Source: an uncultured Chloroflexia bacterium (GTDB lineage Bacteria; Chloroflexota; Chloroflexia; QHBQ01; JADMIH01). From it: DNA of 64,000 nucleotides. The translations under genes were made by a program, and so were the position numbers. The notes under the pieces are model-generated. The model was not told where the DNA came from. It worked only from the letters and a program-made list of their open reading frames with translations, and did not search any database. The DNA lies in NCBI GenBank assembly GCA_963797095.1, contig CAWCNY010000003.1:1056001-1120000 (forward strand), given 5' to 3'. This document shows, in pieces, positions 1 to 64,000 of the stretch; the first letter of the stretch is position 1, and the number at the start of each line of letters is the position of its first letter.

Positions 1-2
1 GC

Positions 3-446
3 CTCGAAGAGCGCGAGAACCTCCCTATGATTGAGGCTTCTGCGGGCAAAAGCGGGGCCGACACGGTAATAGGCCGCCTCCCCAAAGGTTACGAAACCAC
101 TCTGGGTCGCTGGTTCGATGAAGGCTACCAGCTATCGGGCGGCGAGTGGCAGAAGATGGCCCTCGCCCGCGCCTTCATGCGTGATGCCGCCATCCTGGTG
201 CTCGACGAGCCGACCGCCAGCCTCGACGCCCGCGCCGAATATGAGATCTTCGCCCGCATGAAAGAGCTAACCGAAGGCAAGATGGCCCTCTTCATCAGCC
301 ACCGCTTCAGCACAGTCCGCCTCGCCGACCGCATCTTCGTGCTGGAAGACGGCCGTATCAGCGAAGCGGGCACACACCAGGAGCTTCTGGCCCTCAACGG
401 CACTTACGCTGACCTCTTCAACTTGCAGGCTGCGGCCTACCGGTGA
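3..446 (+). CDS. ABC transporter ATP-binding protein, C-terminal part (5' end outside window)
   Basis: LSGGEWQ signature, Walker B ILVLDEPT, H-loop ISHR; frame open from window start. Confidence 0.92.
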   Translation, partial: LEERENLPMIEASAGKSGADTVIGRLPKGYETTLGRWFDEGYQLSGGEWQKMALARAFMRDAAILVLDEPTASLDARAEYEIFARMKELTEGKMALFISHRFSTVRLADRIFVLEDGRISEAGTHQELLALNGTYADLFNLQAAAYR

Positions 447-487
447 TCGGTAGTTGCTACTGGGAACCAGGAACCCGATGGTCGATA

Positions 488-1162
488 CTATCGCCTCGAC
501 GGTCGCAGGTTCACGATCCTGTTGGGCAGGGCGAAAAAGATCGCCAGCATGGTGCAAAGCCCCAGCCCAACGAAGCCGTTGAAGAAGGACAGGAACAGAG
601 CCAGTGCGTAAAACGTGGGGCCGAAATAGTATGAGCGTGTGATGGCCTGCACTTCTGCTGGGTCGGCGCGGCGGTCGATCAGGCGATTGCCCTTCGACAT
701 GTGCCACCAGAGGAGGTTGTAAGAGATGGCTATCGCGAGGCCTACCGCGCTGTACACCACAGCCGCTACCTGCCGCAAACTATCGTCCCTGGGCAGGTAT
801 TCCGCCGCCAGCGCCGTCGGAAAAGGTACGACGGTTATGAAAAGCAGTAACAGGCTGTTCAGCAAAAGCAACGTATGAGTTGTACGCCTTACCAACCTGA
901 ATAGATGGTGATGGTTGATCCACATGATCACGATCGTGGCGAAGCCCAGGAAGTATCCGAAGTACGAGGGCCACAACTGCAATAGCGCCGTGATCAGGTC
1001 CTGGGTGGTCTCGATCTCATGGCTCCCAGGGGCGGGGGTTACTGTGGGCACTCTGATCTCAAGCACCAGCAGAGTGGTCGCTATTGCGAACACCCCATCG
1101 CTGAAGGCCTCGATACGGCCCGTCTCTTTCTCGTCCCTCTCTTCTAAGGTCTGGGTAAACAT
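488..1162 (-). CDS. TMEM175-family (DUF1211) potassium channel
   Basis: RIEAFSDGVFAIATTLLVLEI signature, WINHH motif, 6 TM segments; ATG at 1162 with purine-rich RBS. Confidence 0.88.
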   Translation of the reverse strand: MFTQTLEERDEKETGRIEAFSDGVFAIATTLLVLEIRVPTVTPAPGSHEIETTQDLITALLQLWPSYFGYFLGFATIVIMWINHHHLFRLVRRTTHTLLLLNSLLLLFITVVPFPTALAAEYLPRDDSLRQVAAVVYSAVGLAIAISYNLLWWHMSKGNRLIDRRADPAEVQAITRSYYFGPTFYALALFLSFFNGFVGLGLCTMLAIFFALPNRIVNLRPSRR

Positions 1163-1239
1163 ATCCCTTCCACCGCCCAATAAGATTTCACGGGGATCGG
1201 TACGATTATATAACATCCAACCGGGGGTAAAGCACAAGG

Positions 1240-1770
1240 ATGGATCACAATGATCACGTAGGATTGCTGAGCGGAGGCGTCCCCACCTCAGGAGGCACCT
1301 GGGCCGACCTCGGCTCAGGCTGGGGCGCTTTCACTCTTGCCCTTGCCGACCTGCTCGGCCCGGACGCTACAATTTACTCAGTCGACAAGGACCGCTCCTC
1401 GCTTCGCCAGCAGGAAGCCGAGATGCGGGGCCGTTTCCCCGCCACATCTGTCCACTATCTCTCAGCCGACTTCACAGACCCGCTCGATCTCCCGCCCCTG
1501 GACGGCATAGTGATGGCAAATGCCCTCCATTACGTTCGCCGCAAGGAGCCTGTGCTCGAAAAGATCAAAAGCTACCTCAAGCCCGGAGGCCGCTTCATCC
1601 TCGTTGAATACAACGCCGACTTCGGCAATCCCTGGGTCCCCCACCCCATCTCCTACCCCAGCTGGGAAAAGCTGGCATCCCGCTCCGGCTTCGCCTCCAC
1701 CCGCCTCCTCTCAACAGTGCCCAGCCGCTTCCTCCGCGAGATCTACTCGGCGTTCAGCATTGTTCCTTGA
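1240..1770 (+). CDS. Class I SAM-dependent methyltransferase
   Basis: DLGSGWG motif I and LKPGGRF motif. Confidence 0.85.
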   Translation: MDHNDHVGLLSGGVPTSGGTWADLGSGWGAFTLALADLLGPDATIYSVDKDRSSLRQQEAEMRGRFPATSVHYLSADFTDPLDLPPLDGIVMANALHYVRRKEPVLEKIKSYLKPGGRFILVEYNADFGNPWVPHPISYPSWEKLASRSGFASTRLLSTVPSRFLREIYSAFSIVP

Positions 1771-1779
1771 TCGGTATGG

Positions 1780-2415
1780 TCATTTGCCCGTCGTGCTACC
1801 CCTGCCGCCCTGCTTGGTGTTGGCTATTAGCTCATACTCGCTCAGGATCGCCTGGGCGCGCTTCGTTTCGTCTATCATTTGCAGCTTCTCGAAGGTCGCG
1901 AGAGCCTTCCTTATCAGTTCAAGTCCCCTGGCCCGCTCTCCCTCTTTGAAGATAGCCTGCCCAAGCATGATCTCGGTGGCGGCGTTGTTAGCCGGGTCAT
2001 CGACATTACGCTTGGCCTCCATGCTCTGCTCGAAGCCCTCGCGTGCCTCAGCCACATTCCCCTCCTGCCAGTGTAGCACCGACAGCCCGTGCTCGATGAA
2101 CGCCAGCAACTTCGTATCGCCCAGTTTGGCCGCCAGGTCGCGGCTCTCCTCGAAATACCGGCGGGCGGCTTGCAGGTCGCCCACCTTCCATTGAAAGTTC
2201 GCCATCTCGTGCAGGGCGCTTGCCAGGCTGCTCTCGTCGCCCGCCTCGCGCAGGGTGGCGATGCTCTCCTCATATCGCTGGCGGGCCAGGTCCATCTGGC
2301 CCCACTCCATATTGATATAGGCGAGGTTGCACAACGTCTGCCCAACGCCAATGGGGTCATTCTTGGCTCGCCAACCCGCGAGTTCTTGTTCTAATCTTCT
2401 GTATTTATCTTCCAT
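1780..2415 (-). CDS. Tetratricopeptide-repeat protein
   Basis: About four TPR-like repeats (e.g. LARQRYEESIA, AARRYFEESRD, AREGFEQSME). Confidence 0.8.
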   Translation of the reverse strand: MEDKYRRLEQELAGWRAKNDPIGVGQTLCNLAYINMEWGQMDLARQRYEESIATLREAGDESSLASALHEMANFQWKVGDLQAARRYFEESRDLAAKLGDTKLLAFIEHGLSVLHWQEGNVAEAREGFEQSMEAKRNVDDPANNAATEIMLGQAIFKEGERARGLELIRKALATFEKLQMIDETKRAQAILSEYELIANTKQGGRGSTTGK

Positions 2416-2428
2416 TATCTACTCCAGT

Positions 2429-4583
2429 CTATCGTCGTAAAGTTCCGCATGCAGGCAGCATCAAATTAGCAACGATCTTGGCGGTTTGGCCCCTGGTGAC
2501 CTGATTGCCCGGTCTGAAGTAGGGGCGGTTGCCTGGCCCTACGCACGGTTCGGGGTTGCCGCACGGGTAGCCGCCAATCGCCCACTTATCCGCGAGCCAT
2601 TCGATCGCTTCGTAGAAAGTGGAGCCGGGCGGCACATCCTCGAATGTTTGCCCGCTCACAGGCCCAACGACTCCCGCCGCGTTTGCCACGATCTTGGAGA
2701 GCTGTCCGCGCGTCGCGGTTGCCTGCGGGCGGAAGTAGGGCCGGTCGTCAGGTCCGACGCAAGGCTCACCTGGACCGCCGCATGGGTAGCCCGACATTAT
2801 TCCCCTCGCGAAAAAGTCGTTCGACATACTCGTAGAAGGTGGAGCCGGACGGCACATCCTCGAATGTTTGCCCGCTCACAGCATCGTTGAAGCCTGCCGC
2901 TTCAGACACGATCTTGGCCGCCTGCCCCCTGGTGATGCTGCTGTTGGGCCGAAAATAAGGGTCGCTGTCGCCGTCGCAAGGCTCTCTCGTACCGCCGCAC
3001 GGATAGCCGTTGATAATGCCTGCGCAGGCCAGGCACATTACGGGCGTGTAAAAGGTGCTATCCGGCGGCACATCCTGGAAGCGCACAGTGCAGACTGTGG
3101 GCGTGGCGGTCCCCGTGGCCCCCAGGGTGGGTTCCAACGTAGGGGTAGCCGGTGGTACAGGAGAGGTGCTCGTCGGCGTTTCGGTGGCGGTGGCGGTAGC
3201 GACCGGAGAGGTGGGGGTGGCTGAGGGGACAAGCGGAGTGTCCGTAGGCAGTGCAGTATCTGTGGCGACCGGAGATGGAGATGAGGTCGGGACCTGTGTG
3301 GACGTACTTGATGGCTCGATGGTTATGGTGGCGGTTGGCGTGCGAGTAGAGGTGGCGGTGGCCATAGAAGTAGACGTAGGCATAGCGGTGGAGGTGAATA
3401 AAGGAGTGGACGTAGCCACAGGTGATGGGGTGGGTGTGAACGTTCCACTCACGGGGATCATATCGGAGCAGTAGTAGCCCTGGCCGAAGCCTCCCGCTAT
3501 GTCCTCGCCCCCGTTGTACGCAATCGCGCCGTCAGCACGCTCGAAGATGAGGCTGTTGGCATATATGCCGGTGCCGCCCGCCTGGAAGAAATAGCCGTGG
3601 AACGCTACTCCCGGCAGGTCGCCGAGCCAGGGTCCGTACATGGTATCGGTGAGGCTGCTTGTCACCCTCAGGTTGCCCGCGATCCAGCCGGACGAGAAAG
3701 TGAACGAGCTCCCGACCATCATCGAATGGCTGTCGAGCGTGAACGTGCCGGTGAAGCCTCCGCTTGTTTGGCCTGTGAAGGTCGAGATAGGGTCGAAGTA
3801 CCCATCCGAGGAGCCTGCCGGCATATCGTGAACGACGAAGCGTGCCAGTATATCGCTCGGTTGCAGGGTGACCGTGTGCGTCACCGGCAGAGTGCGCGAG
3901 CCTGAGAAGATGCCGCCATTACTCGGGTCGTTGAAGCCGGTAAAGAGCTTGCCGTCTACGGTGATGAAGACCGGCACCGTACCCCCCGTTGGAGGCGACA
4001 TCACTCCCGTAAATGTGCCCCCGAGCCTGTATTGCGAGTAGCCTCCCGACGTAGATATCGAATGCACATAACCGTCGAGGAAGCGGGGGTAGAAAGGCTG
4101 GCTCGATTCCGCTGAGTGGAAGTTGGCCGTGAAGAGCAAGTTCATCGAGCCGACCGTATCGGTCACTATCAGATTATTTATCAGGAATCCGCGCGCTTCC
4201 TGCCCGATGGTCGATCCGGTGATGGCTATACCGTTGAGGTTATTCAATGAGAAAGTGCCCGATATGTCGCCCGCTACGCTCCCCGCGAACCTATCGTACA
4301 GAAGGAGGTTGCCGGTTGACGACCCTGTAGTGGTAAGTGGGGCTGTGGGTGCGAATTGCTCGTAGCTCTCGCCCGATTGGGGCGTGAACGGGCGCATATT
4401 GTCTTGTGTTACATTCGCGGTGAGGCTGAATTCGAGCGGTATATACGTGCAGGTGGTTGTTTGTGGCAAACCTGGGGTTGAGGATGGGTGCGCCCGCACG
4501 TCTCCTTGCTGAAAGAGAGCAAACGTAACAGCGCCTGTTACAAGGGCGAATAGGGCAACCAACAGGTTTGTCACACGCTTCAC
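2429..4583 (-). CDS. Secreted S-layer-homology (SLH) protein with Thr/Pro-rich linker; one apparent +1 frameshift
   Basis: GTG 4583 after GGAGG; signal peptide; three Cys-containing SLH repeats (FxDVPxxSTFY...PYFRP...TRGQxAKIV); removing one A from A5 at 2811-2815 joins ORFs 2766..4712 and 2429..2857 into ERLFARGIMSGYPC. Confidence 0.82.
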
Positions 4584-4658
4584 ACCGGCCTCCAATAACG
4601 AATAAGCAGGCGGGAGGAGCATGCAAAGTATTATACAAGCCCTGGCATCGCGATGGGC

Positions 4659-4741
4659 AAACAAAAAACCCGTACAATCCGTGAAGGACCATCCGGGTTT
4701 TTGTGCCTTCACTCTAGCAGGCGAACCTGCTTTTGCGAAGT
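4659..4741 (-). ncRNA. Candidate structured leader or small RNA ending in an intrinsic terminator
   Basis: Starts just downstream of a near-consensus promoter; CUUCGC/GUGAAG stem, AAA/AGA internal loop, AGCAGG-UUCG-CCUGCU hairpin, then long hairpin AAAAACCCG...CGGGUUUUUU. Confidence 0.55.
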
Positions 4742-4747
4742 GCTGTG

Positions 4748-4776
4748 AGTATAGAGGCTGTGGGCGACCCTGTCAA
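4748..4776 (-). promoter_or_regulatory. Sigma70-type promoter
   Basis: TTGACA (4776-4771), 17 bp spacer, TATACT (4753-4748). Confidence 0.75.
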
Positions 4777-4830
4777 TAGGATGGCCGGGGAAGTTTTCCA
4801 CATTTGCCATTTTCATGGAAGGGGGAAGGG

Positions 4831-7497
4831 TCAACTGTAGTAATAGGGGATCACCAGGGCAAGCAAGCCGTATAAGGCGAGCAGCAAAAGCAGGTTGGCG
4901 AGCACAAACCTTCGCGCGCCAGCCGCCTGGGGCCATCGCCCATCGATCAACAATCGCAGCCCCTCCACTACGAGCCACACCACCGGGATCGTGAGCACAA
5001 ACAGATACCGCCCCTGTGGAATAGATGGATAGCCTCCATAAGCGGTAAGCGCCATCTGCTTGGCGAAACTCACGGCTATCGCCACCACCAGGCTAATGAC
5101 CGAAATGAGGGCCAGCCAGGCGTGCCAACCCCACACTCGCTTGCGGCCCTCGACGGTGCGCACTACCAATCCGATAGCCGCCAGTACCAGCACGCATCCG
5201 ATCCCCAGGTATGCCACGTCGGGCAGGTCGATGGCAAGCCATCCAAAGCTACCCCAGAACGACCTGTACTGCTGCGTTGCATAATCGCTCCACAGGGCGA
5301 GCTTGCTGAACGGCTGGGGGTTGAGAAGCGCGCTAGCCATGTTCCTCACTTCCTCGGGAACTATCCCCTCGAAAAGAGGGCGCACAGCCCAGCGCCCTTG
5401 TTCCCCCGATGGGTCTACCAGCGCGGCCCTGTAGATCGGGTCATCCCACCTGCCGCCGGCAGCCTCAACCCTCAGCGACATGTCGTCGAACTGCACCCGC
5501 GCATCTGGCAGGCTGCCATCCCTCACCCCTATGATCAGCTCGATCTCTTCGGCGTTGGCCTGCGCGTCGCCCGTAACTTCCAATCTGGTCCATTCGCCCC
5601 CTTCGATCAAGATCCCCGTCGCCGATCCCGCCTCCCGCACACCGTCCATCACCGCTATCTCACCCGTTACATCTCCCTTGTCTGCGGTTGCGCCCGCCTG
5701 CGCCGGCACCAGGCGCAGCCACCCCGTCAGCGTCACGCGCAGGTCGGGGTGGTAGATAAGCGGTGGCATAAGCCTCTGCATGGCAACTGCTCCCTGTGTG
5801 GCTTCCAACTGGATGGCATGAGTTCCGTCGTGCGCCGACTCCGTTGCCACGAGTTGGGCGCTCTCAAGTGGTGTGTAGCTCACGAACCAGCCCGGCGAGG
5901 CTTCTTCGCGCATCTCGAACACCGAGAAGAATCCGCCCACCGCAATCACAACCACGATCAAAACGACGGCCCCTGCCCTCAATGCCCGGCTGTTGATCGG
6001 GAGCACCCTTCCCGTCCACGACCTGCGTGCAAGGCCCACCCCGACCCACACCAGGATGCCCCCCACCAGCATCGGGAGACCTGCGGCCACGGCCGTCGCT
6101 TTGGTAGCCACCCCAACGACGGCCAAAAGCACGCACAGCGCGGCCAGGGCTAACCCTCGTTGTGATACCCACTTATCCCCATTGGCATTGAAAGCCGATC
6201 TAACAAGCGCCATCACCGCCACGAACAGCGCCGACACCGCCACCTCCGCCAGTACATCGTTGTTGACAGATGTAGCAACAAACGTGTGCATCGGCAGCAG
6301 CGCCACCGCCATCGCCAGCCGCAGCCCAAGCGCCAGCCATGCCAGCGCCACCACTACCAAACCCAAAAAGAGCGATACCGAGCGCATCACATACAGCGAC
6401 ACTTCGGGATTCGTGTAGGGATCGGCGGGGATGCCCACCAGCCGGGCCGCTCGCAGGGCCACCGCGCACAGCCAGTAATAGCCGGGAGGCTGGCGCACCT
6501 GCTGGAACAGGTACGCGTCGGTGCGAGTGACCGCGCCCGGCGCGCTGTTGCCCCTCAACCTTCGCGTGAAATCGTTCCTGTCAGCTGAGGCGTTCACCGC
6601 CTCGATCAACTGCGTGTCGCGGTCCGCGCCGTCCAGGTCCAGCGCTTCCACCTCTCCGTTATCCAGGTCGTGCCTGTCCAGCAAAGCCACGTAAGCGTAA
6701 TGAGCGTATTCATCAGGCCCCTGCCAGGGCGGTGTGATCAACATGAAGAGCAGCCCGTACACCAACCCCACTGCGAGGGCCAAAGCGAGTGACCACCCCT
6801 TCCGCAAACGTGCTTCCCCACCGTCAAACCTCAGCACCATGCAAGCCCCTATCCCCGCTGCTCCAAGTATGAGCAGTCCCCACACCACCCAGGGCGATGT
6901 GCTCTCGCCCGCCCCCCCGATCATGCTCCCCCACACCTGGAGAGGCGGGGCGGCGTATTGCAGCCCAAATGCCAGGTCCCCCGGCGTCGGCTGCCCGTTG
7001 TAGTACGCTTCACCGTTGGCATAGGGATCGCCTCTCGGTTGAGGTTGGTACCAGAACACCGAGAGCGACCTCCCCGGCTCCCCAATCGGGGCCTCGATCA
7101 GCACAAAATACGACCTGCCCCCGCTGTCAGGTATGGCCGGGAAACTGAAAAGGTACCAGGGGTTTTCCTCAAACGACTCGCCCAACTGAAGCGTAACGGT
7201 GGCCAAATCCTCCCGCAAATCCGGCGAGGCGCGCAGGTGCATGACTAACGCGCCGCGTATGGCGTCGGTCTTGCGTCCATAAGTGGCTAGATGTACCTCA
7301 ACACCCGACAGGCCATCGTATCGCGCCACGAAGCTCTGCCCCACGCTCTCTCCCGCCAGCAATTCGCCCGGCGCCGAGTTGGCCGTGTCATAGCGGCGGT
7401 GGGTGGCGGCTACATATCCCGTCCAGAACACAAACAGCACCACCGTCGCCGGAAGCGCGTAGCGAATCGTGCGTGCAAGGCGGTTAATATATGTCAT
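4831..7497 (-). CDS. GT-C-type membrane glycosyltransferase (DUF2142-like) with extracellular beta-sandwich domains
   Basis: PPWQGPDEYAHYAY, VNNDVLA and QGRYLF motifs; many TM helices; CBM-like insert (HDGTHAIQL...FDDMSL). Confidence 0.7.
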   Translation of the reverse strand: MTYINRLARTIRYALPATVVLFVFWTGYVAATHRRYDTANSAPGELLAGESVGQSFVARYDGLSGVEVHLATYGRKTDAIRGALVMHLRASPDLREDLATVTLQLGESFEENPWYLFSFPAIPDSGGRSYFVLIEAPIGEPGRSLSVFWYQPQPRGDPYANGEAYYNGQPTPGDLAFGLQYAAPPLQVWGSMIGGAGESTSPWVVWGLLILGAAGIGACMVLRFDGGEARLRKGWSLALALAVGLVYGLLFMLITPPWQGPDEYAHYAYVALLDRHDLDNGEVEALDLDGADRDTQLIEAVNASADRNDFTRRLRGNSAPGAVTRTDAYLFQQVRQPPGYYWLCAVALRAARLVGIPADPYTNPEVSLYVMRSVSLFLGLVVVALAWLALGLRLAMAVALLPMHTFVATSVNNDVLAEVAVSALFVAVMALVRSAFNANGDKWVSQRGLALAALCVLLAVVGVATKATAVAAGLPMLVGGILVWVGVGLARRSWTGRVLPINSRALRAGAVVLIVVVIAVGGFFSVFEMREEASPGWFVSYTPLESAQLVATESAHDGTHAIQLEATQGAVAMQRLMPPLIYHPDLRVTLTGWLRLVPAQAGATADKGDVTGEIAVMDGVREAGSATGILIEGGEWTRLEVTGDAQANAEEIELIIGVRDGSLPDARVQFDDMSLRVEAAGGRWDDPIYRAALVDPSGEQGRWAVRPLFEGIVPEEVRNMASALLNPQPFSKLALWSDYATQQYRSFWGSFGWLAIDLPDVAYLGIGCVLVLAAIGLVVRTVEGRKRVWGWHAWLALISVISLVVAIAVSFAKQMALTAYGGYPSIPQGRYLFVLTIPVVWLVVEGLRLLIDGRWPQAAGARRFVLANLLLLLALYGLLALVIPYYYS

Positions 7498-7524
7498 GGG
7501 CCTGTTTGCAGGGTTTTCGCCCGG

Positions 7525-8400
7525 TCATGGCGAGATGCCGGGTGCGACCTCCGGCGTCGGAGTGAATATGCCCGGTAATGGCGTCGGCGGCTCAGCGAAC
7601 GTGGGCGGGATGATCCCCGGCAGTAGTGTAGGAGATTCCGTCGGGAGAATAATACCCGGTAGCGGTGTGGGAGGTTCTGTAGGAGCGGGCGGCACAGTGG
7701 ATGTCGGCTCCGCCGTCGGCGGTACCTCGGTGGGCAACGGCTCTGCTGTGTCGGTCGGCTGGGGCGGTGCCGGGCGAGTTGGCGGCACATAAGGTGTGCC
7801 AGTGGGTGCAGGTATCTCCGTGTCGGTCGGAAGGGGAAGGGCGGTCGGCGCTTCCTCAGGTATGGCCGTGGCCGGTAGCTCGGTGGAGGTGGCAGGCGCG
7901 GCGGGAGCGGTGGGACTCAGGATCACGGCTATGGCAGGCGCTGTGGCCGTCGGTAATCCGGCGTTGGAGCCGGGCTCATCCTGCGAGGGCTTGCCGGGTG
8001 ACAGCATTGCCAGCCCTGTCAAGAACACCCCCACCACCATCACGACCGCCAACCCTCCCACCAACAGCACTCCATAGTTGCGGCGGCGTCGAGGGAGAGG
8101 GTGGTGTCTGAGGGCCGGCCTGGGTGGCGCATAGCTCTGCGTATTTGCGATTGTCCCGGCGCTCGCGGCGGCAGGCGCAGGTGCGGGTTGCCTGGCTGGA
8201 AGGGGAGGCCAGGTGCTCTGGCGGCGAAGCACGTCGAGGTTGTACTTCCTTTCGAGGAAGGGGGGAATAGGGACCTCGCCCTGTGAGCTCGTGCTCCCGG
8301 CAACGTTCGCCGGGTGGCCCAGGTGGCCCAGCCCATTATCGCCTGCTTTTGCTGATCCAGGGTTGTCGGTGCTGATCCACCATATTGTACCCCATGCCAC
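7525..8400 (-). CDS. Single-pass membrane protein with Pro/Thr-rich repetitive C-terminus (start uncertain)
   Basis: RRRR then hydrophobic helix, then PT-rich tail with repeated PTPLPGI units. Confidence 0.6.
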   Translation of the reverse strand: MAWGTIWWISTDNPGSAKAGDNGLGHLGHPANVAGSTSSQGEVPIPPFLERKYNLDVLRRQSTWPPLPARQPAPAPAAASAGTIANTQSYAPPRPALRHHPLPRRRRNYGVLLVGGLAVVMVVGVFLTGLAMLSPGKPSQDEPGSNAGLPTATAPAIAVILSPTAPAAPATSTELPATAIPEEAPTALPLPTDTEIPAPTGTPYVPPTRPAPPQPTDTAEPLPTEVPPTAEPTSTVPPAPTEPPTPLPGIILPTESPTLLPGIIPPTFAEPPTPLPGIFTPTPEVAPGISP

Positions 8401-9391
8401 GGGCCGCCGCGATTGTGGAAACCCTGCGGCGCAGCAATCCGAGGCCGAACCTCAACGCACCGGCCACGCTGCCCGCCATCAGGCCCGCCGCTCTCAGGAT
8501 GATCATGAAAGGCGCGATCAGCGCCACCTCTCTATCGTCGCGGGCGGTATGCCACGCGAGCGGCAAAGTGGTAGCCAGCAAAGTAGCAGCGATTGCCCCC
8601 GCGCTTCGCCTGGCGAGACGCGAGAAAGGCGTCGCCGGGATGGCGAGCAAAAGCAGGCCGAGCAGCACCATCTGCACCTTGATGCTCTGAGGCGTATGCG
8701 AGTCGCTCACAATGCGGGCCGGGTAGCGGGCCACCACTGGCACCTTCCAGTAGCCGATCCTGAACTTGCGCCTGACATAGTCACGCACAGCAGGCACATG
8801 TCTGTGATAAACAACCCCATCGGGCACGAACACAAGCCGGTAGCCGCGCTCGGCCAGCCTGAACGACAACTCCTGGTCCTCCACCATCACCACCCCGCTA
8901 TCGAACCCGCCGGCCGCCTCCAACGCCTCCCGCCTGTAGCCCGCCGAGTACGTATCTATGAAATCAATCGTGTCGAGAGGAGCCATTCTGCGGTACTTGC
9001 TCTCGTACTCGGCCTGCACCCACCGCGCCACCAGGCTTCGCTGGCGCGTGCGATAGGTGCCCTTGACCCCGTCGGCCCCGGCCTGGATCGCACCGGTCAT
9101 AGTAGATGCCCAATCGGGTGCGGGTTCGCAATCGGCGTCGGTGAAAAGGATGATCGACCCTGACGCCTCCGCCACCCCCCGGTTCCGCGCAGCAGCCGCG
9201 CCCGCATGTGCCTGCCTGATAACCCGCACTCCATCCCCGAACCCCTCAGCCACCCGCGCGGTGCCATCAGCAGAGCCGTCATCCACCAGTATGATCTCAA
9301 AAGCGCAATCCAACCTCTGCCCCACCAGCGCGCGCAAACACCCTTCCAGGGTCTCCTCAGCGTTATAAGCAGGAACAATAATCGAAATCAT
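8336..9391 (-). CDS. Glycosyltransferase family 2
   Basis: ISIIVPAYN, VDDGSADG, FTDAD, VEDQELSFRL motifs; C-terminal TMs. Confidence 0.9.
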   Translation of the reverse strand: MISIIVPAYNAEETLEGCLRALVGQRLDCAFEIILVDDGSADGTARVAEGFGDGVRVIRQAHAGAAAARNRGVAEASGSIILFTDADCEPAPDWASTMTGAIQAGADGVKGTYRTRQRSLVARWVQAEYESKYRRMAPLDTIDFIDTYSAGYRREALEAAGGFDSGVVMVEDQELSFRLAERGYRLVFVPDGVVYHRHVPAVRDYVRRKFRIGYWKVPVVARYPARIVSDSHTPQSIKVQMVLLGLLLLAIPATPFSRLARRSAGAIAATLLATTLPLAWHTARDDREVALIAPFMIILRAAGLMAGSVAGALRFGLGLLRRRVSTIAAARGMGYNMVDQHRQPWISKSRR

Positions 9392-9392
9392 A

Positions 9393-9478
9393 AGTGATAA
9401 GTGACGAGTGACGAGTGACGAGTAACAAGTATCCAAATACGCAGTACGCAATACGCAATAATCACTCGTCACTCGCCA
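9393..9478. repeat. Heptamer tandem repeats arranged as an inverted pair
   Basis: (GTGACGA)x3 ... GCAGTAC/GCAATAC core ... complementary TCGTCAC units. Confidence 0.75.
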
Positions 9479-11033
9479 CATTCCCTCCCGCCACAAGCAT
9501 TGCCAGCAGTACCCAGGTGAACCCCAGCCAACTACCATCGGTCACCTGATACGCTGCCATCAAGCCCACGCCCGCACTTAAGAGGCCGAACGTCAGGTAG
9601 GACTGGGTGCCCCATTGGCCTGTCGGGTAGCGTATGGCCTTGAAAGCTCTCCACCCTGCTGCCAATGCCGCCGTCGCCAGCAGGATAAGGCCAACGATGC
9701 CCGTATCGAAGAGCGCGTGCAACTCTATGTTGGCGATCCAGGAGCCTCCTTCGGGCGGTGGTGGATACACCAGGGGGAAGGCCCCCGCTCCCCACCCCAA
9801 TAGAGGCCGTTTCAGCCACCCATCGAACGCATCGGTGAACACCCGCAACCTTCCCGCCAGCGATGGCGCTTGACCTGGGTCCCCCAGCACCTCCTCGATG
9901 CGATTGGCGGCTGCCGAGCTTTGCCCCACCGGCTCGGGCGTGGCGGTTGGCGATGCGGCCCCGCCCGTGGTGGTAGGGCGCGCGCCGGGGGTCGGTTTTG
10001 CCTGCGTTCCGGCTGTTGTTTTGCTGCCGAACAGGTTCTCGCGCACCATATCGTCGATCTGCGCTGGCGTGAGGTCCCAGGGTCTGCCCATCTGCCATTG
10101 GGGAGCGGGCAGCGACAGCCCCACCCCCAGCCCGACAGCCCCGCCCACCAGCGAAGGCAACAGCATACTGGCGGCGATAACGCGTGCCCCGGCCAGCCGC
10201 AGCCTCCATGCAACGATTGCCATCAGCGCGATAAGCGGCGGGCCGATCAGCCATACGGTGCGCGTCATGCTCAACATCACCCCGCACATCCCCAGCCCCA
10301 CCGCTACATAAAGCACCGGGAGCGGCAGGCGATTGATATCATAGGTTGCCCCACCCCTCAACCGGATCAGCACCAGAATGGAGGCAAGCGTGCATTCCGC
10401 CAGTGCAAAACTGCCGAAGATATTCGGCTCCCACAACAGACTTTGCACCTTCGGAGTGACCACGAAAATATCGTTGTTGTAGAACCTCTCCAAGAGAATC
10501 CCGAAGTTAGGGCCTATCAACTGGAACAGGAACGCACTCAGCAGCCCCAGCAGCGCGATTGCGGCCCCCGCCCCCACAAACGTCACTACAGCCCATTCCA
10601 GCGCTGCCCCCGGCCTGATCAGCAGGCGAGCCGCCACGTAGATCGCCATCAAACCGGCCAGTATCGCCACGTACTTGAGACTATCTTTGGTGTCGGGCGA
10701 GAACAAGAGTGACGATACCAGGTTGACCGCCAGCCACACGCCCAGGCATATATCCACCAGGCCGACCAGGCGTAGCGCGCTTCTCCCCTGCCTCAGCAGC
10801 GCCAGCGCCGCCGCCACGCCCCCGATAATGAATTCGAGCCGCAGGTTGAACCCGCCCACCGGCACGCCGAGCCTGTCGGTCGCTACCCCCAGCACAAGGA
10901 GGGCGATCCATACGGCGGTGGCTCTGTCCAGCGCGGCTCCGCGCCCCGTAGCGACATCCGGCTCTGCCGTTGCGGTTGCCCGCCTTCCGGCCGTCACCTG
11001 CGCATCGTCAATAGTGCGAGTGGTAGTGCTCAC
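9462..11033 (-). CDS. O-antigen ligase/polymerase-like (Wzy_C) membrane protein
   Basis: EPNIFG, TRTVW, RPLLGWGAGAF, DTGIVG motifs; GTG 11033 overlaps upstream TGA. Confidence 0.75.
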   Translation of the reverse strand: MSTTTRTIDDAQVTAGRRATATAEPDVATGRGAALDRATAVWIALLVLGVATDRLGVPVGGFNLRLEFIIGGVAAALALLRQGRSALRLVGLVDICLGVWLAVNLVSSLLFSPDTKDSLKYVAILAGLMAIYVAARLLIRPGAALEWAVVTFVGAGAAIALLGLLSAFLFQLIGPNFGILLERFYNNDIFVVTPKVQSLLWEPNIFGSFALAECTLASILVLIRLRGGATYDINRLPLPVLYVAVGLGMCGVMLSMTRTVWLIGPPLIALMAIVAWRLRLAGARVIAASMLLPSLVGGAVGLGVGLSLPAPQWQMGRPWDLTPAQIDDMVRENLFGSKTTAGTQAKPTPGARPTTTGGAASPTATPEPVGQSSAAANRIEEVLGDPGQAPSLAGRLRVFTDAFDGWLKRPLLGWGAGAFPLVYPPPPEGGSWIANIELHALFDTGIVGLILLATAALAAGWRAFKAIRYPTGQWGTQSYLTFGLLSAGVGLMAAYQVTDGSWLGFTWVLLAMLVAGGNVASDE

Positions 11034-12466
11034 CTTTGAAGTGTAGGGTCTCGGTTGGTGGCTGTCAAGCGCCACAGCGCGGCCACCAGCGCCAGCATGG
11101 CCCAGAAGAGCACGCCCGGCTTGGATACCATCACCACCGTATCGAACAATCCGTGTACGAACGATGCCAGCAAGGCGGCGGCGATGCCCGCCACCAGCGC
11201 CGCCTCCACACCCACCAGGCCCACACCTCCCTCCTTCCTCCACAACCGGGTCAGCATCAAAGCAGCCGCCAGCCACACCGCCAGGTAGCCCCCCAGCCCC
11301 GGCAACCCCAGGTCGAGCGCGGCCTGCAAAAGCTGGTTGTGCGCGTGGCCTATATCATACGTGTTCGGCACCGAGGGCGCGGGATAGCGCGTCGGTAGTA
11401 GCTCACGAAAAGCGTCCAGCCCGATCCCCGTGATAGGGTAGTCGCGGATGCCGTGAAGGGCGCTCTGCCACACATCCCGCCGCACCGCGAAATTGTCATC
11501 GACTGTTATAGACCCTGTGGTGTCTATCTTCTGTGTCGGGTCCGAGTCCCACCATTCCACCAGCACCGCCCCCAGCAACACCACCCCGATCACCCCCGCC
11601 ACTGCCACCGCCGGGCGGGTGCGGGGCCAGCGCAGCCACGCCAGCAGACCTATCCCCGCCGCCAACCCCACCAGCGCCCCCCTCGACTGCGTAAGCGCCA
11701 GCGTACCCCCGGTCAGGGTGAGCATGACAACCTGCACTCTGCGATCTCGCAGGGCGGCCCGCAGCCGGTTCGACCGACCTTGCTCCTCGTTCCTGGCAAG
11801 CAGCAGGGCAAGCAATGGCATCACCACCCACAGCAGCGCGCCAGCCACAATATTGGGTTGGAATCCAGTGTTGTTCCTGGCAAGCCCCTGCGCGACCTGC
11901 GGGAACCATTGGGCGATGTCGCTGAGCACCGGCAACCTGTACTGCCAGGCCGTGCCGAGCAACGCCACCACCGCCATCAGACTGCCCGCCGCCAGGTACG
12001 CCAGGGTCGCCACCTCCAACCGCCCGCCCCTATCCACCCACGCCACCACCGCGTAGTACAAAGCGACGCTGTACACCAGGAACTCCGCCCTGCCCACGCT
12101 CCAATCCATGTCGGGCGATACGAGCATCCCCACCAGGATCATGGCACACATGATCGCCAGCGGCCAATCGAGCGGGGTGCGCGGCAAAAAGAACCCCAGC
12201 GCCAGCCTGCGCCACTCCCACAGCAGCAGGATGACCGCCACCCCCGCCACCGTAAACACCGATGGAAAGAGAAAGAGCGGGCTGAGGACTATGAGGATAG
12301 GCACTTCGACTGTGCGGACGATGCGGCCCCGCTCCGCAAGCGGAGCCTTGGCCCCCGCGCCCACCGTCAAGGCTGGCCGCCACCGCCCTACGCTGGCCCT
12401 CGCGACCGCATATGCCGCCGCGATCACCATAAGCGCGACCAGGATACCTACCAGCCACTCGATCAT
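11030..12466 (-). CDS. O-antigen ligase-like (Wzy_C) membrane protein
   Basis: PNIVAG, TQSRGA, YPITGIGL, HAHNQLLQAALDLGLPG motifs. Confidence 0.85.
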   Translation of the reverse strand: MIEWLVGILVALMVIAAAYAVARASVGRWRPALTVGAGAKAPLAERGRIVRTVEVPILIVLSPLFLFPSVFTVAGVAVILLLWEWRRLALGFFLPRTPLDWPLAIMCAMILVGMLVSPDMDWSVGRAEFLVYSVALYYAVVAWVDRGGRLEVATLAYLAAGSLMAVVALLGTAWQYRLPVLSDIAQWFPQVAQGLARNNTGFQPNIVAGALLWVVMPLLALLLARNEEQGRSNRLRAALRDRRVQVVMLTLTGGTLALTQSRGALVGLAAGIGLLAWLRWPRTRPAVAVAGVIGVVLLGAVLVEWWDSDPTQKIDTTGSITVDDNFAVRRDVWQSALHGIRDYPITGIGLDAFRELLPTRYPAPSVPNTYDIGHAHNQLLQAALDLGLPGLGGYLAVWLAAALMLTRLWRKEGGVGLVGVEAALVAGIAAALLASFVHGLFDTVVMVSKPGVLFWAMLALVAALWRLTATNRDPTLQR

Positions 12467-12471
12467 GTTGC

Positions 12472-13671
12472 TTACCGGCCCCTGGCCTCTACCAGCCTGT
12501 AGAAAAGCCTCAGGTAGTCTTCCGTGATCGAGTCCCATGAGTAATGCGCGCGTGCATAGGCGCTCGCTCGCGCCCTGTAATCCTCAACCATCGCCGGGTT
12601 ATCGATCAGCCCCTGGAGCACCGCGCGCAGCCCTTCCGCGCCCGCTTTCCCCCTGTACATCAGCCCCGCGTTGCCCAAAGTTTCCTTATTCTCCGGCGTA
12701 TCGTAGGCCACCACGCAGTTGCCCGACGCCATCGCCTCCAGCAAAGCGGGGTGCGTGCCGCTGGCCGACGACGTGCCAGCGAACAGATAAGCGTTGCTCA
12801 ATATCTCGCGGTAGCCGTCCCCGTGTATATAGCCCGTGAAGATCGTATCGTCGTCGGCGAGCGATTTGATCCTCGCTATGTAATCGCTCGCGTAAGAGGA
12901 GTCCCCCATGATCGCGAGTTTCATCCCGCTCGCACCGGTCAGCCCCTGGAAGGCCGGTATCAGGTGATCCAGGTGGTTCTCCGGCACGATCCGCCCCACG
13001 AACAGCACGTATTTGCGAGGCTCCAACCCCCAGCGGTGCAGATGCTCGCCGGGCGGCAGCGGCTCCACGTCCGACCCGTAGGCGATATAGTGGACCCGCG
13101 CCCCGTACCGCTCCCTGTAGAACCGTTGCACCACCCTGGAGTTTGTCAGGGTGGCCGTGGGCAGCATCGTGGACAGTCGTTCCGCCATCCGGATGTACAT
13201 CTTCGCGAAGCCGGGCCACTTCTCCCGCTTCCAATCGAGGCCGTCCACGTTCAGCACCGTGCGTTTGCCCGCCAGCCTCGGTATCCATGTCACCGGGCTG
13301 TTCCCCGCGATAAAATACAGGCACACGTCGTAGGGCCGGAACATCGCGTCCAGCGAGCAAAGCGCGGTGTGCACCAGCGTATCCAGGTACTTGTTCTCGA
13401 TTGTAGGCACCGAGATCAACCTTATACCCCGGTACTCCTTCAAGCCGGGGTCAACGAAATGCTTCCGGCAGTACACCGTCACGCAATGCCCCTGCTCCAC
13501 AAGCCTCGACCCCATCTGTTCGGCGCACCTCTCGAAACCGCCGTATACGCTGGGCACACCGCGCGTGCCCAGCATCGCTATACGTAAGCGACGCCGGTTC
13601 TTAATCGTGGGGGTCCTGGTTTGCGAAGGGTGGACGAGGGAGGTCGTCGTTTCTTGCGGTTTGTTTTTCAT
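12472..13671 (-). CDS. Glycosyltransferase family 4 (DUF1972 N-terminus)
   Basis: GTRGVPSVYGGFE, NVDGLDWKREKW, VGRIVPEN, LLEAMASG. Confidence 0.9.
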   Translation of the reverse strand: MKNKPQETTTSLVHPSQTRTPTIKNRRRLRIAMLGTRGVPSVYGGFERCAEQMGSRLVEQGHCVTVYCRKHFVDPGLKEYRGIRLISVPTIENKYLDTLVHTALCSLDAMFRPYDVCLYFIAGNSPVTWIPRLAGKRTVLNVDGLDWKREKWPGFAKMYIRMAERLSTMLPTATLTNSRVVQRFYRERYGARVHYIAYGSDVEPLPPGEHLHRWGLEPRKYVLFVGRIVPENHLDHLIPAFQGLTGASGMKLAIMGDSSYASDYIARIKSLADDDTIFTGYIHGDGYREILSNAYLFAGTSSASGTHPALLEAMASGNCVVAYDTPENKETLGNAGLMYRGKAGAEGLRAVLQGLIDNPAMVEDYRARASAYARAHYSWDSITEDYLRLFYRLVEARGR

Positions 13672-13726
13672 GATCTATTGGTCAGCCTGTATAGGAGCTT
13701 CATTGTCTTCAATTATAATGGACGGC

Positions 13727-14668
13727 ATGAAACTTCTCACCGCCGTGGAAACAGCCAGCCTGCTCCCTTATAACGGCATGGCCCGCGCCCTGGCCGGTGT
13801 CATGCGCGACCGCGCCGCCGGGCGCGCCAATGCGCCTGCCCGCATGTCTGTTCCGCTGGCAAACGAAGGCGTGCTCCTCCTTATGCCAGCCGCCGACGAG
13901 CACCTTGCGATCACCAAGCTGGTGACTGTGCACACGGCCAACAGCCTTGCCGCAACAGGAACCATTTTACCCGTAGTGCAGGCCGAGGTGCTGGTGATGG
14001 ACGCCGCCACGGGCAGGCGGCTTGCCATCCTCAACGGCGAAGTGGTCACAGGGCGGCGCACCTCCGCCCTCTCGCTCCTGGCGGCCCAAAAGCTGGCCCC
14101 CAATCCCTCAGGCCCCTTGCTGGTGGCAGGCGCTGGCACTCAGGCTCGCTATCACATCGAGGCTTTCGTGGAAGGTCTGGAAGTCCGCGAAATCTACATC
14201 CATTCGCGCACCCGCCAGCGCGCCGAGCAACTGGCCTCTTACGCCCGCTCGCTGCCGGATGGCGTCACGGCCTCCGTGGTTTCAAACCCGCTCCAGGTGC
14301 TTGACCGTGCCACCCTCATAGTCACCGCCACCACCGCCACAGCCCCAGTAATCCCTGGTGAGGGCACCACCATACGCGACGATGCCTTCGTAGCAGCCGT
14401 CGGCGCGTTCACTCCGCAGATGGCCGAGCTTCCAGCATCTCTCATCAACCGCTCACAGGTATACGTTGATACCCTTGACGGCACAAAGGCAGGCGCGGGC
14501 GACCTCATCCTGGCGCGTGTAGATTGGTCCCGCGTAATAGAATTACAGGATGCTCTCGAAGGCCCGAAACCAACCGGCGGCCCCGTAATCTTCAAGAGCG
14601 TGGGCCACGCCCTCTGGGACCTGGCTGCCGCCCGCCTTGCCTGCCATGAGTTGTACGAAACCTCATAA
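13727..14668 (+). CDS. Ornithine cyclodeaminase/mu-crystallin family (pyrroline-2-carboxylate reductase-like)
   Basis: TGRRTSA, GAGTQA, VGAFTPQMAE, FKSVGHALWDLAAA; TATAAT 7 nt upstream of ATG. Confidence 0.85.
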   Translation: MKLLTAVETASLLPYNGMARALAGVMRDRAAGRANAPARMSVPLANEGVLLLMPAADEHLAITKLVTVHTANSLAATGTILPVVQAEVLVMDAATGRRLAILNGEVVTGRRTSALSLLAAQKLAPNPSGPLLVAGAGTQARYHIEAFVEGLEVREIYIHSRTRQRAEQLASYARSLPDGVTASVVSNPLQVLDRATLIVTATTATAPVIPGEGTTIRDDAFVAAVGAFTPQMAELPASLINRSQVYVDTLDGTKAGAGDLILARVDWSRVIELQDALEGPKPTGGPVIFKSVGHALWDLAAARLACHELYETS

Positions 14669-15419
14669 GCCAAGCATCTCGCACAGCCTGTCGGCGTTAT
14701 AGATCGCGTGGCAGCCGGGGTCATTGTTGAAATACACGTACACGTCGCACCCTTCGCTTGAATACTCCTTTATGCGGTCTGCCCAATATCGCAGCTCGCC
14801 TTCGCTGAGGCCGACGCCGTGCATCCCGCCATGCACCCTGATATAGCCATGCACCCTGATATAGCGGAAAGGTCCGGCGTCCGGCACCTCCTCCGGCGTG
14901 TGGTGCCCGCCAACGGCCCGCACCAGCGCGCACCCCTTCTCATCAAGCAAATCAAGTATCTCCCAAATCAAGTATCTCCGGCGAGTACCACGAATCGTCG
15001 CGGAACTCAATTGCTGCCCGCACCTCACCGGGTAGCACCGAAAGAAAGTCGCGCAGCCGCTCTTTGTCCGCCTTCATCCCAGGCGGCAACTGAAATAGCA
15101 CAGGTCCCCGGTGCTTCCCCAACCCCGCTGCCGCCTTCAGCAGCCTATCCAGCGGCTCCTCTGGCGAGCGCAGCCGCTTTAAGTGCGTCAGGTATCTGCT
15201 GGCCTTCACCGCGAACACAAAATCGGGCCTGAAACGTACCTCATCTGCCCAGGCCTTGAAGTTCGCCCGTGTAGGGAGCCTGTAAAAACTCCGGTTGATC
15301 TCGACCGTGGGATAGCGCCGCGCAAAGTACCCCAGCCACTCATCCCCCTTGAGGTCGCACGGCTAAAAGCACCCCGACCAGTGCTTGTAAACCCATCCCG
15401 AAGTTCCAATCAGGATCAA
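14663..15419 (-). pseudogene. DUF72 family pseudogene
   Basis: IGTSGWVYKHW, VEINRSFY, FAVKASRYLTH, FQLPP, YIRVHG, YFNND motifs; TAG at 15363-15365, 16-bp tandem duplication frameshift at 14948-14979, 18-bp duplication at 14828-14863. Confidence 0.88.
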
Positions 15420-15450
15420 CGCAAAGCCCCCTTTGCGTATAATACGGACG

Positions 15451-15566
15451 AGTAGTCGGTAGTCGGTAGTCGGAGGACAATGGACCGAGGCAACCAGGAA
15501 CCAGGAACCAGGAACCAGGAACCAGGAACCAGGAACCAGGAACCAGGAACTCGGAACTCGGAACTC
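15451..15566. repeat. Heptamer tandem array
   Basis: RGTAGTC x3, GCAACCA, (GGAACCA)x7, (GGAACTC)x3. Confidence 0.9.
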
Positions 15567-15586
15567 CCCAACAAGAGGCACAAACT

Positions 15587-16996
15587 ATGCCATCAATCCC
15601 CACCGGCGATATTGAACAATTCGATGCCATAGTGATCGGCGCGGGGCAGAGCGGCGGACCGCTTGCTTCTGCTATGGCGCGTGCGGGACGCCGCACCGCC
15701 ATCATCGAGCGCGATTCCGTGGGCGGAACCTGCATCAACTACGGTTGCACCCCCACCAAAACTATGGTCGCCAGCGCCCGCGTTGCCTACATGGCTCGCC
15801 GTGCCTCCGATTACGGGGTGCACACGGGCCGGGTGTCGGTCGATATGGAGAAGGTGCGCGCCCGCAAGCGCGACATGGTCGAGAGCTTCCGCGCCTCCAC
15901 CGAGCGCCGCATCGTATCCACCCCTGGCCTTGAGCTGATCTACGGTGAGGCCTCCTTCACCGGTCCCAAAACATTGCAGATAGCGCTCAAAGATGGCGGC
16001 GCGCGCCGGATGCGTGCCGACCTGATCTTCATCAACACCGGGGCCACCCCCGCGGTTCCCCCGCTGCCTGGCCTCGAAACTGTGCCCTACTTGAACTCCA
16101 CCACGATTATGGAGCTTGACATAATCCCTCGCCACCTGATCGTGCTCGGTGGCGGCTATACCGGCCTGGAGTTCGGCCAGATGTTCAGGCGCTTCGGCAG
16201 CCGCGTCACCATCATACAGCGAAGCGACCGCCTGATCGGGCGCGAGGACAAGGACGTAACCGGCGCGGTGGCCCAGATCCTCCAGGAGGACGGCATTGAC
16301 ATCCTGCTTAACACATCCGCCGTGCGCGTCACCCCCTATGGAAATAGCCGTCTCAGGGTGACAGTGCAAACGAAGGGAGAGAAGGCGCGCGGCATCACCG
16401 GCACCCACCTGCTGGTAGCCACCGGGCGCGCCCCCAACTCAGGCAGGCTCAACCTGCCGCTGGCCGAGGTCGAAACCGACTCGCAAGGCCATATCCCCGT
16501 GAACGAAAAGCTGGAAACCAACGTGCCCGGCATCTACGCTTTGGGCGACGTGAACGGCGGGCCTGAGTTCACCCATATCTCATACGACGATTATCGCATC
16601 CTACGTACCAACCTCCTCAAGGGGGGCAACGCCAGCACCAAAGACCGCCTGGTCCCCTACACCGTCTTTATAGACCCGCAACTTGGCAGGGTTGGCCTCA
16701 GCGAGGACGAAGCCCGCCGCCAGGGCCTCAAGGTGCGCGTAGCCAAAATGCCGATGGACTACGTGGCCCGCGCCGTCGAAGTAGGCGAAGATCGCGGCTT
16801 CATGAAGGCCATCGTGGACGCCGATTCAGACCGCATCCTCGGCTGCGCGGTGCTCGGCATGGAGGGCGGCGAGCTGATGGCGATGCTTGAGATAGCCATC
16901 CTGGGCAAGATCCCCTACACCGTCCTGAAAGAAGCCATCTTCGCCCATCCCACCCTCGCCGAGTCTCTCAACAATCTGTTCGGGTCCTTCCAGTAA
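15587..16996 (+). CDS. Flavoprotein disulfide reductase, RclA/YkgC-like
   Basis: GAGQSG, redox CINYGC, GGGYTG, C-terminal HPTLAE; no C-terminal Cys pair, so not true MerA. Confidence 0.85.
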
Positions 16997-17847
16997 TGAT
17001 CGTCCTTTCCCATTACGAGGTGCGGCCTCTTCTGGACGATAGACAAAAGGCCCTGGACTATGGGCAGGCGGCGATTTCGCCCGACCTGGGCCTCTCCACA
17101 GTTTCGGTGAGCCTGGATACCGTAGGCATCACCTTCCCCACAGGCGAGACCCTTAGCTGGCACGCTCTCGATGAGATCGCCCGCTCCCATACCAAGTGCT
17201 TCTCCCTCGATAAAGATGGCGCTACCGAGATCCGCGTCTTTTCGGATGTTACGGGCCGCGTTTGCAGCCTCTACCCCACCGGGGGTGCGCCTACGATGGT
17301 GATCGGCGGCTTCCCCATGCACAGGATCAAGGGCACCGACCCCCACCGCGACACCCTCGAAAAAGTGCAGGCCATAGCCCCAATAGTTGGGCGCTTGCTC
17401 GATACCACCACCGGTCTCGGCTACACCGCCATCGAAGCCGCCCGCACCCCCACCTCCCAGGCCGTAACCACCGTAGAATTAGACCCCGCCTCCCTCGAGG
17501 TGGCCAGCCAAAACCCCTGGTCCCAGGAGCTTTTCGCCAACCCCAAGATCAACCAGCTTGTGGGCGATAGCTATGACCTGATCCGCACCTTCCCCGACAA
17601 CTCTTTCGCCCGCATAATCCACGACCCGCCCACCTTCAGCCTGGCTGGCGACCTCTATTCGGGCGAGTTCTACCGCCAGTGCTATCGCGTGCTGGCGAGC
17701 GGTGGCCGCCTCTTCCACTACATAGGCAACCTCGAAAGCGGCGCTGGCAATCAGATAAGCCGGGGCGCGATCCGCCGCCTCAAAGAGGCAGGCTTCGCCC
17801 GCGTAGTGCCCAGGCAGCAGGCCTTCGGGGTAGTAGCTTTCAAATAG
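16996..17847 (+). CDS. SAM-dependent methyltransferase, COG2521-like
   Basis: [35 protein letters not shown]; TAATG coupling to upstream gene. Confidence 0.78.
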
Positions 17848-17992
17848 ATCTCCGGCATACGGAGGAACGAAAAAGCATGAAATACCCACAGACTAATTCT
17901 TGTTACCTTCGTGCCCTTCGACTTCCTCCGCTTCTTCGTGTACCGGTCCTGGAAGCTTGTTAGCCCAACTCCTATAGGTTATGCTTAAGCCC

Positions 17993-18931
17993 ATGAACAG
18001 AGAGCTAATGGACCTGATGGTCTACTCGCCTGAAGTGGCGGCGGCGCTCAATATGCACCGCCCGCCGGTGGCCCTCGAATCTACCGTGATCGCGCATGGC
18101 CTTCCTCACCCCCTCAACCTGGAAGTGGCCTACAACATGGAGGCGCGCATTCGTGATGGCGGAGCCGTCCCTGCCACCATCGCCATCCTCGACGGCAAAA
18201 TACACGTGGGCCTCACTCCCGACGAGCTTGAGCGCATCGGCACCGCCCACGATATCGCCAAAGCCAGCCTGCGCGACCTCCCCATCCTCCTTGCTCGCGG
18301 CGGCAACGGGGCCACCACCGTCTCCTCCACAGCCCACCTCGCCCACCTCGCCGGCATACGGGTCTTCGCCACAGGCGGCATCGGGGGTGTGCATCGCGGC
18401 TGGGAGAGCACCCTCGATATCTCAGCCGATCTCCCCGCTCTCGCCCACACCCCCGTCCTCACCATCTGCGCCGGGGCCAAATCTGTGCTCGACCTCCCCG
18501 CCACCCTCGAATGGCTAGAAACCCACGGCGTGCCCGTCCTCGGCTACGGCACCAATCACTTCCCCGCCTTCTACACCCGCTCCACCGACCCGCCTCTCCC
18601 CGTAGATGCCCGCGTGGACTCCCCATCCGAGGTCGCAGCGATCTACAAGATGCGCCTCCGCCTGGGGTTCGAGGGCGGCATTCTCCTCTGCCAGCCTTTG
18701 CCGGAGGAGGTTGCGCTGGACAACTCCCTTGTAGAGCGTGCCATTCGTTCCGCCCTCCAACAGGCCACCGAGCAGGCCATCAAAGGTCGCGCCGTCACCC
18801 CTTTCCTCCTGAGCGCCCTCTCCCGCGCCACCGAAGGCCGCTCCCTTCAAGCCAACCAGGCTCTTCTCGAAAATAACGCTTCCCTGGCCGCCCTCATAAG
18901 CGAGGCGGTCACCTCAACCCGCTATGTCTGA
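17993..18931 (+). CDS. psuG: Pseudouridine-5'-phosphate glycosidase
   Basis: VALESTVIAHG, GATTVS, FATGGIGGVHRG, DISADL, GAKSVLD, VTPFLL; TTGTTA-17-TATGCT-7-ATG leaderless start. Confidence 0.93.
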   Translation: MNRELMDLMVYSPEVAAALNMHRPPVALESTVIAHGLPHPLNLEVAYNMEARIRDGGAVPATIAILDGKIHVGLTPDELERIGTAHDIAKASLRDLPILLARGGNGATTVSSTAHLAHLAGIRVFATGGIGGVHRGWESTLDISADLPALAHTPVLTICAGAKSVLDLPATLEWLETHGVPVLGYGTNHFPAFYTRSTDPPLPVDARVDSPSEVAAIYKMRLRLGFEGGILLCQPLPEEVALDNSLVERAIRSALQQATEQAIKGRAVTPFLLSALSRATEGRSLQANQALLENNASLAALISEAVTSTRYV

Positions 18932-19649
18932 CAAGCGATCCGCACGCGAAGTGGTACAGGTGAGTGCCTCCAATTCACCTTCAGACCGGATTGCCGTCTA
19001 TCTAGAAATCGGCAAGAAGCGCACCCTGGCGGGCGCTCTCGACTGGCCCGGCTGGTGCCGGGGTGGGCGCGACGAGGAAACGGCTTTGCACACCCTCCTT
19101 GATTATGCCCCGCGCTATGAGCGTGTACTCCACGCCGCAGGGATCGCCTTCCACCCTCCACCGGATATTGCCGCCCTCACCGTGGCCGAGCGACTCGAAG
19201 GCAACACCACCACCGATTTTGGCGCGCCCAACGTCCCCCCTCTGGCCGATACCGCGCCTGTAGACGACGCCGAATTACAACGCTTGCAAAGACTTATGAA
19301 AGCGTGCTGGCAGGCGCTCGACGCCGCCTCGCAGGCTGCCTACGGCAAAGAGCTGCGCAAAGGGCCGCGAGGCGGAGGGCGCGACCTGTACGACATCGTC
19401 CGGCATGTGATGGATGCCGAGTCCGGCTACCTGGCGCGCCTCGGCGCGAAACTCTCCCCTCATGGATATAAGGACCACTCGGAGCAAAGGCGTGAGTTCA
19501 TTCTGGACGCCCTGGCTGCGGCGGCTCGCGGCGAGTTCCCCGCGCAGGGGCCGCGTGGGGGCGCTCGCTGGACCCTTCGCTGCTTCGTGCGCCGCGCCGC
19601 CTGGCACATACTCGACCACGCCTGGGAGATCGAGGACCGCATAATATGA
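18924..19649 (+). CDS. Hypothetical protein with HicB-like N-terminus and DinB-like C-terminus
   Basis: ALDWPGWCRGGRDEETAL; HVMDAESGY...RRAAWHILDHAWEIED His pattern; overlaps both neighbours. Confidence 0.65.
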   Translation: MSDKRSAREVVQVSASNSPSDRIAVYLEIGKKRTLAGALDWPGWCRGGRDEETALHTLLDYAPRYERVLHAAGIAFHPPPDIAALTVAERLEGNTTTDFGAPNVPPLADTAPVDDAELQRLQRLMKACWQALDAASQAAYGKELRKGPRGGGRDLYDIVRHVMDAESGYLARLGAKLSPHGYKDHSEQRREFILDALAAAARGEFPAQGPRGGARWTLRCFVRRAAWHILDHAWEIEDRII

Positions 19650-20569
19650 ACATCCTCTCCCTCGGCGATCTCCTGCTCGATGTCGTAATTCGCTACGACC
19701 CCTCCACCGGCGAGGCCGACGCTGGCGCAGACGCAGTCCAGCTATGGCCGGGCGGCTCGGCTGCCAATTTCGCGGTGTGGGCCGCCAGGGGCGGGGCCAG
19801 CGTCGGCTTCATCAGCAGGGTGGGCCGCGACTGGTCGGGTGATATGCTCATGCGCTCGCTGGAAGTCGAGCACGTGACCCCATACGTGCGCATCATCGAC
19901 GGCACCGCCACCGGCCGGGTGCTGGTGATGGTGGACCCCGCTGGCGTGCGCCGGATGTGGTCCTATCCCGGCGCTAGCGCCTCCATCGCCGCCGACGACC
20001 TAGACCCGGCCTGGTTCCGCGACCTCTCCGCCTTCCACCTGACCGGCTACTCGCTCCTGCGCGATGGCCCTCGCGATGCTGCCCTCCGTGCCCTGGAGCG
20101 TGCCAGGGTCAGCGGCCCCACTCTCTGTACCCTCGACCCCAACCCTCCCCACCTCATCGTTGACTTCGGTCCTGCCCGCTATCGCGATCTCTTGCGCGAC
20201 CTGCAATTCCATGCCATCTTCCCCAACCTCGAAGAAGGCCATCTCCTCTCAGGTGAAACCGACCCCCAGCGAATCGCGGCCAACCTCCTTGAGATCGCTC
20301 CTCTGGTAGTGCTCACCATGGGAGCGAGCGGCTGCCTTGTAGCCGACCGGGGCGACTCCTTCTTCCGGCCACCCGCCACGAACCCCGCCCCCCAGTTTGT
20401 GAAAGTCGACGCCTACGCAGTCGAGCAAGTGGTCGATACCACGGGCGCGGGCGATGCCTTCGCGGCGGCCTTTGTGCTAGAATACCTTCGTACCCACGAT
20501 CCCCAGGCCGCGGCCCAATCCGCCAATCGCCAGGCCGCGGAAGTAGTAACCAGCCTGGGCGCACGCTGA
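19646..20569 (+). CDS. PfkB-family carbohydrate kinase, probable pseudouridine kinase
   Basis: GGSAANFA, PNLEE, VDTTGAGDAF; in operon with psuG. Confidence 0.85.
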   Translation: MNILSLGDLLLDVVIRYDPSTGEADAGADAVQLWPGGSAANFAVWAARGGASVGFISRVGRDWSGDMLMRSLEVEHVTPYVRIIDGTATGRVLVMVDPAGVRRMWSYPGASASIAADDLDPAWFRDLSAFHLTGYSLLRDGPRDAALRALERARVSGPTLCTLDPNPPHLIVDFGPARYRDLLRDLQFHAIFPNLEEGHLLSGETDPQRIAANLLEIAPLVVLTMGASGCLVADRGDSFFRPPATNPAPQFVKVDAYAVEQVVDTTGAGDAFAAAFVLEYLRTHDPQAAAQSANRQAAEVVTSLGAR

Positions 20570-20640
20570 CCCCACCGGCCAACCAATAAGCAACAAGCAA
20601 TACCAGGAGCCTCAGACCTCAACCCAAGAAATCTCAAAGA

Positions 20641-20714
20641 ACCCTTCGTGCCCTTCGCCCGACTTCGCCCCTTCGTGTACAAGAAAACCCAAACCGCAAT
20701 ACGCAATACGCAGT
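20641..20714. repeat. CTTCG-rich repeat unit plus heptamer array, left copy
   Basis: CCCTTCGTGCCCTTCGCC...CTTCGTGTACAAGAAAACCCAAACC then GCAATAC units; similar units at 21322-21388 and 17906-17943. Confidence 0.7.
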
Positions 20715-20725
20715 AAATACCCCCC

Positions 20726-21232
20726 ATGCCCCCCAACGACCCCATCACAACCGAACAATCACCCAGCCGAGGCCACACCCGCAGGCCACCCCTCGCCGAG
20801 ATCAACTCATGGGAGTTATGGCAGGCGTGGCGGCGAGGCGAGCGCGCTCTCGTTCTCCCCTGGCTTGGCCTCCTCGCCGGCTTCTCGGTGGTGCTTTCGG
20901 CCATGTACTCCTTCTTCTTCGTTTCAAGCGTCCTCAGCCAGGACACAATTGCACCCATCGCCCTGCTTGTGGTTTACGTCGGCTTCCTCTTCTGGGTGTG
21001 GCGTCGCATATCGCCCAGGCGTGGTTTCGCGCTCGCCGTCGTTGGCGCGATGGTAGCCGTGTCGACCCTCGCCTTCGGCCTCTGGTTCGCCGCCTACTGG
21101 CTGCTCAACTGGAACATCTGGGCAGGCATATTCGGGACCGCCATCCTCGGCCTGCTCGGTCTGGCAATCGCCCTCCCCGGCCTCAACACAATGGCCGCCA
21201 ACCAACAGCCCACAGCCAGTAACAAGCAGTAA
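20726..21232 (+). CDS. Hypothetical 4-TM membrane protein
   Basis: Four hydrophobic segments, GC3-biased codons, flanked by direct repeats. Confidence 0.65.
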   Translation: MPPNDPITTEQSPSRGHTRRPPLAEINSWELWQAWRRGERALVLPWLGLLAGFSVVLSAMYSFFFVSSVLSQDTIAPIALLVVYVGFLFWVWRRISPRRGFALAVVGAMVAVSTLAFGLWFAAYWLLNWNIWAGIFGTAILGLLGLAIALPGLNTMAANQQPTASNKQ

Positions 21233-21388
21233 GCAGTAAGCAGTAAGCAATACGCAGTACGCAACACGCAATACGCAATACGCAGTACGCAGTACGTAGT
21301 ACGTAGTACGCAATACCAATAATCCTTCGTACCCTTTGCCCTCCTTCGCTTCTTCGTGTACAAGAAACCCAAACCATAATGCGCAACA
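21216..21388. repeat. Heptamer array plus right copy of CTTCG-rich unit
   Basis: (AAGCAGT)n grading into ACGCAAT/ACGCAGT/ACGTAGT, then CCTTCGTACCCTTTGCC...CTTCGTGTACAAGAAACCCAAACC. Confidence 0.8.
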
Positions 21389-21402
21389 CTCCAAGGAGCA
21401 CA

Positions 21403-22305
21403 ATGCAGAGCCTACTTCAATGCATCCCCAACTTCAGCGAGGGCCAGCGCAAAGATGTGATCGACAAGGTCGCCGGTGCCGTGCGCTCGGTTGAGGGCGT
21501 GCGCCTGCTCGATATCTCCCCCAACGCCGACCACAACCGCACCGTCCTTACCTTCGTGGGGCCTCCCGATGCCGTTGCCGAAGCCGCATTCGCCGCCACC
21601 GCCAGGGCGGTCGAATTGATCGATATGGAGCAACATAAGGGCGAGCACCCCCGTATCGGCGCTATGGATGTGGTGCCCTTCGTGCCGATCTCCGGCATAA
21701 CCATGGAGGATGCCGTGAAGGTCGCCAACCGGGTGGGCAAGCGGATCGCGGACGAGCTTGGAGTGCCTGTCTATCTCTATTCGGCGGCGGCCGCCACCCC
21801 TGCCCGCAAGCGTCTGCCTGATGTGCGCCAGGGTCAGTACGAGGGGCTGAAAGAGAGCATTACCCGTCCTGATCGCAAGCCCGATTACGGCGACTCAATG
21901 CTGCACCCAACCGCCGGGGCCACCGCCGTAGGTGCTCGTCCTCCCCTGATCGCTTTCAACGTGAACCTGGGCACTCCCAACCTGCAAATCGCGAAGGCCA
22001 TAGCCAAAGGCGTGCGCGAGAGCAGTGGTGGCCTGATGAACGTCCAGGCCCTCGGCGTTGACCTCGCCGAACAGGGGATCGTGCAGGTTTCCATGAATCT
22101 GCTGGACTACACGAAAACCCCCATCCACCGCGCCTATGAGCTTGTGCGCCTGGAAGCCGAACGCTACGGCGTGCCCGTGGTCGCCAGCGAGATAGTCGGC
22201 CTCCTCCCCCTCGATGCCCTCCTCGGCGTCGCCGGCTTTTACCTTCGCCTGGACGGATTCAGCCGCAACCAGGTGCTGGAAGCTCGTTTGCTTGAAGAGG
22301 AATAA
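21403..22305 (+). CDS. ftcd: Glutamate formimidoyltransferase (stand-alone FT domain)
   Basis: [44 protein letters not shown]; AAGGAG RBS. Confidence 0.92.
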
Positions 22306-22328
22306 GATCTACCTGTAGGAGCGCTGTT

Positions 22329-22805
22329 ATGCCGAATATTGGAGAAATGGCCCCCGACTTTGAATTGCTGGACGACGAGGGCAAAACCGTTAAACTATCC
22401 GATTTCCGAGGTAAGAGAGTTGTCCTCTACTTCTACCCTGCGGACTTCACAAGCGGTTGCGAGCTTCAAGCCTGTAAGTTCCGCGACGGCTACCCCCAGA
22501 TCGAGGATGCAAATGCGGTAGTTCTCGGAGTCAGCCCCGACACCATCGATAGCCACCGCAGGTTCCGCGAGGCTCACAACCTCCCCTTCCACCTACTCGT
22601 AGATAGCGACCGTTCCCTGGCGAATGCCTGGGGCAACACAAGTACAGTCACCCGCGAAGATGGCAGCGAAGCCGCACGCTACGTGCGCGGCCAGTACATT
22701 ATTGACGAGGATGGCAGGCTCATCGCCGCCCAATCCCCTGTGCAAGCTCCCCAAAGCCTGCGGATGGCCCTGGAGGGCCTGGGGATAGAACAGGAGAGCA
22801 CATAA
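22329..22805 (+). CDS. bcp: Peroxiredoxin Bcp/PrxQ
   Basis: [25 protein letters not shown]. Confidence 0.88.
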
Positions 22806-22969
22806 GATAATTACTTGCACACCCACCGTATTCCACGGATAGTATACAATATGCGTATGCCGGACGAATACTTGACCCGCGCCGTGGCAAAAGGCAACCC
22901 CACGATGAAGATCGCCTTACAGGTGCGGCCTTATGCTGCCCTGGTGCAAGCCACGCGGACTTCGCTGCC

Positions 22970-23258
22970 GGACGACACCTTTGGGGCGCTGATCGGCCCA
23001 ACCCCGGGTTTCCACTTCCCGACGCAAGGGTTCCAGCACCCCAAGCGCGGCGGATGGGTCACCCTGGGCGACAAGCACATGTGCCTGGCTGAGCGGGAGT
23101 TCATATTGCTCGGCCAGTTGAGCGGCTGCGTCTACCTGGCCCTGCTGAATCAGGGTCAAGACCTGGACGGCGGCAATCGCCGGCAGCCGCCAGGTGAAGT
23201 TCCTCTCGCATGCAGACTGTTGCGCCTGCGCCAACATTGCTGCTGCCCCACTTACATC
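22970..23258 (-). pseudogene. Internal fragment of a MalT-like LuxR regulator (TPR region)
   Basis: DVSGAAAMLAQA...LPLSQAHVLVAQGDPSAALGVLEPL...GWADQR; no credible start or end. Confidence 0.55.
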
Positions 23259-23591
23259 GCTAGATGGCCTAAACCCAAGTCGGCACAGTCGCTCGATCCC
23301 CTGTGGGTGAGCCAAAAGGGCGGGGCCTTGACTACATCAGCAATGGGCATGGGCGTAGCGGGGGCTGATGGCCGAACTTGTTAAGGCGGCAGGCAAGCTA
23401 GTTGCACGCGAGACCACAGCTCATTCTATGCGCCACACCTTTGCGCGTAGCTATCTGTCTCAATACCCGGAGATCTGGTTGGTCTAGCAACATTGCTCGG
23501 ACACAGCTCCCTTGATACGACCCGCCTCTACAGCCAACCCGCCGTGTCGCAACTGGCAGTGCGTGTCGAAAGGCTCTCCCTCAATGCCTAA
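23259..23591 (+). pseudogene. Tyrosine recombinase 3' fragment, frameshifted
   Basis: HSMRHTFARSY...LLGHSSLDTTRLY across two frameshifts; paralog of 50423-50755. Confidence 0.8.
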
Positions 23592-23637
23592 TCAAGATGA
23601 CAAAGCTAAGGAAGGCAACGAAGGTGGCAGCGGCAGA

Positions 23638-24015
23638 TCAGGCCTTGATCGAAGTGGCCGGAACGCACTTCTGCACAAGGTCTAAAAGCTCCTCAATTGC
23701 GAAGGGCTTGGGCAAGAAGGCCTTTGGCTTGAACTGCTGCAGGCGCTTCTCATCAGGCGTGAAGCCGGAAATCACAATTATCGGTACATCGCTGGTTACC
23801 GACTCCAGCCAATCAGCGACGTTCCAGCCTGTGGCATCGGGCAAGTTGATGTCGAGCACCATCAGGTTGGGCTTGATCGTCATTTTGTCAATAGCCTCAC
23901 GAAAATTGCCTGCTTGAAATACCATGTAGCCTGCTGCCTGAAGGCCGCGAGCGATCATACTGCGAAGATCGGCATCGTCTTCCACCAATAAAATGAAAGG
24001 TTGTTGAGAGATCAT
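23638..24015 (-). CDS. Stand-alone response-regulator receiver (copy 1)
   Basis: VEDD, VLDINLPD, ISG, KPF all intact; 125 aa with no output domain. Confidence 0.88.
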   Translation of the reverse strand: MISQQPFILLVEDDADLRSMIARGLQAAGYMVFQAGNFREAIDKMTIKPNLMVLDINLPDATGWNVADWLESVTSDVPIIVISGFTPDEKRLQQFKPKAFLPKPFAIEELLDLVQKCVPATSIKA

Positions 24016-24056
24016 ATCAAACTCCTTGTGGTAGCTAGTGGCTCAAGGTTCAACCC

Positions 24057-25367
24057 TCAAGTTTCCAGGTTCGAGGTAGCGGTAACCAGGTCGGATCTTG
24101 AACCCTGCTCGTTTGCTTGTACAGGCAAGGTAAAGGCAAATACTGCCCCGCCGCCAGGTTGGTTGGCTGCGCTTACCTGCCCGCCGTGAGCTTCAATTAT
24201 GCCTTTGACGATTGCCAGCCCCAGGCCCCAACCTCTCGTGCCAATTGTGCCAATCGAACTGCCCTCACTGATTGCACTTGCGCTACCCGCATTACCAGCA
24301 TTACCTGCTCCGTCTAAGCTTCCAGATCTGGGTGCCTTACCGGCTGTGATACGGTAGAAGCGCTCGAACATATGGGGTAGGCTCTCGCGTGGGATGCCCG
24401 GCCCTTCGTCGGCAACCTGCACCTCCACGACCCCATCTCCGATGAGCGGGGTGCCCTCTGGGCCGAAGGACGAAGGACGGAGACCTATCGTCCTCCGGTA
24501 GTGAGCACTCAGATGAACAGGGGTACCAGGAGGCGTATATCTGGCAGCGTTCTCCAGCAGGTTCGTCAACACTTCGTCTATCTCCACGGCGTCCATCGGC
24601 ACCGGAGGAAGAGTGGGATCTAGCTTGGTATCCACCGGATGTTCCGAGAGTACCGGTCGGAGACGCTCAACCACCGTTTCGATGACGTCGCCTATCTGAT
24701 GCAGCTCTTTGTTCAGCCTTAGATGCCCCTGCTCTATACGAGACATGTCGAGCAGATTACTCACCAAATGATTGATATGGTCTACCTGTGCCGGAATGAC
24801 CTGCAGGATCTCCCGCCTGTCCTCATTGCTCCACGACAGGCGAGGATCGAGCAGGTTGGTGGCAGCCGTCTTTATCGTCGTGAGGGGCGTGCGCAGGTCG
24901 TGGGCTACAGCCGATAGGAGCGCCACCCGCAAAGCATCCGTCCGACGCAGCACCTCAGCCTGAACCGCTGCCTGCTGGCCGCGGCGCGCTTCCTCGGCTT
25001 CGCGGCGCAGACCCGCCACCAGTTGGCTGGTGAGAATAGCCATCCCCAGCAAGACAATCAGGGCCAGCACATCCTGAAACGAGGCCACTGTAAAGGTGAA
25101 GCGAGGCTCTGTGAAGAAGAAGTTCGCAGTCAGGAACGACAGCAGAGAGGCCAGCATACCCTGACCCAGCCCCCAGCCTACCGCCACGCCAACCACAACC
25201 AGCAGGTAGACCAAATTGACCGTGCCTAGATTGACAACCGGCTGAGCTACCCAAAGTACGGCTGTAGCAATGGCCACTCCTATCACCGCTACGACATAGC
25301 CAAGCGGTCCGTACCAGGGTGGACGCCTGGTCGGGCGGAAAGGTAGCGCAACAAAATCCCTCATCAT
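24057..25367 (-). CDS. kdpD: KdpD-type membrane histidine kinase (DUF4118 + HisKA + HATPase, no GAF)
   Basis: 4 TM with FFFTEPRFTF, HDLRTPL, NLLENAARY, DEGPGI, GLGLAIV. Confidence 0.85.
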   Translation of the reverse strand: MMRDFVALPFRPTRRPPWYGPLGYVVAVIGVAIATAVLWVAQPVVNLGTVNLVYLLVVVGVAVGWGLGQGMLASLLSFLTANFFFTEPRFTFTVASFQDVLALIVLLGMAILTSQLVAGLRREAEEARRGQQAAVQAEVLRRTDALRVALLSAVAHDLRTPLTTIKTAATNLLDPRLSWSNEDRREILQVIPAQVDHINHLVSNLLDMSRIEQGHLRLNKELHQIGDVIETVVERLRPVLSEHPVDTKLDPTLPPVPMDAVEIDEVLTNLLENAARYTPPGTPVHLSAHYRRTIGLRPSSFGPEGTPLIGDGVVEVQVADEGPGIPRESLPHMFERFYRITAGKAPRSGSLDGAGNAGNAGSASAISEGSSIGTIGTRGWGLGLAIVKGIIEAHGGQVSAANQPGGGAVFAFTLPVQANEQGSRSDLVTATSNLET

Positions 25368-25405
25368 TACTCATCTGCTTCCTGGTTTACTGATTTCTTG
25401 GTTTC

Positions 25406-26626
25406 CTAACTTTCTCGCTCGTCCGTTGCGGGTCTGTTCACTCTCCCTTTGGTAGCGGGGCTAACCAGGTGTATATCCTGGGTTACCAGGCCTGCCAGTT
25501 GCTGGGGCAGCGATGGTCTGAATAGGCTTTTCCAGGGACCGCGCTGTGACTTACCCACCACAATCTGGGTGATATGCCGCTCGCGAGCCAGGCGAGCCAG
25601 CGTTGCGGCCACGTCGTTACCTTCGACAACCATTGCTTCGGCACCGAGGTCTTCGGCCAGCTCCAGGTTGGCATTGAGACTGGCCTCCTGTTCCGGCGTC
25701 AGCGGCTTGGAGGGTTCGCGCACAAAGGCAGCAATCAGCGGAGCTTTCAGACCGCGAGCCAGGTTCCAGCCGCGCCGGATCAGGTCTTTGCCGAACGGGT
25801 GGCAACTGACAGCTACCATAATCCGTTCGCTGGCGGCCCACGCGTCCTGGATTGCGTGCTCGGCCATATAGCGTTCGAGGGCGGTGTCCACGTTCTCTGC
25901 AGTCCGGCGCAGGGCCAGCTCGCGCAGCGCAGTCAGGTTACCCTTCCTGAAGAAGTTTTGCAGGGCCATGCGCGCCTGCGCAGGCGGGTAGATGTTACCT
26001 TCCTTCATGCGCCGGTGCATCTCGTCGACGGAGACATCCACCAGCGACACCTCGTCCGCGCGGTCAACGATCCAATCGGGTACCGTTTCTCGAACACCCA
26101 CGCCTGTTATGGTCTCGACGGTCGTATGAAGGCTTTCTATATGTTGCACGTTCATGGTGGTCCACACGTCAACGCCTGCGTGGAGCAAATCCACAACATC
26201 CTCGTAGCGCTTCCTGTGCTTTGAGCCTGGGACGTTTGTGTGAGCCAGTTCATCCACCAGAGCCACCTTGGGGCACCGAGCCATAACCGCTTCGGTGTCC
26301 AGCTCCTCTAACACCACGCCCTGGTACTCGATGCGCTTGCGCGGTACTATCTCCAGGTCGCCAATCTGGGCTGCGGTCTGGAGGCGGCCATATGTTTCGA
26401 CGAAGCCGATCACTATGTCCGTGCCCTTGGCCTTCTCCTCGCGCGCTTCGATCAGCATCTCATAAGTCTTGCCCACGCCGGGAGCGGCTCCCAGGAAAAT
26501 GCGCAGGCGGCCATCCCCAGGCGAGGTGCTGGGTGGTGCAACCTCCTCCTGCTCCTCCAGGAGGCGGGCCAGCATCGTTTCGGGAGTTGGTCGCTCCGGC
26601 TCGCGCTCGTAAAATGAATCGCTCAT
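25406..26626 (-). CDS. kdpD: Stand-alone KdpD N-terminal module (KdpD domain + USP)
   Basis: GAAPGVGKTYEM, LVDELAHTN, NVQHIESL, NFFRKGNLTALRELAL, then USP domain; own stop codon and spacer before the kinase gene. Confidence 0.9.
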   Translation of the reverse strand: MSDSFYEREPERPTPETMLARLLEEQEEVAPPSTSPGDGRLRIFLGAAPGVGKTYEMLIEAREEKAKGTDIVIGFVETYGRLQTAAQIGDLEIVPRKRIEYQGVVLEELDTEAVMARCPKVALVDELAHTNVPGSKHRKRYEDVVDLLHAGVDVWTTMNVQHIESLHTTVETITGVGVRETVPDWIVDRADEVSLVDVSVDEMHRRMKEGNIYPPAQARMALQNFFRKGNLTALRELALRRTAENVDTALERYMAEHAIQDAWAASERIMVAVSCHPFGKDLIRRGWNLARGLKAPLIAAFVREPSKPLTPEQEASLNANLELAEDLGAEAMVVEGNDVAATLARLARERHITQIVVGKSQRGPWKSLFRPSLPQQLAGLVTQDIHLVSPATKGRVNRPATDERES

Positions 26627-26702
26627 GTGGTTGGTGCTCAGTCCAGGTGGTTGGTAGCTCTTCGCTGCCACCAACCATTATCCATTAGCCAGTGGCGGCT
26701 CG

Positions 26703-27320
26703 CTAGTGGCTGCGAGCCGCCCTAATCGCCTCGAAAGCGGCTATTATCATGGAGGCAGCTTCCTCCAGAGTCACCCTGCTCGTGTTTACCACCATGTCGT
26801 AGATCGCCGGATCATCCGGCATTACATTGTATAGATAGCGGTAGTAAGCTTCGCGGGCATAGTCCATCTCGGTAATACGACGTCGCACGTCCGCTTCGCT
26901 GATCTTCTCGCGCGCCATCACACGCTTCACCCGGATTGTGAAGTCGGCCACCAGGCGCAGGTTGAACACGTTCCTGTGCGAAAGCAGCGCCAAGTTGGCA
27001 CCTCGCCCTACGATTATGACATTACCCTGGCGTGCAAGCTCGTCGAGCGTCTCGTCTACCGCCGTGATGTACTTCTCAGATTGCTCCCTGTAGACGCGCA
27101 GGTCCTGGAAACTGGGGCGCTGCTCGTACACCCTCTCGATCTTGGCGATGTCCAGGCCGCTACGCCCCGCCGCCATCGAGAGTAGATCTTCCTCTATCAC
27201 TCGGAAGCCAAGCCGGTTGGACACCATCCGGGCAATTTCATTTGTGCCCGCCCCGTACTGGCGCGAGATCGTGATAACGTTGACATCAACCCGACCGGCG
27301 TTCGTATTGGCTGTGCCCAT
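26703..27320 (-). CDS. Cytidylate-kinase-like family protein
   Basis: VITISRQYGAG, VIIVGRGA, D...R..YY..LY, YDMVVNT; GGAGG RBS, 5 nt after kdpC stop. Confidence 0.8.
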   Translation of the reverse strand: MGTANTNAGRVDVNVITISRQYGAGTNEIARMVSNRLGFRVIEEDLLSMAAGRSGLDIAKIERVYEQRPSFQDLRVYREQSEKYITAVDETLDELARQGNVIIVGRGANLALLSHRNVFNLRLVADFTIRVKRVMAREKISEADVRRRITEMDYAREAYYRYLYNVMPDDPAIYDMVVNTSRVTLEEAASMIIAAFEAIRAARSH

Positions 27321-27325
27321 CTCTA

Positions 27326-28075
27326 TTACCTCCCTCCCTGAAGCGCGTCCAGCGCCAGGTTCAACTTCAACACGTTCACACGAGGCTCGCCCAAGAAGCC
27401 CAGGTCGCGCCCTTCCGCATTCTGGTCTACTATCTTTTGCACGTCGGCCTCGCTCATGCCCCTGGCTTCCGCCACACGAGGCACCTGAAGCCTGGCGGCG
27501 GCGGGCGTAATGTGGGGGTCGAGGCCGCTTGCCGAGGCGGTCCCCAGATCGACCGGCACCGGCGCGCCGGGAGGCAACCCTTCCATGCTTCGTACGTAGT
27601 CGGCGGCTGCAACTGTGTTCGTCAGCACCAGCTTGGCGCTCGTGGAACCGAGGTTCGAGCCTCCTGAAACGCCCGGGTCGGTGTCACCCCCGGCTTCGCC
27701 TCTCGCCCATGAGAAGCCGTTCCCGGAAAACGTCCCACCTGCCGAGGGCCTTCCGTAGAAGTACTTGGTATCTGTGAACACCTGCCCCAGCAGCAGTGAG
27801 CCTATCGGCTGCCCTTTGCTGTCGTAGGCGATACTTCCGTTTGCCTGTGAAGGGAATGTCACCTGCGCTATCCCTGTCACCACCAGCGGATACATAATGC
27901 CTGTGATAAGCGTCATCATCAACACCATTCCCAATCCAACCAGCAACTGCCTTCCAATGTTCAGCCCGTCCTCGACGGCCTCATCGGGTGGGTTGAGACG
28001 CGTAGTCTCTGTGTGAGGCGGCTCTGTTATGGCGCGCCCATCTCCTGTAACGCGGGTTTTAAATTCGCTGATCAT
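27326..28075 (-). CDS. kdpC: K+-transporting ATPase subunit C (start uncertain)
   Basis: YPLVVTGIAQ, QANGS, YFYGRPSA, SGGSNLG, SASGLDPHI, VNVLKLNLALD. Confidence 0.93.
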   Translation of the reverse strand: MISEFKTRVTGDGRAITEPPHTETTRLNPPDEAVEDGLNIGRQLLVGLGMVLMMTLITGIMYPLVVTGIAQVTFPSQANGSIAYDSKGQPIGSLLLGQVFTDTKYFYGRPSAGGTFSGNGFSWARGEAGGDTDPGVSGGSNLGSTSAKLVLTNTVAAADYVRSMEGLPPGAPVPVDLGTASASGLDPHITPAAARLQVPRVAEARGMSEADVQKIVDQNAEGRDLGFLGEPRVNVLKLNLALDALQGGR

Positions 28076-28100
28076 TCTTTCTTGCTCCTCGCTGCTAATC

Positions 28101-28184
28101 CCAGGTTCCAAGTTCAATGTTCAAACGAAAAACTCGGGACCTGGAACCTGGAACCTGGAACCTGGAACCTGGAACCTGGAACTC
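28101..28184. repeat. Heptamer array between kdpB and kdpC
   Basis: GGGACCT (GGAACCT)x5 GGAACTC with inverted partner CCAGGTTCCAAGTTC. Confidence 0.85.
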
Positions 28185-28187
28185 GCA

Positions 28188-30302
28188 TCATGTCCCCAGT
28201 CCGAACAGGTTCACGATTACATCTATGATTTTGATCCCTATGAAGGGGGCGATTATCCCGCCAATGCCGTAGATCAAGATGTTACGTCGGAGAATATCGG
28301 CGGCGGGCATAGCCCTGTATGGCACACCGCGCAGCGCCAGTGGTATCAGTAACACGATGATCAGGGCGTTGAAGATGATGGCGCTCAAGATGGCTGTGCC
28401 GGGGTTGAGGAACATGATATTGAGCGCGTTCAGTTCCGGATACGTCACGGAGAAGGCCGCCGGGATGATGGCGAAATACTTCGCCACGTCGTTGGCTATC
28501 GAGAAAGTTGTCAGCGAGCCACGGGTCATCAGCAGCTGCTTGCCTATCTGCACTATGTCCAGCAGCTTGGTGGGGTCCGAGTCGAGGTCGACCATGTTGC
28601 CCGCCTCTTTGGCCGCCGATGTGCCACTGTTCATGGCCACCGCCACGTCGGCCTGCGCCAGGGCAGGGGCGTCGTTTGTGCCGTCGCCCGTCATCGCCAC
28701 CAGGCGGCCCTCGGTCTGCTGTTCCTTGATGATACGAATTTTGTCCTCCGGTTTGGCCTGCGCCACGAAGTCGTCAACTCCTGCCTCTCGCGCTATGGTG
28801 GCTGCCGTTAGCTGGTTATCGCCTGTGATCATGATGGTGCGTATGCCAATCCGGCGCAGGTCCTCGAACCGCTCGCGTATGCCCGGTTTGACGGTATCTT
28901 TCAGATAGACAACCCCAAGCACATCGCCGTTGTTGGCGACTGCCAGTGGTGTTCCGCCTTCGCCTCCCACAAAGTCAGCTATATCCTGTAGATCGGGAGG
29001 CACGCTTTTGACCTGGCGAGAGACCGAGTCGACAGCGCCCTTGATTATGCGTGTGCCCTCACGTCCTTCGTCCTGGAGGCTGCTGCCGCTTATGCGAGTC
29101 TCCGCGGTGAAAGGAATTAACTCGACCGTCGGGCCGAGCCATTCCGGCGGGGGCGTGTAGCCCATTCGCTCGGCCAGTGCCACGATCGACTTACCTTCGG
29201 GCGTGTCGTCGGCCACCGAGGCCAGCAGCGCGGCCTGCGCTAGCTCGTCACGGGTGCGGCCTTCCACAGGGATGAACTCCGAAGCCATGCGGTTGCCAAA
29301 GGTGATGGTGCCGGTCTTGTCCAGCAGCAGCACATCTACATCACCCGCCGCTTCCACCGCCCGCCCACTCATCGCCAGCACGTTCTGCTGCACGAGCCTG
29401 TCCATGCCCGCAATGCCGATGGCAGATAAGAGAGCGCCGATGGTCGTCGGGATAAGTGTGACCAGCAGCGCCACCAGAGTAATCACGGAGATATAAGAGT
29501 TGGAGTATGCGGCGAACGGGCCGAGTGTGACCACAACGATCAGGAATATGACCGTGAGGCCCACCAGCAAGATATTGAGCGCGATCTCGTTGGGTGTCTT
29601 CTGGCGGGCCGCACCCTCCACCAGGGCGATCATACGGTCGAGAAAGGTCTGGCCGGGGTCTGCGGTGATCCTGATCACGAGGGAGTCCGAGATAATCGTG
29701 GTTCCACCCGTAACGCTCGATGAGATGTCGGTGCCCGGCTCTTTTATCACGGGGGCGGACTCGCCTGTGATAGCGGCCTCGTTGACGTAGGCCACACCTT
29801 GCAGCACCTCGCCATCGGAAGGAATGAGGTCGCCCGCTTCTACGAGCACCAGGTCGCCCTTGCGTAGCTCTGAGGCCGGTATGATGGTAAAGGTGCGGGT
29901 CTCCTTGTTGGCCAGCTTCTTGGCCTGCGCGCCCACTTTGGTCTTGCGGAGGGTGTCGGCCTGGGCTTTCCCCCGCCCTTCGGCCAGTGCCTCGGCGAAG
30001 TTGGCGAAGATTACCGTCACCCACAGCCATAGGATTATCAGGGCGTTTACGATAACCGTTCTCAGGCCCGCACCGTCAACTATAAGCTTTACCAGTATCA
30101 GCGTGGTTAGCAAGCTCCCTACTTCCACCACAAACATTACAGGGTTGTATACGAGGTGGCGGGGATCGAGCTTCTTTATGCTGTCCCGCAGAGCCGGTCC
30201 CATAAGCTCGCGGGTGAAGAGCCGCTGCGGTCCCTTGCTCCTCTTCTCCGGTGTCGGAGCCTGTACCCTTTCCTGTTCCATTGTCCTTGCGTTAGTTGCC
30301 AT
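28188..30302 (-). CDS. kdpB: K+-transporting P-type ATPase subunit B
   Basis: [40 protein letters not shown]. Confidence 0.97.
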
Positions 30303-30441
30303 CTATCTTCTCTCCATCATGCATGATCCATGTCAACGACCCATGGTCAACGACCCATGCGCAGCGCACAATTTGCCGCTATCGTCCGCCGTCCATCCTT
30401 CGCGAGCTCAGGACCCGTCGTCAGCGAACGGCCGTCACCAC

Positions 30442-32178
30442 TTAATACGTCCTGCCAGCCAGCATCTGCAGGTGCTCCACGATTGGGCCGAGGGAGTATA
30501 CAGGGAAGTATGTCAAAGCACCGACAATGATGATCACTCCTATCAGCAGCCCGATGAAGAGCGCACCGGTTGTGGGGAACGTACCTGCGGTAACAGCAGA
30601 ACGCTTCTTCGATGCCAGCGACCCTGCCAGGGCCATCATCGGCACGATAAACCCGAACCTTCCCACGATCATCGCCAAACCTATCGTCAGGTTGTAGAAG
30701 GGAGTATTGGCGTTGAGGCCCGCGAAGGCCGAGCCGTTGTTGCCTGTGCCGGATGTGTAGCCATACAGTATCTCGGACAGTCCGTGCGGCCCCAGGTTAT
30801 TGCGCGAGTCGAGCGCGCCTGGCCACATCGTCGCCAGGGCGGTGAAGCCCAGGATGGAGAGGGGCAACACGAGGATGCACAGCGTGACCATCTTCATGTC
30901 GTATGCCTGTATCTTCTTGCCCAGGTATTCGGGCGTGCGCCCCACCATCAGCCCGGCGATGAAAACCGCCAGCACCGCGAAGATCAACATCCCATAGAAG
31001 CCCGATCCCACCCCGCCGAAGATAATCTCTCCCAGGGCTATATTGGCGAGGGGCACAAGACCACCAATAGGCGTGAAGCTATCGTGCATGGCGATCACCG
31101 CGCCATTGGAGGCGTCCGTAGTTATCGTGGCATACTGGGCGCTCGTGTAGATGCCGAAGCGCACCTCCTTGCCCTCCATGTTGCCCCCTGCCTGCAGCGC
31201 GCTCACCGATTGGTCGAGGCCAGCGTGCTGGGTGAGCAGCGGGTTGCCGGCTTGCTCGGCCCAGGCTGAAATGATGACGCCCAAGAGAAAGACAATGGTC
31301 ATAGCAAACCACAGTGCCCACCCCTGCTTCTGGTTGCCCACCATGCGTCCGAACATGTAGGTTAGAGCAGAGCCAATCGAGAAGATGGCGAGTATCTGAA
31401 GGAAGTTGGTGAGGCCGTTGGGGTTCTCGAATGGGTGGGCGCTGTTAGCGTTCAGGATGCCACCGCCGTTCGTGCCCAACTCCTTGATCGCCTCCTGAGA
31501 GGCGACCGGCGCGCCCACGATGGTTTGCACCCCTCCCTGCAATGTATGCACGGACGTATATGCGTTGAAGTTCTGGATCACTCCCTGGGACACGTACACA
31601 AGAGCAAGCACGATAGATATGGGGAGCAGGACATACAATATGCAGCGGGTCATATCGACCCAGAAGTTGCCCAGGGCTTTAGTCTCTTTGCGGGCAAAGC
31701 CACGCACCAGCACCACCGCCAGCACAATGCCGACAGCAGCCGATGTGAAGTTGTGCACCGCCAGACCAGCCATGTTAGTCAGGTAGGCCATCGTAGTTTC
31801 AGGCACATAGCCCTGCCAGTTAGTGTTCGTTGTAAACGAGGCCGCCGTGTTGAAGGAAGAGTCAGCGCTCACGGGCCCCAGCCCTTGCGGGTTTAGAGGG
31901 AGCCACTGTTGCACGCGCTGCTGCACGTAGGTCAGCAGGAGGCCAAGCACCGAGAAGCCAAGCATGGCCGAAGTGTAGGCCAGCCAGCTCTGCTCACGCT
32001 CCGGCTTTATCCGGAAGAGCCAATATATGCCACGTTCCACTGGCGCGAGCACAGATGTTAGAAGGGTGTGCTGGCCCTGAAATACCTGAGCCATATAGGT
32101 GCCCAGGTATTTGGTGATGATCACAAGCAATGCCAGGTACAGAGCGAGTTGTACCAGGAAAGGGATCAAAGTCTCCAT
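30442..32178 (-). CDS. kdpA: K+-transporting ATPase subunit A
   Basis: TNTNWQ, GTNGGG, SNGAV, NNGSAF filter loops; GRTPEYLGKKI. Confidence 0.97.
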   Translation of the reverse strand: METLIPFLVQLALYLALLVIITKYLGTYMAQVFQGQHTLLTSVLAPVERGIYWLFRIKPEREQSWLAYTSAMLGFSVLGLLLTYVQQRVQQWLPLNPQGLGPVSADSSFNTAASFTTNTNWQGYVPETTMAYLTNMAGLAVHNFTSAAVGIVLAVVLVRGFARKETKALGNFWVDMTRCILYVLLPISIVLALVYVSQGVIQNFNAYTSVHTLQGGVQTIVGAPVASQEAIKELGTNGGGILNANSAHPFENPNGLTNFLQILAIFSIGSALTYMFGRMVGNQKQGWALWFAMTIVFLLGVIISAWAEQAGNPLLTQHAGLDQSVSALQAGGNMEGKEVRFGIYTSAQYATITTDASNGAVIAMHDSFTPIGGLVPLANIALGEIIFGGVGSGFYGMLIFAVLAVFIAGLMVGRTPEYLGKKIQAYDMKMVTLCILVLPLSILGFTALATMWPGALDSRNNLGPHGLSEILYGYTSGTGNNGSAFAGLNANTPFYNLTIGLAMIVGRFGFIVPMMALAGSLASKKRSAVTAGTFPTTGALFIGLLIGVIIIVGALTYFPVYSLGPIVEHLQMLAGRTY

Positions 32179-32198
32179 ATCTTAGCTACCTCTCTAAT

Positions 32199-32300
32199 TT
32201 AGAAGCGTTCCGCCCTGATCAACACGTAAGCCAGGTAGATCAGGAGCGCTAGCGCGATCAGACCCCATAGGACGTAGTCCCAACTCCCCAGGATGTCCAT
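32199..32300 (-). CDS. kdpF: KdpF, 33 aa (absent from ORF track)
   Basis: MDILGSWDYVLWGLIALALLIYLAYVLIRAERF, typical YLxxxLxxxExF end; directly upstream of kdpA. Confidence 0.88.
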   Translation of the reverse strand: MDILGSWDYVLWGLIALALLIYLAYVLIRAERF

Positions 32301-32304
32301 ATTC

Positions 32305-32397
32305 CTACTGCCTCCTCAGTACTTCGCACCCCTTGGCGAAAGCCCATAGGAGTGCGAACGCAACTATCGCAACGCCAACATACAATAGATCACCCAT
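32305..32397 (-). CDS. 30-aa membrane peptide upstream of kdpF
   Basis: MGDLLYVGVAIVAFALLWAFAKGCEVLRRQ; GAGGAG RBS; single TM ending GCE. Confidence 0.72.
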   Translation of the reverse strand: MGDLLYVGVAIVAFALLWAFAKGCEVLRRQ

Positions 32398-32629
32398 TGG
32401 TTCTCCTCCTCGGAATCGGACGTACGTCCCGATAGGCATGTCCGTGTGAGACGCGCACCAGCTCCCGCACTAAATGCACCGGACCCCACGTTTCGTTTCT
32501 CCCGCCTGAGTTGATCCGGCGAAGTAGGATTGATTTCTCAATCAGATCGCAAAGATAGATGGCAGCCATCAGACCTAGCGAGCAGACGAGGCCGCCCACA
32601 ACGATGTCTATAAACAGACTCGTGAACAT
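32390..32629 (-). CDS. 79-aa single-TM protein in kdp operon
   Basis: AAGGAGG RBS; TM ending AIYLCDLI; stop overlaps next start. Confidence 0.6.
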   Translation of the reverse strand: MFTSLFIDIVVGGLVCSLGLMAAIYLCDLIEKSILLRRINSGGRNETWGPVHLVRELVRVSHGHAYRDVRPIPRRRTNG

Positions 32630-32737
32630 TAGAAGGAAAGCCTCCTTAAAAAGCAGAGAACAACCAAATGCCGATGGACCACAAAGATGAACCTTCCAAG
32701 ACCGAGCCATGATGCTCCTGTGATCGGTCGAGGTCGT

Positions 32738-33160
32738 TTACACGACGTTGTTCTCCTCCCTGCTGCTTGCCACGGCTTTGGCTATTAGCCGCTTGAGCGC
32801 ATCGATTGGGAAGGGCTTGGGAAGAAATGCCATCGGCTTGAACTCCTCTATGCGCCGCTGGGCCGGCTGGCCCGCAGAGAACACGATGGTGGGGAGCATT
32901 TGGCAAGTGACGCCATTGGCAGCCAGCTGCCGGAGGACGGCCCACCCAGTGTCGTCGGGCAGGTTCACGTCGAGTACCAGGACGTCAGGACGGTCGGTAA
33001 GTGCCTCTTTCACGCCCTCCTCGGCGCTACTTACAGCGCGCACCTCGTAGTTGGTCTGCTCGAGGATTCGGGTGAGTGCCTTTTGCATTGGCTCCTCATC
33101 TTCGATGAGGAGTATCCTTGCTAGCCTTGTGGGGTTTGTTGAGTTAGTGGGTCTCACCAT
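32738..33160 (-). CDS. Stand-alone response-regulator receiver (copy 2), first gene of kdp operon
   Basis: IEDE, VLDVNLPD, FSA, KPF intact. Confidence 0.87.
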   Translation of the reverse strand: MVRPTNSTNPTRLARILLIEDEEPMQKALTRILEQTNYEVRAVSSAEEGVKEALTDRPDVLVLDVNLPDDTGWAVLRQLAANGVTCQMLPTIVFSAGQPAQRRIEEFKPMAFLPKPFPIDALKRLIAKAVASSREENNVV

Positions 33161-33221
33161 TGTGACTTCCTTTGAGAGCCTTTGCTCTGCTTGAGTTGAG
33201 CGCAATATCTTCAGTGATTCC

Positions 33222-33318
33222 AGTATAGAATGGAGAGCATAAAAACCGCATAACTATCTGCTTCTACGGCATAACGAAACCATAACAGTTTGGCCTGAGG
33301 GTATAAACGAAACGTAAG
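33222..33318 (-). promoter_or_regulatory. kdp operon promoter with three KdpE-type direct-repeat boxes
   Basis: CTTACG-N5-TTTATA, GTTATG-N5-GTTATG, GTTATG-N5-TTTATG at 32-bp period, then N10 and TATACT. Confidence 0.78.
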
Positions 33319-33466
33319 AATGGCCCCTTTTAACCACCACTTCTGCTAAGATTTAAGGAGCAGGATTTAGGGAGCTACAAGGCCGCAGTCAGGGTGATTA
33401 CCTACGTGTCACCCTGACAAATAGCCGCGAACTAGAGTTGTGAAGAGGGAAGAAGAGGATAATGTT

Positions 33467-35288
33467 ATGAGCAGACGGCCAGGAGATCGAATCTTCTATC
33501 GCCGCAGGTCGGAGCCACATCGAGACCGTCCAGAGCGGCATCAAAGAGGGCGGCTGCCAGGTGGGATCGTTGCTACTCGACCCTTCGATAGGCTCAGGGC
33601 AGAAGCCGGCGATGAGAGCATACGGGCACAGGTAGCAAAGTTCGTAATCGTGATGGCGGCCTTGGCAGTCACGACGCTGGCGCTGTGGCCGGTGCGAGAG
33701 ACCATCGGTCTCCTGAATATCGGACTTGTTTTCCTGATCGTAGTGCTGGGAGCGACACTGTGGGCTGGGCAGTGGGCCGGGATACTAGCCTCTGTGCTGG
33801 GATTTGCTCTGTTCGACTTCTTCCTGGTTCCCCCATATCTCACTTTTGTCATCGGTGACCTGCATAACATCCTCGCGTTGTTCGTCTTTCTGGGGGTATC
33901 GGTGCTGATAAGCTGGCTCCTTTCCGGGGCACGTGAGCAGGCCCGCCGGGCGGCTGAGCGAGCGGACGACGTATCTCGACTTTATGAGTTAAGCCAGGCT
34001 ATAATCGGTGCTCGACAGATGGACGACGTGCTGCCGGCGATAGTGAAGAAAGTTGCCGATGTACTCGATGCAGGCGTTTGCTGGATACTCGTTCCGAGCG
34101 AGCATAATCAACTGGTAATCCGCGCTCAACACCCCGGAGATGCACGTCAGACCACACGAGACGAACTGGCCCTGGCTTCATGGGTGCTCTGGCACGGCAA
34201 AGATGCCGGTCTCGGGGGCCAAGGCCAGACCGAAGATAGACGACGCTCATCACCTGAGTGGGCGTTTCGCGCACCCGGTCTGTTTGCTCCTCTACGTGTT
34301 GGAGAACATACAATTGGAGTACTGGGAGTAGCAGATAAGCATGATGGGGAGCCTTTCACGGTCGTCGAACGCACGATTCTCAATACGCTTGCGGACCAGG
34401 CGGCAGTGGCATTGGAAAGATTGCGCTTGCTGAGGGAGGCCGAGCGGGCCGAAATACTGGCACGTACAGACGAACTCAAATCGGCTCTTGTATCGGCGGT
34501 TTCGCACGACCTGCGTACGCCGGTGGCATCAATGATGGCCCTGGTGACCGGCCTTCTTGACCCGAATGCCCATTGGGACAAGAAGACGCAGCGGGAGTTC
34601 CACCAGATCATCTACGACGAGCTGGTCCGCTTGAACAGGCTGGTTGGCAACTTGCTCGACATGTCACGCATTGAAGGGGGAGCGCTCCACCCGGAGAAAG
34701 GCTGGTATAGTATTGGCGAGGTGATCCAGTCTGTTGCAGAGCGTCTTGAACCCAGGCTGACCGACCACCCGCTCTCGGTAGAGGTCGATGAAGGTATACC
34801 GTTAGCCCTGTTCGATTTTACCGAGATAGATCAGGTGGTGACCAACATCATCGAGAACGCAATCAAGTACACTCCAGCGGGAACGCCGATAATGGTAAGG
34901 GCGCACTACACGCTGCATAGTGGTGAGGAGGAAAGGGGTGAGAAAAGGGGTAATAATAAAGATGATAACATTGAGGTTGCGGTCGAGGAACTCGGGGCCG
35001 GGAGTAGCGCCCGAACATTTGCCGCACTTGTTCGACAAGTTCTACAGGGTGGACAGGATAGACGGGCAGAAAGAGCGTGGCGGAAGCGGTGTAAGAGAGA
35101 GTAGAGGGGGTAAAGGAGGCATAGGGTTGGGCCTTTCAATCACCAGGGGTCTGGTTGAGGCGCACGGCGGTTCCATACAAGCAGCCAACCGGCCGGAAGG
35201 TGGCCTGCGGGTGATGTTTACGATCCCTGTGAACGGCGCTCCACAACCAGTGGGCAGCAGAGCGGATGCTACCCCTATCGGGGCTTGA
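33467..35288 (+). CDS. kdpD: Second KdpD-type histidine kinase (DUF4118 + GAF + HisKA + HATPase); one apparent +1 frameshift
   Basis: FFLVPPYLTF, GAF, HDLRTP, NIIENAIKY; deleting one A at 34989-34990 restores VEDSGPG and joins ORF 34920..35288 (FDKFYR, GLGLSI). Confidence 0.82.
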
Positions 35289-35375
35289 GGTCGAAGGCGT
35301 GACCAGGCTATAGTCCACATGTTACATCAAAGAAATTGCATTAGAAGGATGCCCGTTTAATGGACAATAATAAGG

Positions 35376-36101
35376 ATGTCTGCGATAAAAGTACTGCTCA
35401 TTGATGATGAGCCAGCGATAGCCAAGGCTCTGCGTCCCCTTCTACAAGGTCACGGTTTCAGCGTTGCTGTCGCTGAGACAGGAGCGGACGGTCTCGCGCA
35501 ACTGGAAAGCTTCGCGCCGGCCTTGATCCTGCTGGACCTGGGTCTGCCCGATATGAATGGAGTGGAACTCACCACCGAGTTGCGGCGGCGCACCGATGCG
35601 CCTATTATCGTGTTGTCTGTGCGTGATGCTGAGCACGATAAGGTAGCTGCCCTGGACAACGGGGCGGACGACTATCTAACCAAACCTTTTGGTTTTCTCG
35701 AGTTACTGGCGCGCATACGGGTGGCACTCAGACATGCGCCGAATACCGGAAGCGCTCTGAGTGCCCTGGGCGGCGCGCTGGACTCTGCGGTCCCGCAGAG
35801 GATCCAGATCGGCGATGTAGCGCTAGACACACAACGATACGAGGTGACGGTCCGAGGCACCACCACCCACCTCACGCCCACCGAATTCAAGCTGCTGGAA
35901 TTGTTGATGCAGCATGCTGGTAAGCTGGTAACTCACCACACGCTATTGCACAGGGTGTGGGGGCCTGAGTATGTCGGGGAAAGCCAGTTGCTCAGGGTGT
36001 ATATAGGCCACCTGCGCGCCAAAATAGAGGAGCGCCCCGAGCGGCCAAGATATATTGTGACGGAACCAGGGGTCGGCTACCGGTTTCGTGACTCACTCTA
36101 G
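35376..36101 (+). CDS. kdpE: KdpE-type OmpR response regulator
   Basis: LLDLGLPD, VLSVR, LTPTEF, VWGPEY, LRAKIE, TEPGVGYR. Confidence 0.88.
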   Translation: MSAIKVLLIDDEPAIAKALRPLLQGHGFSVAVAETGADGLAQLESFAPALILLDLGLPDMNGVELTTELRRRTDAPIIVLSVRDAEHDKVAALDNGADDYLTKPFGFLELLARIRVALRHAPNTGSALSALGGALDSAVPQRIQIGDVALDTQRYEVTVRGTTTHLTPTEFKLLELLMQHAGKLVTHHTLLHRVWGPEYVGESQLLRVYIGHLRAKIEERPERPRYIVTEPGVGYRFRDSL

Positions 36102-36260
36102 CCCGCGCGAGTTGTGATGCCGCCGGTGTCCTGCCCGCTTAGTATCTCCCAACGCGTCTGTGGGTTCTAGCGTGTCAGCGGGTTATAGGCCCGCAAGCAT
36201 GTATGGAGTAAGAACGTCTTCAAAGGATAGTTGAAATGCCGTGGTGCCAGCTGCCAACCG

Positions 36261-38705
36261 CTATTTACCGATTACAAAGTAGTAAAAGAGAAAGATAATC
36301 AGCAGCAACAGAAGTAGGGAGCCCCAGGGAAGGTCGGCTAGACGCCAACGACGCACCTGCTCTGCGCCTGCGCTACGGCGCTTGCCAAGTAGCTGAGGCA
36401 CATCTGATACGACCGTATTCGGTCGGAACAGGAGGGCTGCTTTCAATCGAAAAGCGTTCTGGTTGTGCAAAAGATACTCCCACGGCTTGGAAGGTAAGGC
36501 CTCCGGCAGCACAACAGTTATAGTGTCGTCCGTGTGCTGCTGGTCGAGGGCGTCAATGTAGGACAAGAGAGGCCCTATTAGAGAGCGGAACGGCGATTCG
36601 ATTATCACCAGCTGGATGTCTGTATCCGGTAGGAGTTTGCGCCACTCTCTATTGAACTGCTCGGCTTCTTCCGGATCTTCCCCTTCCACGATGTGTACGG
36701 CGGTCACAGTAGCCGACAGGGAGCGCGCGTAGTCGAGGGCGGTCAGAGTAACGGGGTTCAAGCGTGCCACCGGCACGATGAATGTGTGTTTGAACCCAAA
36801 GCCGACGCTAGTACGCGATGTTGCCTGCGCTTGCGCCAGCGCTTGCTCCTGTTCCTCCCTTTCAACCCTCATGTAGTGTCGATGGATCGCCAGGAACAGA
36901 AAGATCAGGATAGGTATGAGCACCAAGACGATCCAGGCGCCGTACGCGAACTTGGTCACAGCAGAGATAACGAGCACCAGCCCCGTGGTGAGCGCGCCAA
37001 GTCCATTGACTACCAGGTTACGCTGCCATCCTGGCGTCCTGGTGCGCCACCAGCGCACGACCATACCGCTCTGAGATAAAGTGAAAGAGTTGAATACTCC
37101 TACCGTATAGAGTGGGATGAGGGCTGTGGTGTCTCCATCGAAGGCGATAACAAGCACACAGGCCAGGATCGCGAGTGTGATGATACCCCACGAGAAGGCC
37201 AGCTTATCGCCTCGAAAGGCATATTGACGTGGCATGAATCGATCGCGGGCCAGAAAGTATGACAGGCGTGGGAAGTCCGCAAAGGCTGTGTTGGCCGCCA
37301 GCACGAGTATGAGCGCTGTGGCTATCTGGACATAGAACCATAGCGGGTTGGCGCCCCCCACCTCAGGAAAGATAGTACGCGCCAACTGTGAAAGCACCGT
37401 TTCCTGGTCGCTGGGCCGAACATGTAGCTGCGTAGCCAGGAAGGTGATGCCCGAGAACATACTAATCGAAGTTAGCGCCATTATGCCGAGTGTGGCGCGG
37501 GCGTTCTGCGCCTCCGGGGGTTTGAAAGCAGGCACGCCATCTGAAATAGCTTCGACACCCGTTAGCGCTGTACAGCCCTGGGTAAAGGCCCGCAGCAGGA
37601 GGAAAAGTGAGATGCTCTCAGCACTGTAAGGAAGGATCTCTGCCGGTGGAGTGTACACAGGTTGACCACCTACGCCCAGGTAGAGACGCAGCAAGCCATA
37701 ACCTATCATCCCGACAATGCCCAGAATAAAGAGGTAAGTAGGCAACGCGAAAATATTGCCCGACTCCCGCACCCCTCGTAAGTTGATGATCGTGATTAGC
37801 ACCACCACGAACACGCAGATTTCCACTCTGATTGGGCGAACTTCAGGAAAGAGGGAGTAGATGGCGGCAATTCCAGCCGACACGCTCACCGCGACGGTCA
37901 TCGTGTAGTCGATAAGGATGGAGGCAGCAGCAGTAAGCCCAGGCAGCGTGCCCAGGTTATCCTTGGTCACTATGTACGACCCCCCACCCCTTGGATAAGC
38001 GGCAATCGTCTGGCGATAGGAAGTCGCTACAATAGCAAGCAGAATTACGATGGCTAACCCTATTGGGAGGGTAAAACCGGCAACCGCCGCAGTTCCTGCC
38101 AACAAGAGCACGCGGAGGATTTCCTCGGTTGCGTAGGCCACAGAAGACAGCGGATCGGACGAGAGTACAGCCAGGGCCTTGGCCTTCGTCAATCGTTCGT
38201 GAATGGAGTGCTCGCTGCTGATTGCTTCTCCAATCAGCAGGCGTCTTACATTATAGAAGAAGCGCCCCCACCGACTTCTTGGCTGATTAGCGGCCAGGGA
38301 AGCGGTGAGCACCCCTGCGCCTTTCCGCCTGAACGGCCCTGCTGTGCGGGTCTGACGTATATAGCGGTCGCCTGGATGCGTGCCTCTCACGACTTCATTC
38401 TGTCGGAGATCGGCCCTGATCTTGTGGTCGCCATCTGCAGATGGAACTGGCCTTGATACGCGTTCCTGTGTACCTTCTGAGGCTTTATTTGCAGCCATAT
38501 TTCCAGGCGTTTCACCTGGAGCGGGCCCCGCTGGTGTCGTCCCCGTCTGGCCAATTATGCGTCTAGCATGCTGGCGCTCAGGTTGCGATGCACCCTGCCC
38601 CTGCCCCTCATGGTTCCGGGCAGGTGGTAGGGTTCCTGAGTTTTCCTCGGAGCTGACATGCTCGGTATTGCCCTGGTCGTTATCATCTGCGTGGTCCTTA
38701 TCCAT
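36261..38705 (-). CDS. kimA: KimA/YdaO-like APC-family K+ transporter
   Basis: LSSDPLSSVAYATEE, YPRGGGSY, ALTGVEAISDG, AANTAFADFPRL, LIPLY, ESPFRSL, LHNQ. Confidence 0.85.
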   Translation of the reverse strand: MDKDHADDNDQGNTEHVSSEENSGTLPPARNHEGQGQGASQPERQHARRIIGQTGTTPAGPAPGETPGNMAANKASEGTQERVSRPVPSADGDHKIRADLRQNEVVRGTHPGDRYIRQTRTAGPFRRKGAGVLTASLAANQPRSRWGRFFYNVRRLLIGEAISSEHSIHERLTKAKALAVLSSDPLSSVAYATEEILRVLLLAGTAAVAGFTLPIGLAIVILLAIVATSYRQTIAAYPRGGGSYIVTKDNLGTLPGLTAAASILIDYTMTVAVSVSAGIAAIYSLFPEVRPIRVEICVFVVVLITIINLRGVRESGNIFALPTYLFILGIVGMIGYGLLRLYLGVGGQPVYTPPAEILPYSAESISLFLLLRAFTQGCTALTGVEAISDGVPAFKPPEAQNARATLGIMALTSISMFSGITFLATQLHVRPSDQETVLSQLARTIFPEVGGANPLWFYVQIATALILVLAANTAFADFPRLSYFLARDRFMPRQYAFRGDKLAFSWGIITLAILACVLVIAFDGDTTALIPLYTVGVFNSFTLSQSGMVVRWWRTRTPGWQRNLVVNGLGALTTGLVLVISAVTKFAYGAWIVLVLIPILIFLFLAIHRHYMRVEREEQEQALAQAQATSRTSVGFGFKHTFIVPVARLNPVTLTALDYARSLSATVTAVHIVEGEDPEEAEQFNREWRKLLPDTDIQLVIIESPFRSLIGPLLSYIDALDQQHTDDTITVVLPEALPSKPWEYLLHNQNAFRLKAALLFRPNTVVSDVPQLLGKRRSAGAEQVRRWRLADLPWGSLLLLLLIIFLFYYFVIGK

Positions 38706-38780
38706 ATCGCTTTGTGACTCGGTCCTCTCTATATCATTCTTCAGTAGTGCTGAGGGTCGATGGGTACGGGTACACCGAGA

Positions 38781-39164
38781 TCATCCGGGAAACTCGCCAG
38801 GTAAGGGTGCATATTGCTTCACCAGGCACACTAACGCTTCGATGGGGAAGGGCTTGGCAAGAAACGCTTTCGCACCCACTTTGAGCAGCTGCTTCGGACC
38901 GGGTTGTGAGGCGGCGGACATCATGATAATGGGCACATCTTGAGTAGAGGATTGAAGCCATTCAGCTACATCCCACCCCGTGGCGTCCGGCAAATTGATG
39001 TCTAGTATCACGAGTTCGGGCTTGATTGCGAGCTGGTCCACTGCCTCACGGAAGCTTGCAGCCTGAAGCACAAAGTAGCCGATTGCCTGTAGGTAACGGG
39101 TAAGCACCTTCCGTAAGGGCCCGTCGTCTTCTACTATCAGGATGAACGGTTTTTGCTGAGGCAC
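38781..39164 (-). CDS. Stand-alone response-regulator receiver (copy 3), first gene of kimA operon
   Basis: VEDD, ILDINLPDATGW, MSA, KPF; close paralog of 23638..24015. Confidence 0.87.
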   Translation of the reverse strand: MPQQKPFILIVEDDGPLRKVLTRYLQAIGYFVLQAASFREAVDQLAIKPELVILDINLPDATGWDVAEWLQSSTQDVPIIMMSAASQPGPKQLLKVGAKAFLAKPFPIEALVCLVKQYAPLPGEFPG

Positions 39165-39282
39165 ACCTAATGCCGCCTGCTTCGGTTACTTTGTATTTTG
39201 TGTTGGCTGTCTCTTCTGTTCACCACCTGATGCGTATGCGAACCGAAGGGTACGCGCACGCCAGCACTCGCGTGCCCTTCTG

Positions 39283-39347
39283 AGAATACAAACTTACCCG
39301 TAAAGGATCCATAAAAATCCGGGGCAAAAAGATAAAGAAAGTATAAA
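39283..39347 (-). promoter_or_regulatory. kimA operon promoter with two KdpE-type boxes
   Basis: TTTATA-CTTTC-TTTATC and TTTATG-GATCC-TTTACG at 32-bp period, then N10 and TATTCT. Confidence 0.78.
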
Positions 39348-39475
39348 GATGGTGGTCGCTACACTAGAGCGGGCTTACGGTGGTTCGGTTGTGGCTCGTC
39401 CTAAGGGGTGCATTTGGGGTACGTTTCCCGACACGTGCCGCGTATCAGCACGACAAGCTCATAAGTAGAAACGCT

Positions 39476-39506
39476 AACAAAGAAGGGCACCCCTGCGGGT
39501 GCCCTT
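39476..39506 (-). terminator. Intrinsic terminator
   Basis: 10-bp perfect stem AAGGGCACCC/GGGTGCCCTT followed by CTTTGTT on minus strand. Confidence 0.6.
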
Positions 39507-39636
39507 ACCTACGCCTACGCGGATATTGCGACGGAGCCTTAGCTTTCTGCCTCTGCTTGCACGGTTACTAAACAGTCTCGTACCAGTCTCTGGCTTGATG
39601 TTTATGTTGACCACTATATTTTAATGCCTGCAAACA

Positions 39637-39895
39637 TTAAGCTGCTTTCCGTTTGTATACCCGCATCGCAAACAGATATGCGACGATCAGTATCCCTAAG
39701 CACCACGCGAGCGCAACCCAAATATCATTGCCGATAGGCTGCCCCACGAGGAGGGAGCGTATCGCTTCGACGATGGATGTAACCGGCTGATATTCGGCAA
39801 AAGCACGGACCACTGCTGGCATCGAATTGGTGGGCACGAACGCCGAACTGATAAATGGAAGGAAGATAAGCGGGTAGGAAAAGAGAATCGGGTAG
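39637..39895 (-). pseudogene. ABC-2 (DrrB-like) permease 3' fragment
   Basis: LPFISSAFVPTNSMP...AEYQPVTSIVEAIRSLL; 5' part missing. Confidence 0.7.
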
Positions 39896-40019
39896 CCGCG
39901 GGCCATTACTGACCCGCAGCCCCCTCAGATTTTCTTCTACCGAATAGCTCCTTCCGTTGCTTCGGGCACGCACCGACCAACCCTAGACGCGAATGACTGC
40001 GTCTCAAGGCCGCTCTGTT

Positions 40020-42485
40020 CTACTGAGCTTTGTCAATTACAAGCAGGGTGATAGAGTAAGGCGGGAGTGATACATTCACGCTCGCACCATCCAGGGACAC
40101 GTCCGGCAGGGCCTCAATGCTGAGGCTGCTCTCGAGGTCTGTGTTGTCGCTCATCTGGTAGACTTTAGCAGGCCCTCGAAAGTTGCCGCCTTGCATCGCT
40201 ATTTGCGTATTCATCTGATCCCCCCCGGTCTTATTCAGCACCATAATCTTGACCTGGTTGCTCTTGGTGTCCTCGCTGGCATAAACCGACAACTTGTCCG
40301 GGTCGGTGGCTGATGTTGCAGCCACCGACACGTCCCCGAAGGTGCCATCGTGCCCATCGAAGTTACGGTACATCTTGAAAGCTTCCTCTCCAGGCATACC
40401 CAGCTTCAGAGGTGCGTTGTAGATGTCGTCCCAGTAGCAGGCAAGGTCTACCCCTTCTCGACCATAGATCCCCAACACGTCAGCGATAGCCAGCGCGCCG
40501 TTCATCGTGGCTTCGGCATACCACCTCCATTCGGTGATGCCCAGTTTGGTGCCGGGATAATACTGGTCGATCCAGCCCTTCATGCGGGGAATTAGCTCCA
40601 CGTTCGTCGGGTCATTGTAGCTGTCGCCGTCTGCTATCCACGACTCGTCTTTATAGGAGGGGTCCCAGAGGCCGCGAGTAGAGCGCAGCCGCAGTGCAGC
40701 GTCCGTCGAGTTGGTCATACCGCTCTGCACGCCGGGGGCCTGAGGGTAGTGGTGGATGTCGAGCACGTCCAGGGTGCGCTCGCCTGTCTTCTGATCGCTC
40801 TTGTTCACCTGGTCGAGGAACCATGGGATGAAAGGCATGCCTCCGTGTGCCTTGCGGTCAGCTGCCGTCTGGTAGTTGTCATTGCCCGCGTCGAGAGCCG
40901 AGTACCAGTAGTTGGTCCATCCCCAGGACACAGGTCCGGTCACTCTTGCTGTGTTGTCAACCGCCTTCACCGCGCCCGAATATTCCAGAAAGAGATCGAG
41001 CAGGTCGTCGTAACCCAGCCTGGAAGGGTGAATATCTCTGTGCGTGTCGGCCCACAGGTCCGGTTCGTTGTCCATCGCATAGAAGTCTACACCTCCGTTC
41101 GCTGATTTACCGAAGGTGTTGGTCAAATGCGATACCCATTCGTCCTGGTAGACCGAGGGCGCGTTGGGATCGGGCGGGTCCTGAAACGGCGCGTTCTTGC
41201 GCGCCACCGATCTGACGCTTGTAGCCCGCCGGTTTTGCTCTGGATCGTAGCCCTGAATGGCACCCTTTGCATCGTATTGAGGGTCATCGGGGACGTTTGT
41301 TGACTTCGTGTCATTGTTGTTGTCCCTGGCGACATAGCCCAACATCGGTATGGTAAGCAAAGTGGCTATGTCTGCATTCTTGTCATGCGCCATTGCGATG
41401 TCCGCCACCCCGGAAGGCTTCTCGGCGGCAGGGTCCTGGCTGAGTGATACGTTCTCGTACACATCGTCGGCCCCGGCATTGGAGGCGTCACCAAGCGTCC
41501 AGTTGTAGCGCGACGAAAGGTCCCCGCCCAGGCGATTGAGCGTCAGGTTGGCGTCGCTCATGACGTCGTAGGGCGCGTTCGACATTCCGTAGATGAGCGG
41601 GCTGATCGGATGCCGTTTGCTGCTGATATCAACGCTCACCTGGGCCTGCGTTAGTGTAGGAGTGCCGGGCGGCGGCTCTTCGTTGACGAACCTGATATCG
41701 TCTATATAAAAAGGGGGTTGAGGTTTGTCGGTAGGAGCGAAAAACCTCACAAGGTTGACGTGAACGGCTGCATAATCCGCCATCAAGTCCGATACAGGTA
41801 TAACCACCTCTTGCCAGGTGTTGGCTGGGATGCTTCCGCCTGGAAGATATTTTTCGATTGGCAGGGCAGGCGTATCCGCACCGTTCCCCAGGCTGACACC
41901 AAAGATCTGGCCCCCTGTTGGCCCGCCGTTCACCCAGAAGCGCATGTGAGTGTATTTGGTCAGCTCAACAGCATTGCTGCCCTCATAGTCTGATGCTCCA
42001 AAGGCGCAGTTGCCGCAGTTGTAAGTGACTTTGGCGACAGGGTGGCCGTCCCGCTCGACCTCTGTGTTATGCAGATCGAGGACCGCTCCGCCGTATGATG
42101 CGTCGGTCCATTTGTCGGCAACAGCGCCTGCACTCAATAGCACGAACGGCGTGGGAAGAGCTGCTTGCTGAGCGTCCGCCTCCGTTGGCGCCTGGCTTTC
42201 AATTTGCTCGGCTGAAGGGGTAGCCGTAACAAGAGATGTTCCGTCGGAGGATTGGGTGGGCTCCGCAGCAGTAGCCAGGGGAGCTTGTACCGAAGTAGAA
42301 GCCCTCACTTCAGGAGGGGTCGCGGTGGCATTTTGCCCAACGGGTGTGCCTATCGAACCTGTCAAGTCGCATCCGCCCAGCAAACTCCCAACCATAAGAA
42401 GGAAGCCGGCGGCAAGCAGCCTGGGCGACACTCGTCTGTACGCTTGATAAGCTGTGCTCTGAATCGCTGTCGCTGACTTTTGCAT
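40020..42485 (-). CDS. GH44 endoglucanase/xyloglucanase lipoprotein with CBM-like domain
   Basis: Lipobox LLGGC; ISPLIYG, RLGGDLSSRYNW, MDNEPDLW..THRDIHP, PGTKLGITEW. Confidence 0.85.
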   Translation of the reverse strand: MQKSATAIQSTAYQAYRRVSPRLLAAGFLLMVGSLLGGCDLTGSIGTPVGQNATATPPEVRASTSVQAPLATAAEPTQSSDGTSLVTATPSAEQIESQAPTEADAQQAALPTPFVLLSAGAVADKWTDASYGGAVLDLHNTEVERDGHPVAKVTYNCGNCAFGASDYEGSNAVELTKYTHMRFWVNGGPTGGQIFGVSLGNGADTPALPIEKYLPGGSIPANTWQEVVIPVSDLMADYAAVHVNLVRFFAPTDKPQPPFYIDDIRFVNEEPPPGTPTLTQAQVSVDISSKRHPISPLIYGMSNAPYDVMSDANLTLNRLGGDLSSRYNWTLGDASNAGADDVYENVSLSQDPAAEKPSGVADIAMAHDKNADIATLLTIPMLGYVARDNNNDTKSTNVPDDPQYDAKGAIQGYDPEQNRRATSVRSVARKNAPFQDPPDPNAPSVYQDEWVSHLTNTFGKSANGGVDFYAMDNEPDLWADTHRDIHPSRLGYDDLLDLFLEYSGAVKAVDNTARVTGPVSWGWTNYWYSALDAGNDNYQTAADRKAHGGMPFIPWFLDQVNKSDQKTGERTLDVLDIHHYPQAPGVQSGMTNSTDAALRLRSTRGLWDPSYKDESWIADGDSYNDPTNVELIPRMKGWIDQYYPGTKLGITEWRWYAEATMNGALAIADVLGIYGREGVDLACYWDDIYNAPLKLGMPGEEAFKMYRNFDGHDGTFGDVSVAATSATDPDKLSVYASEDTKSNQVKIMVLNKTGGDQMNTQIAMQGGNFRGPAKVYQMSDNTDLESSLSIEALPDVSLDGASVNVSLPPYSITLLVIDKAQ

Positions 42486-42678
42486 CTTCTCTCCTCCCAT
42501 TTTGGCCACTCTCCACATATCGGGCGGCCTGAATTGGTGCATGCGCCCATGGCACCGGAACTGCGTAGTTACTCTCCAAACTGATCCGCAAACCAGCGAG
42601 ACTCCTCGGTCATCGGAACCTTGGCCTTACCCGGCGCGTGGGCAAAGACCGTCATCACCAGCGAGCTGTCCGCGGAGG

Positions 42679-42927
42679 CTATTTTGCTCGGGTCCTGGTC
42701 CGGGAGCAAGGGGTGGCGTTGGCGCGCGTACCGCCCTCCTTCAAAGCCCCCTCACTCTCCCGGAAGCTGACGGACCCTACCTGCCCATCCTCTCCTTCAA
42801 GCCAATATCCCTCGATATGGCCTTCCTGCTGCCGGAGGGCTGCCATGAAGCGATCCCGAAGGTCGCGGAGCATCTCAGTGTGCACATCAGGTGGCAGCGG
42901 GTTGAAAATGCCAATTCTTGAAATCAT
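42679..42927 (-). pseudogene. Small dimeric alpha/beta-barrel (ABM-like) protein, probably degraded
   Basis: ALRQQEGHIEGYWL...VGSVSFRESEGAL; AAGGAG RBS; C-terminus looks out of frame. Confidence 0.4.
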
Positions 42928-42953
42928 TGGGAGTTCTCCTTCTGACTTGTTGA

Positions 42954-43350
42954 TCATCGTGACGCAATTAGTGGATCTAGCTCCCCTGAACCATATGGAG
43001 AGTCAAGGTGCCTCAAGCTTTGCTGTTTCGTGCCGTCGAGGCCATACCTCAGGAGATCGTACAGTCCCCAGGTAACCACTTTCGACGGTCCAGCTATCCC
43101 TGGCTCGGCGTGCGCAGGGCGCAGCTTGTTCTCTATATATTGCTGGAGCTTTTCTGGAGACTCCCATACGGCCACGATCCGCCACCCATCCGGTCCGGGG
43201 TCGGCGATATGTGCCTGGCAGCCATCGGGTAAACGATAACGGTCACCTTGCTTCTCCCCCGCCTGGTCATGTAGCTCGGCGGTCATGCCAGGCATATCGA
43301 CCATTGCGACCAGCGCCTTCTGTGTTCTTTTGTCGGTTCTGTTCTGCCAT
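42954..43350 (-). pseudogene. Small ABM-like protein with 5' frameshift
   Basis: PDGCQAHIA..GPDGWRIVAVWESPE; RBS-linked ATG 43350 is out of frame with the body. Confidence 0.45.
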
Positions 43351-43475
43351 TGACTTGTTTCTCCTTTCGAAAACGCAAACTCTTATCCGCTACGCTTTGC
43401 AGTCTTCGTGCGACGCAAGGACTTTGCGGGAGCACATCGCTCATGCATGATAGCGCCTGCGTAGGGCAGGCGGCC

Positions 43476-43536
43476 AGAGTTTGGTTTCCCGGCGGTTTCG
43501 GGAATAATGCCCTCAATAACCGGGAAACCAAACTCT
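43476..43536. promoter_or_regulatory. 17-bp perfect inverted repeat serving divergent promoters
   Basis: AGAGTTTGGTTTCCCGG-N27-CCGGGAAACCAAACTCT; TATCAT 23 nt leftward and TATTCT 22 nt rightward. Confidence 0.65.
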
Positions 43537-43630
43537 AGGATGGCAGCTTTCGGTGCGCTATTCTGTCGAGAGGACGGCAGTTGCGGTTATTGCCTCACAA
43601 TTCATAGATGGATACAGAAAGGAGCAGACA

Positions 43631-44227
43631 ATGAATCTTCGCCGTTTTGGTGGTTATGCGCTGTGTGTCAGCGCCCTCATTAGCCTCTCACTATCTTTGT
43701 GGTATAACTTGGGTGGTGACAATAGCACTCTTGTCACAGTAGCGGCTCTTCTGGGGGGGACATTGTTCATCGTGGGGCTGCCCGCCATACAAAGTATGCA
43801 GCCACAGACCGGTCGCCTGGGTCAGGTAGGTCTTGCTCTTATGGCGCTCGGATCCCTTACGGCCATGGGTGTTTACCTCTACTCCACCATATCCGGCTCA
43901 GATACGGGAGAAGCAGCGCCTTTCGCGAGCGCTCTATTGGCGTTAGCGGGCGACCTGCTCGTTGGCTGGCTCACCATCGGAGGACGAGAGTTCGCGGCCC
44001 AGAATGCACCCCGCTCACCGGAGCGCGTCTTCCCGGCGTGGGTAGGATGGCTGCTGATAGCAGGCGGCGTGTTGAACTTCGCGGGCGGGCTGATGCCTGC
44101 GGGTGACCTTGCAACGGCGGTCGGAGTTATCAGCGCGATTGCAATGCCTGCGGCCCTGATCGGATTTGGCTTGCTGATCGTGCGGTCACAGGAAGCTGCG
44201 GTCGTAGATGGACGATCCAGAGTGTAA
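43631..44227 (+). CDS. Hypothetical multi-pass membrane protein
   Basis: AAAGGAG RBS; about 6 TMs; FPAWVGWLLIAG motif. Confidence 0.75.
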   Translation: MNLRRFGGYALCVSALISLSLSLWYNLGGDNSTLVTVAALLGGTLFIVGLPAIQSMQPQTGRLGQVGLALMALGSLTAMGVYLYSTISGSDTGEAAPFASALLALAGDLLVGWLTIGGREFAAQNAPRSPERVFPAWVGWLLIAGGVLNFAGGLMPAGDLATAVGVISAIAMPAALIGFGLLIVRSQEAAVVDGRSRV

Positions 44228-44253
44228 AGATCAGAGTGTAAAGAGATGTGATC

Positions 44254-45720
44254 GTAAGTGTTCAGACTTGAGGTGGAGCAATTTCCACTATATGCTATGG
44301 GCATGACTGTTGAAGAAGAAGTTGCCCAGCTGAGGGAAGAGAATAGGCAGCTACGTGAACAGCTTGAGCAAGCATTGGCTGTGATTGCTCAACTACGTGC
44401 AGAACTGGACAAGTACAGAGAGAACAAGAGCAAACCACCTTCCTTCGTCAAGCCCAACAGTGCCAAACCCAAAGACAAAGCCCAAAAGCAGCCCCGCCGC
44501 AAACGAGCCAAAGACCAAAACGGTGCTCGTCGTCGGGAGCAAAACCCCACCCAAACGATACAGCATACAGTGCAGCAGTGTCCCACCTGCGCCTACCCTC
44601 TGCAACACCCCCAAATCGCCCAGCGCCGTCAGGTGATAGAACTGCCTCCTCCCCTTCCTGTAGAAGTTACCGAGCACCAGTTGTACAAGAGTTGGTGCCC
44701 TCGTTGTGAGAAGTGGCATCAGGGGCACGTTGACCTGAGCACACAGGTAATCGGACAAAGCAGAATGGGAGTACGCATTGCCTCCCTCATAGCTTACCTA
44801 CGTACCACATTGAGAATGCCGGTCCGCCTCATCAGGGAGTACCTGTTGAGCCTGCACAATCTGACCATCTCCACTGGAGAGATAGTGGAGTTGCTGCATC
44901 GAGTGGCAGGGGCTGAAAAGGTGCAAGCGGCTACCCAGTCAATCAAGGAACGGGTGAGAAAGAGTGCTATCGTGCATGGCGATGAAACAGGGTGGCGAGA
45001 AGGGGGACACAACGGCTACATCTGGTGCTTTTGTACACCCGATGGTGAGCGATACTACGAGTATGACCACTCACGAGCAGGGGCTGTAGTCAAACGGATA
45101 CTCGGCTCAGAGTTCAAAGGCACCCTTGTGACCGACTTCTATGTAGCGTACAACGACTTGCCATGTGAGCACCAACGCTGCTGGGTGCATCTGCTGAGAG
45201 ACTTACATAAGCTGAAAGAAGAGCACAAAGAGGGTCCGGATAACGAGGCAGTGCTGGGTTGGGCTGCTCAGTTACGCAAGCTGTACGACCAGGCTCAAAA
45301 CGCCTTGAAAGGTAAGGGTCGTTGGGGACGATGGCCTCCCACCCAGCAACAACGAGAAGTGCTCTACATAGAACTGGTTGAAGGTGTGGCACAACTGGCA
45401 GGGCGGTACTCAAATGCCAAAGAACATGGTGCTCACCCATGCCACACATTGTCCAAACGATTGATGCTGCACCAGGACAGCCTGTTTCAGTTCGTGCTAC
45501 AAGAGGGCTTGTCGGCTGACAACAACCTGGCCGAGCGCTCGGTACGTCCTGTGGTGGTGATGCGTAAGGTATCAGGCGGCTCTCAATCCGAGCGCGGCTC
45601 ACGCACTCGCATGACGTTGGCCTCCTTGTTTGGCACCTGGCGTGCTAAGGGTCTCAATCCCTTCTCAGAATGTATGCTCCTCTTGGTTCAACCCTCTACA
45701 CCATTAGTCTGAACACTTAC
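44254..45720 (+). mobile_element. Intact single-ORF IS66-family element (ISBst12-like), 1467 bp
   Basis: 15-bp perfect TIR GTAAGTGTTCAGACT/AGTCTGAACACTTAC; 8-bp TSD ATGTGATC at 44246-44253 and 45721-45728. Confidence 0.95.
44303..45712 (+). CDS. IS66 DDE transposase
   Basis: Coiled coil, CPTC...CPRC zinc finger, HGDETGW, VTDFY, QRCWVHLLR, NNLAERSVR; TTGAGG-17-TATGCT-6-ATG. Confidence 0.93.
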   Translation: MTVEEEVAQLREENRQLREQLEQALAVIAQLRAELDKYRENKSKPPSFVKPNSAKPKDKAQKQPRRKRAKDQNGARRREQNPTQTIQHTVQQCPTCAYPLQHPQIAQRRQVIELPPPLPVEVTEHQLYKSWCPRCEKWHQGHVDLSTQVIGQSRMGVRIASLIAYLRTTLRMPVRLIREYLLSLHNLTISTGEIVELLHRVAGAEKVQAATQSIKERVRKSAIVHGDETGWREGGHNGYIWCFCTPDGERYYEYDHSRAGAVVKRILGSEFKGTLVTDFYVAYNDLPCEHQRCWVHLLRDLHKLKEEHKEGPDNEAVLGWAAQLRKLYDQAQNALKGKGRWGRWPPTQQQREVLYIELVEGVAQLAGRYSNAKEHGAHPCHTLSKRLMLHQDSLFQFVLQEGLSADNNLAERSVRPVVVMRKVSGGSQSERGSRTRMTLASLFGTWRAKGLNPFSECMLLLVQPSTPLV

Positions 45721-45732
45721 ATGTGATCGCCT

Positions 45733-47001
45733 ATGTTCGTGCGTTCCATGCTGGTTCTAGTTCTGCTGCTCGGGTTTCTATCGGCCTCCCTCCTTACGGG
45801 ATGCAACGACTCCTCGGCACTGCCTCCCGACCCAACGCAGTCGCCCGCCGATTTCCTCAACAACGCCCTCGACTGGATTCAGGCTCACGCGGCAACAGAG
45901 CGCAATTTGGACTGGCAACGGGTACGCAAGGAGGCGCTAGCCATGTCCCCCGATCCCACGTCCCCAGCCGATACCTATCCGGCAATCAGGTTCGCTTTGC
46001 ATCAGCTCGGCAACTACGCCTTCCTCTTCCCTCCCTTCGACTCGAGTGACTCGCGTGACCCTGAACTGCATATGCTCTACCCAGATGGTCTGGTCTTCCG
46101 GCTGGCACCGGGTGGCGCGGCGGCACAGGCAGGCGTGCAGGTGGGCGACGTGGTCGAGCAGATTAACGGCGCACCTCTCCAACCATACGAAGGATTTGCA
46201 CCGGCAGATCTCAGCAGTTGGATCGCCGAAACAGTCAAAGCTTCCACTTATACCCTCACATTGCACAAAGGAGGGAGCGCCCCGCCCGTCCAGATCACCT
46301 ATCCCGCAGGCAGCGCATTCACTCCCGACAAGCCTGTTGTACGGCGGCTGGACGCGGCCGATGTCGGGTACGTAGAGTTGCCTCCGGGGGCAGGCAGCAG
46401 CTACGCTCCGGCTATACAGGAGGGTATGCGCGAGGTCGATAGCCCACCGGTGTGCGGGTGGATTGTCGACCTGCGACGCGCTCCAACAGGTGTTCTGTGG
46501 ACGATGCTGGCAGCCATAGGGCCTCTGCTCGGCGATGGGCAGCTTGGCGGCTTCCTCTTCCCTGACGGCACCCGTGAAAGCTGGTCGTACCAGGGCGGTA
46601 AAGTACTCTTAAATGGAGAGGAGGAGCCGGAAGGCGAGGTCGATGGCGATATCTACCAGCCGGGGCGAGCCATGCCACCCCTGGCGCTCCTCGTCAGCAA
46701 AGTGACCCAGGCGGCTCCGGAAGCACTGGTGGCTGCCTTCGAAGGCAGACCCAACACGCGTATCTTCGGCGAAGCCACCTCCGGCGCTCCCGTATTGGTG
46801 TATGCCACAGAGTTGAGCGATGGCGCTCAGATCTACGTGAGCAGAGCCTACGCTCTGGACCGCAACGGCACTGTCTACAGCGGACCTATACAGCCAGACC
46901 AGGTTGTAGCCACGGATTGGCCGCGCTTCGGCACCCCCAACGACCCGGTAATAGGCGCAGCCTCCGAGTGGCTGCAAACGCAGCCGGGGTGCAGCCGGTG
47001 A
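45733..47001 (+). CDS. S41-family PDZ lipoprotein with degenerate active site
   Basis: Lipobox LLTGC; PDZ AAQAGVQVGDVVEQING; GWIVDLR, FGEATSG, LSDGA, IQPD; TQAAPE where TASxxE is expected. Confidence 0.8.
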   Translation: MFVRSMLVLVLLLGFLSASLLTGCNDSSALPPDPTQSPADFLNNALDWIQAHAATERNLDWQRVRKEALAMSPDPTSPADTYPAIRFALHQLGNYAFLFPPFDSSDSRDPELHMLYPDGLVFRLAPGGAAAQAGVQVGDVVEQINGAPLQPYEGFAPADLSSWIAETVKASTYTLTLHKGGSAPPVQITYPAGSAFTPDKPVVRRLDAADVGYVELPPGAGSSYAPAIQEGMREVDSPPVCGWIVDLRRAPTGVLWTMLAAIGPLLGDGQLGGFLFPDGTRESWSYQGGKVLLNGEEEPEGEVDGDIYQPGRAMPPLALLVSKVTQAAPEALVAAFEGRPNTRIFGEATSGAPVLVYATELSDGAQIYVSRAYALDRNGTVYSGPIQPDQVVATDWPRFGTPNDPVIGAASEWLQTQPGCSR

Positions 47002-47062
47002 TGCGGCAAGATTGGAGGTCGGATTTGCCGACGAGCGCGCAGCCGCGTGAGGGGAGCGAGGC

Positions 47063-49549
47063 ATGAGCAGCGAGATGCTCCTTGCAGAGGTTGCACGCCT
47101 GGACTTTGCCTCTCGCCCCGGCAAGAACTCCACCAGGCTGAGCGGGCTTCCGCTCGCCGCCGGGCGCCTCTTGTGGCTGGTGCTCGTGCTTGGAGCGACG
47201 GCCCTCTTCACGCTCGGCATGCCCGCCCGAGCCGACGAGTTGAGGCAGCAATACGCCGGCAGCTTCCCCGCCGACCTGAGCGTTGAACACAACGGGGTGG
47301 TGCATCTTTCAATGTGGCAATACAACCACCAATTCTTCGCGGATTGGGGAGCCGAGCAACTGGTGCACCTTGGCGTGCTGGAGGGAGACGCGCTGGTGGC
47401 TGTAGACGGAGTTCCGGTGAGATTCGCTCCGGGCCAGGCGTTGCCGGACGGCTGGCTTGCGGGGCCTATCGGCAGCCTGGTAGCCATAACCGTCCGCACG
47501 GGCGACGGTCCGGCCCGCACCTACTCTCTGCTGAGGGGCGGGCCGGGAGCCGATTCGCTGGCCGCGCTCGGCATTACCGGCGACTTTGTCTACAACTTCG
47601 CTATGGCCACAGAAATACTCTTTGCGGCGGTCTTCATTGCCATCGGAGCTGTTATCTTCTGGCGCAGGTCGGACGACTGGCTGGCCCTCCTCGCTTCGGC
47701 AAGCTCCATAATGCTTTTTGTAGGCGCATCGTCGCCCGTCATCTCGATAACACGGGCCACCCCCTCCGCTGGCGACCGCCTTGACGAGTGGTTTCTGCTT
47801 GCCATAGTGTCACTGCTGACGTTTCTCTACCTCTTTCCGGGCGGGCGCTTCTTCCAGCGCTGGACTGCAGGAGCGGCGGCCTTGCTGGCCTTGTGGGTGA
47901 TTATCGCGCCCCTCGTCCCCGATCTCTACCCCTGGCACCTCGACCCGCTGCCTGATCTCGCCTTGATATTTATCACTATAGGAAGCGGTGTACTCGCCCA
48001 GGTGTTGCGCTACCGCACTCTTCAGGACACCAGGGCACGCCTACAGACAAAGTGGGTGCTCTTCGGGGTGGGGGCAGCCACAGCAGGCCTGGTTGCCAAG
48101 TACTGGCTCCAAGTGGTCGATTGGCCTCCACCCACCGTGCTGGTGGTCACAATGTACAACCTGATCTTTTACCCACCGGCGCTCCTGTTGCAGATGCTCC
48201 TTCCGCTAGGCATGCTCTTCGCCATCGTGCGGTACAGGCTGTTCGACATCGACACGATTATCAACCGCACTCTTGTCTATGGCTCCCTGACAGCGGTGGT
48301 CTTCGGTCTTTACGTGTTGATTGTCACTCTGCTGGGTGCGCTCTTCCAGACGAGTACGAACCTCGTGCTTTCACTGCCGGCCACCGCCGTGGCGGCTGTG
48401 ATCTTCCAGCCGCTGCGCGAGCGACTGCAACGCGCTGTCAATCGCCTGATGTACGGCGAGCGCGACGAGCCTTACAGCGTGATCTCACGCCTGGGCACCA
48501 GATTGGAAGGAGCTTTCGAGCCTTCGGCTGTCTTGCCGGCCATCGTTGAAACAGTAGCGCAGGCGCTCAAGCTCCCCTATGTGGCAATCACTTTGCGAGA
48601 GGGCGAGCAGGTCAAGGTTGGTGCCCAGTACGGCACCGGCAGCGGAGACTTACTGAGGCTGCCCCTCACCTACGCCGGAGCGAACATCGGCGAGATGCTT
48701 CTCGCCCCGCGCTCGCCTGGTGAGGAATTCACCCCCGGCGACAGAAAACTCCTGCAACAGCTTGCGCAGCAGGCGGGGGCGGCGGCAAACGCCGTATTGC
48801 TGCACGATGACCTGGAGCGCTCACGGCGGCGCATAGTGGAGGCACGCGAAGAGGCGCGGCGCAAGCTGGGAAGCGACCTCCACGACGGGGTGGGACACAG
48901 GCTGGCGGGCCTCCTGAGAAGGCAGGAGCTTGCGGCCTCTTTGCTGCAGCGCGACCCCGCCGCCGCGGAAGCCACCCTGCGAGAGGTAGCATCGCAGACG
49001 CGCTCGGCCATAGACAACGTGCGGCAGCTAGCCCACAAGTTGCACCCGCCCGAGCTGGAGTTGCTGGGTCTGGCGGGTGCATTGCGAGAGCGGGTGCAGC
49101 AGCTAGGCTACGAAGGCGCAGAGGCCCTTCGGATCACAGTTGACGCGCCACAGGTCCTCCCGCCCTTGCCTGTGGCGGTGGAGGTGGCCGCCTACTATAT
49201 CGCCCAGGAGGCGCTTACCAACGTTACCAGGCATGCAGGAGCCACTCATGTGTCAGTTAGATTGCATGCCGAAGCGTGGTCAGGGCAAGACGCGGCGAGC
49301 AGCGGCGCAGCTACCGGCGAGCAGCCGGCCACCCGCGCTCTCCAACTTGAGGTCGTTGATGACGGCAAAGGTTTGCCTGCTGAGCAAACGGACGGTCAGG
49401 GCAAGCCTGGCCTGGGGCTGGCTTCCATGAGGGAGCGAGCAGCCGAGTTGGGGGGCAAAGTTACGATAGAGCCTCGGCCCGGTGGAGGCACTATCGTGTT
49501 TGCATGGCTCCCTTGCCCCGTGTGCCCACCTGACGAACCAAAAGAGTGA
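47063..49549 (+). CDS. Sensor histidine kinase (PDZ-like loop, multiple TMs, GAF, HisKA_3, HATPase)
   Basis: GVLEGDALVAVDG, RYRLFDID, DLHDGVG, EALTNV.RHA, DDGKG, GLGLASMRERA. Confidence 0.9.
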   Translation: MSSEMLLAEVARLDFASRPGKNSTRLSGLPLAAGRLLWLVLVLGATALFTLGMPARADELRQQYAGSFPADLSVEHNGVVHLSMWQYNHQFFADWGAEQLVHLGVLEGDALVAVDGVPVRFAPGQALPDGWLAGPIGSLVAITVRTGDGPARTYSLLRGGPGADSLAALGITGDFVYNFAMATEILFAAVFIAIGAVIFWRRSDDWLALLASASSIMLFVGASSPVISITRATPSAGDRLDEWFLLAIVSLLTFLYLFPGGRFFQRWTAGAAALLALWVIIAPLVPDLYPWHLDPLPDLALIFITIGSGVLAQVLRYRTLQDTRARLQTKWVLFGVGAATAGLVAKYWLQVVDWPPPTVLVVTMYNLIFYPPALLLQMLLPLGMLFAIVRYRLFDIDTIINRTLVYGSLTAVVFGLYVLIVTLLGALFQTSTNLVLSLPATAVAAVIFQPLRERLQRAVNRLMYGERDEPYSVISRLGTRLEGAFEPSAVLPAIVETVAQALKLPYVAITLREGEQVKVGAQYGTGSGDLLRLPLTYAGANIGEMLLAPRSPGEEFTPGDRKLLQQLAQQAGAAANAVLLHDDLERSRRRIVEAREEARRKLGSDLHDGVGHRLAGLLRRQELAASLLQRDPAAAEATLREVASQTRSAIDNVRQLAHKLHPPELELLGLAGALRERVQQLGYEGAEALRITVDAPQVLPPLPVAVEVAAYYIAQEALTNVTRHAGATHVSVRLHAEAWSGQDAASSGAATGEQPATRALQLEVVDDGKGLPAEQTDGQGKPGLGLASMRERAAELGGKVTIEPRPGGGTIVFAWLPCPVCPPDEPKE

Positions 49550-49588
49550 AGCAAAGAAGGATAGAGGGATAGAGGGATAGAGGGATCG

Positions 49589-50245
49589 ATGGAAGCAATT
49601 CGAATCGTCATCGCTGACGACCAGATGATCACCCGCAGCGGGTTGCGCAATTTGCTCACCGAGCAGGCTGACCTTGAGATTGTGGGCGAGGCTCAGAACG
49701 GGGTCGAGGCAGTCGAGATGGCCGCGACGCTACAGCCTGACGTGGTGCTCATGGACCTGCGTATGCCACTGCTCAACGGCGTGGAAGCTACCCGCCAAAT
49801 TCACAGGACCAGCCCTCATATTGGCATCCTGGTGGTCACCATATTCGAGGATGATGCCTCGGTCTTCCCGGCTATAAGAGCCGGAGCGCGTGGATACCTG
49901 CTGAAGGATGCCGACGAGGAGGAGTTGATCAGAGCCATCCGCACGGTGGCTGATGGAGGGGTGATCTTCAGCGCAGGTATAGCCGGACGTGTGTTGCACT
50001 ACCTGTCAGGTCCGCCCCCGAATGTACCAACGCAAGCCTTCGACGAACTGACCAACCGCGAGCGAGCCGTACTTGAACAAGTCGCACATGGTCTCTCCAA
50101 CGCCGAAATCGCGGAGAAACTGGCGCTCAGCCCAAAGACGGTCGCCAACAACATATCGAACGTGCTCGCAAAACTACAGGCGGCAGATCGCGCCAGGCTG
50201 ATGTTGATGGCTCTAGAAGCTGGATTGGGTAACGAGGTTGAGTAG
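49589..50245 (+). CDS. NarL/LuxR-family response regulator
   Basis: IADD, LMDLRMP, GYLLK, LTNRE...SNAEIA...KTV HTH. Confidence 0.93.
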   Translation: MEAIRIVIADDQMITRSGLRNLLTEQADLEIVGEAQNGVEAVEMAATLQPDVVLMDLRMPLLNGVEATRQIHRTSPHIGILVVTIFEDDASVFPAIRAGARGYLLKDADEEELIRAIRTVADGGVIFSAGIAGRVLHYLSGPPPNVPTQAFDELTNRERAVLEQVAHGLSNAEIAEKLALSPKTVANNISNVLAKLQAADRARLMLMALEAGLGNEVE

Positions 50246-50422
50246 AAATGACTCTATCGGGACAGCAGAAGTATCTCACACTTTGACACGTTGGTATATG
50301 CCCGCAGTCGAACTCTTATGTTTCGCAGACTGAAGCCTCTTGGCAGCACCATTCTTAGCGTACAATTCCGTTCGGTTGGATACTCGGAGGCCAACTTCTA
50401 AACATTGTGGAGTTCGCGCGGC

Positions 50423-50755
50423 TTACCCGGAGTAAACATTGAGGGCGAATCTTTCCACATGAACTGCTAACTGCGACACGGCAGGCTGGCTGTAGAGGCG
50501 CGTTGTGTCCAGGGAGCTGTGCCCGAGCAGGGTTGCCAACCCAATAACATCTCCTGGATATTGGGATAGGTAGCTTCGTGCGAATGTATGGCGTAAGGAG
50601 TGGACGCTCGTCTCTTGTGGCACCAGTTTGCCGGCTGCTTTGACAAGTTCGCCCATCATCTGACCGATGGCCGAACTTGTGAGCGATCCACCTTTACGGC
50701 TCAGCCAGAGCGGCTCAAGAGCCTGCGGAGTTCCTGGCTTGGGCCACTTTGCAGC
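50423..50755 (-). pseudogene. Tyrosine recombinase 3' fragment
   Basis: HSLRHTFARSY, LLGHSSLDTTRLY; lacks N-terminus and box-I Arg. Confidence 0.8.
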
Positions 50756-50759
50756 CACC

Positions 50760-51345
50760 GTCTACCAGGCGTGGCAAGCAGACGAGCACCACTCTCCTCG
50801 CCACGTGCGCGACGCCGCGCTTATAGCTGTGCTCTACGGCTCGCGTCTGCGCCGGGCGGAGGCGGCGGCGCTGAACGGCTGAACGTTAGTGACTACGATC
50901 CCAAAACCGGCAGCCTTCGGATCAGGGCCGGCAAGGGCAACAAGTCAAGGATGGCTTACAACTCAGCAAGTGAGCGAGACCACAGTGATGCATGGCTGCG
51001 CGCCAGGTCTGCCGGCGCCCCCGGCGCGGAGCTGGCCGGTGCATTATTCTGCCTCGTCCTCCGCGGCGGCCACGTTCGGATCCGCCATTTGGACCGCGCA
51101 CCATCCTCGAGGCCCTGCAGCGACGGGCCCGCGAAGCGGGTGTGTCGCACCTCACGCCTCACGACCTGCGCCGCTCCATGATCGGCGACCTGCTCGATGC
51201 GGGAGCGGATCTGGCCACCGTACAGCGGTTGGCCGGGCACTCCGGCCCCGGCACCACCTCCCGGTACGACCGGCGAGGCGAGGCGACCAGGGCGCGGGCA
51301 GCCGAGCTGCTGCACGTCCCCGGGCCGCCGCCTGGTTGGGGATAG
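50760..51345 (+). pseudogene. Second, distinct tyrosine recombinase, 5'-truncated and frameshifted
   Basis: RDAALIAVLYGSRLRRAE / GKGNKSR / PHDLRRS...LAGH...TTSRYDRR spread over three ORFs. Confidence 0.82.
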
Positions 51346-51629
51346 AACACACGCTTAGCGGAATAGCAGCCGATCCCGGCTATGCGCTGCCGGGATAGCC
51401 CCCAGAATGGCCTCGATCTGCTTGCGCTTCAGCCCATGAACCGATGAAGGATTCGGGTTGCACTCGATCTATGCGATCCATCAGGACTTCGCGCAACGGA
51501 GAGGTCAGAAGGCATCTAGAACTGGACAGTATCCAGAGCTGATCGTGAATATCAGCCTCCGCTCGTCTAGCAACCGTGCCTGCCGCAATTCGACGAAGCA
51601 GCATTGCAGTTACGCGCTGCCTGCCAGGT

Positions 51630-51807
51630 GCTCTGCGCCCGACCTCATCAGGGGATCGGTCCAGCTATCCCACATGGGGCACGATCACCAGTGCAGACAG
51701 TGCAGCAAGATCCACTGGACGCTGATAGGACAGATGGAGTTGAGGCAAAGGTAATCAGCTTGCCAGTCCTAGGCGGCCTGCACCACGATTACCGAAGGGC
51801 GGCATGA
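51630..51807 (+). pseudogene. rve-type integrase/transposase C-terminal remnant
   Basis: ARPHQGIG...PVLGGLHHDYRRAA. Confidence 0.6.
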
Positions 51808-51869
51808 GCGCGAACGCGATAAGTAGCCGGGACGCCGATGAGGTCGGATGCTCCTACGCCCATACGCCC

Positions 51870-52181
51870 TTACTCTTCAGTCTCCTCGCCCTCGGCAGGC
51901 GTGGGCCATTGCTGTCGCCCATGCAGGACGTGGAGGATGTCAATGCGATTGCCGCTCTCCTCGAAGATCAGTACGAACGGCGTGCCGGTGACGATAAACT
52001 CGCGCGTTCCTTCTACTCGTCCAGGCCTGCCGCCTAGTCCTGGCATCTCGCGCAGCCTTGCCACGACGCGGCTGATGCGTTCCCTCTGCCTTTGTGCCGC
52101 GCTGGGGTTGTGCTCGCGGTTATAGGCGATCTGCCCGGCGATTTCCGCCTTAGCCATATTACTGATGACTACGCGGCGCAT
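51870..52181 (-). CDS. RelE/ParE-family toxin
   Basis: NPSAA...GRPGRVEGTREF...ILHVLHGRQQWP; coupled to upstream antitoxin by TGATG. Confidence 0.85.
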   Translation of the reverse strand: MRRVVISNMAKAEIAGQIAYNREHNPSAAQRQRERISRVVARLREMPGLGGRPGRVEGTREFIVTGTPFVLIFEESGNRIDILHVLHGRQQWPTPAEGEETEE

Positions 52182-52435
52182 CAGTGCGCCGTACCGCCGT
52201 CAACGATGGCGTCAAGCTCCTTCTCGAAGTCCTCCCATTCGGTGTAGCTTCCTCCCCGAATGTCGTCGCGGCCTTGCTCTACCGCCTGAATGAAAGCAAG
52301 CTCGCTGTCGATGTAGGCGGTAATCGCTTCGTGAAATAGCCGTGCCTTAGTGCGTCCGGTGGCTTGCGCCAGCAGATCGAGGCGCTGGGCGGTCGTTTCG
52401 TCTACCCGTGTGTTAAGTTGCACGCTGCGGTTCAT
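52181..52435 (-). CDS. CopG/ribbon-helix-helix antitoxin
   Basis: VQLNTRVD...RLDLLAQATGRTKA..EAI..Y with acidic C-terminus; GAGAGG RBS. Confidence 0.82.
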   Translation of the reverse strand: MNRSVQLNTRVDETTAQRLDLLAQATGRTKARLFHEAITAYIDSELAFIQAVEQGRDDIRGGSYTEWEDFEKELDAIVDGGTAH

Positions 52436-52501
52436 AGCCTCTCCAAGTCTTCCTAGGTCTTCCCAAGTCTTCCTAGCGAAAAGCGAAATACGACAGCCAT
52501 A

Positions 52502-52519
52502 TGATAGCAAATGCTATCA
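52502..52519. promoter_or_regulatory. Palindromic toxin-antitoxin operator
   Basis: TGATAGCA-AA-TGCTATCA perfect inverted repeat overlapping a minus-strand TATCAT box. Confidence 0.65.
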
Positions 52520-52850
52520 AATAACACAAATCGAGAGGTGCAGCGTGCAAAACTCCGTGCGATGACTACATCTGCATACGTCACCAGCACGTCATCCGCA
52601 CCTAGAAGCGCCTGTTGAAAGCTGCAGACGACGCATGTAGACAGGACAGCAGCCGAGTAAGGATCCGTTGTTGCTTCAGAACCCGTTGGCGAAACGCCTG
52701 TGGACTCTCCATCCACTTTGGCCTCCTCCCTCTGCTTTGAGAGAGCTTGGAAGGATCTTATTGCCTTTGGTGGTTGGACCCTGACTTTGACACAGCCCTG
52801 CCGGCCTACCCCATGTGTGGTCAAGCACCCACCCTGCCTGTTTTGGCCCG

Positions 52851-53663
52851 CTAAGAGCGTGGGGACAACCTCCACAATGCAAAACCTACGAAACTGAGCG
52901 CTTCAACGCCGACAGCGCCTATTACCAGCCAGCGGCCACTTTCCGGCAGGCTTGACGACCAGATCGCTACGATTGGTATCTCCAGCACTAACACGCCCAG
53001 TATGATGAGCACAAGTCGTGCGCCCCTAGAAACCTGTACAATCGGATCCTGCTCAAACTGCTCTGCCGGCTCGACATCATCTTCGATCTGGGCGTCGGCA
53101 ACTCCCGGATATACGACCTCGGCTGATAGGACGTTTGGCACCGGCCCCGCCAGGTAGTACACCCGATACTCGGTGCCAGATTGAAACGAAGCCAATTGCG
53201 CCGCCATGGAGAGTCGCAGCCGGGTTGAGCCGATTTTCACGCGCCAGTTATTCTCTATATTCGAGGCGACCTCTGCTCTGCCTTTCGCAACGCTGATCTG
53301 TTTTGTGCTCAACGCCACTACGTACCTGCGGCTTACCGCGACCCCGATGATGATCACGACGACCACAGCCACCGCTGCTATGCCAAGGGTGAGCAGTATA
53401 CCATTATCCTGCGAGCTCGCACCGGTAGGCGTCACCGGATCGCCCGGATTACCCGGAGACTGAAATATTGAGAAGGCGATTATGCCCGCCGTGCCCACCA
53501 TCACAAGGACGAAGATAAACATAGCCAGGCGGCTGGTCGACCTCGCAGTGGACAGCAGGGTTTGCTGGCGCTTCGAAAGGCGACCGGCCCGATTGGCTCG
53601 CAGATCGGTTGGCTGGAACATGAAGACAGATTGCAATCGTTCGTTGAGTGGGTCCATTTGCAT
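52851..53663 (-). CDS. Hypothetical membrane protein
   Basis: DLRANRAGRLSKRQQ N-terminus, 4 TMs, YRVYY; GAGGT RBS. Confidence 0.7.
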   Translation of the reverse strand: MQMDPLNERLQSVFMFQPTDLRANRAGRLSKRQQTLLSTARSTSRLAMFIFVLVMVGTAGIIAFSIFQSPGNPGDPVTPTGASSQDNGILLTLGIAAVAVVVVIIIGVAVSRRYVVALSTKQISVAKGRAEVASNIENNWRVKIGSTRLRLSMAAQLASFQSGTEYRVYYLAGPVPNVLSAEVVYPGVADAQIEDDVEPAEQFEQDPIVQVSRGARLVLIILGVLVLEIPIVAIWSSSLPESGRWLVIGAVGVEALSFVGFALWRLSPRS

Positions 53664-53676
53664 TTACCTCACTACC

Positions 53677-54420
53677 TCATTTGACAAACAAAGCGAATAA
53701 GATCACGGCGGGCACACCGAGCGGAAGAACTGTGCCTGCGAGGAGAATGAAGAAGTCCAGCAGCATAGTAAGGACACGGTTAGTCCTTGTGCCGCCCCGC
53801 GCAACCCAGCTGCCTGAATCCCAGTAGTCAAAGGATTCTCTTATCCGAACGCCAAGCCTCGACCCGAGCCGCTGCGCCAGGCGCGGCCTCAATGAGTGGA
53901 AGAAGAAATCGAGCCAGCCGATATAGACTGACATGACAGCGATGGCCAGGGTGCCGGCAAGCAGATCGCCCCCTGTCAGCGGCAACTGTGCACCGAGCAG
54001 TTGCAAGATACCCACCACACCTACAAAGGGGATAGCGAATATGGCGAAGGCGATCAAGCCTGCTGCCCCCGGCAAGCCCATGAAGCCCTCTGACCTATCC
54101 TGTCTTTTCGCACCCGACTGCCATCGCACTCCGGGCACCGAGGTGTGCCAATCGCCGCCGCGCAAAAACCCGGTCAGCATCGCTGCCGTGGTGGCAATAT
54201 CCAGAGAGCGCCTATCGCTGACGAGGTTTGCGCCCTGGGCATCGTCGTAAGCGTTCAGCGCGAAGCCTTTGGAGGGATTGCCTGTCGCCTGGACGAAATC
54301 CGCAGGGGGACAGTGCAAGGTGAGGACGTCGTCGGGGCCGGCTAATTGCTCAAGCGCCTGCATGATCGCGTGTTCGTCTGGATGATCGGATACTAGAGAG
54401 CCGTTCAGTTCCAACCGCAT
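53677..54420 (-). CDS. Hypothetical membrane protein
   Basis: GGAGGT RBS; soluble N-domain plus 3 TMs. Confidence 0.68.
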   Translation of the reverse strand: MRLELNGSLVSDHPDEHAIMQALEQLAGPDDVLTLHCPPADFVQATGNPSKGFALNAYDDAQGANLVSDRRSLDIATTAAMLTGFLRGGDWHTSVPGVRWQSGAKRQDRSEGFMGLPGAAGLIAFAIFAIPFVGVVGILQLLGAQLPLTGGDLLAGTLAIAVMSVYIGWLDFFFHSLRPRLAQRLGSRLGVRIRESFDYWDSGSWVARGGTRTNRVLTMLLDFFILLAGTVLPLGVPAVILFALFVK

Positions 54421-54484
54421 ACTGCCACCTCCACTCTCGAATAGATAATCTTACCTGACCATAACTGTTATGGAGGAGAATGGC

Positions 54485-54503
54485 ATGAGCCATTTGACCT
54501 ATT
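54485..54503 (-). promoter_or_regulatory. Probable LuxR-type operator, copy 1
   Basis: AATAGGTCAAATGGCTCAT, then 21 nt, then TATGGT. Confidence 0.6.
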
Positions 54504-54512
54504 CCAGCTCAG

Positions 54513-57101
54513 CTAGACCAGTCTGTGCTCGATGGCGTAGCGGGTAGCGGCTGATCGGGTGGTGACGTTGAGCTTGTTGAAGATGGAGTAGAGGTGGTTC
54601 TTGACGGTGCGAGGGCTGACCACTATCCGCTCGGCTATCTCTTTGTTGGTGCGACCCGTGGCTACCAGGCGCAATACCTCGACCTCACGGCCGGTGAGTT
54701 CACCGATAGGGTGCTCGATAGGCTCAGAAATGATGTCGATGGGGAGTTCAGCCGGTGTGGGCGAAGGTGGCGGTACAGGCTCTTCCAGGGCATATGCTAT
54801 GCTCTGGACCTGGGTCATGGCCTGCCCTTGTGCCCATGCTTCCGCAAAAGCAGCTTCGCCCAATCGCTCACGCGCTATCGCCTGCGTGCGCTCATGGAGG
54901 GCACGTTCGGCTGGAGTCCATTTCAGGTGTTTCGCACTTATCAGTGCGTTGGCGGCGCTATTCAAGAGCACAGCGCGCTTTGTTTGTCCACCTGCGACGG
55001 CAATAGCTGCCAGGCCCACCAACGACTGAGAAATACGCAATGGGTTGCCAAGCTCCTGTGAAGCGATCATGCCTTCTCTGTAGTGTGGTATCGCCCCAGC
55101 ATGTTTGCCCTGTAATACGGTCGCCAGACCCAAGTAGATGTGTAGCAGAGCGATATGCCTTCTTGTGCCCAGCGCCTCGGCATGTGCCAGGTTTTCCGTG
55201 AATATAGCTACACTCCGGTCATACACTCCACGGTGCAGGAGTGCCAGGCCCAGGTTGACGGACGCGGTAACCACCCCGAATGCGCTACCAAGAACGCGGT
55301 AAACGGCCACACTCTCTTCGCCGCGTAAAATGGCGCGTTCGTAATCGTGCTCAAACAAAGCCAGGAAGCTCAAATTGGTCAATACGACGCCGGCGTCATA
55401 ATCATCACCTAGCTCGCGCCAGAGGGCAAGGCTTTGCTCAAATAGGGAAGCTGCCTGGGCGTAATCGTCCTGTTCTGCGGCAAATACCGCCAGCGTGATG
55501 AGCCCGCCGGCAATACCCTGCTTATCGTCGAGTATTCTGTGCAGTCTGAGGCTCTCTTCGGTGAATGCTTTCGCCTGGACCATATCATTTTGAGCCTGGG
55601 CAAGGATAGCCGCGCTTCGGAAAGCATCTGCTCGAAGGGCAACAGATACGTTTTCACTCTCCGTGAGGGCAAGGGCCTCCTCGAACCATCGCCGCCCTTC
55701 AACCAGGTGCCCCCGCGCATCCCAGAATAATCGCAGCGCAGACACCAGCCTCAAGGCAACCTCCGATTCCCCCCGGTCCAATGACCAGCGCAATGCTGCC
55801 CGCAGGTTGTCCTGCTCTATATCAAGGCGGGCGATCACTTCGTCATGCCTACTGGTTGCACTCACTTGTTTGAGGGACTCGGCCAGATGCAGATAGAAGA
55901 TGGCATGAGCCTGTTGCGCTACCAGTAGACTGCCACTATCTGTCAGCTTCTCAAGGGCGTATTCTCTCAGGGTCTCCAGCATTGAGAAACGTGGTTCACC
56001 ATCAGTCTGTGCCTGCGATTTCAACAGGCTCTTGGATACGAGCGAGGTAAGCAGATCCAGCACACTGATGCCGGGTTGCGGCCTGCCCTGCTCGAATATC
56101 GCCGTCGCAATAGCCTCTGTCCCCTCCAGTCTGCAACCGCCCGCAAACACCGACAACGCAGCGAACAGGGTTCGCTCCCCGGCCTCCAGCAGGTCGTAAC
56201 TCCAATCTATGGCGGCGCGCAGGGTGCGCTGGCGGGCGGGGAGATTGTGAGCGCCTTCGGTGAGAAGGGCGAGTCGTTTATCGAGCCGCGCAAATAGAGC
56301 TTGAGGCGAGAGGATGCGTATGCGGACGGCGGCTAATTCCAAAGCGAGAGGCAGACCATCCAGCTTGTCGCAGATGGCGATGATGGCGAGGGCGTTGGCG
56401 TCTGTGAGGGCGAACCTGGGCTGGACTTCACGGGCGCGGGCCACGAACAACTGGACGGCATCATAACTGAGTGCTAAGTGGCGAATGGCGAGTGGAGAAT
56501 GTGAGCTACTCGGCCCTCGGTAATCGGTACCAGGTACTTCCATGGGTGGCACAAGATATTCGTGCTCGCCGTACTGGTGAAGGGAAGTGCGGCTGGTGAA
56601 TAGTATCCGCAGTCCCGGCGCGTGGGGGAGCAACGCTGTTACCTGGGCGGCAGCAGCCACAACCTGCTCGAAGTTGTCCAGGATCAGAAGTATGTCCCGG
56701 TAGGCAAGATATTGCCTCATCTTGTCAATGAGCGGCGCACTGCCACGCTCGACAATACCCAGAGTTTGCGCGATGGTGGGCAGTACCAGGGCGGGGTCGG
56801 CGATGGGAGCAAGAGAGACGAAGAAGATCCCGTCTTCGAATTGGGGCAGAAGTTCTTCGGCGGCACGCAAGGCGAGGCGAGTCTTGCCGACGCCACCTGG
56901 GCCCATGAGGGTGAGCAAGCGCACGTCCTCATCGCGTATGAGGGCGACTAAATGGGCAATCTCTCTGTCGCGCCCGATAAAGCGGGCGGGAAACGTAGGC
57001 AGATTGTCAGGAGGCAGGGCGCGCCCCGACACACCCTCAGGTGCATCGTGTGGGAGCTGAGGAAACTGAATGAGACCTTGTTCTTGACCTGGGCCAGACA
57101 C
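54513..57101 (-). CDS. STAND ATPase-TPR-LuxR HTH transcriptional regulator (start uncertain)
   Basis: FIGRDRE, GPGGVGKT, LLILDNFE, DGLPLALELAA, TPRs, LTGREVEVL...RTVKNHL; listed ORF start 57272 lies inside the ISL3 remnant. Confidence 0.9.
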   Translation of the reverse strand: MSGPGQEQGLIQFPQLPHDAPEGVSGRALPPDNLPTFPARFIGRDREIAHLVALIRDEDVRLLTLMGPGGVGKTRLALRAAEELLPQFEDGIFFVSLAPIADPALVLPTIAQTLGIVERGSAPLIDKMRQYLAYRDILLILDNFEQVVAAAAQVTALLPHAPGLRILFTSRTSLHQYGEHEYLVPPMEVPGTDYRGPSSSHSPLAIRHLALSYDAVQLFVARAREVQPRFALTDANALAIIAICDKLDGLPLALELAAVRIRILSPQALFARLDKRLALLTEGAHNLPARQRTLRAAIDWSYDLLEAGERTLFAALSVFAGGCRLEGTEAIATAIFEQGRPQPGISVLDLLTSLVSKSLLKSQAQTDGEPRFSMLETLREYALEKLTDSGSLLVAQQAHAIFYLHLAESLKQVSATSRHDEVIARLDIEQDNLRAALRWSLDRGESEVALRLVSALRLFWDARGHLVEGRRWFEEALALTESENVSVALRADAFRSAAILAQAQNDMVQAKAFTEESLRLHRILDDKQGIAGGLITLAVFAAEQDDYAQAASLFEQSLALWRELGDDYDAGVVLTNLSFLALFEHDYERAILRGEESVAVYRVLGSAFGVVTASVNLGLALLHRGVYDRSVAIFTENLAHAEALGTRRHIALLHIYLGLATVLQGKHAGAIPHYREGMIASQELGNPLRISQSLVGLAAIAVAGGQTKRAVLLNSAANALISAKHLKWTPAERALHERTQAIARERLGEAAFAEAWAQGQAMTQVQSIAYALEEPVPPPSPTPAELPIDIISEPIEHPIGELTGREVEVLRLVATGRTNKEIAERIVVSPRTVKNHLYSIFNKLNVTTRSAATRYAIEHRLV

Positions 57102-57204
57102 GGATGCGTGTGATGCTAATAAAGCGCTTGCTGCAAGGAACCGGGTGCAGCCATAGGCCATTATATCACTTGAGGAAAGGGCAAAGCCCGCGCCCTTTTC
57201 TCTT

Positions 57205-57992
57205 TCTGAGCCAGTGAAACCGATTCGCCACCTGAACTGCCTGGGGAGCCGCTTCTCGAGTTGCTTCGGCATACGCTCCCCCGCGATCCCGGCTGACCAC
57301 TTTCAGTCCCGGGCTACCGCTGTCACCGCTACCGCTGCCCTCCGGTTAATGGGCTTTCAGCCAGGCGATAACCGTATTCTTCTCGCGGTCAGGCAACAAA
57401 TCGACCAGATCCCGACGTGCCAGATCTACGAGGATTGTGGCATATTTCTGTCCTTTGCGCAGGGCAAAATCGTTTGCGCCAAGCACCTGAGGAGGTGGCC
57501 TCTCTGGCTCGGAAGCCCCCGCTGCTCGCACCAGCCTTAGAAGCGTATCTGGGCCGGCGGGTATCTGCACAAGCTCTGCCAGTCGAACTCCCGCCCTCCC
57601 TCCCAGTGCCAACCCAATGGCTTGTAGCCAGTCCTTGCACTGCTTGGTGCGGTGGACATACGCGGGGAGTTGCTCGCCCAACCGTTCTGCGAAGGTACGG
57701 CGAGGGCATGCGGGGTTGGAGCAGACGAAACGTCTTGCTCGTATTTGCAGTTGTACGCTCAGTCCTGCCCAGGACAGGTCTTGCACAGTGCGAGGGTAAT
57801 AGCGGTGAATGCGGGATGAGGGCGTCTGGCATACTGGGCACAGGGCTGTGGGAGCAGTACTGATAACGGTGAGAACAAGTTGCTGAGTCGATGTTGGTCG
57901 TGCTCATTCTCATGCTCATTCTCGTGCCCGTGCCGTATGAGTTGGGCCAATTTCAGACCGGGGCAGTCAGCTAACAGGAAATCGCCATCCAT
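57205..57992 (-). pseudogene. ISL3-family transposase remnant
   Basis: DLSWAG, RRFVCSNPACPRRTFAE, LGANDFALRKG..YATILVDL, stop, then VVSRDRGGAYA...QVANRFH. Confidence 0.85.
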
Positions 57993-58073
57993 TTGAGCAA
58001 CGTGTTCCTCCTTGCCGAGTAGTCGCTTGGTCTTCGATCATGTGGTTCAGTCACGAAGAGAGGTTACTCAACC

Positions 58074-59936
58074 TTATGGTATCGGGCAGTTGGGGAAGAA
58101 CGTATTCGAGATGAACTTGGCAGTCTGCCCTCTGCTCACTGCGTTGCCGGGCAGGAAGCAGGGCACCCCACCTGTGCAAGGCGGATTCGTGCTGTAGCCG
58201 TTCACCACCCCGTGCAAATATACCCTCTCTATATAGATCCAGAATGGGCTGCCGTATGGCACATCGGTAAAGGTGTGCTGTGAGGTGGGGATTAGCTCCT
58301 GGTAATTGGCCGCAATCGCCACGAACTTCGCGGTTTGCCCTCTTGTAACATTACTGCCCGGCAGGAAGCAGGGCGTACCTGTAGTACAGGGCGGCGATGA
58401 TGTATAACCTCCCACCACATTGTGCAGGTACACTCGCTCCACGTACAACCAGAAGGTAGAGTTGGGCGGCACATCTGTGAAGGTCTGCTGAGACGGCGGG
58501 ATAGCATCCTGGTAGTTGGCCGCGTTGGAGACGAACTTGGCCATCTGCCCCCTTGTAACATTACTGCCAGGCAAAAAGCACGGTATACCCGTAACGCATG
58601 GTGGCGATGATGTATACCCGCCTACGATCGATTGGCAGGAAAGGCATCGGACATATGAATAGAAGGTGCTGCCCTGGGGCACGTCGGTGAACTGGGTAGT
58701 GCACGAAGTACATACGTAGTGCTCAACCAGGGGTTGAGCGTGTGCCAGGCTCTCATCCTGGTAGCTGCCAACGGCCCACAGATTGTTGGGGCCAACTGCC
58801 GCTATGCTATAGAGAATATCGTTGCCAGTGCCCGGGCTGGGGCTTGTGACCACCGACCAGGCCGTGCCGTTCCAGTGCTCCACCAGTGTCCTATAGGCAG
58901 GGGGACTGCCTACACTCGCAAGGTTGCCCGTAGCCCACACGTCATTGGCTCCCACCGCCACCACACCTACAAGCCTGTTGCCGTCCGTTGCGGGGCTAGG
59001 GCTTGCTACCACCGTCCATGATGTGCCGTCCCAGTGCTCCACCAGCGTCTGTTCATAGCCGCTTGCGTTCTGATAGGTGCCCACCGCCCACGCGTTACTC
59101 GCGCTCACAGCCGACACATCGTACAGGATGTTGCTGCCCGATGGGCCGGGGCTGGGGTTGGGGCTAATCACCCGGTGCCAGGCCGTGCCATCCCAGTGGT
59201 AAATAAGAGTCACATTGCCGCTGCCTACCTCCCACATCCCGACAGCCCACACATCAGTTGGGCGCATAATCGACACCCCGTTGAGGTGGAGATTCGAGCC
59301 GAGCACTGGACTAGCCACAACGGCCCACGACGTGCCGTTCCAGAACTCGGTGAGCGTCTGGGGGTCTGTGACGTTGGTGTAGTCGCCTACCGCCCACACA
59401 TAGTCCGTCGCTGTTGCTGATACCGAGTTGAGATGGCTGCTGGGGCCTGGAGTTGGGCTTGCTACTACTGACCAGGCGGTGCCGTTCCAGTGCTCTGCCA
59501 GCGTGCGGCTGGTGCCCGATTCACTATAGTAGCCAACCGCCCAGATGTCGTTAGCTGATACTACAGCGATACTCTTCAGGGTAGACCCTGTGCCGAGGGT
59601 GGGGCTTGCGACCGTGTCCCATACCGTGCCATCCCAGTGAAGTACCAATGTCTGGTTATTGGTTTTGTAGCCTACAGCCCATACGTTGTTTGCGCTCACA
59701 ACCGCCACATCATATACCTGGCTGCTGGAGGTAAACTCAGGCGTTGTGGCCACGATCAGGCCGCACACATCATCGGGTTGGGATCGGGCATCCTGCGCAG
59801 GATCGTGTTTGACGGGCTGTTGCTTGTACGTGCTTACCTTACTCATCGAGCCAGCAAAGGCCACTTTGCTTGCGGCTCCTGCAATTGCCAGCACAGCCAA
59901 CAGCATCAAGGCATAGAGTGCAATCCTGGTTTTCAT
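58074..59936 (-). CDS. SLH-anchored beta-propeller surface protein
   Basis: Signal peptide; about seven DxWAVG...TLVEHWNGTAWSVVASP repeats; three Cys-looped SLH repeats. Confidence 0.87.
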   Translation of the reverse strand: MKTRIALYALMLLAVLAIAGAASKVAFAGSMSKVSTYKQQPVKHDPAQDARSQPDDVCGLIVATTPEFTSSSQVYDVAVVSANNVWAVGYKTNNQTLVLHWDGTVWDTVASPTLGTGSTLKSIAVVSANDIWAVGYYSESGTSRTLAEHWNGTAWSVVASPTPGPSSHLNSVSATATDYVWAVGDYTNVTDPQTLTEFWNGTSWAVVASPVLGSNLHLNGVSIMRPTDVWAVGMWEVGSGNVTLIYHWDGTAWHRVISPNPSPGPSGSNILYDVSAVSASNAWAVGTYQNASGYEQTLVEHWDGTSWTVVASPSPATDGNRLVGVVAVGANDVWATGNLASVGSPPAYRTLVEHWNGTAWSVVTSPSPGTGNDILYSIAAVGPNNLWAVGSYQDESLAHAQPLVEHYVCTSCTTQFTDVPQGSTFYSYVRCLSCQSIVGGYTSSPPCVTGIPCFLPGSNVTRGQMAKFVSNAANYQDAIPPSQQTFTDVPPNSTFWLYVERVYLHNVVGGYTSSPPCTTGTPCFLPGSNVTRGQTAKFVAIAANYQELIPTSQHTFTDVPYGSPFWIYIERVYLHGVVNGYSTNPPCTGGVPCFLPGNAVSRGQTAKFISNTFFPNCPIP

Positions 59937-59976
59937 CTGAGCTTCTCCTGTTGCTACGGAGTATTGCCAAATCGGA

Positions 59977-61146
59977 TCAATAGGTACCCATAGGGTGCCA
60001 GTTTGTGCCGTCCCACAGCGCTACGTGGTGGACAAGGATGTTGTGCACATAATCGAAGCGCCCGCCCATGTACATTCCGGCGCTGCCGGTGGCGAGCGCG
60101 TAAACCTGATCGTCCGTGCCACCTGGATCGGACCAGTACGAGCCGTTCCAACGCGACAGGAAGAACTGCTGCGGCGGCGCGCCGAAAATGCCCCCAACGT
60201 AAACCGAGCCGTTGTACATCGTCACTGCGTACACGATCACCTGGGTCGGGTAAGAGAGGTCCCAGCCAACTGCGGCCCATTTCAGACCACGTACGTTAGG
60301 AGAGTAGCTGGCGATGCTTCGCGCCGCCACGCCACCCGCGTGCTCGAAATAGCCGCCTACGTACAGCACCAGCCCGCTGTAGTGAAGAGTATTCACATAG
60401 CCATCGACATCGCCGATGGACGACCACCCGATGCCGTTCCAGAGGGCAAGGCCATTGGTGCCGGGCACCCCTGCGGCCTGTGGGAAGGTCCCGCCTACAT
60501 ACACTTTGCTGCCGCTGACGGCGATGGCGTTGACCGATCCGCCCGTGCCCGCGCCCACGCCATGCCAGGTCGAGCCGTCCCACATGGCGATGTTGGCGGC
60601 ATAATTGAGGCCAGCAACCGAGAAGTGCCCGCCCACGTACAGGTCTCCGGCGCTGTTGAACGCCAGCGCGCGTACGCTGACGTTGCTGCTGCCGCCCACG
60701 CCAAGCTGCACATCGTTCCAGGAGATACCGTTCCACCTGGCTATGTTGTTCACCGTCAAAAGGCCCGAATAGGTGAACTCACCACCGATGTAAACGTCGG
60801 TGCCATGTACGGCTATGGCGCGCACGGTGCCCGCTATGCCGCTGCCCATGCTGTGCCACTGTGAGCCGTCCCATCTGGCGATATTGTTGGCTGCTACGCC
60901 GCCTGCGTGGCTAAAGTCACCACCTATATACACATTGGTGCCGCTGACGGCGATTGCGTACACAAAGCCGTCGGTGCCTCTGTAGCCTGGGAAGGGATTG
61001 TCGGGCTTGCTGTCGGAGGATTGCGCAGGAAGTGCTGCCGCTTGGGCTATGCCTGTAACCTGATATCCAAAACCCAGGATGGGCAACAGGACCAGAACTA
61101 ATGCGGCGATGATCTTGACAATGCTGAATGTGTTCTTACCGTTCAT
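59977..61146 (-). CDS. Secreted beta-propeller repeat protein
   Basis: Signal peptide; repeats of VxAIAVxGxxVYIGGxFxxAGGxxANNIARWDGxxW. Confidence 0.85.
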   Translation of the reverse strand: MNGKNTFSIVKIIAALVLVLLPILGFGYQVTGIAQAAALPAQSSDSKPDNPFPGYRGTDGFVYAIAVSGTNVYIGGDFSHAGGVAANNIARWDGSQWHSMGSGIAGTVRAIAVHGTDVYIGGEFTYSGLLTVNNIARWNGISWNDVQLGVGGSSNVSVRALAFNSAGDLYVGGHFSVAGLNYAANIAMWDGSTWHGVGAGTGGSVNAIAVSGSKVYVGGTFPQAAGVPGTNGLALWNGIGWSSIGDVDGYVNTLHYSGLVLYVGGYFEHAGGVAARSIASYSPNVRGLKWAAVGWDLSYPTQVIVYAVTMYNGSVYVGGIFGAPPQQFFLSRWNGSYWSDPGGTDDQVYALATGSAGMYMGGRFDYVHNILVHHVALWDGTNWHPMGTY

Positions 61147-61236
61147 TTTTTCTCCTGACTATTGAGTGAGTAGGCGTTTGCTTGTAGGCCACGACTTTGT
61201 CCAGTAAGTCCACTTTATCAGGGTGCGCTTACCACG

Positions 61237-61263
61237 ATATGAGCCATTTGTCTCACTTTCCTG
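61237..61263 (-). promoter_or_regulatory. Probable LuxR-type operator, copy 2
   Basis: CAGGAAAGTGAGACAAATGGCTCATAT; 21 nt after CTCAT comes TAAAGT with TG extension. Confidence 0.65.
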
Positions 61264-61339
61264 CCCGCGATCAAATAGGTGCAAGAATGACAAATGAGTC
61301 GTGCAAAGCGCAGAATTATCTTGGCTCTCCGCCGTTTCT

Positions 61340-62268
61340 GATACTGGCGGCAAATTCAGCGACCGTTGCCTGCTAGGCTGCCTGCGCCATCAGTGAAGAA
61401 GAATGGGGCCGCCTGGTTTGGGCATGAGATCTACCCGCTAGCCATTCGGCCACCCGAACCGAGTCGATGGCTGTCGCCATTATCACATGAGCTGGATGCG
61501 TCCTTGCTAAACCAACATAAGGTGACCGTCGCATGCCACACCGTCGAACACCCTGCGATATAGTTCCTTCTATTCCCGCTCGCCAGGCATATTCCCTTGC
61601 TTACTTTGCCGTTTCCTCCTGAACCCGCCTCTGCTGGAGGGCCTGGTACCGCTCCATAGGTCGACCGCAATGCCTCTACGAGGGTACTTGGCTTGCGATT
61701 GAATACACAGTGCCTGGCTTTTGCATACGCTGCAATCCTTGAGGGAGAACCTGATATGGATTATTGGATTGCCTCGCCTGTCAATGTGCGAACTCCATTC
61801 TGAGCTTTCTTTCCCCTCAGGACATCTAGCTTTTGTCCTCTCCCAATCAAGTACAAAACGGTCACCGCCAAACGCTTGCTCATTTTGTGTCCTTTCCCCT
61901 CTCTCCGCCCTCTCCATGTTGGCTCTCGTCTTGGCTTGCCAGTGTAATGTGCGTCTGGTTGGTCCCAGCAGTTCTACCTTATAGTCCTGCTTGCTCGTCA
62001 CTAGTAGTTCGGCATCCAAGAAACCTGTGTCAACTATATGCACTCGCGGCAATAGACCTTTAGCTCTAAGACCCTCGTGTATGAGCGGAAGCTCTGCAAA
62101 ACATCTTGATAGCGGTGGGGATAAACTTGCTGCCATTAGTGGAGTGGTTTGGGGATCGTCCGATGGCTCCCACGCGTACATCGGCATTTGCGGCTTTGGC
62201 AAGCAGGCGAAGAATCATAGCTGACGCAGTAGTATCGGGCCCTTGAGCATGGGTTCGCCAGCGGTATC
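61340..62268 (-). mobile_element. Internally deleted IS1182-like element
   Basis: LLPRVHIVDTGF, LLGP, FVLDW...CPEGK; C-terminal YVGLARTH..H...A; imperfect ends GATACTGGCGGCAAATTC and GATACCGCTGGCGAACCC. Confidence 0.65.
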
Positions 62269-62277
62269 ACTACAGGA

Positions 62278-62304
62278 CAGAAAAGTGAGACAAATGGCTC
62301 ATAT
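62278..62304 (+). promoter_or_regulatory. Probable LuxR-type operator, copy 3
   Basis: CAGAAAAGTGAGACAAATGGCTCATAT (26/27 identical to copy 2); 21 nt after CTCAT comes TAAATA with TG extension. Confidence 0.65.
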
Positions 62305-62427
62305 GCTCTTGTGCCGCAAGTGCTAAATATGAGATGAGGATAGTCAATCAACAATTCGCCTAGGCCCGGTGCAAAGACCTAGTAGCTGACCGCCGCAATC
62401 TTGGCAAGAGGCCAAAAGGAGAATCCA

Positions 62428-64000
62428 ATGAACCCAATTCGACAGTTCCCACGCCCCTTCTTCCTTGCCATGGCACTCCTAATCGCCCTGTTGGCGCTCA
62501 CCCCAAACGCGGCGCTGGCGCGCTCGGCCCGGCCCGCTGCCTTCCCGGTTGCCAGCACTGCAGGCCTGGCCGGGGCGCTCAACTCAGACGGCACCCTGCG
62601 CGCCGATCTGCACGGCAGCTTCGCCACCCAGGGCTACACAATACAGATCGGAGCCGACGGCACGCCCACCTTCAAGCCCCCTGCTACCCCTGCGATTGGC
62701 GATGGTGCAAGGGCCAAAAGCCCCATCGATCCGCCCACCAATACCTCTGGCTCCTATCGTTGGGACAGCAACTTCGGCCTGCGTGGCACCAACGGCTTCG
62801 TCCGCGCCCTGGCCGTCAGCGGCAGCAGTGTCTACATAGGCGGCTACTTCAGCGTGGCCGGGACGGTGGAGGCCAGCAATATAGTTCGCTGGGACGGGGG
62901 CAGCAGTTGGGCGGCGCTGGGCAGTGGAGTAAATGACACCGTCATCGCCCTGACGCTGATAGGCAGCGATCTGTATGTGGGCGGCGACTTCACCTACGCT
63001 GGCGGCGTCAGCGCCAACCATATCGCCAAATGGAACGGCAGCAGTTGGGCGGCGCTGGGTAGTGGGGTGAACGATACGGTGCACGCCCTAGCTGCCAATG
63101 GCAACACCCTCTATGTGGGAGGCGACTTCACCAACGCAAGTGGCCTGCCCGCTGGGCGGGTGGCCCGTTGGGAGGGCGGTTCCTGGACCGCGCTGGGCAG
63201 CGGCATGGACAACACGGTCAACACTCTGCTGCTGGCGGGCGGCATCCTTTACGCTGGCGGCGAGTTCGCCAATGCCGATAGCCTCCCGGCAGCCCACCTG
63301 GCGCTATGGACCGGGGTAGCCTGGAGGGCTCTTGTTGGCGGAGGCACGGACGGTCCGGTCTATGCCCTGGCCCAGATTGGCAGCAACCTCTATGTCGGCG
63401 GTGCTTTTACTCAAACTGGAGGCCACACCACCCCCAACCTGGCCGTTTATACCCTCGCCAGTGGCTGGACTCCCTACAGCTACTATGTGAGCAGCACCGT
63501 CTATGCGCTTGCAGTCAACGGTACCGACCTCTATTTCGGCGGTAACTTCACCTACATCCAGTTGCAAACCCGCAACCGCATCGCCCGCCTAGATACCGTC
63601 GCCAACACTATCTCGGCGCTGGGCAACGGTATGAATGACGACGTAAGGACTATCGCCCTCAGCGGGGGTATGATGCTAGTCGGCGGTGTCTTCACCAGTG
63701 CCGCTACAGTGGTCACGCCCCACCTGGCCCAATGGACCGGCAGCACCTGGCTCGCGCTGACCACCAGCCAGGGCGTGCAGAGTGCAGGCGAGGTTAGGGT
63801 TGTGACCATACAAGGAAGTGATGTCTACATTGGCGGACAGTTCAGTCAGGTAGGCGGAGTGGCGGCCAACAATATCGCCCGTTGGGACGGCAGCGCCTGG
63901 CACGCACTGGGCAGCGGCACCGACGACACAGTGAACGCTCTGGTGGTCTCCAGCGGTAACGGCCTCTACGTAGGTGGCAACTTCACCCGCGCGGGAGGGG
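62428..64000 (+). CDS. Secreted beta-propeller repeat protein, runs off window end (absent from ORF track)
   Basis: AAGGAG RBS; MNPIRQFPRPFFLAMALLIALLAL signal peptide; no stop seen in frame; repeated LYVGGxF...NIARWDGxxWxALGSG units. Confidence 0.88.
   Translation, partial: MNPIRQFPRPFFLAMALLIALLALTPNAALARSARPAAFPVASTAGLAGALNSDGTLRADLHGSFATQGYTIQIGADGTPTFKPPATPAIGDGARAKSPIDPPTNTSGSYRWDSNFGLRGTNGFVRALAVSGSSVYIGGYFSVAGTVEASNIVRWDGGSSWAALGSGVNDTVIALTLIGSDLYVGGDFTYAGGVSANHIAKWNGSSWAALGSGVNDTVHALAANGNTLYVGGDFTNASGLPAGRVARWEGGSWTALGSGMDNTVNTLLLAGGILYAGGEFANADSLPAAHLALWTGVAWRALVGGGTDGPVYALAQIGSNLYVGGAFTQTGGHTTPNLAVYTLASGWTPYSYYVSSTVYALAVNGTDLYFGGNFTYIQLQTRNRIARLDTVANTISALGNGMNDDVRTIALSGGMMLVGGVFTSAATVVTPHLAQWTGSTWLALTTSQGVQSAGEVRVVTIQGSDVYIGGQFSQVGGVAANNIARWDGSAWHALGSGTDDTVNALVVSSGNGLYVGGNFTRAGG

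Follow-up and report, generated by a model that had tools for sequence, protein, structure and literature searches.

What is transcribed from the short interval between two protein-coding genes of this uncultured Chloroflexia bacterium? On the minus strand of the window (the whole 64-kb stretch of DNA that was analyzed), a promoter is followed closely by two hairpins, the second of them an intrinsic terminator, and then by a gene for a secreted SLH protein on the same strand. Such an arrangement could be a regulatory leader of the downstream gene, the tail of the upstream operon, or a gene in its own right. The reading favored here, to which we give a probability of roughly 80%, is the last: a predicted stand-alone gene for a small non-coding RNA (sRNA) of about 80 to 90 nt, one of 11 paralogs in the genome and a member of an order-confined Chloroflexia family. 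Behind it stand the architecture of the unit, its multicopy nature, covariation in both hairpins, the inconsistency of the downstream gene, and a spread at the level of an order.

The promoter is of the sigma-70 type and occupies 4748..4776 on the minus strand, with a −35 hexamer TTGACA (4776-4771), a 17-nt spacer, and a −10 hexamer TATACT (4753-4748). It was recognized both by a promoter scan and by reading of the sequence, agrees with the consensus at 11 of 12 positions, and is the sole promoter-like site that the scan returned in 2500-8000. Two hairpins follow on the same strand. The 5′ hairpin (4707..4740; CUUCGC-AAA-AGCAGG-UUCG-CCUGCU-AGA-GUGAAG), as folded with ViennaRNA, has an outer stem, CUUCGC/GUGAAG, around an inner stem that is capped by a UUCG loop. 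The 3′ hairpin (4661..4704; 44 nt, ACAAAAACCCGGAUGGUCC-UUCAC-GGAUUGUACGGGUUUUUUGU) is the intrinsic terminator, with conserved G-U wobble pairs in its mid-stem and a U tract (4668-4659) on the 3′ side. It is missing from a simple terminator scan because the stem contains an internal mismatch and a bulge; it is recovered by ViennaRNA folding and by R1, a covariance model built on the 3′ hairpin, which gives this copy 65.2 bits. The 91-nt stretch folds as the two hairpins at −38.1 kcal/mol, compared with a mean of −23.1 (sd 3.1) for shuffled sequences (z = −4.86; none of 200 shuffles was as stable). With the start estimated from the position of the −10 hexamer and the end placed in the U tract, the predicted RNA would span 4659..4741 on the minus strand, or ~80 to 85 nt.

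The flanking genes lie on the minus strand as well. Upstream is an 888-aa DUF2142 membrane protein gene (4831..7497; PF09913, E 2e-21), whose TGA stop codon (4833-4831) ends it 55 nt before the −35 hexamer, with no other terminator between; its transcript probably ends at the sRNA terminator too. Downstream, 75 nt beyond the U tract, is the 605-aa SLH gene (2766..4583; PF00395, E 9.3e-08), which has a GTG start at 4583, a GGAGG sequence at 4593-4589, and a signal-peptide-like N terminus. In the interval from the terminator to the SLH gene there is a TATAAT hexamer (4635-4630, minus strand), noticed on reading the sequence and not listed by the promoter scan. Together with a weak −35 sequence, TTGCCC, at a 19-nt spacing, it is a candidate for a separate promoter of the SLH gene. 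The promoter, the UUCG hairpin, the terminator, and this second TATAAT had all been described in an earlier note on this DNA and were found where it had placed them. A 133-aa open reading frame at 4291-4692 was considered as a possible product and set aside; it crosses the terminator and enters the SLH coding region in a different frame.

Is this architecture more than a chance juxtaposition? It is, because the genome contains ten further copies of it. An initial DNA search of the genome found a second copy with both hairpins and a third with the terminator; motif search, nhmmer, and R1 raised the count to 11, every one of them at E ≤ 1.9e-9. The remaining R1 hits are the antisense strands of the same 11 loci, scoring 22-27 bits versus 53-75 bits for the sense strands. 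Each copy has TTGAC(A) or TTGAT, an exact 17-nt spacer, and TAnAnT, and in all 11 a promoter and a terminator enclose a short non-coding stretch, as in families of stand-alone sibling sRNAs. The U tract ends 79-96 nt from the −10 hexamer in ten copies and 303 nt from it in one (C1:109352-109654). The 3′ hairpin follows a single consensus, ACAGAAnCCCGGAUGRUCC-loop-GGAYUGUCUGGGUUUUCUGUUU, and the outer 5′ stem has the family consensus ACUUCG/CGRAGG; the 5′ hairpin sequences themselves differ widely between the copies of the genome. The 303-nt form was considered as a possible ancestor of the family and rejected, its full-length relatives occurring in only three other genomes of the genus and in none of 14 from the other two families of the order.

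The copies also permit a test of the structure. Among the 11 copies of the genome, the 3′ hairpin has 19 pairs with 90.9% of cells paired, and 10 pairs are changed on both sides; none of 500 shuffles reaches its covariation score, and slid controls are at most 53% paired. For the whole RNA, an alignment (A3) was made of 28 sequences of the 88-89-nt subfamily that includes this copy, two of them from this genome and the others from published genomes of the genus. Over A3, the two-hairpin structure is 89.2% paired, with both-side changes in 19 of 35 pairs, and again none of 500 shuffles does as well; within it, the 5′ hairpin (helix 1) has both-side changes in 12 of 15 pairs. The mid-stem wobbles of the terminator, U-G, G-U, and G-U, exchange with C-G, G-C, and A-C. 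These exchanges and the weak antisense scores place the signal in the RNA of the minus strand and not in a DNA palindrome, and judging by the substitution patterns, both hairpins are under selection at the RNA level. A conserved small open reading frame fared poorly as an explanation: an AUG stands inside the terminator, after GGAGGA in many copies, in 15 of the 28 sequences, and the same position (A3, column 58) has ACG in 9 and other triplets in 4. (A3, A4, the promoter consensus, and the neighbor counts given below leave aside the unpublished genomes G016, G021, G022, G032, and G152; the counts for R1 distribution, the long form, and the regulator include unpublished genomes.)

How widely is the family distributed? 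R1 matches at E ≤ 1e-4 were found in every genome of the genus (25/25, with 3-17 matches each, or 22/22 when the unpublished G016, G021, and G022 are set aside). Elsewhere in the order, at the same threshold, they were found in 6 of 9 genomes of one family (f3; 6 of 8 minus the unpublished G032) and 1 of 5 of another (f2), that is, in 7 of 14 genomes outside the genus. Eleven other families of the class gave 0 matches in 123 genomes of at least 80% completeness at E ≤ 1e-6; these 123 are a sample, so the RNA is better described as not found in the genomes searched than as absent. In a scan for the exact pattern in one genome per species, the matches listed came mostly from metagenome-assembled genomes (MAGs) labelled Chloroflexia or Chloroflexota. 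Ten other pattern matches were read: three in Actinoplanes/Paractinoplanes fall within a coding gene, five are G+C-rich hairpins of a generic kind, one in Desulfohalobiaceae lacks an evident stem, and one, filed under “uncultured bacterium”, resembles a family member. All but the last are treated as chance. Going by these searches, the family most likely does not extend beyond a single order of uncultured Chloroflexia.

If the RNA is a gene of its own, what controls it? Two conserved boxes lie upstream of the promoter. Box 1 (4816..4830, minus strand) begins directly past the TGA stop of the DUF2142 gene and consists of CCCTTCCA (4823-4816) with a second heptamer, CCCTTCC, before it (4830-4824). 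Box 2 (4792..4803, minus strand), ATGTGGAAAACT, is located 15 nt upstream of the −35 hexamer. In 41 copies taken from published genomes, the upstream region follows the consensus cCCTTCCA-N10-ggATGTGgAAAACT-N9-gcCtA-TTGAC, at a fixed distance from the −35 hexamer, and family-wide the boxes can be written as CCCTTCCA and (G)GATGTGGAAAACT, their distances to the promoter being constant. The TTCCA of box 1 and the TGGAA of box 2 are inverted relative to each other, with a spacing of about two turns of the helix. In the single family f2 genome examined (G031, locus L045), box 2 is 10 bp nearer the −35 hexamer and therefore keeps to the same face of the helix. A search of this genome for the pattern of both boxes returned six copies of the family and three other sites. 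One of these (C5:599944) has intact boxes with neither promoter nor RNA, another (C6:800233) stands in front of a protein gene, and the third is a weak match. Box 2 is also found directly beside the −35 hexamer at four protein gene promoters of this genome, and the boxes may therefore either be bound by a dedicated activator or serve more generally as an upstream promoter element.

A candidate for such an activator is suggested by gene order. In this genome, the sRNA at C1:213148-213236 lies upstream of, and on the same strand as, a gene for an OmpR-type response regulator that is extended at its N terminus (C1:214401-215321). The order of sRNA and then OmpR-type regulator recurs in at least nine genomes: this one, G002, G004, G007, G008, G009, G019, G024, and G041 (in G004, G007, G008, G009, G019, and G041, by comparison of coordinates). 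In G007, the gene order reads: kinase (opposite strand); sRNA, DUF892, short-chain dehydrogenase; sRNA, regulator, FAD mono-oxygenase, kinase; sRNA; convergent gene. In this three-copy cluster, every 3′ hairpin has a full promoter unit. Regulator orthologs at least 77% identical were found in 13 of 16 genomes drawn from the genus and were seen only within it; the best identity in the two other hairpin-bearing families of the order is ~55%, which compares with 57-66% in unrelated families. Since the orthologs were seen in the genus only and the hairpin also occurs in those two families, co-occurrence lends the link no support, and it is synteny that makes the OmpR-type regulator a candidate controller of the sRNA copies.

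The genes next to the copies bear directly on whether the RNA acts on a neighbor. In this genome, a same-strand open reading frame was called downstream of 8 of the 11 copies, at gaps of 37-354 nt. Four of these calls have Pfam support and are unrelated to one another: the SLH protein, ThyX, a PRC-barrel protein, and an OmpR-type regulator with its kinase. The other four (after copies C1_213k, C1_445k, C4_451k, and C7_171k) have no Pfam hit and comprise calls of 177, 295, 867, and 247 aa; the 177-aa call is followed by two response regulators, and the real gene after C4_451k, where the call is of 247 aa, is suspected from the sequence to be convergent instead. In the remaining three copies, the downstream open reading frame is convergent and encodes an IS66 transposase, an alpha/beta hydrolase, or a product with no Pfam hit. 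Upstream, a same-strand call is present in 7 of 11, its end 52-123 nt before the delimited RNA stretch.

For the relatives, the nearest open reading frame on each side was taken at 46 further loci in published genomes of the order. This gave 87 neighbors, called mechanically and confirmed by Pfam alone, of which 64 have a hit at E ≤ 1e-5. Pfam-confirmed downstream genes are evenly divided between the same strand (16/32) and the opposite strand (16/32), and of 35 upstream genes, 15 share the strand of the RNA and 20 lie on the other one. At the orthologous locus of G017, the DUF2142 gene (62% identity across 488 aligned C-terminal residues), the boxes, the promoter, and the RNA come in this order and are followed by a convergent methyltransferase gene in place of the SLH gene. 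With such mixed neighbors, and with the G017 locus, the RNA has no tie to the SLH gene or to any other gene family.

Some neighbors do recur. A gene with a Lon N-terminal domain adjoins the 79-nt subfamily at six loci, and a DUF892 gene is found downstream on the same strand at five loci in relatives, with no DUF892 match in this genome. Na+/H+ exchanger genes, TrkA-N genes, and HAMP kinases are also seen repeatedly near copies. Base pairing with neighboring genes was examined as a separate possibility and rejected: the longest antisense matches of each copy to its own 8-kb flank are 9-13 nt, no longer than those to the other ten flanks. This copy could pair over 13 nt with the end of the DUF2142 gene (3′ side, near 4896), but the G017 ortholog over no more than 9 nt, and the match was taken as chance.

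Could the unit have two functions, in that the sRNA is real and its promoter also supplies the downstream gene by partial read-through of the terminator? With same-strand open reading frames after 8 of 11 copies and DUF892 at five loci, read-through may regulate some neighbors. It would couple the SLH gene here, and DUF892 genes or the two-component operon elsewhere, to one and the same signal. The short same-strand gaps, the recurrent placing of the sRNA before DUF892 and before the OmpR-type regulator, and a terminator in which three wobble pairs and a mismatch weaken the mid-stem would all suit such an arrangement. On the other hand, the long G+C-rich stem and its U tract predict efficient termination, and the TATAAT hexamer may offer the SLH gene a start site past the terminator. 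Moreover, half of the downstream genes are convergent, which prevents this from being the common role of the family. Although read-through into the SLH gene is possible, it would not be a conserved function, and as an account of the locus, dual function is unlikely.

The earlier note had put forward a stronger form of dependence on the downstream gene, namely, that the promoter drives the SLH gene and the RNA is its cis-acting leader, an attenuator or riboswitch in which a ligand or protein decides between the terminator and an antiterminator. The argument turned on GUGAAGG (4712-4706), which closes the 5′ hairpin and is exactly complementary to CCUUCAC (4687-4681) at the apex of the terminator. 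This complementarity is real, and it is not the only feature to speak for a leader: the SLH gene is on the same strand with only a weak separate promoter between, the G017 ortholog retains six of the seven pairs with one compensatory exchange of U-A to C-G, a shorter AGGA/UCCU register (5 bp) is pairable in 78.6% of cells, and several relatives have DUF892 genes and the OmpR-type regulator operon behind copies, in the same orientation. What does the alignment say of the helix itself? Over A3 (n = 28), only 57.3% of its cells are paired, and 207 of 500 shuffles and the slid controls do equally well; the shorter register has no covariation, and the exchange in G017 is a single case. In this copy, forcing the 7-bp helix gives −21.0 kcal/mol, 17 kcal/mol worse than the two-hairpin fold, its ensemble pair probability is 0, and the 5′ hairpin remains folded at each transcript length tested. 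By this comparison, the alternative helix is peculiar to this copy, and the proposed layout of anti-antiterminator, antiterminator, and terminator finds no support.

Nor do the genes behave as they should for a leader. The unit is repeated 11 times in front of unrelated neighbors, the downstream gene is as often convergent as not, the G017 ortholog has no same-strand gene downstream at all, and neither a consistent same-strand downstream gene nor conserved mutually exclusive helices, as expected of riboswitches and attenuators, were found. The earlier note could match the RNA to no riboswitch class, and this is borne out by a cmscan of 4400-5000 with Rfam 15 (4,227 families, including Chloroflexi-1), which gave no match at E ≤ 10; nor was any match obtained for the ten other copies at E ≤ 1 or in the whole window at the gathering score. 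The suggestion of a LoaP-type leader fails as well: one NusG-family locus (PF02357; C5:705378-705683) was found in the 93%-complete genome, and a single NusG leaves no LoaP. A cis-acting leader is accordingly very improbable, and the option of an ~85-nt sRNA, which the earlier note had also listed, is the best fit to 11 promoter-RNA-terminator copies with covarying hairpins, as a predicted product.

Least probable of all is a repeated terminator or REP/MITE-like element that ends the upstream operon, with an incidental promoter and no separate RNA, for although the DUF2142 gene stops close by with no intervening terminator and 7 of the 11 copies follow a same-strand call, the copies are neither strand-symmetric palindromes nor promoterless, the near-consensus promoter with its exact spacer and conserved boxes is hard to explain for a mere terminator, the upstream gene of relatives is on the opposite strand in most Pfam-confirmed cases, the G-U pairs confer strand specificity, and a hairpin between promoter and terminator covaries.

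How does a stand-alone sRNA family of this kind compare with what is known? Sibling sRNAs under one regulator include Qrr1-5 of Vibrio and RsmX/Y/Z of Pseudomonas. A passage in PMC4132741 describes a further set, LhrC1-5 of Listeria, as multicopy siblings controlled by LisRK. The present family resembles these in having several paralogs of ~80-100 nt, each with its own promoter and intrinsic terminator, in a shared upstream motif that suggests a common regulator, and in the location of one copy beside a two-component system. It differs in copy number, which is higher at 3-17 per genome, and has no sequence or Rfam relation to them. The division of labor within the RNA differs, too. In LhrC, Qrr, and Rsm RNAs, the constant part is a single-stranded seed; here that place is taken by the terminator hairpin together with the 5′ stem base, and the variable part is a closed hairpin. 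What is conserved is the 5′ stem base, an AACAG linker, and the 3′ hairpin with its irregularities; hardly any nucleotide is unpaired, which leaves no evident single-stranded seed for target pairing.

The other difference from those families is in their protein partners. Hfq (PF17209), ProQ/FinO (PF04352), and CsrA (PF02599) each gave 0 matches in this genome, with control genomes giving the expected results; as the genome is 93% complete, this does not prove their absence. A decoy role of the CsrA type was considered and rejected, the GGA motifs lying in a stem and not being conserved, and a CsrA gene not having been found. Trp-type attenuators, riboswitch platforms, and LoaP leaders share with this locus a promoter, an intrinsic terminator within 90 nt, and the 7-nt apex complementarity of one copy; in contrast to them, it has no conserved alternative helix, downstream gene, or aptamer-like core, and a NusG paralog was not found. 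The Chloroflexi-1 motif, likewise a candidate non-coding RNA and known from the same class of bacteria, is built of hairpins and occurs in several copies. It is specific to Chloroflexus aggregans according to a motif table (RF01698; PMC2864571), and the cmscan of all copies did not match it. That 2010 motif survey is also all that a full-text search for literature on small RNAs in Chloroflexota returned. The family itself is without a match in Rfam or the literature searched; its kind, sibling sRNAs, is already known.

A last comparison is with modular enterobacterial sRNAs, which passages in PMC9765468 and PMC5391140 describe as combining a 5′ seed with a 3′ terminator that binds a chaperone, in dependence on Hfq or ProQ/FinO. 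The likeness is one of layout: a 5′ part that varies precedes a 3′ terminator hairpin with more conservation than termination alone would need. The genes for Hfq and ProQ/FinO, however, were not found here, and any protein partner of the sRNA is accordingly hypothetical.

With these comparisons in hand, how might the stand-alone sRNA work? RNA polymerase would start near 4741 and stop in the U tract, and its product would be ~80-85 nt long. A factor that binds the boxes, for which the OmpR-type response regulator is a candidate, would turn the copies on jointly, and the RNA would then act in trans. The constant 3′ hairpin could be the handle for a putative RNA-binding protein, and each copy would owe its specificity to its variable 5′ domain. 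Binding of a protein to the 3′ hairpin is favored over seed pairing because the RNA is almost fully paired and its conserved parts are the stem base, the linker, and the 3′ hairpin; even so, this assignment of handle and specificity domain is the weakest step in the chain. One can go further and imagine a modular RNA system, with a wobble-rich 3′ handle, an ACUUCG/CGRAGG stem that presents an exchangeable 5′ domain, and one two-component system acting at the TTCCA/TGGAA boxes. The 5′ domain would then range from a 20-nt UUCG hairpin to a multi-stem structure of ~250 nt in the 303-nt copy. This extension is speculative, and we regard it as doubtful.

What would such a family mean for these bacteria? 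If the modular system is true, the Chloroflexia would have a new regulon of sRNA plus chaperone, in which one cell could contain as many as 17 RNAs, each “loaded” differently. The terminator hairpin is conserved past the needs of termination, in a genome in which the known sRNA chaperones were not found, and if that hairpin does bind a dedicated protein, it would be a pointer to a new sRNA chaperone. For annotation, units of this kind should not be read as leaders of the neighboring gene, which here is the SLH gene. In a genus known only from MAGs, every genome carries 3-17 copies, and their unusually conserved promoter architecture would define a regulon. Almost nothing is known of RNA-based regulation in the Chloroflexota, and the family provides an entry point that can be searched for with a model.

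One copy of the small RNA family in the genome from which the window comes is much longer than the other ten there. This 303-nt member, on the minus strand (G000; C1:109352-109654, that is, positions 2053-2355 of locus L015), has the boxes, the promoter, the closing stem (ACUUCGG...CUUGAAGG), and the 3' hairpin all as in the other members, with the small UUCG hairpin replaced by a multi-stem insert of about 250 nt. Full-length relatives are found in the genomes G017 (83% identity), G015 (71%), and G014 (70%). RNAalifold, applied to the four sequences, predicts 89 pairs, with compensatory changes in 20 of them. A search of Rfam with the 303-nt member returned no match.

In two relatives, family copies form clusters of three to four (L201, G007:C24:5000-16500; L202, G009:C259:1500-12000), in which they are interspersed with stress-type genes encoding DUF892, a short-chain dehydrogenase, an OmpR-type regulator, an FAD mono-oxygenase, and HAMP kinases. 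The cluster arrangement is syntenic between the two.

In the window, nucleotides 12 to 24 of the small RNA have an exact 13-nt complement, AACCTGCTTTTGC, at about position 4896 of the minus strand, inside the DUF2142 gene and 149 nt upstream on that strand. This complement is not preserved in the G017 ortholog, and the match is therefore probably due to chance.

What of the boxes themselves? In the window, box 1 is duplicated (CCCTTCC-CCCTTCCA; 4816-4830, minus strand), and in several relatives heptamer arrays (CCCTAAC, CCCTGAC) adjoin it, lying upstream at loci L059, L053, and L066. At G000:C5:599944 (minus strand), both boxes are intact (CCCTTCCAAAGATCGCAAGGATGTGGAAAACT), with no -35, -10, or RNA 3' of them; the locus may represent the family unit in truncated or interrupted form. 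A TGTGGAAAA-type box 2 also lies directly 5' of the -35 of protein-gene promoters in G000, at C6:800233, C1:552877, and C2:1207707 (plus strand) and C6:684627 (minus strand). One open reading frame behind these promoters begins MKCPYCHYE, which we take to resemble NrdR. Since box 2 is shared with protein-gene promoters, its role in this organism may be that of a general upstream promoter element.
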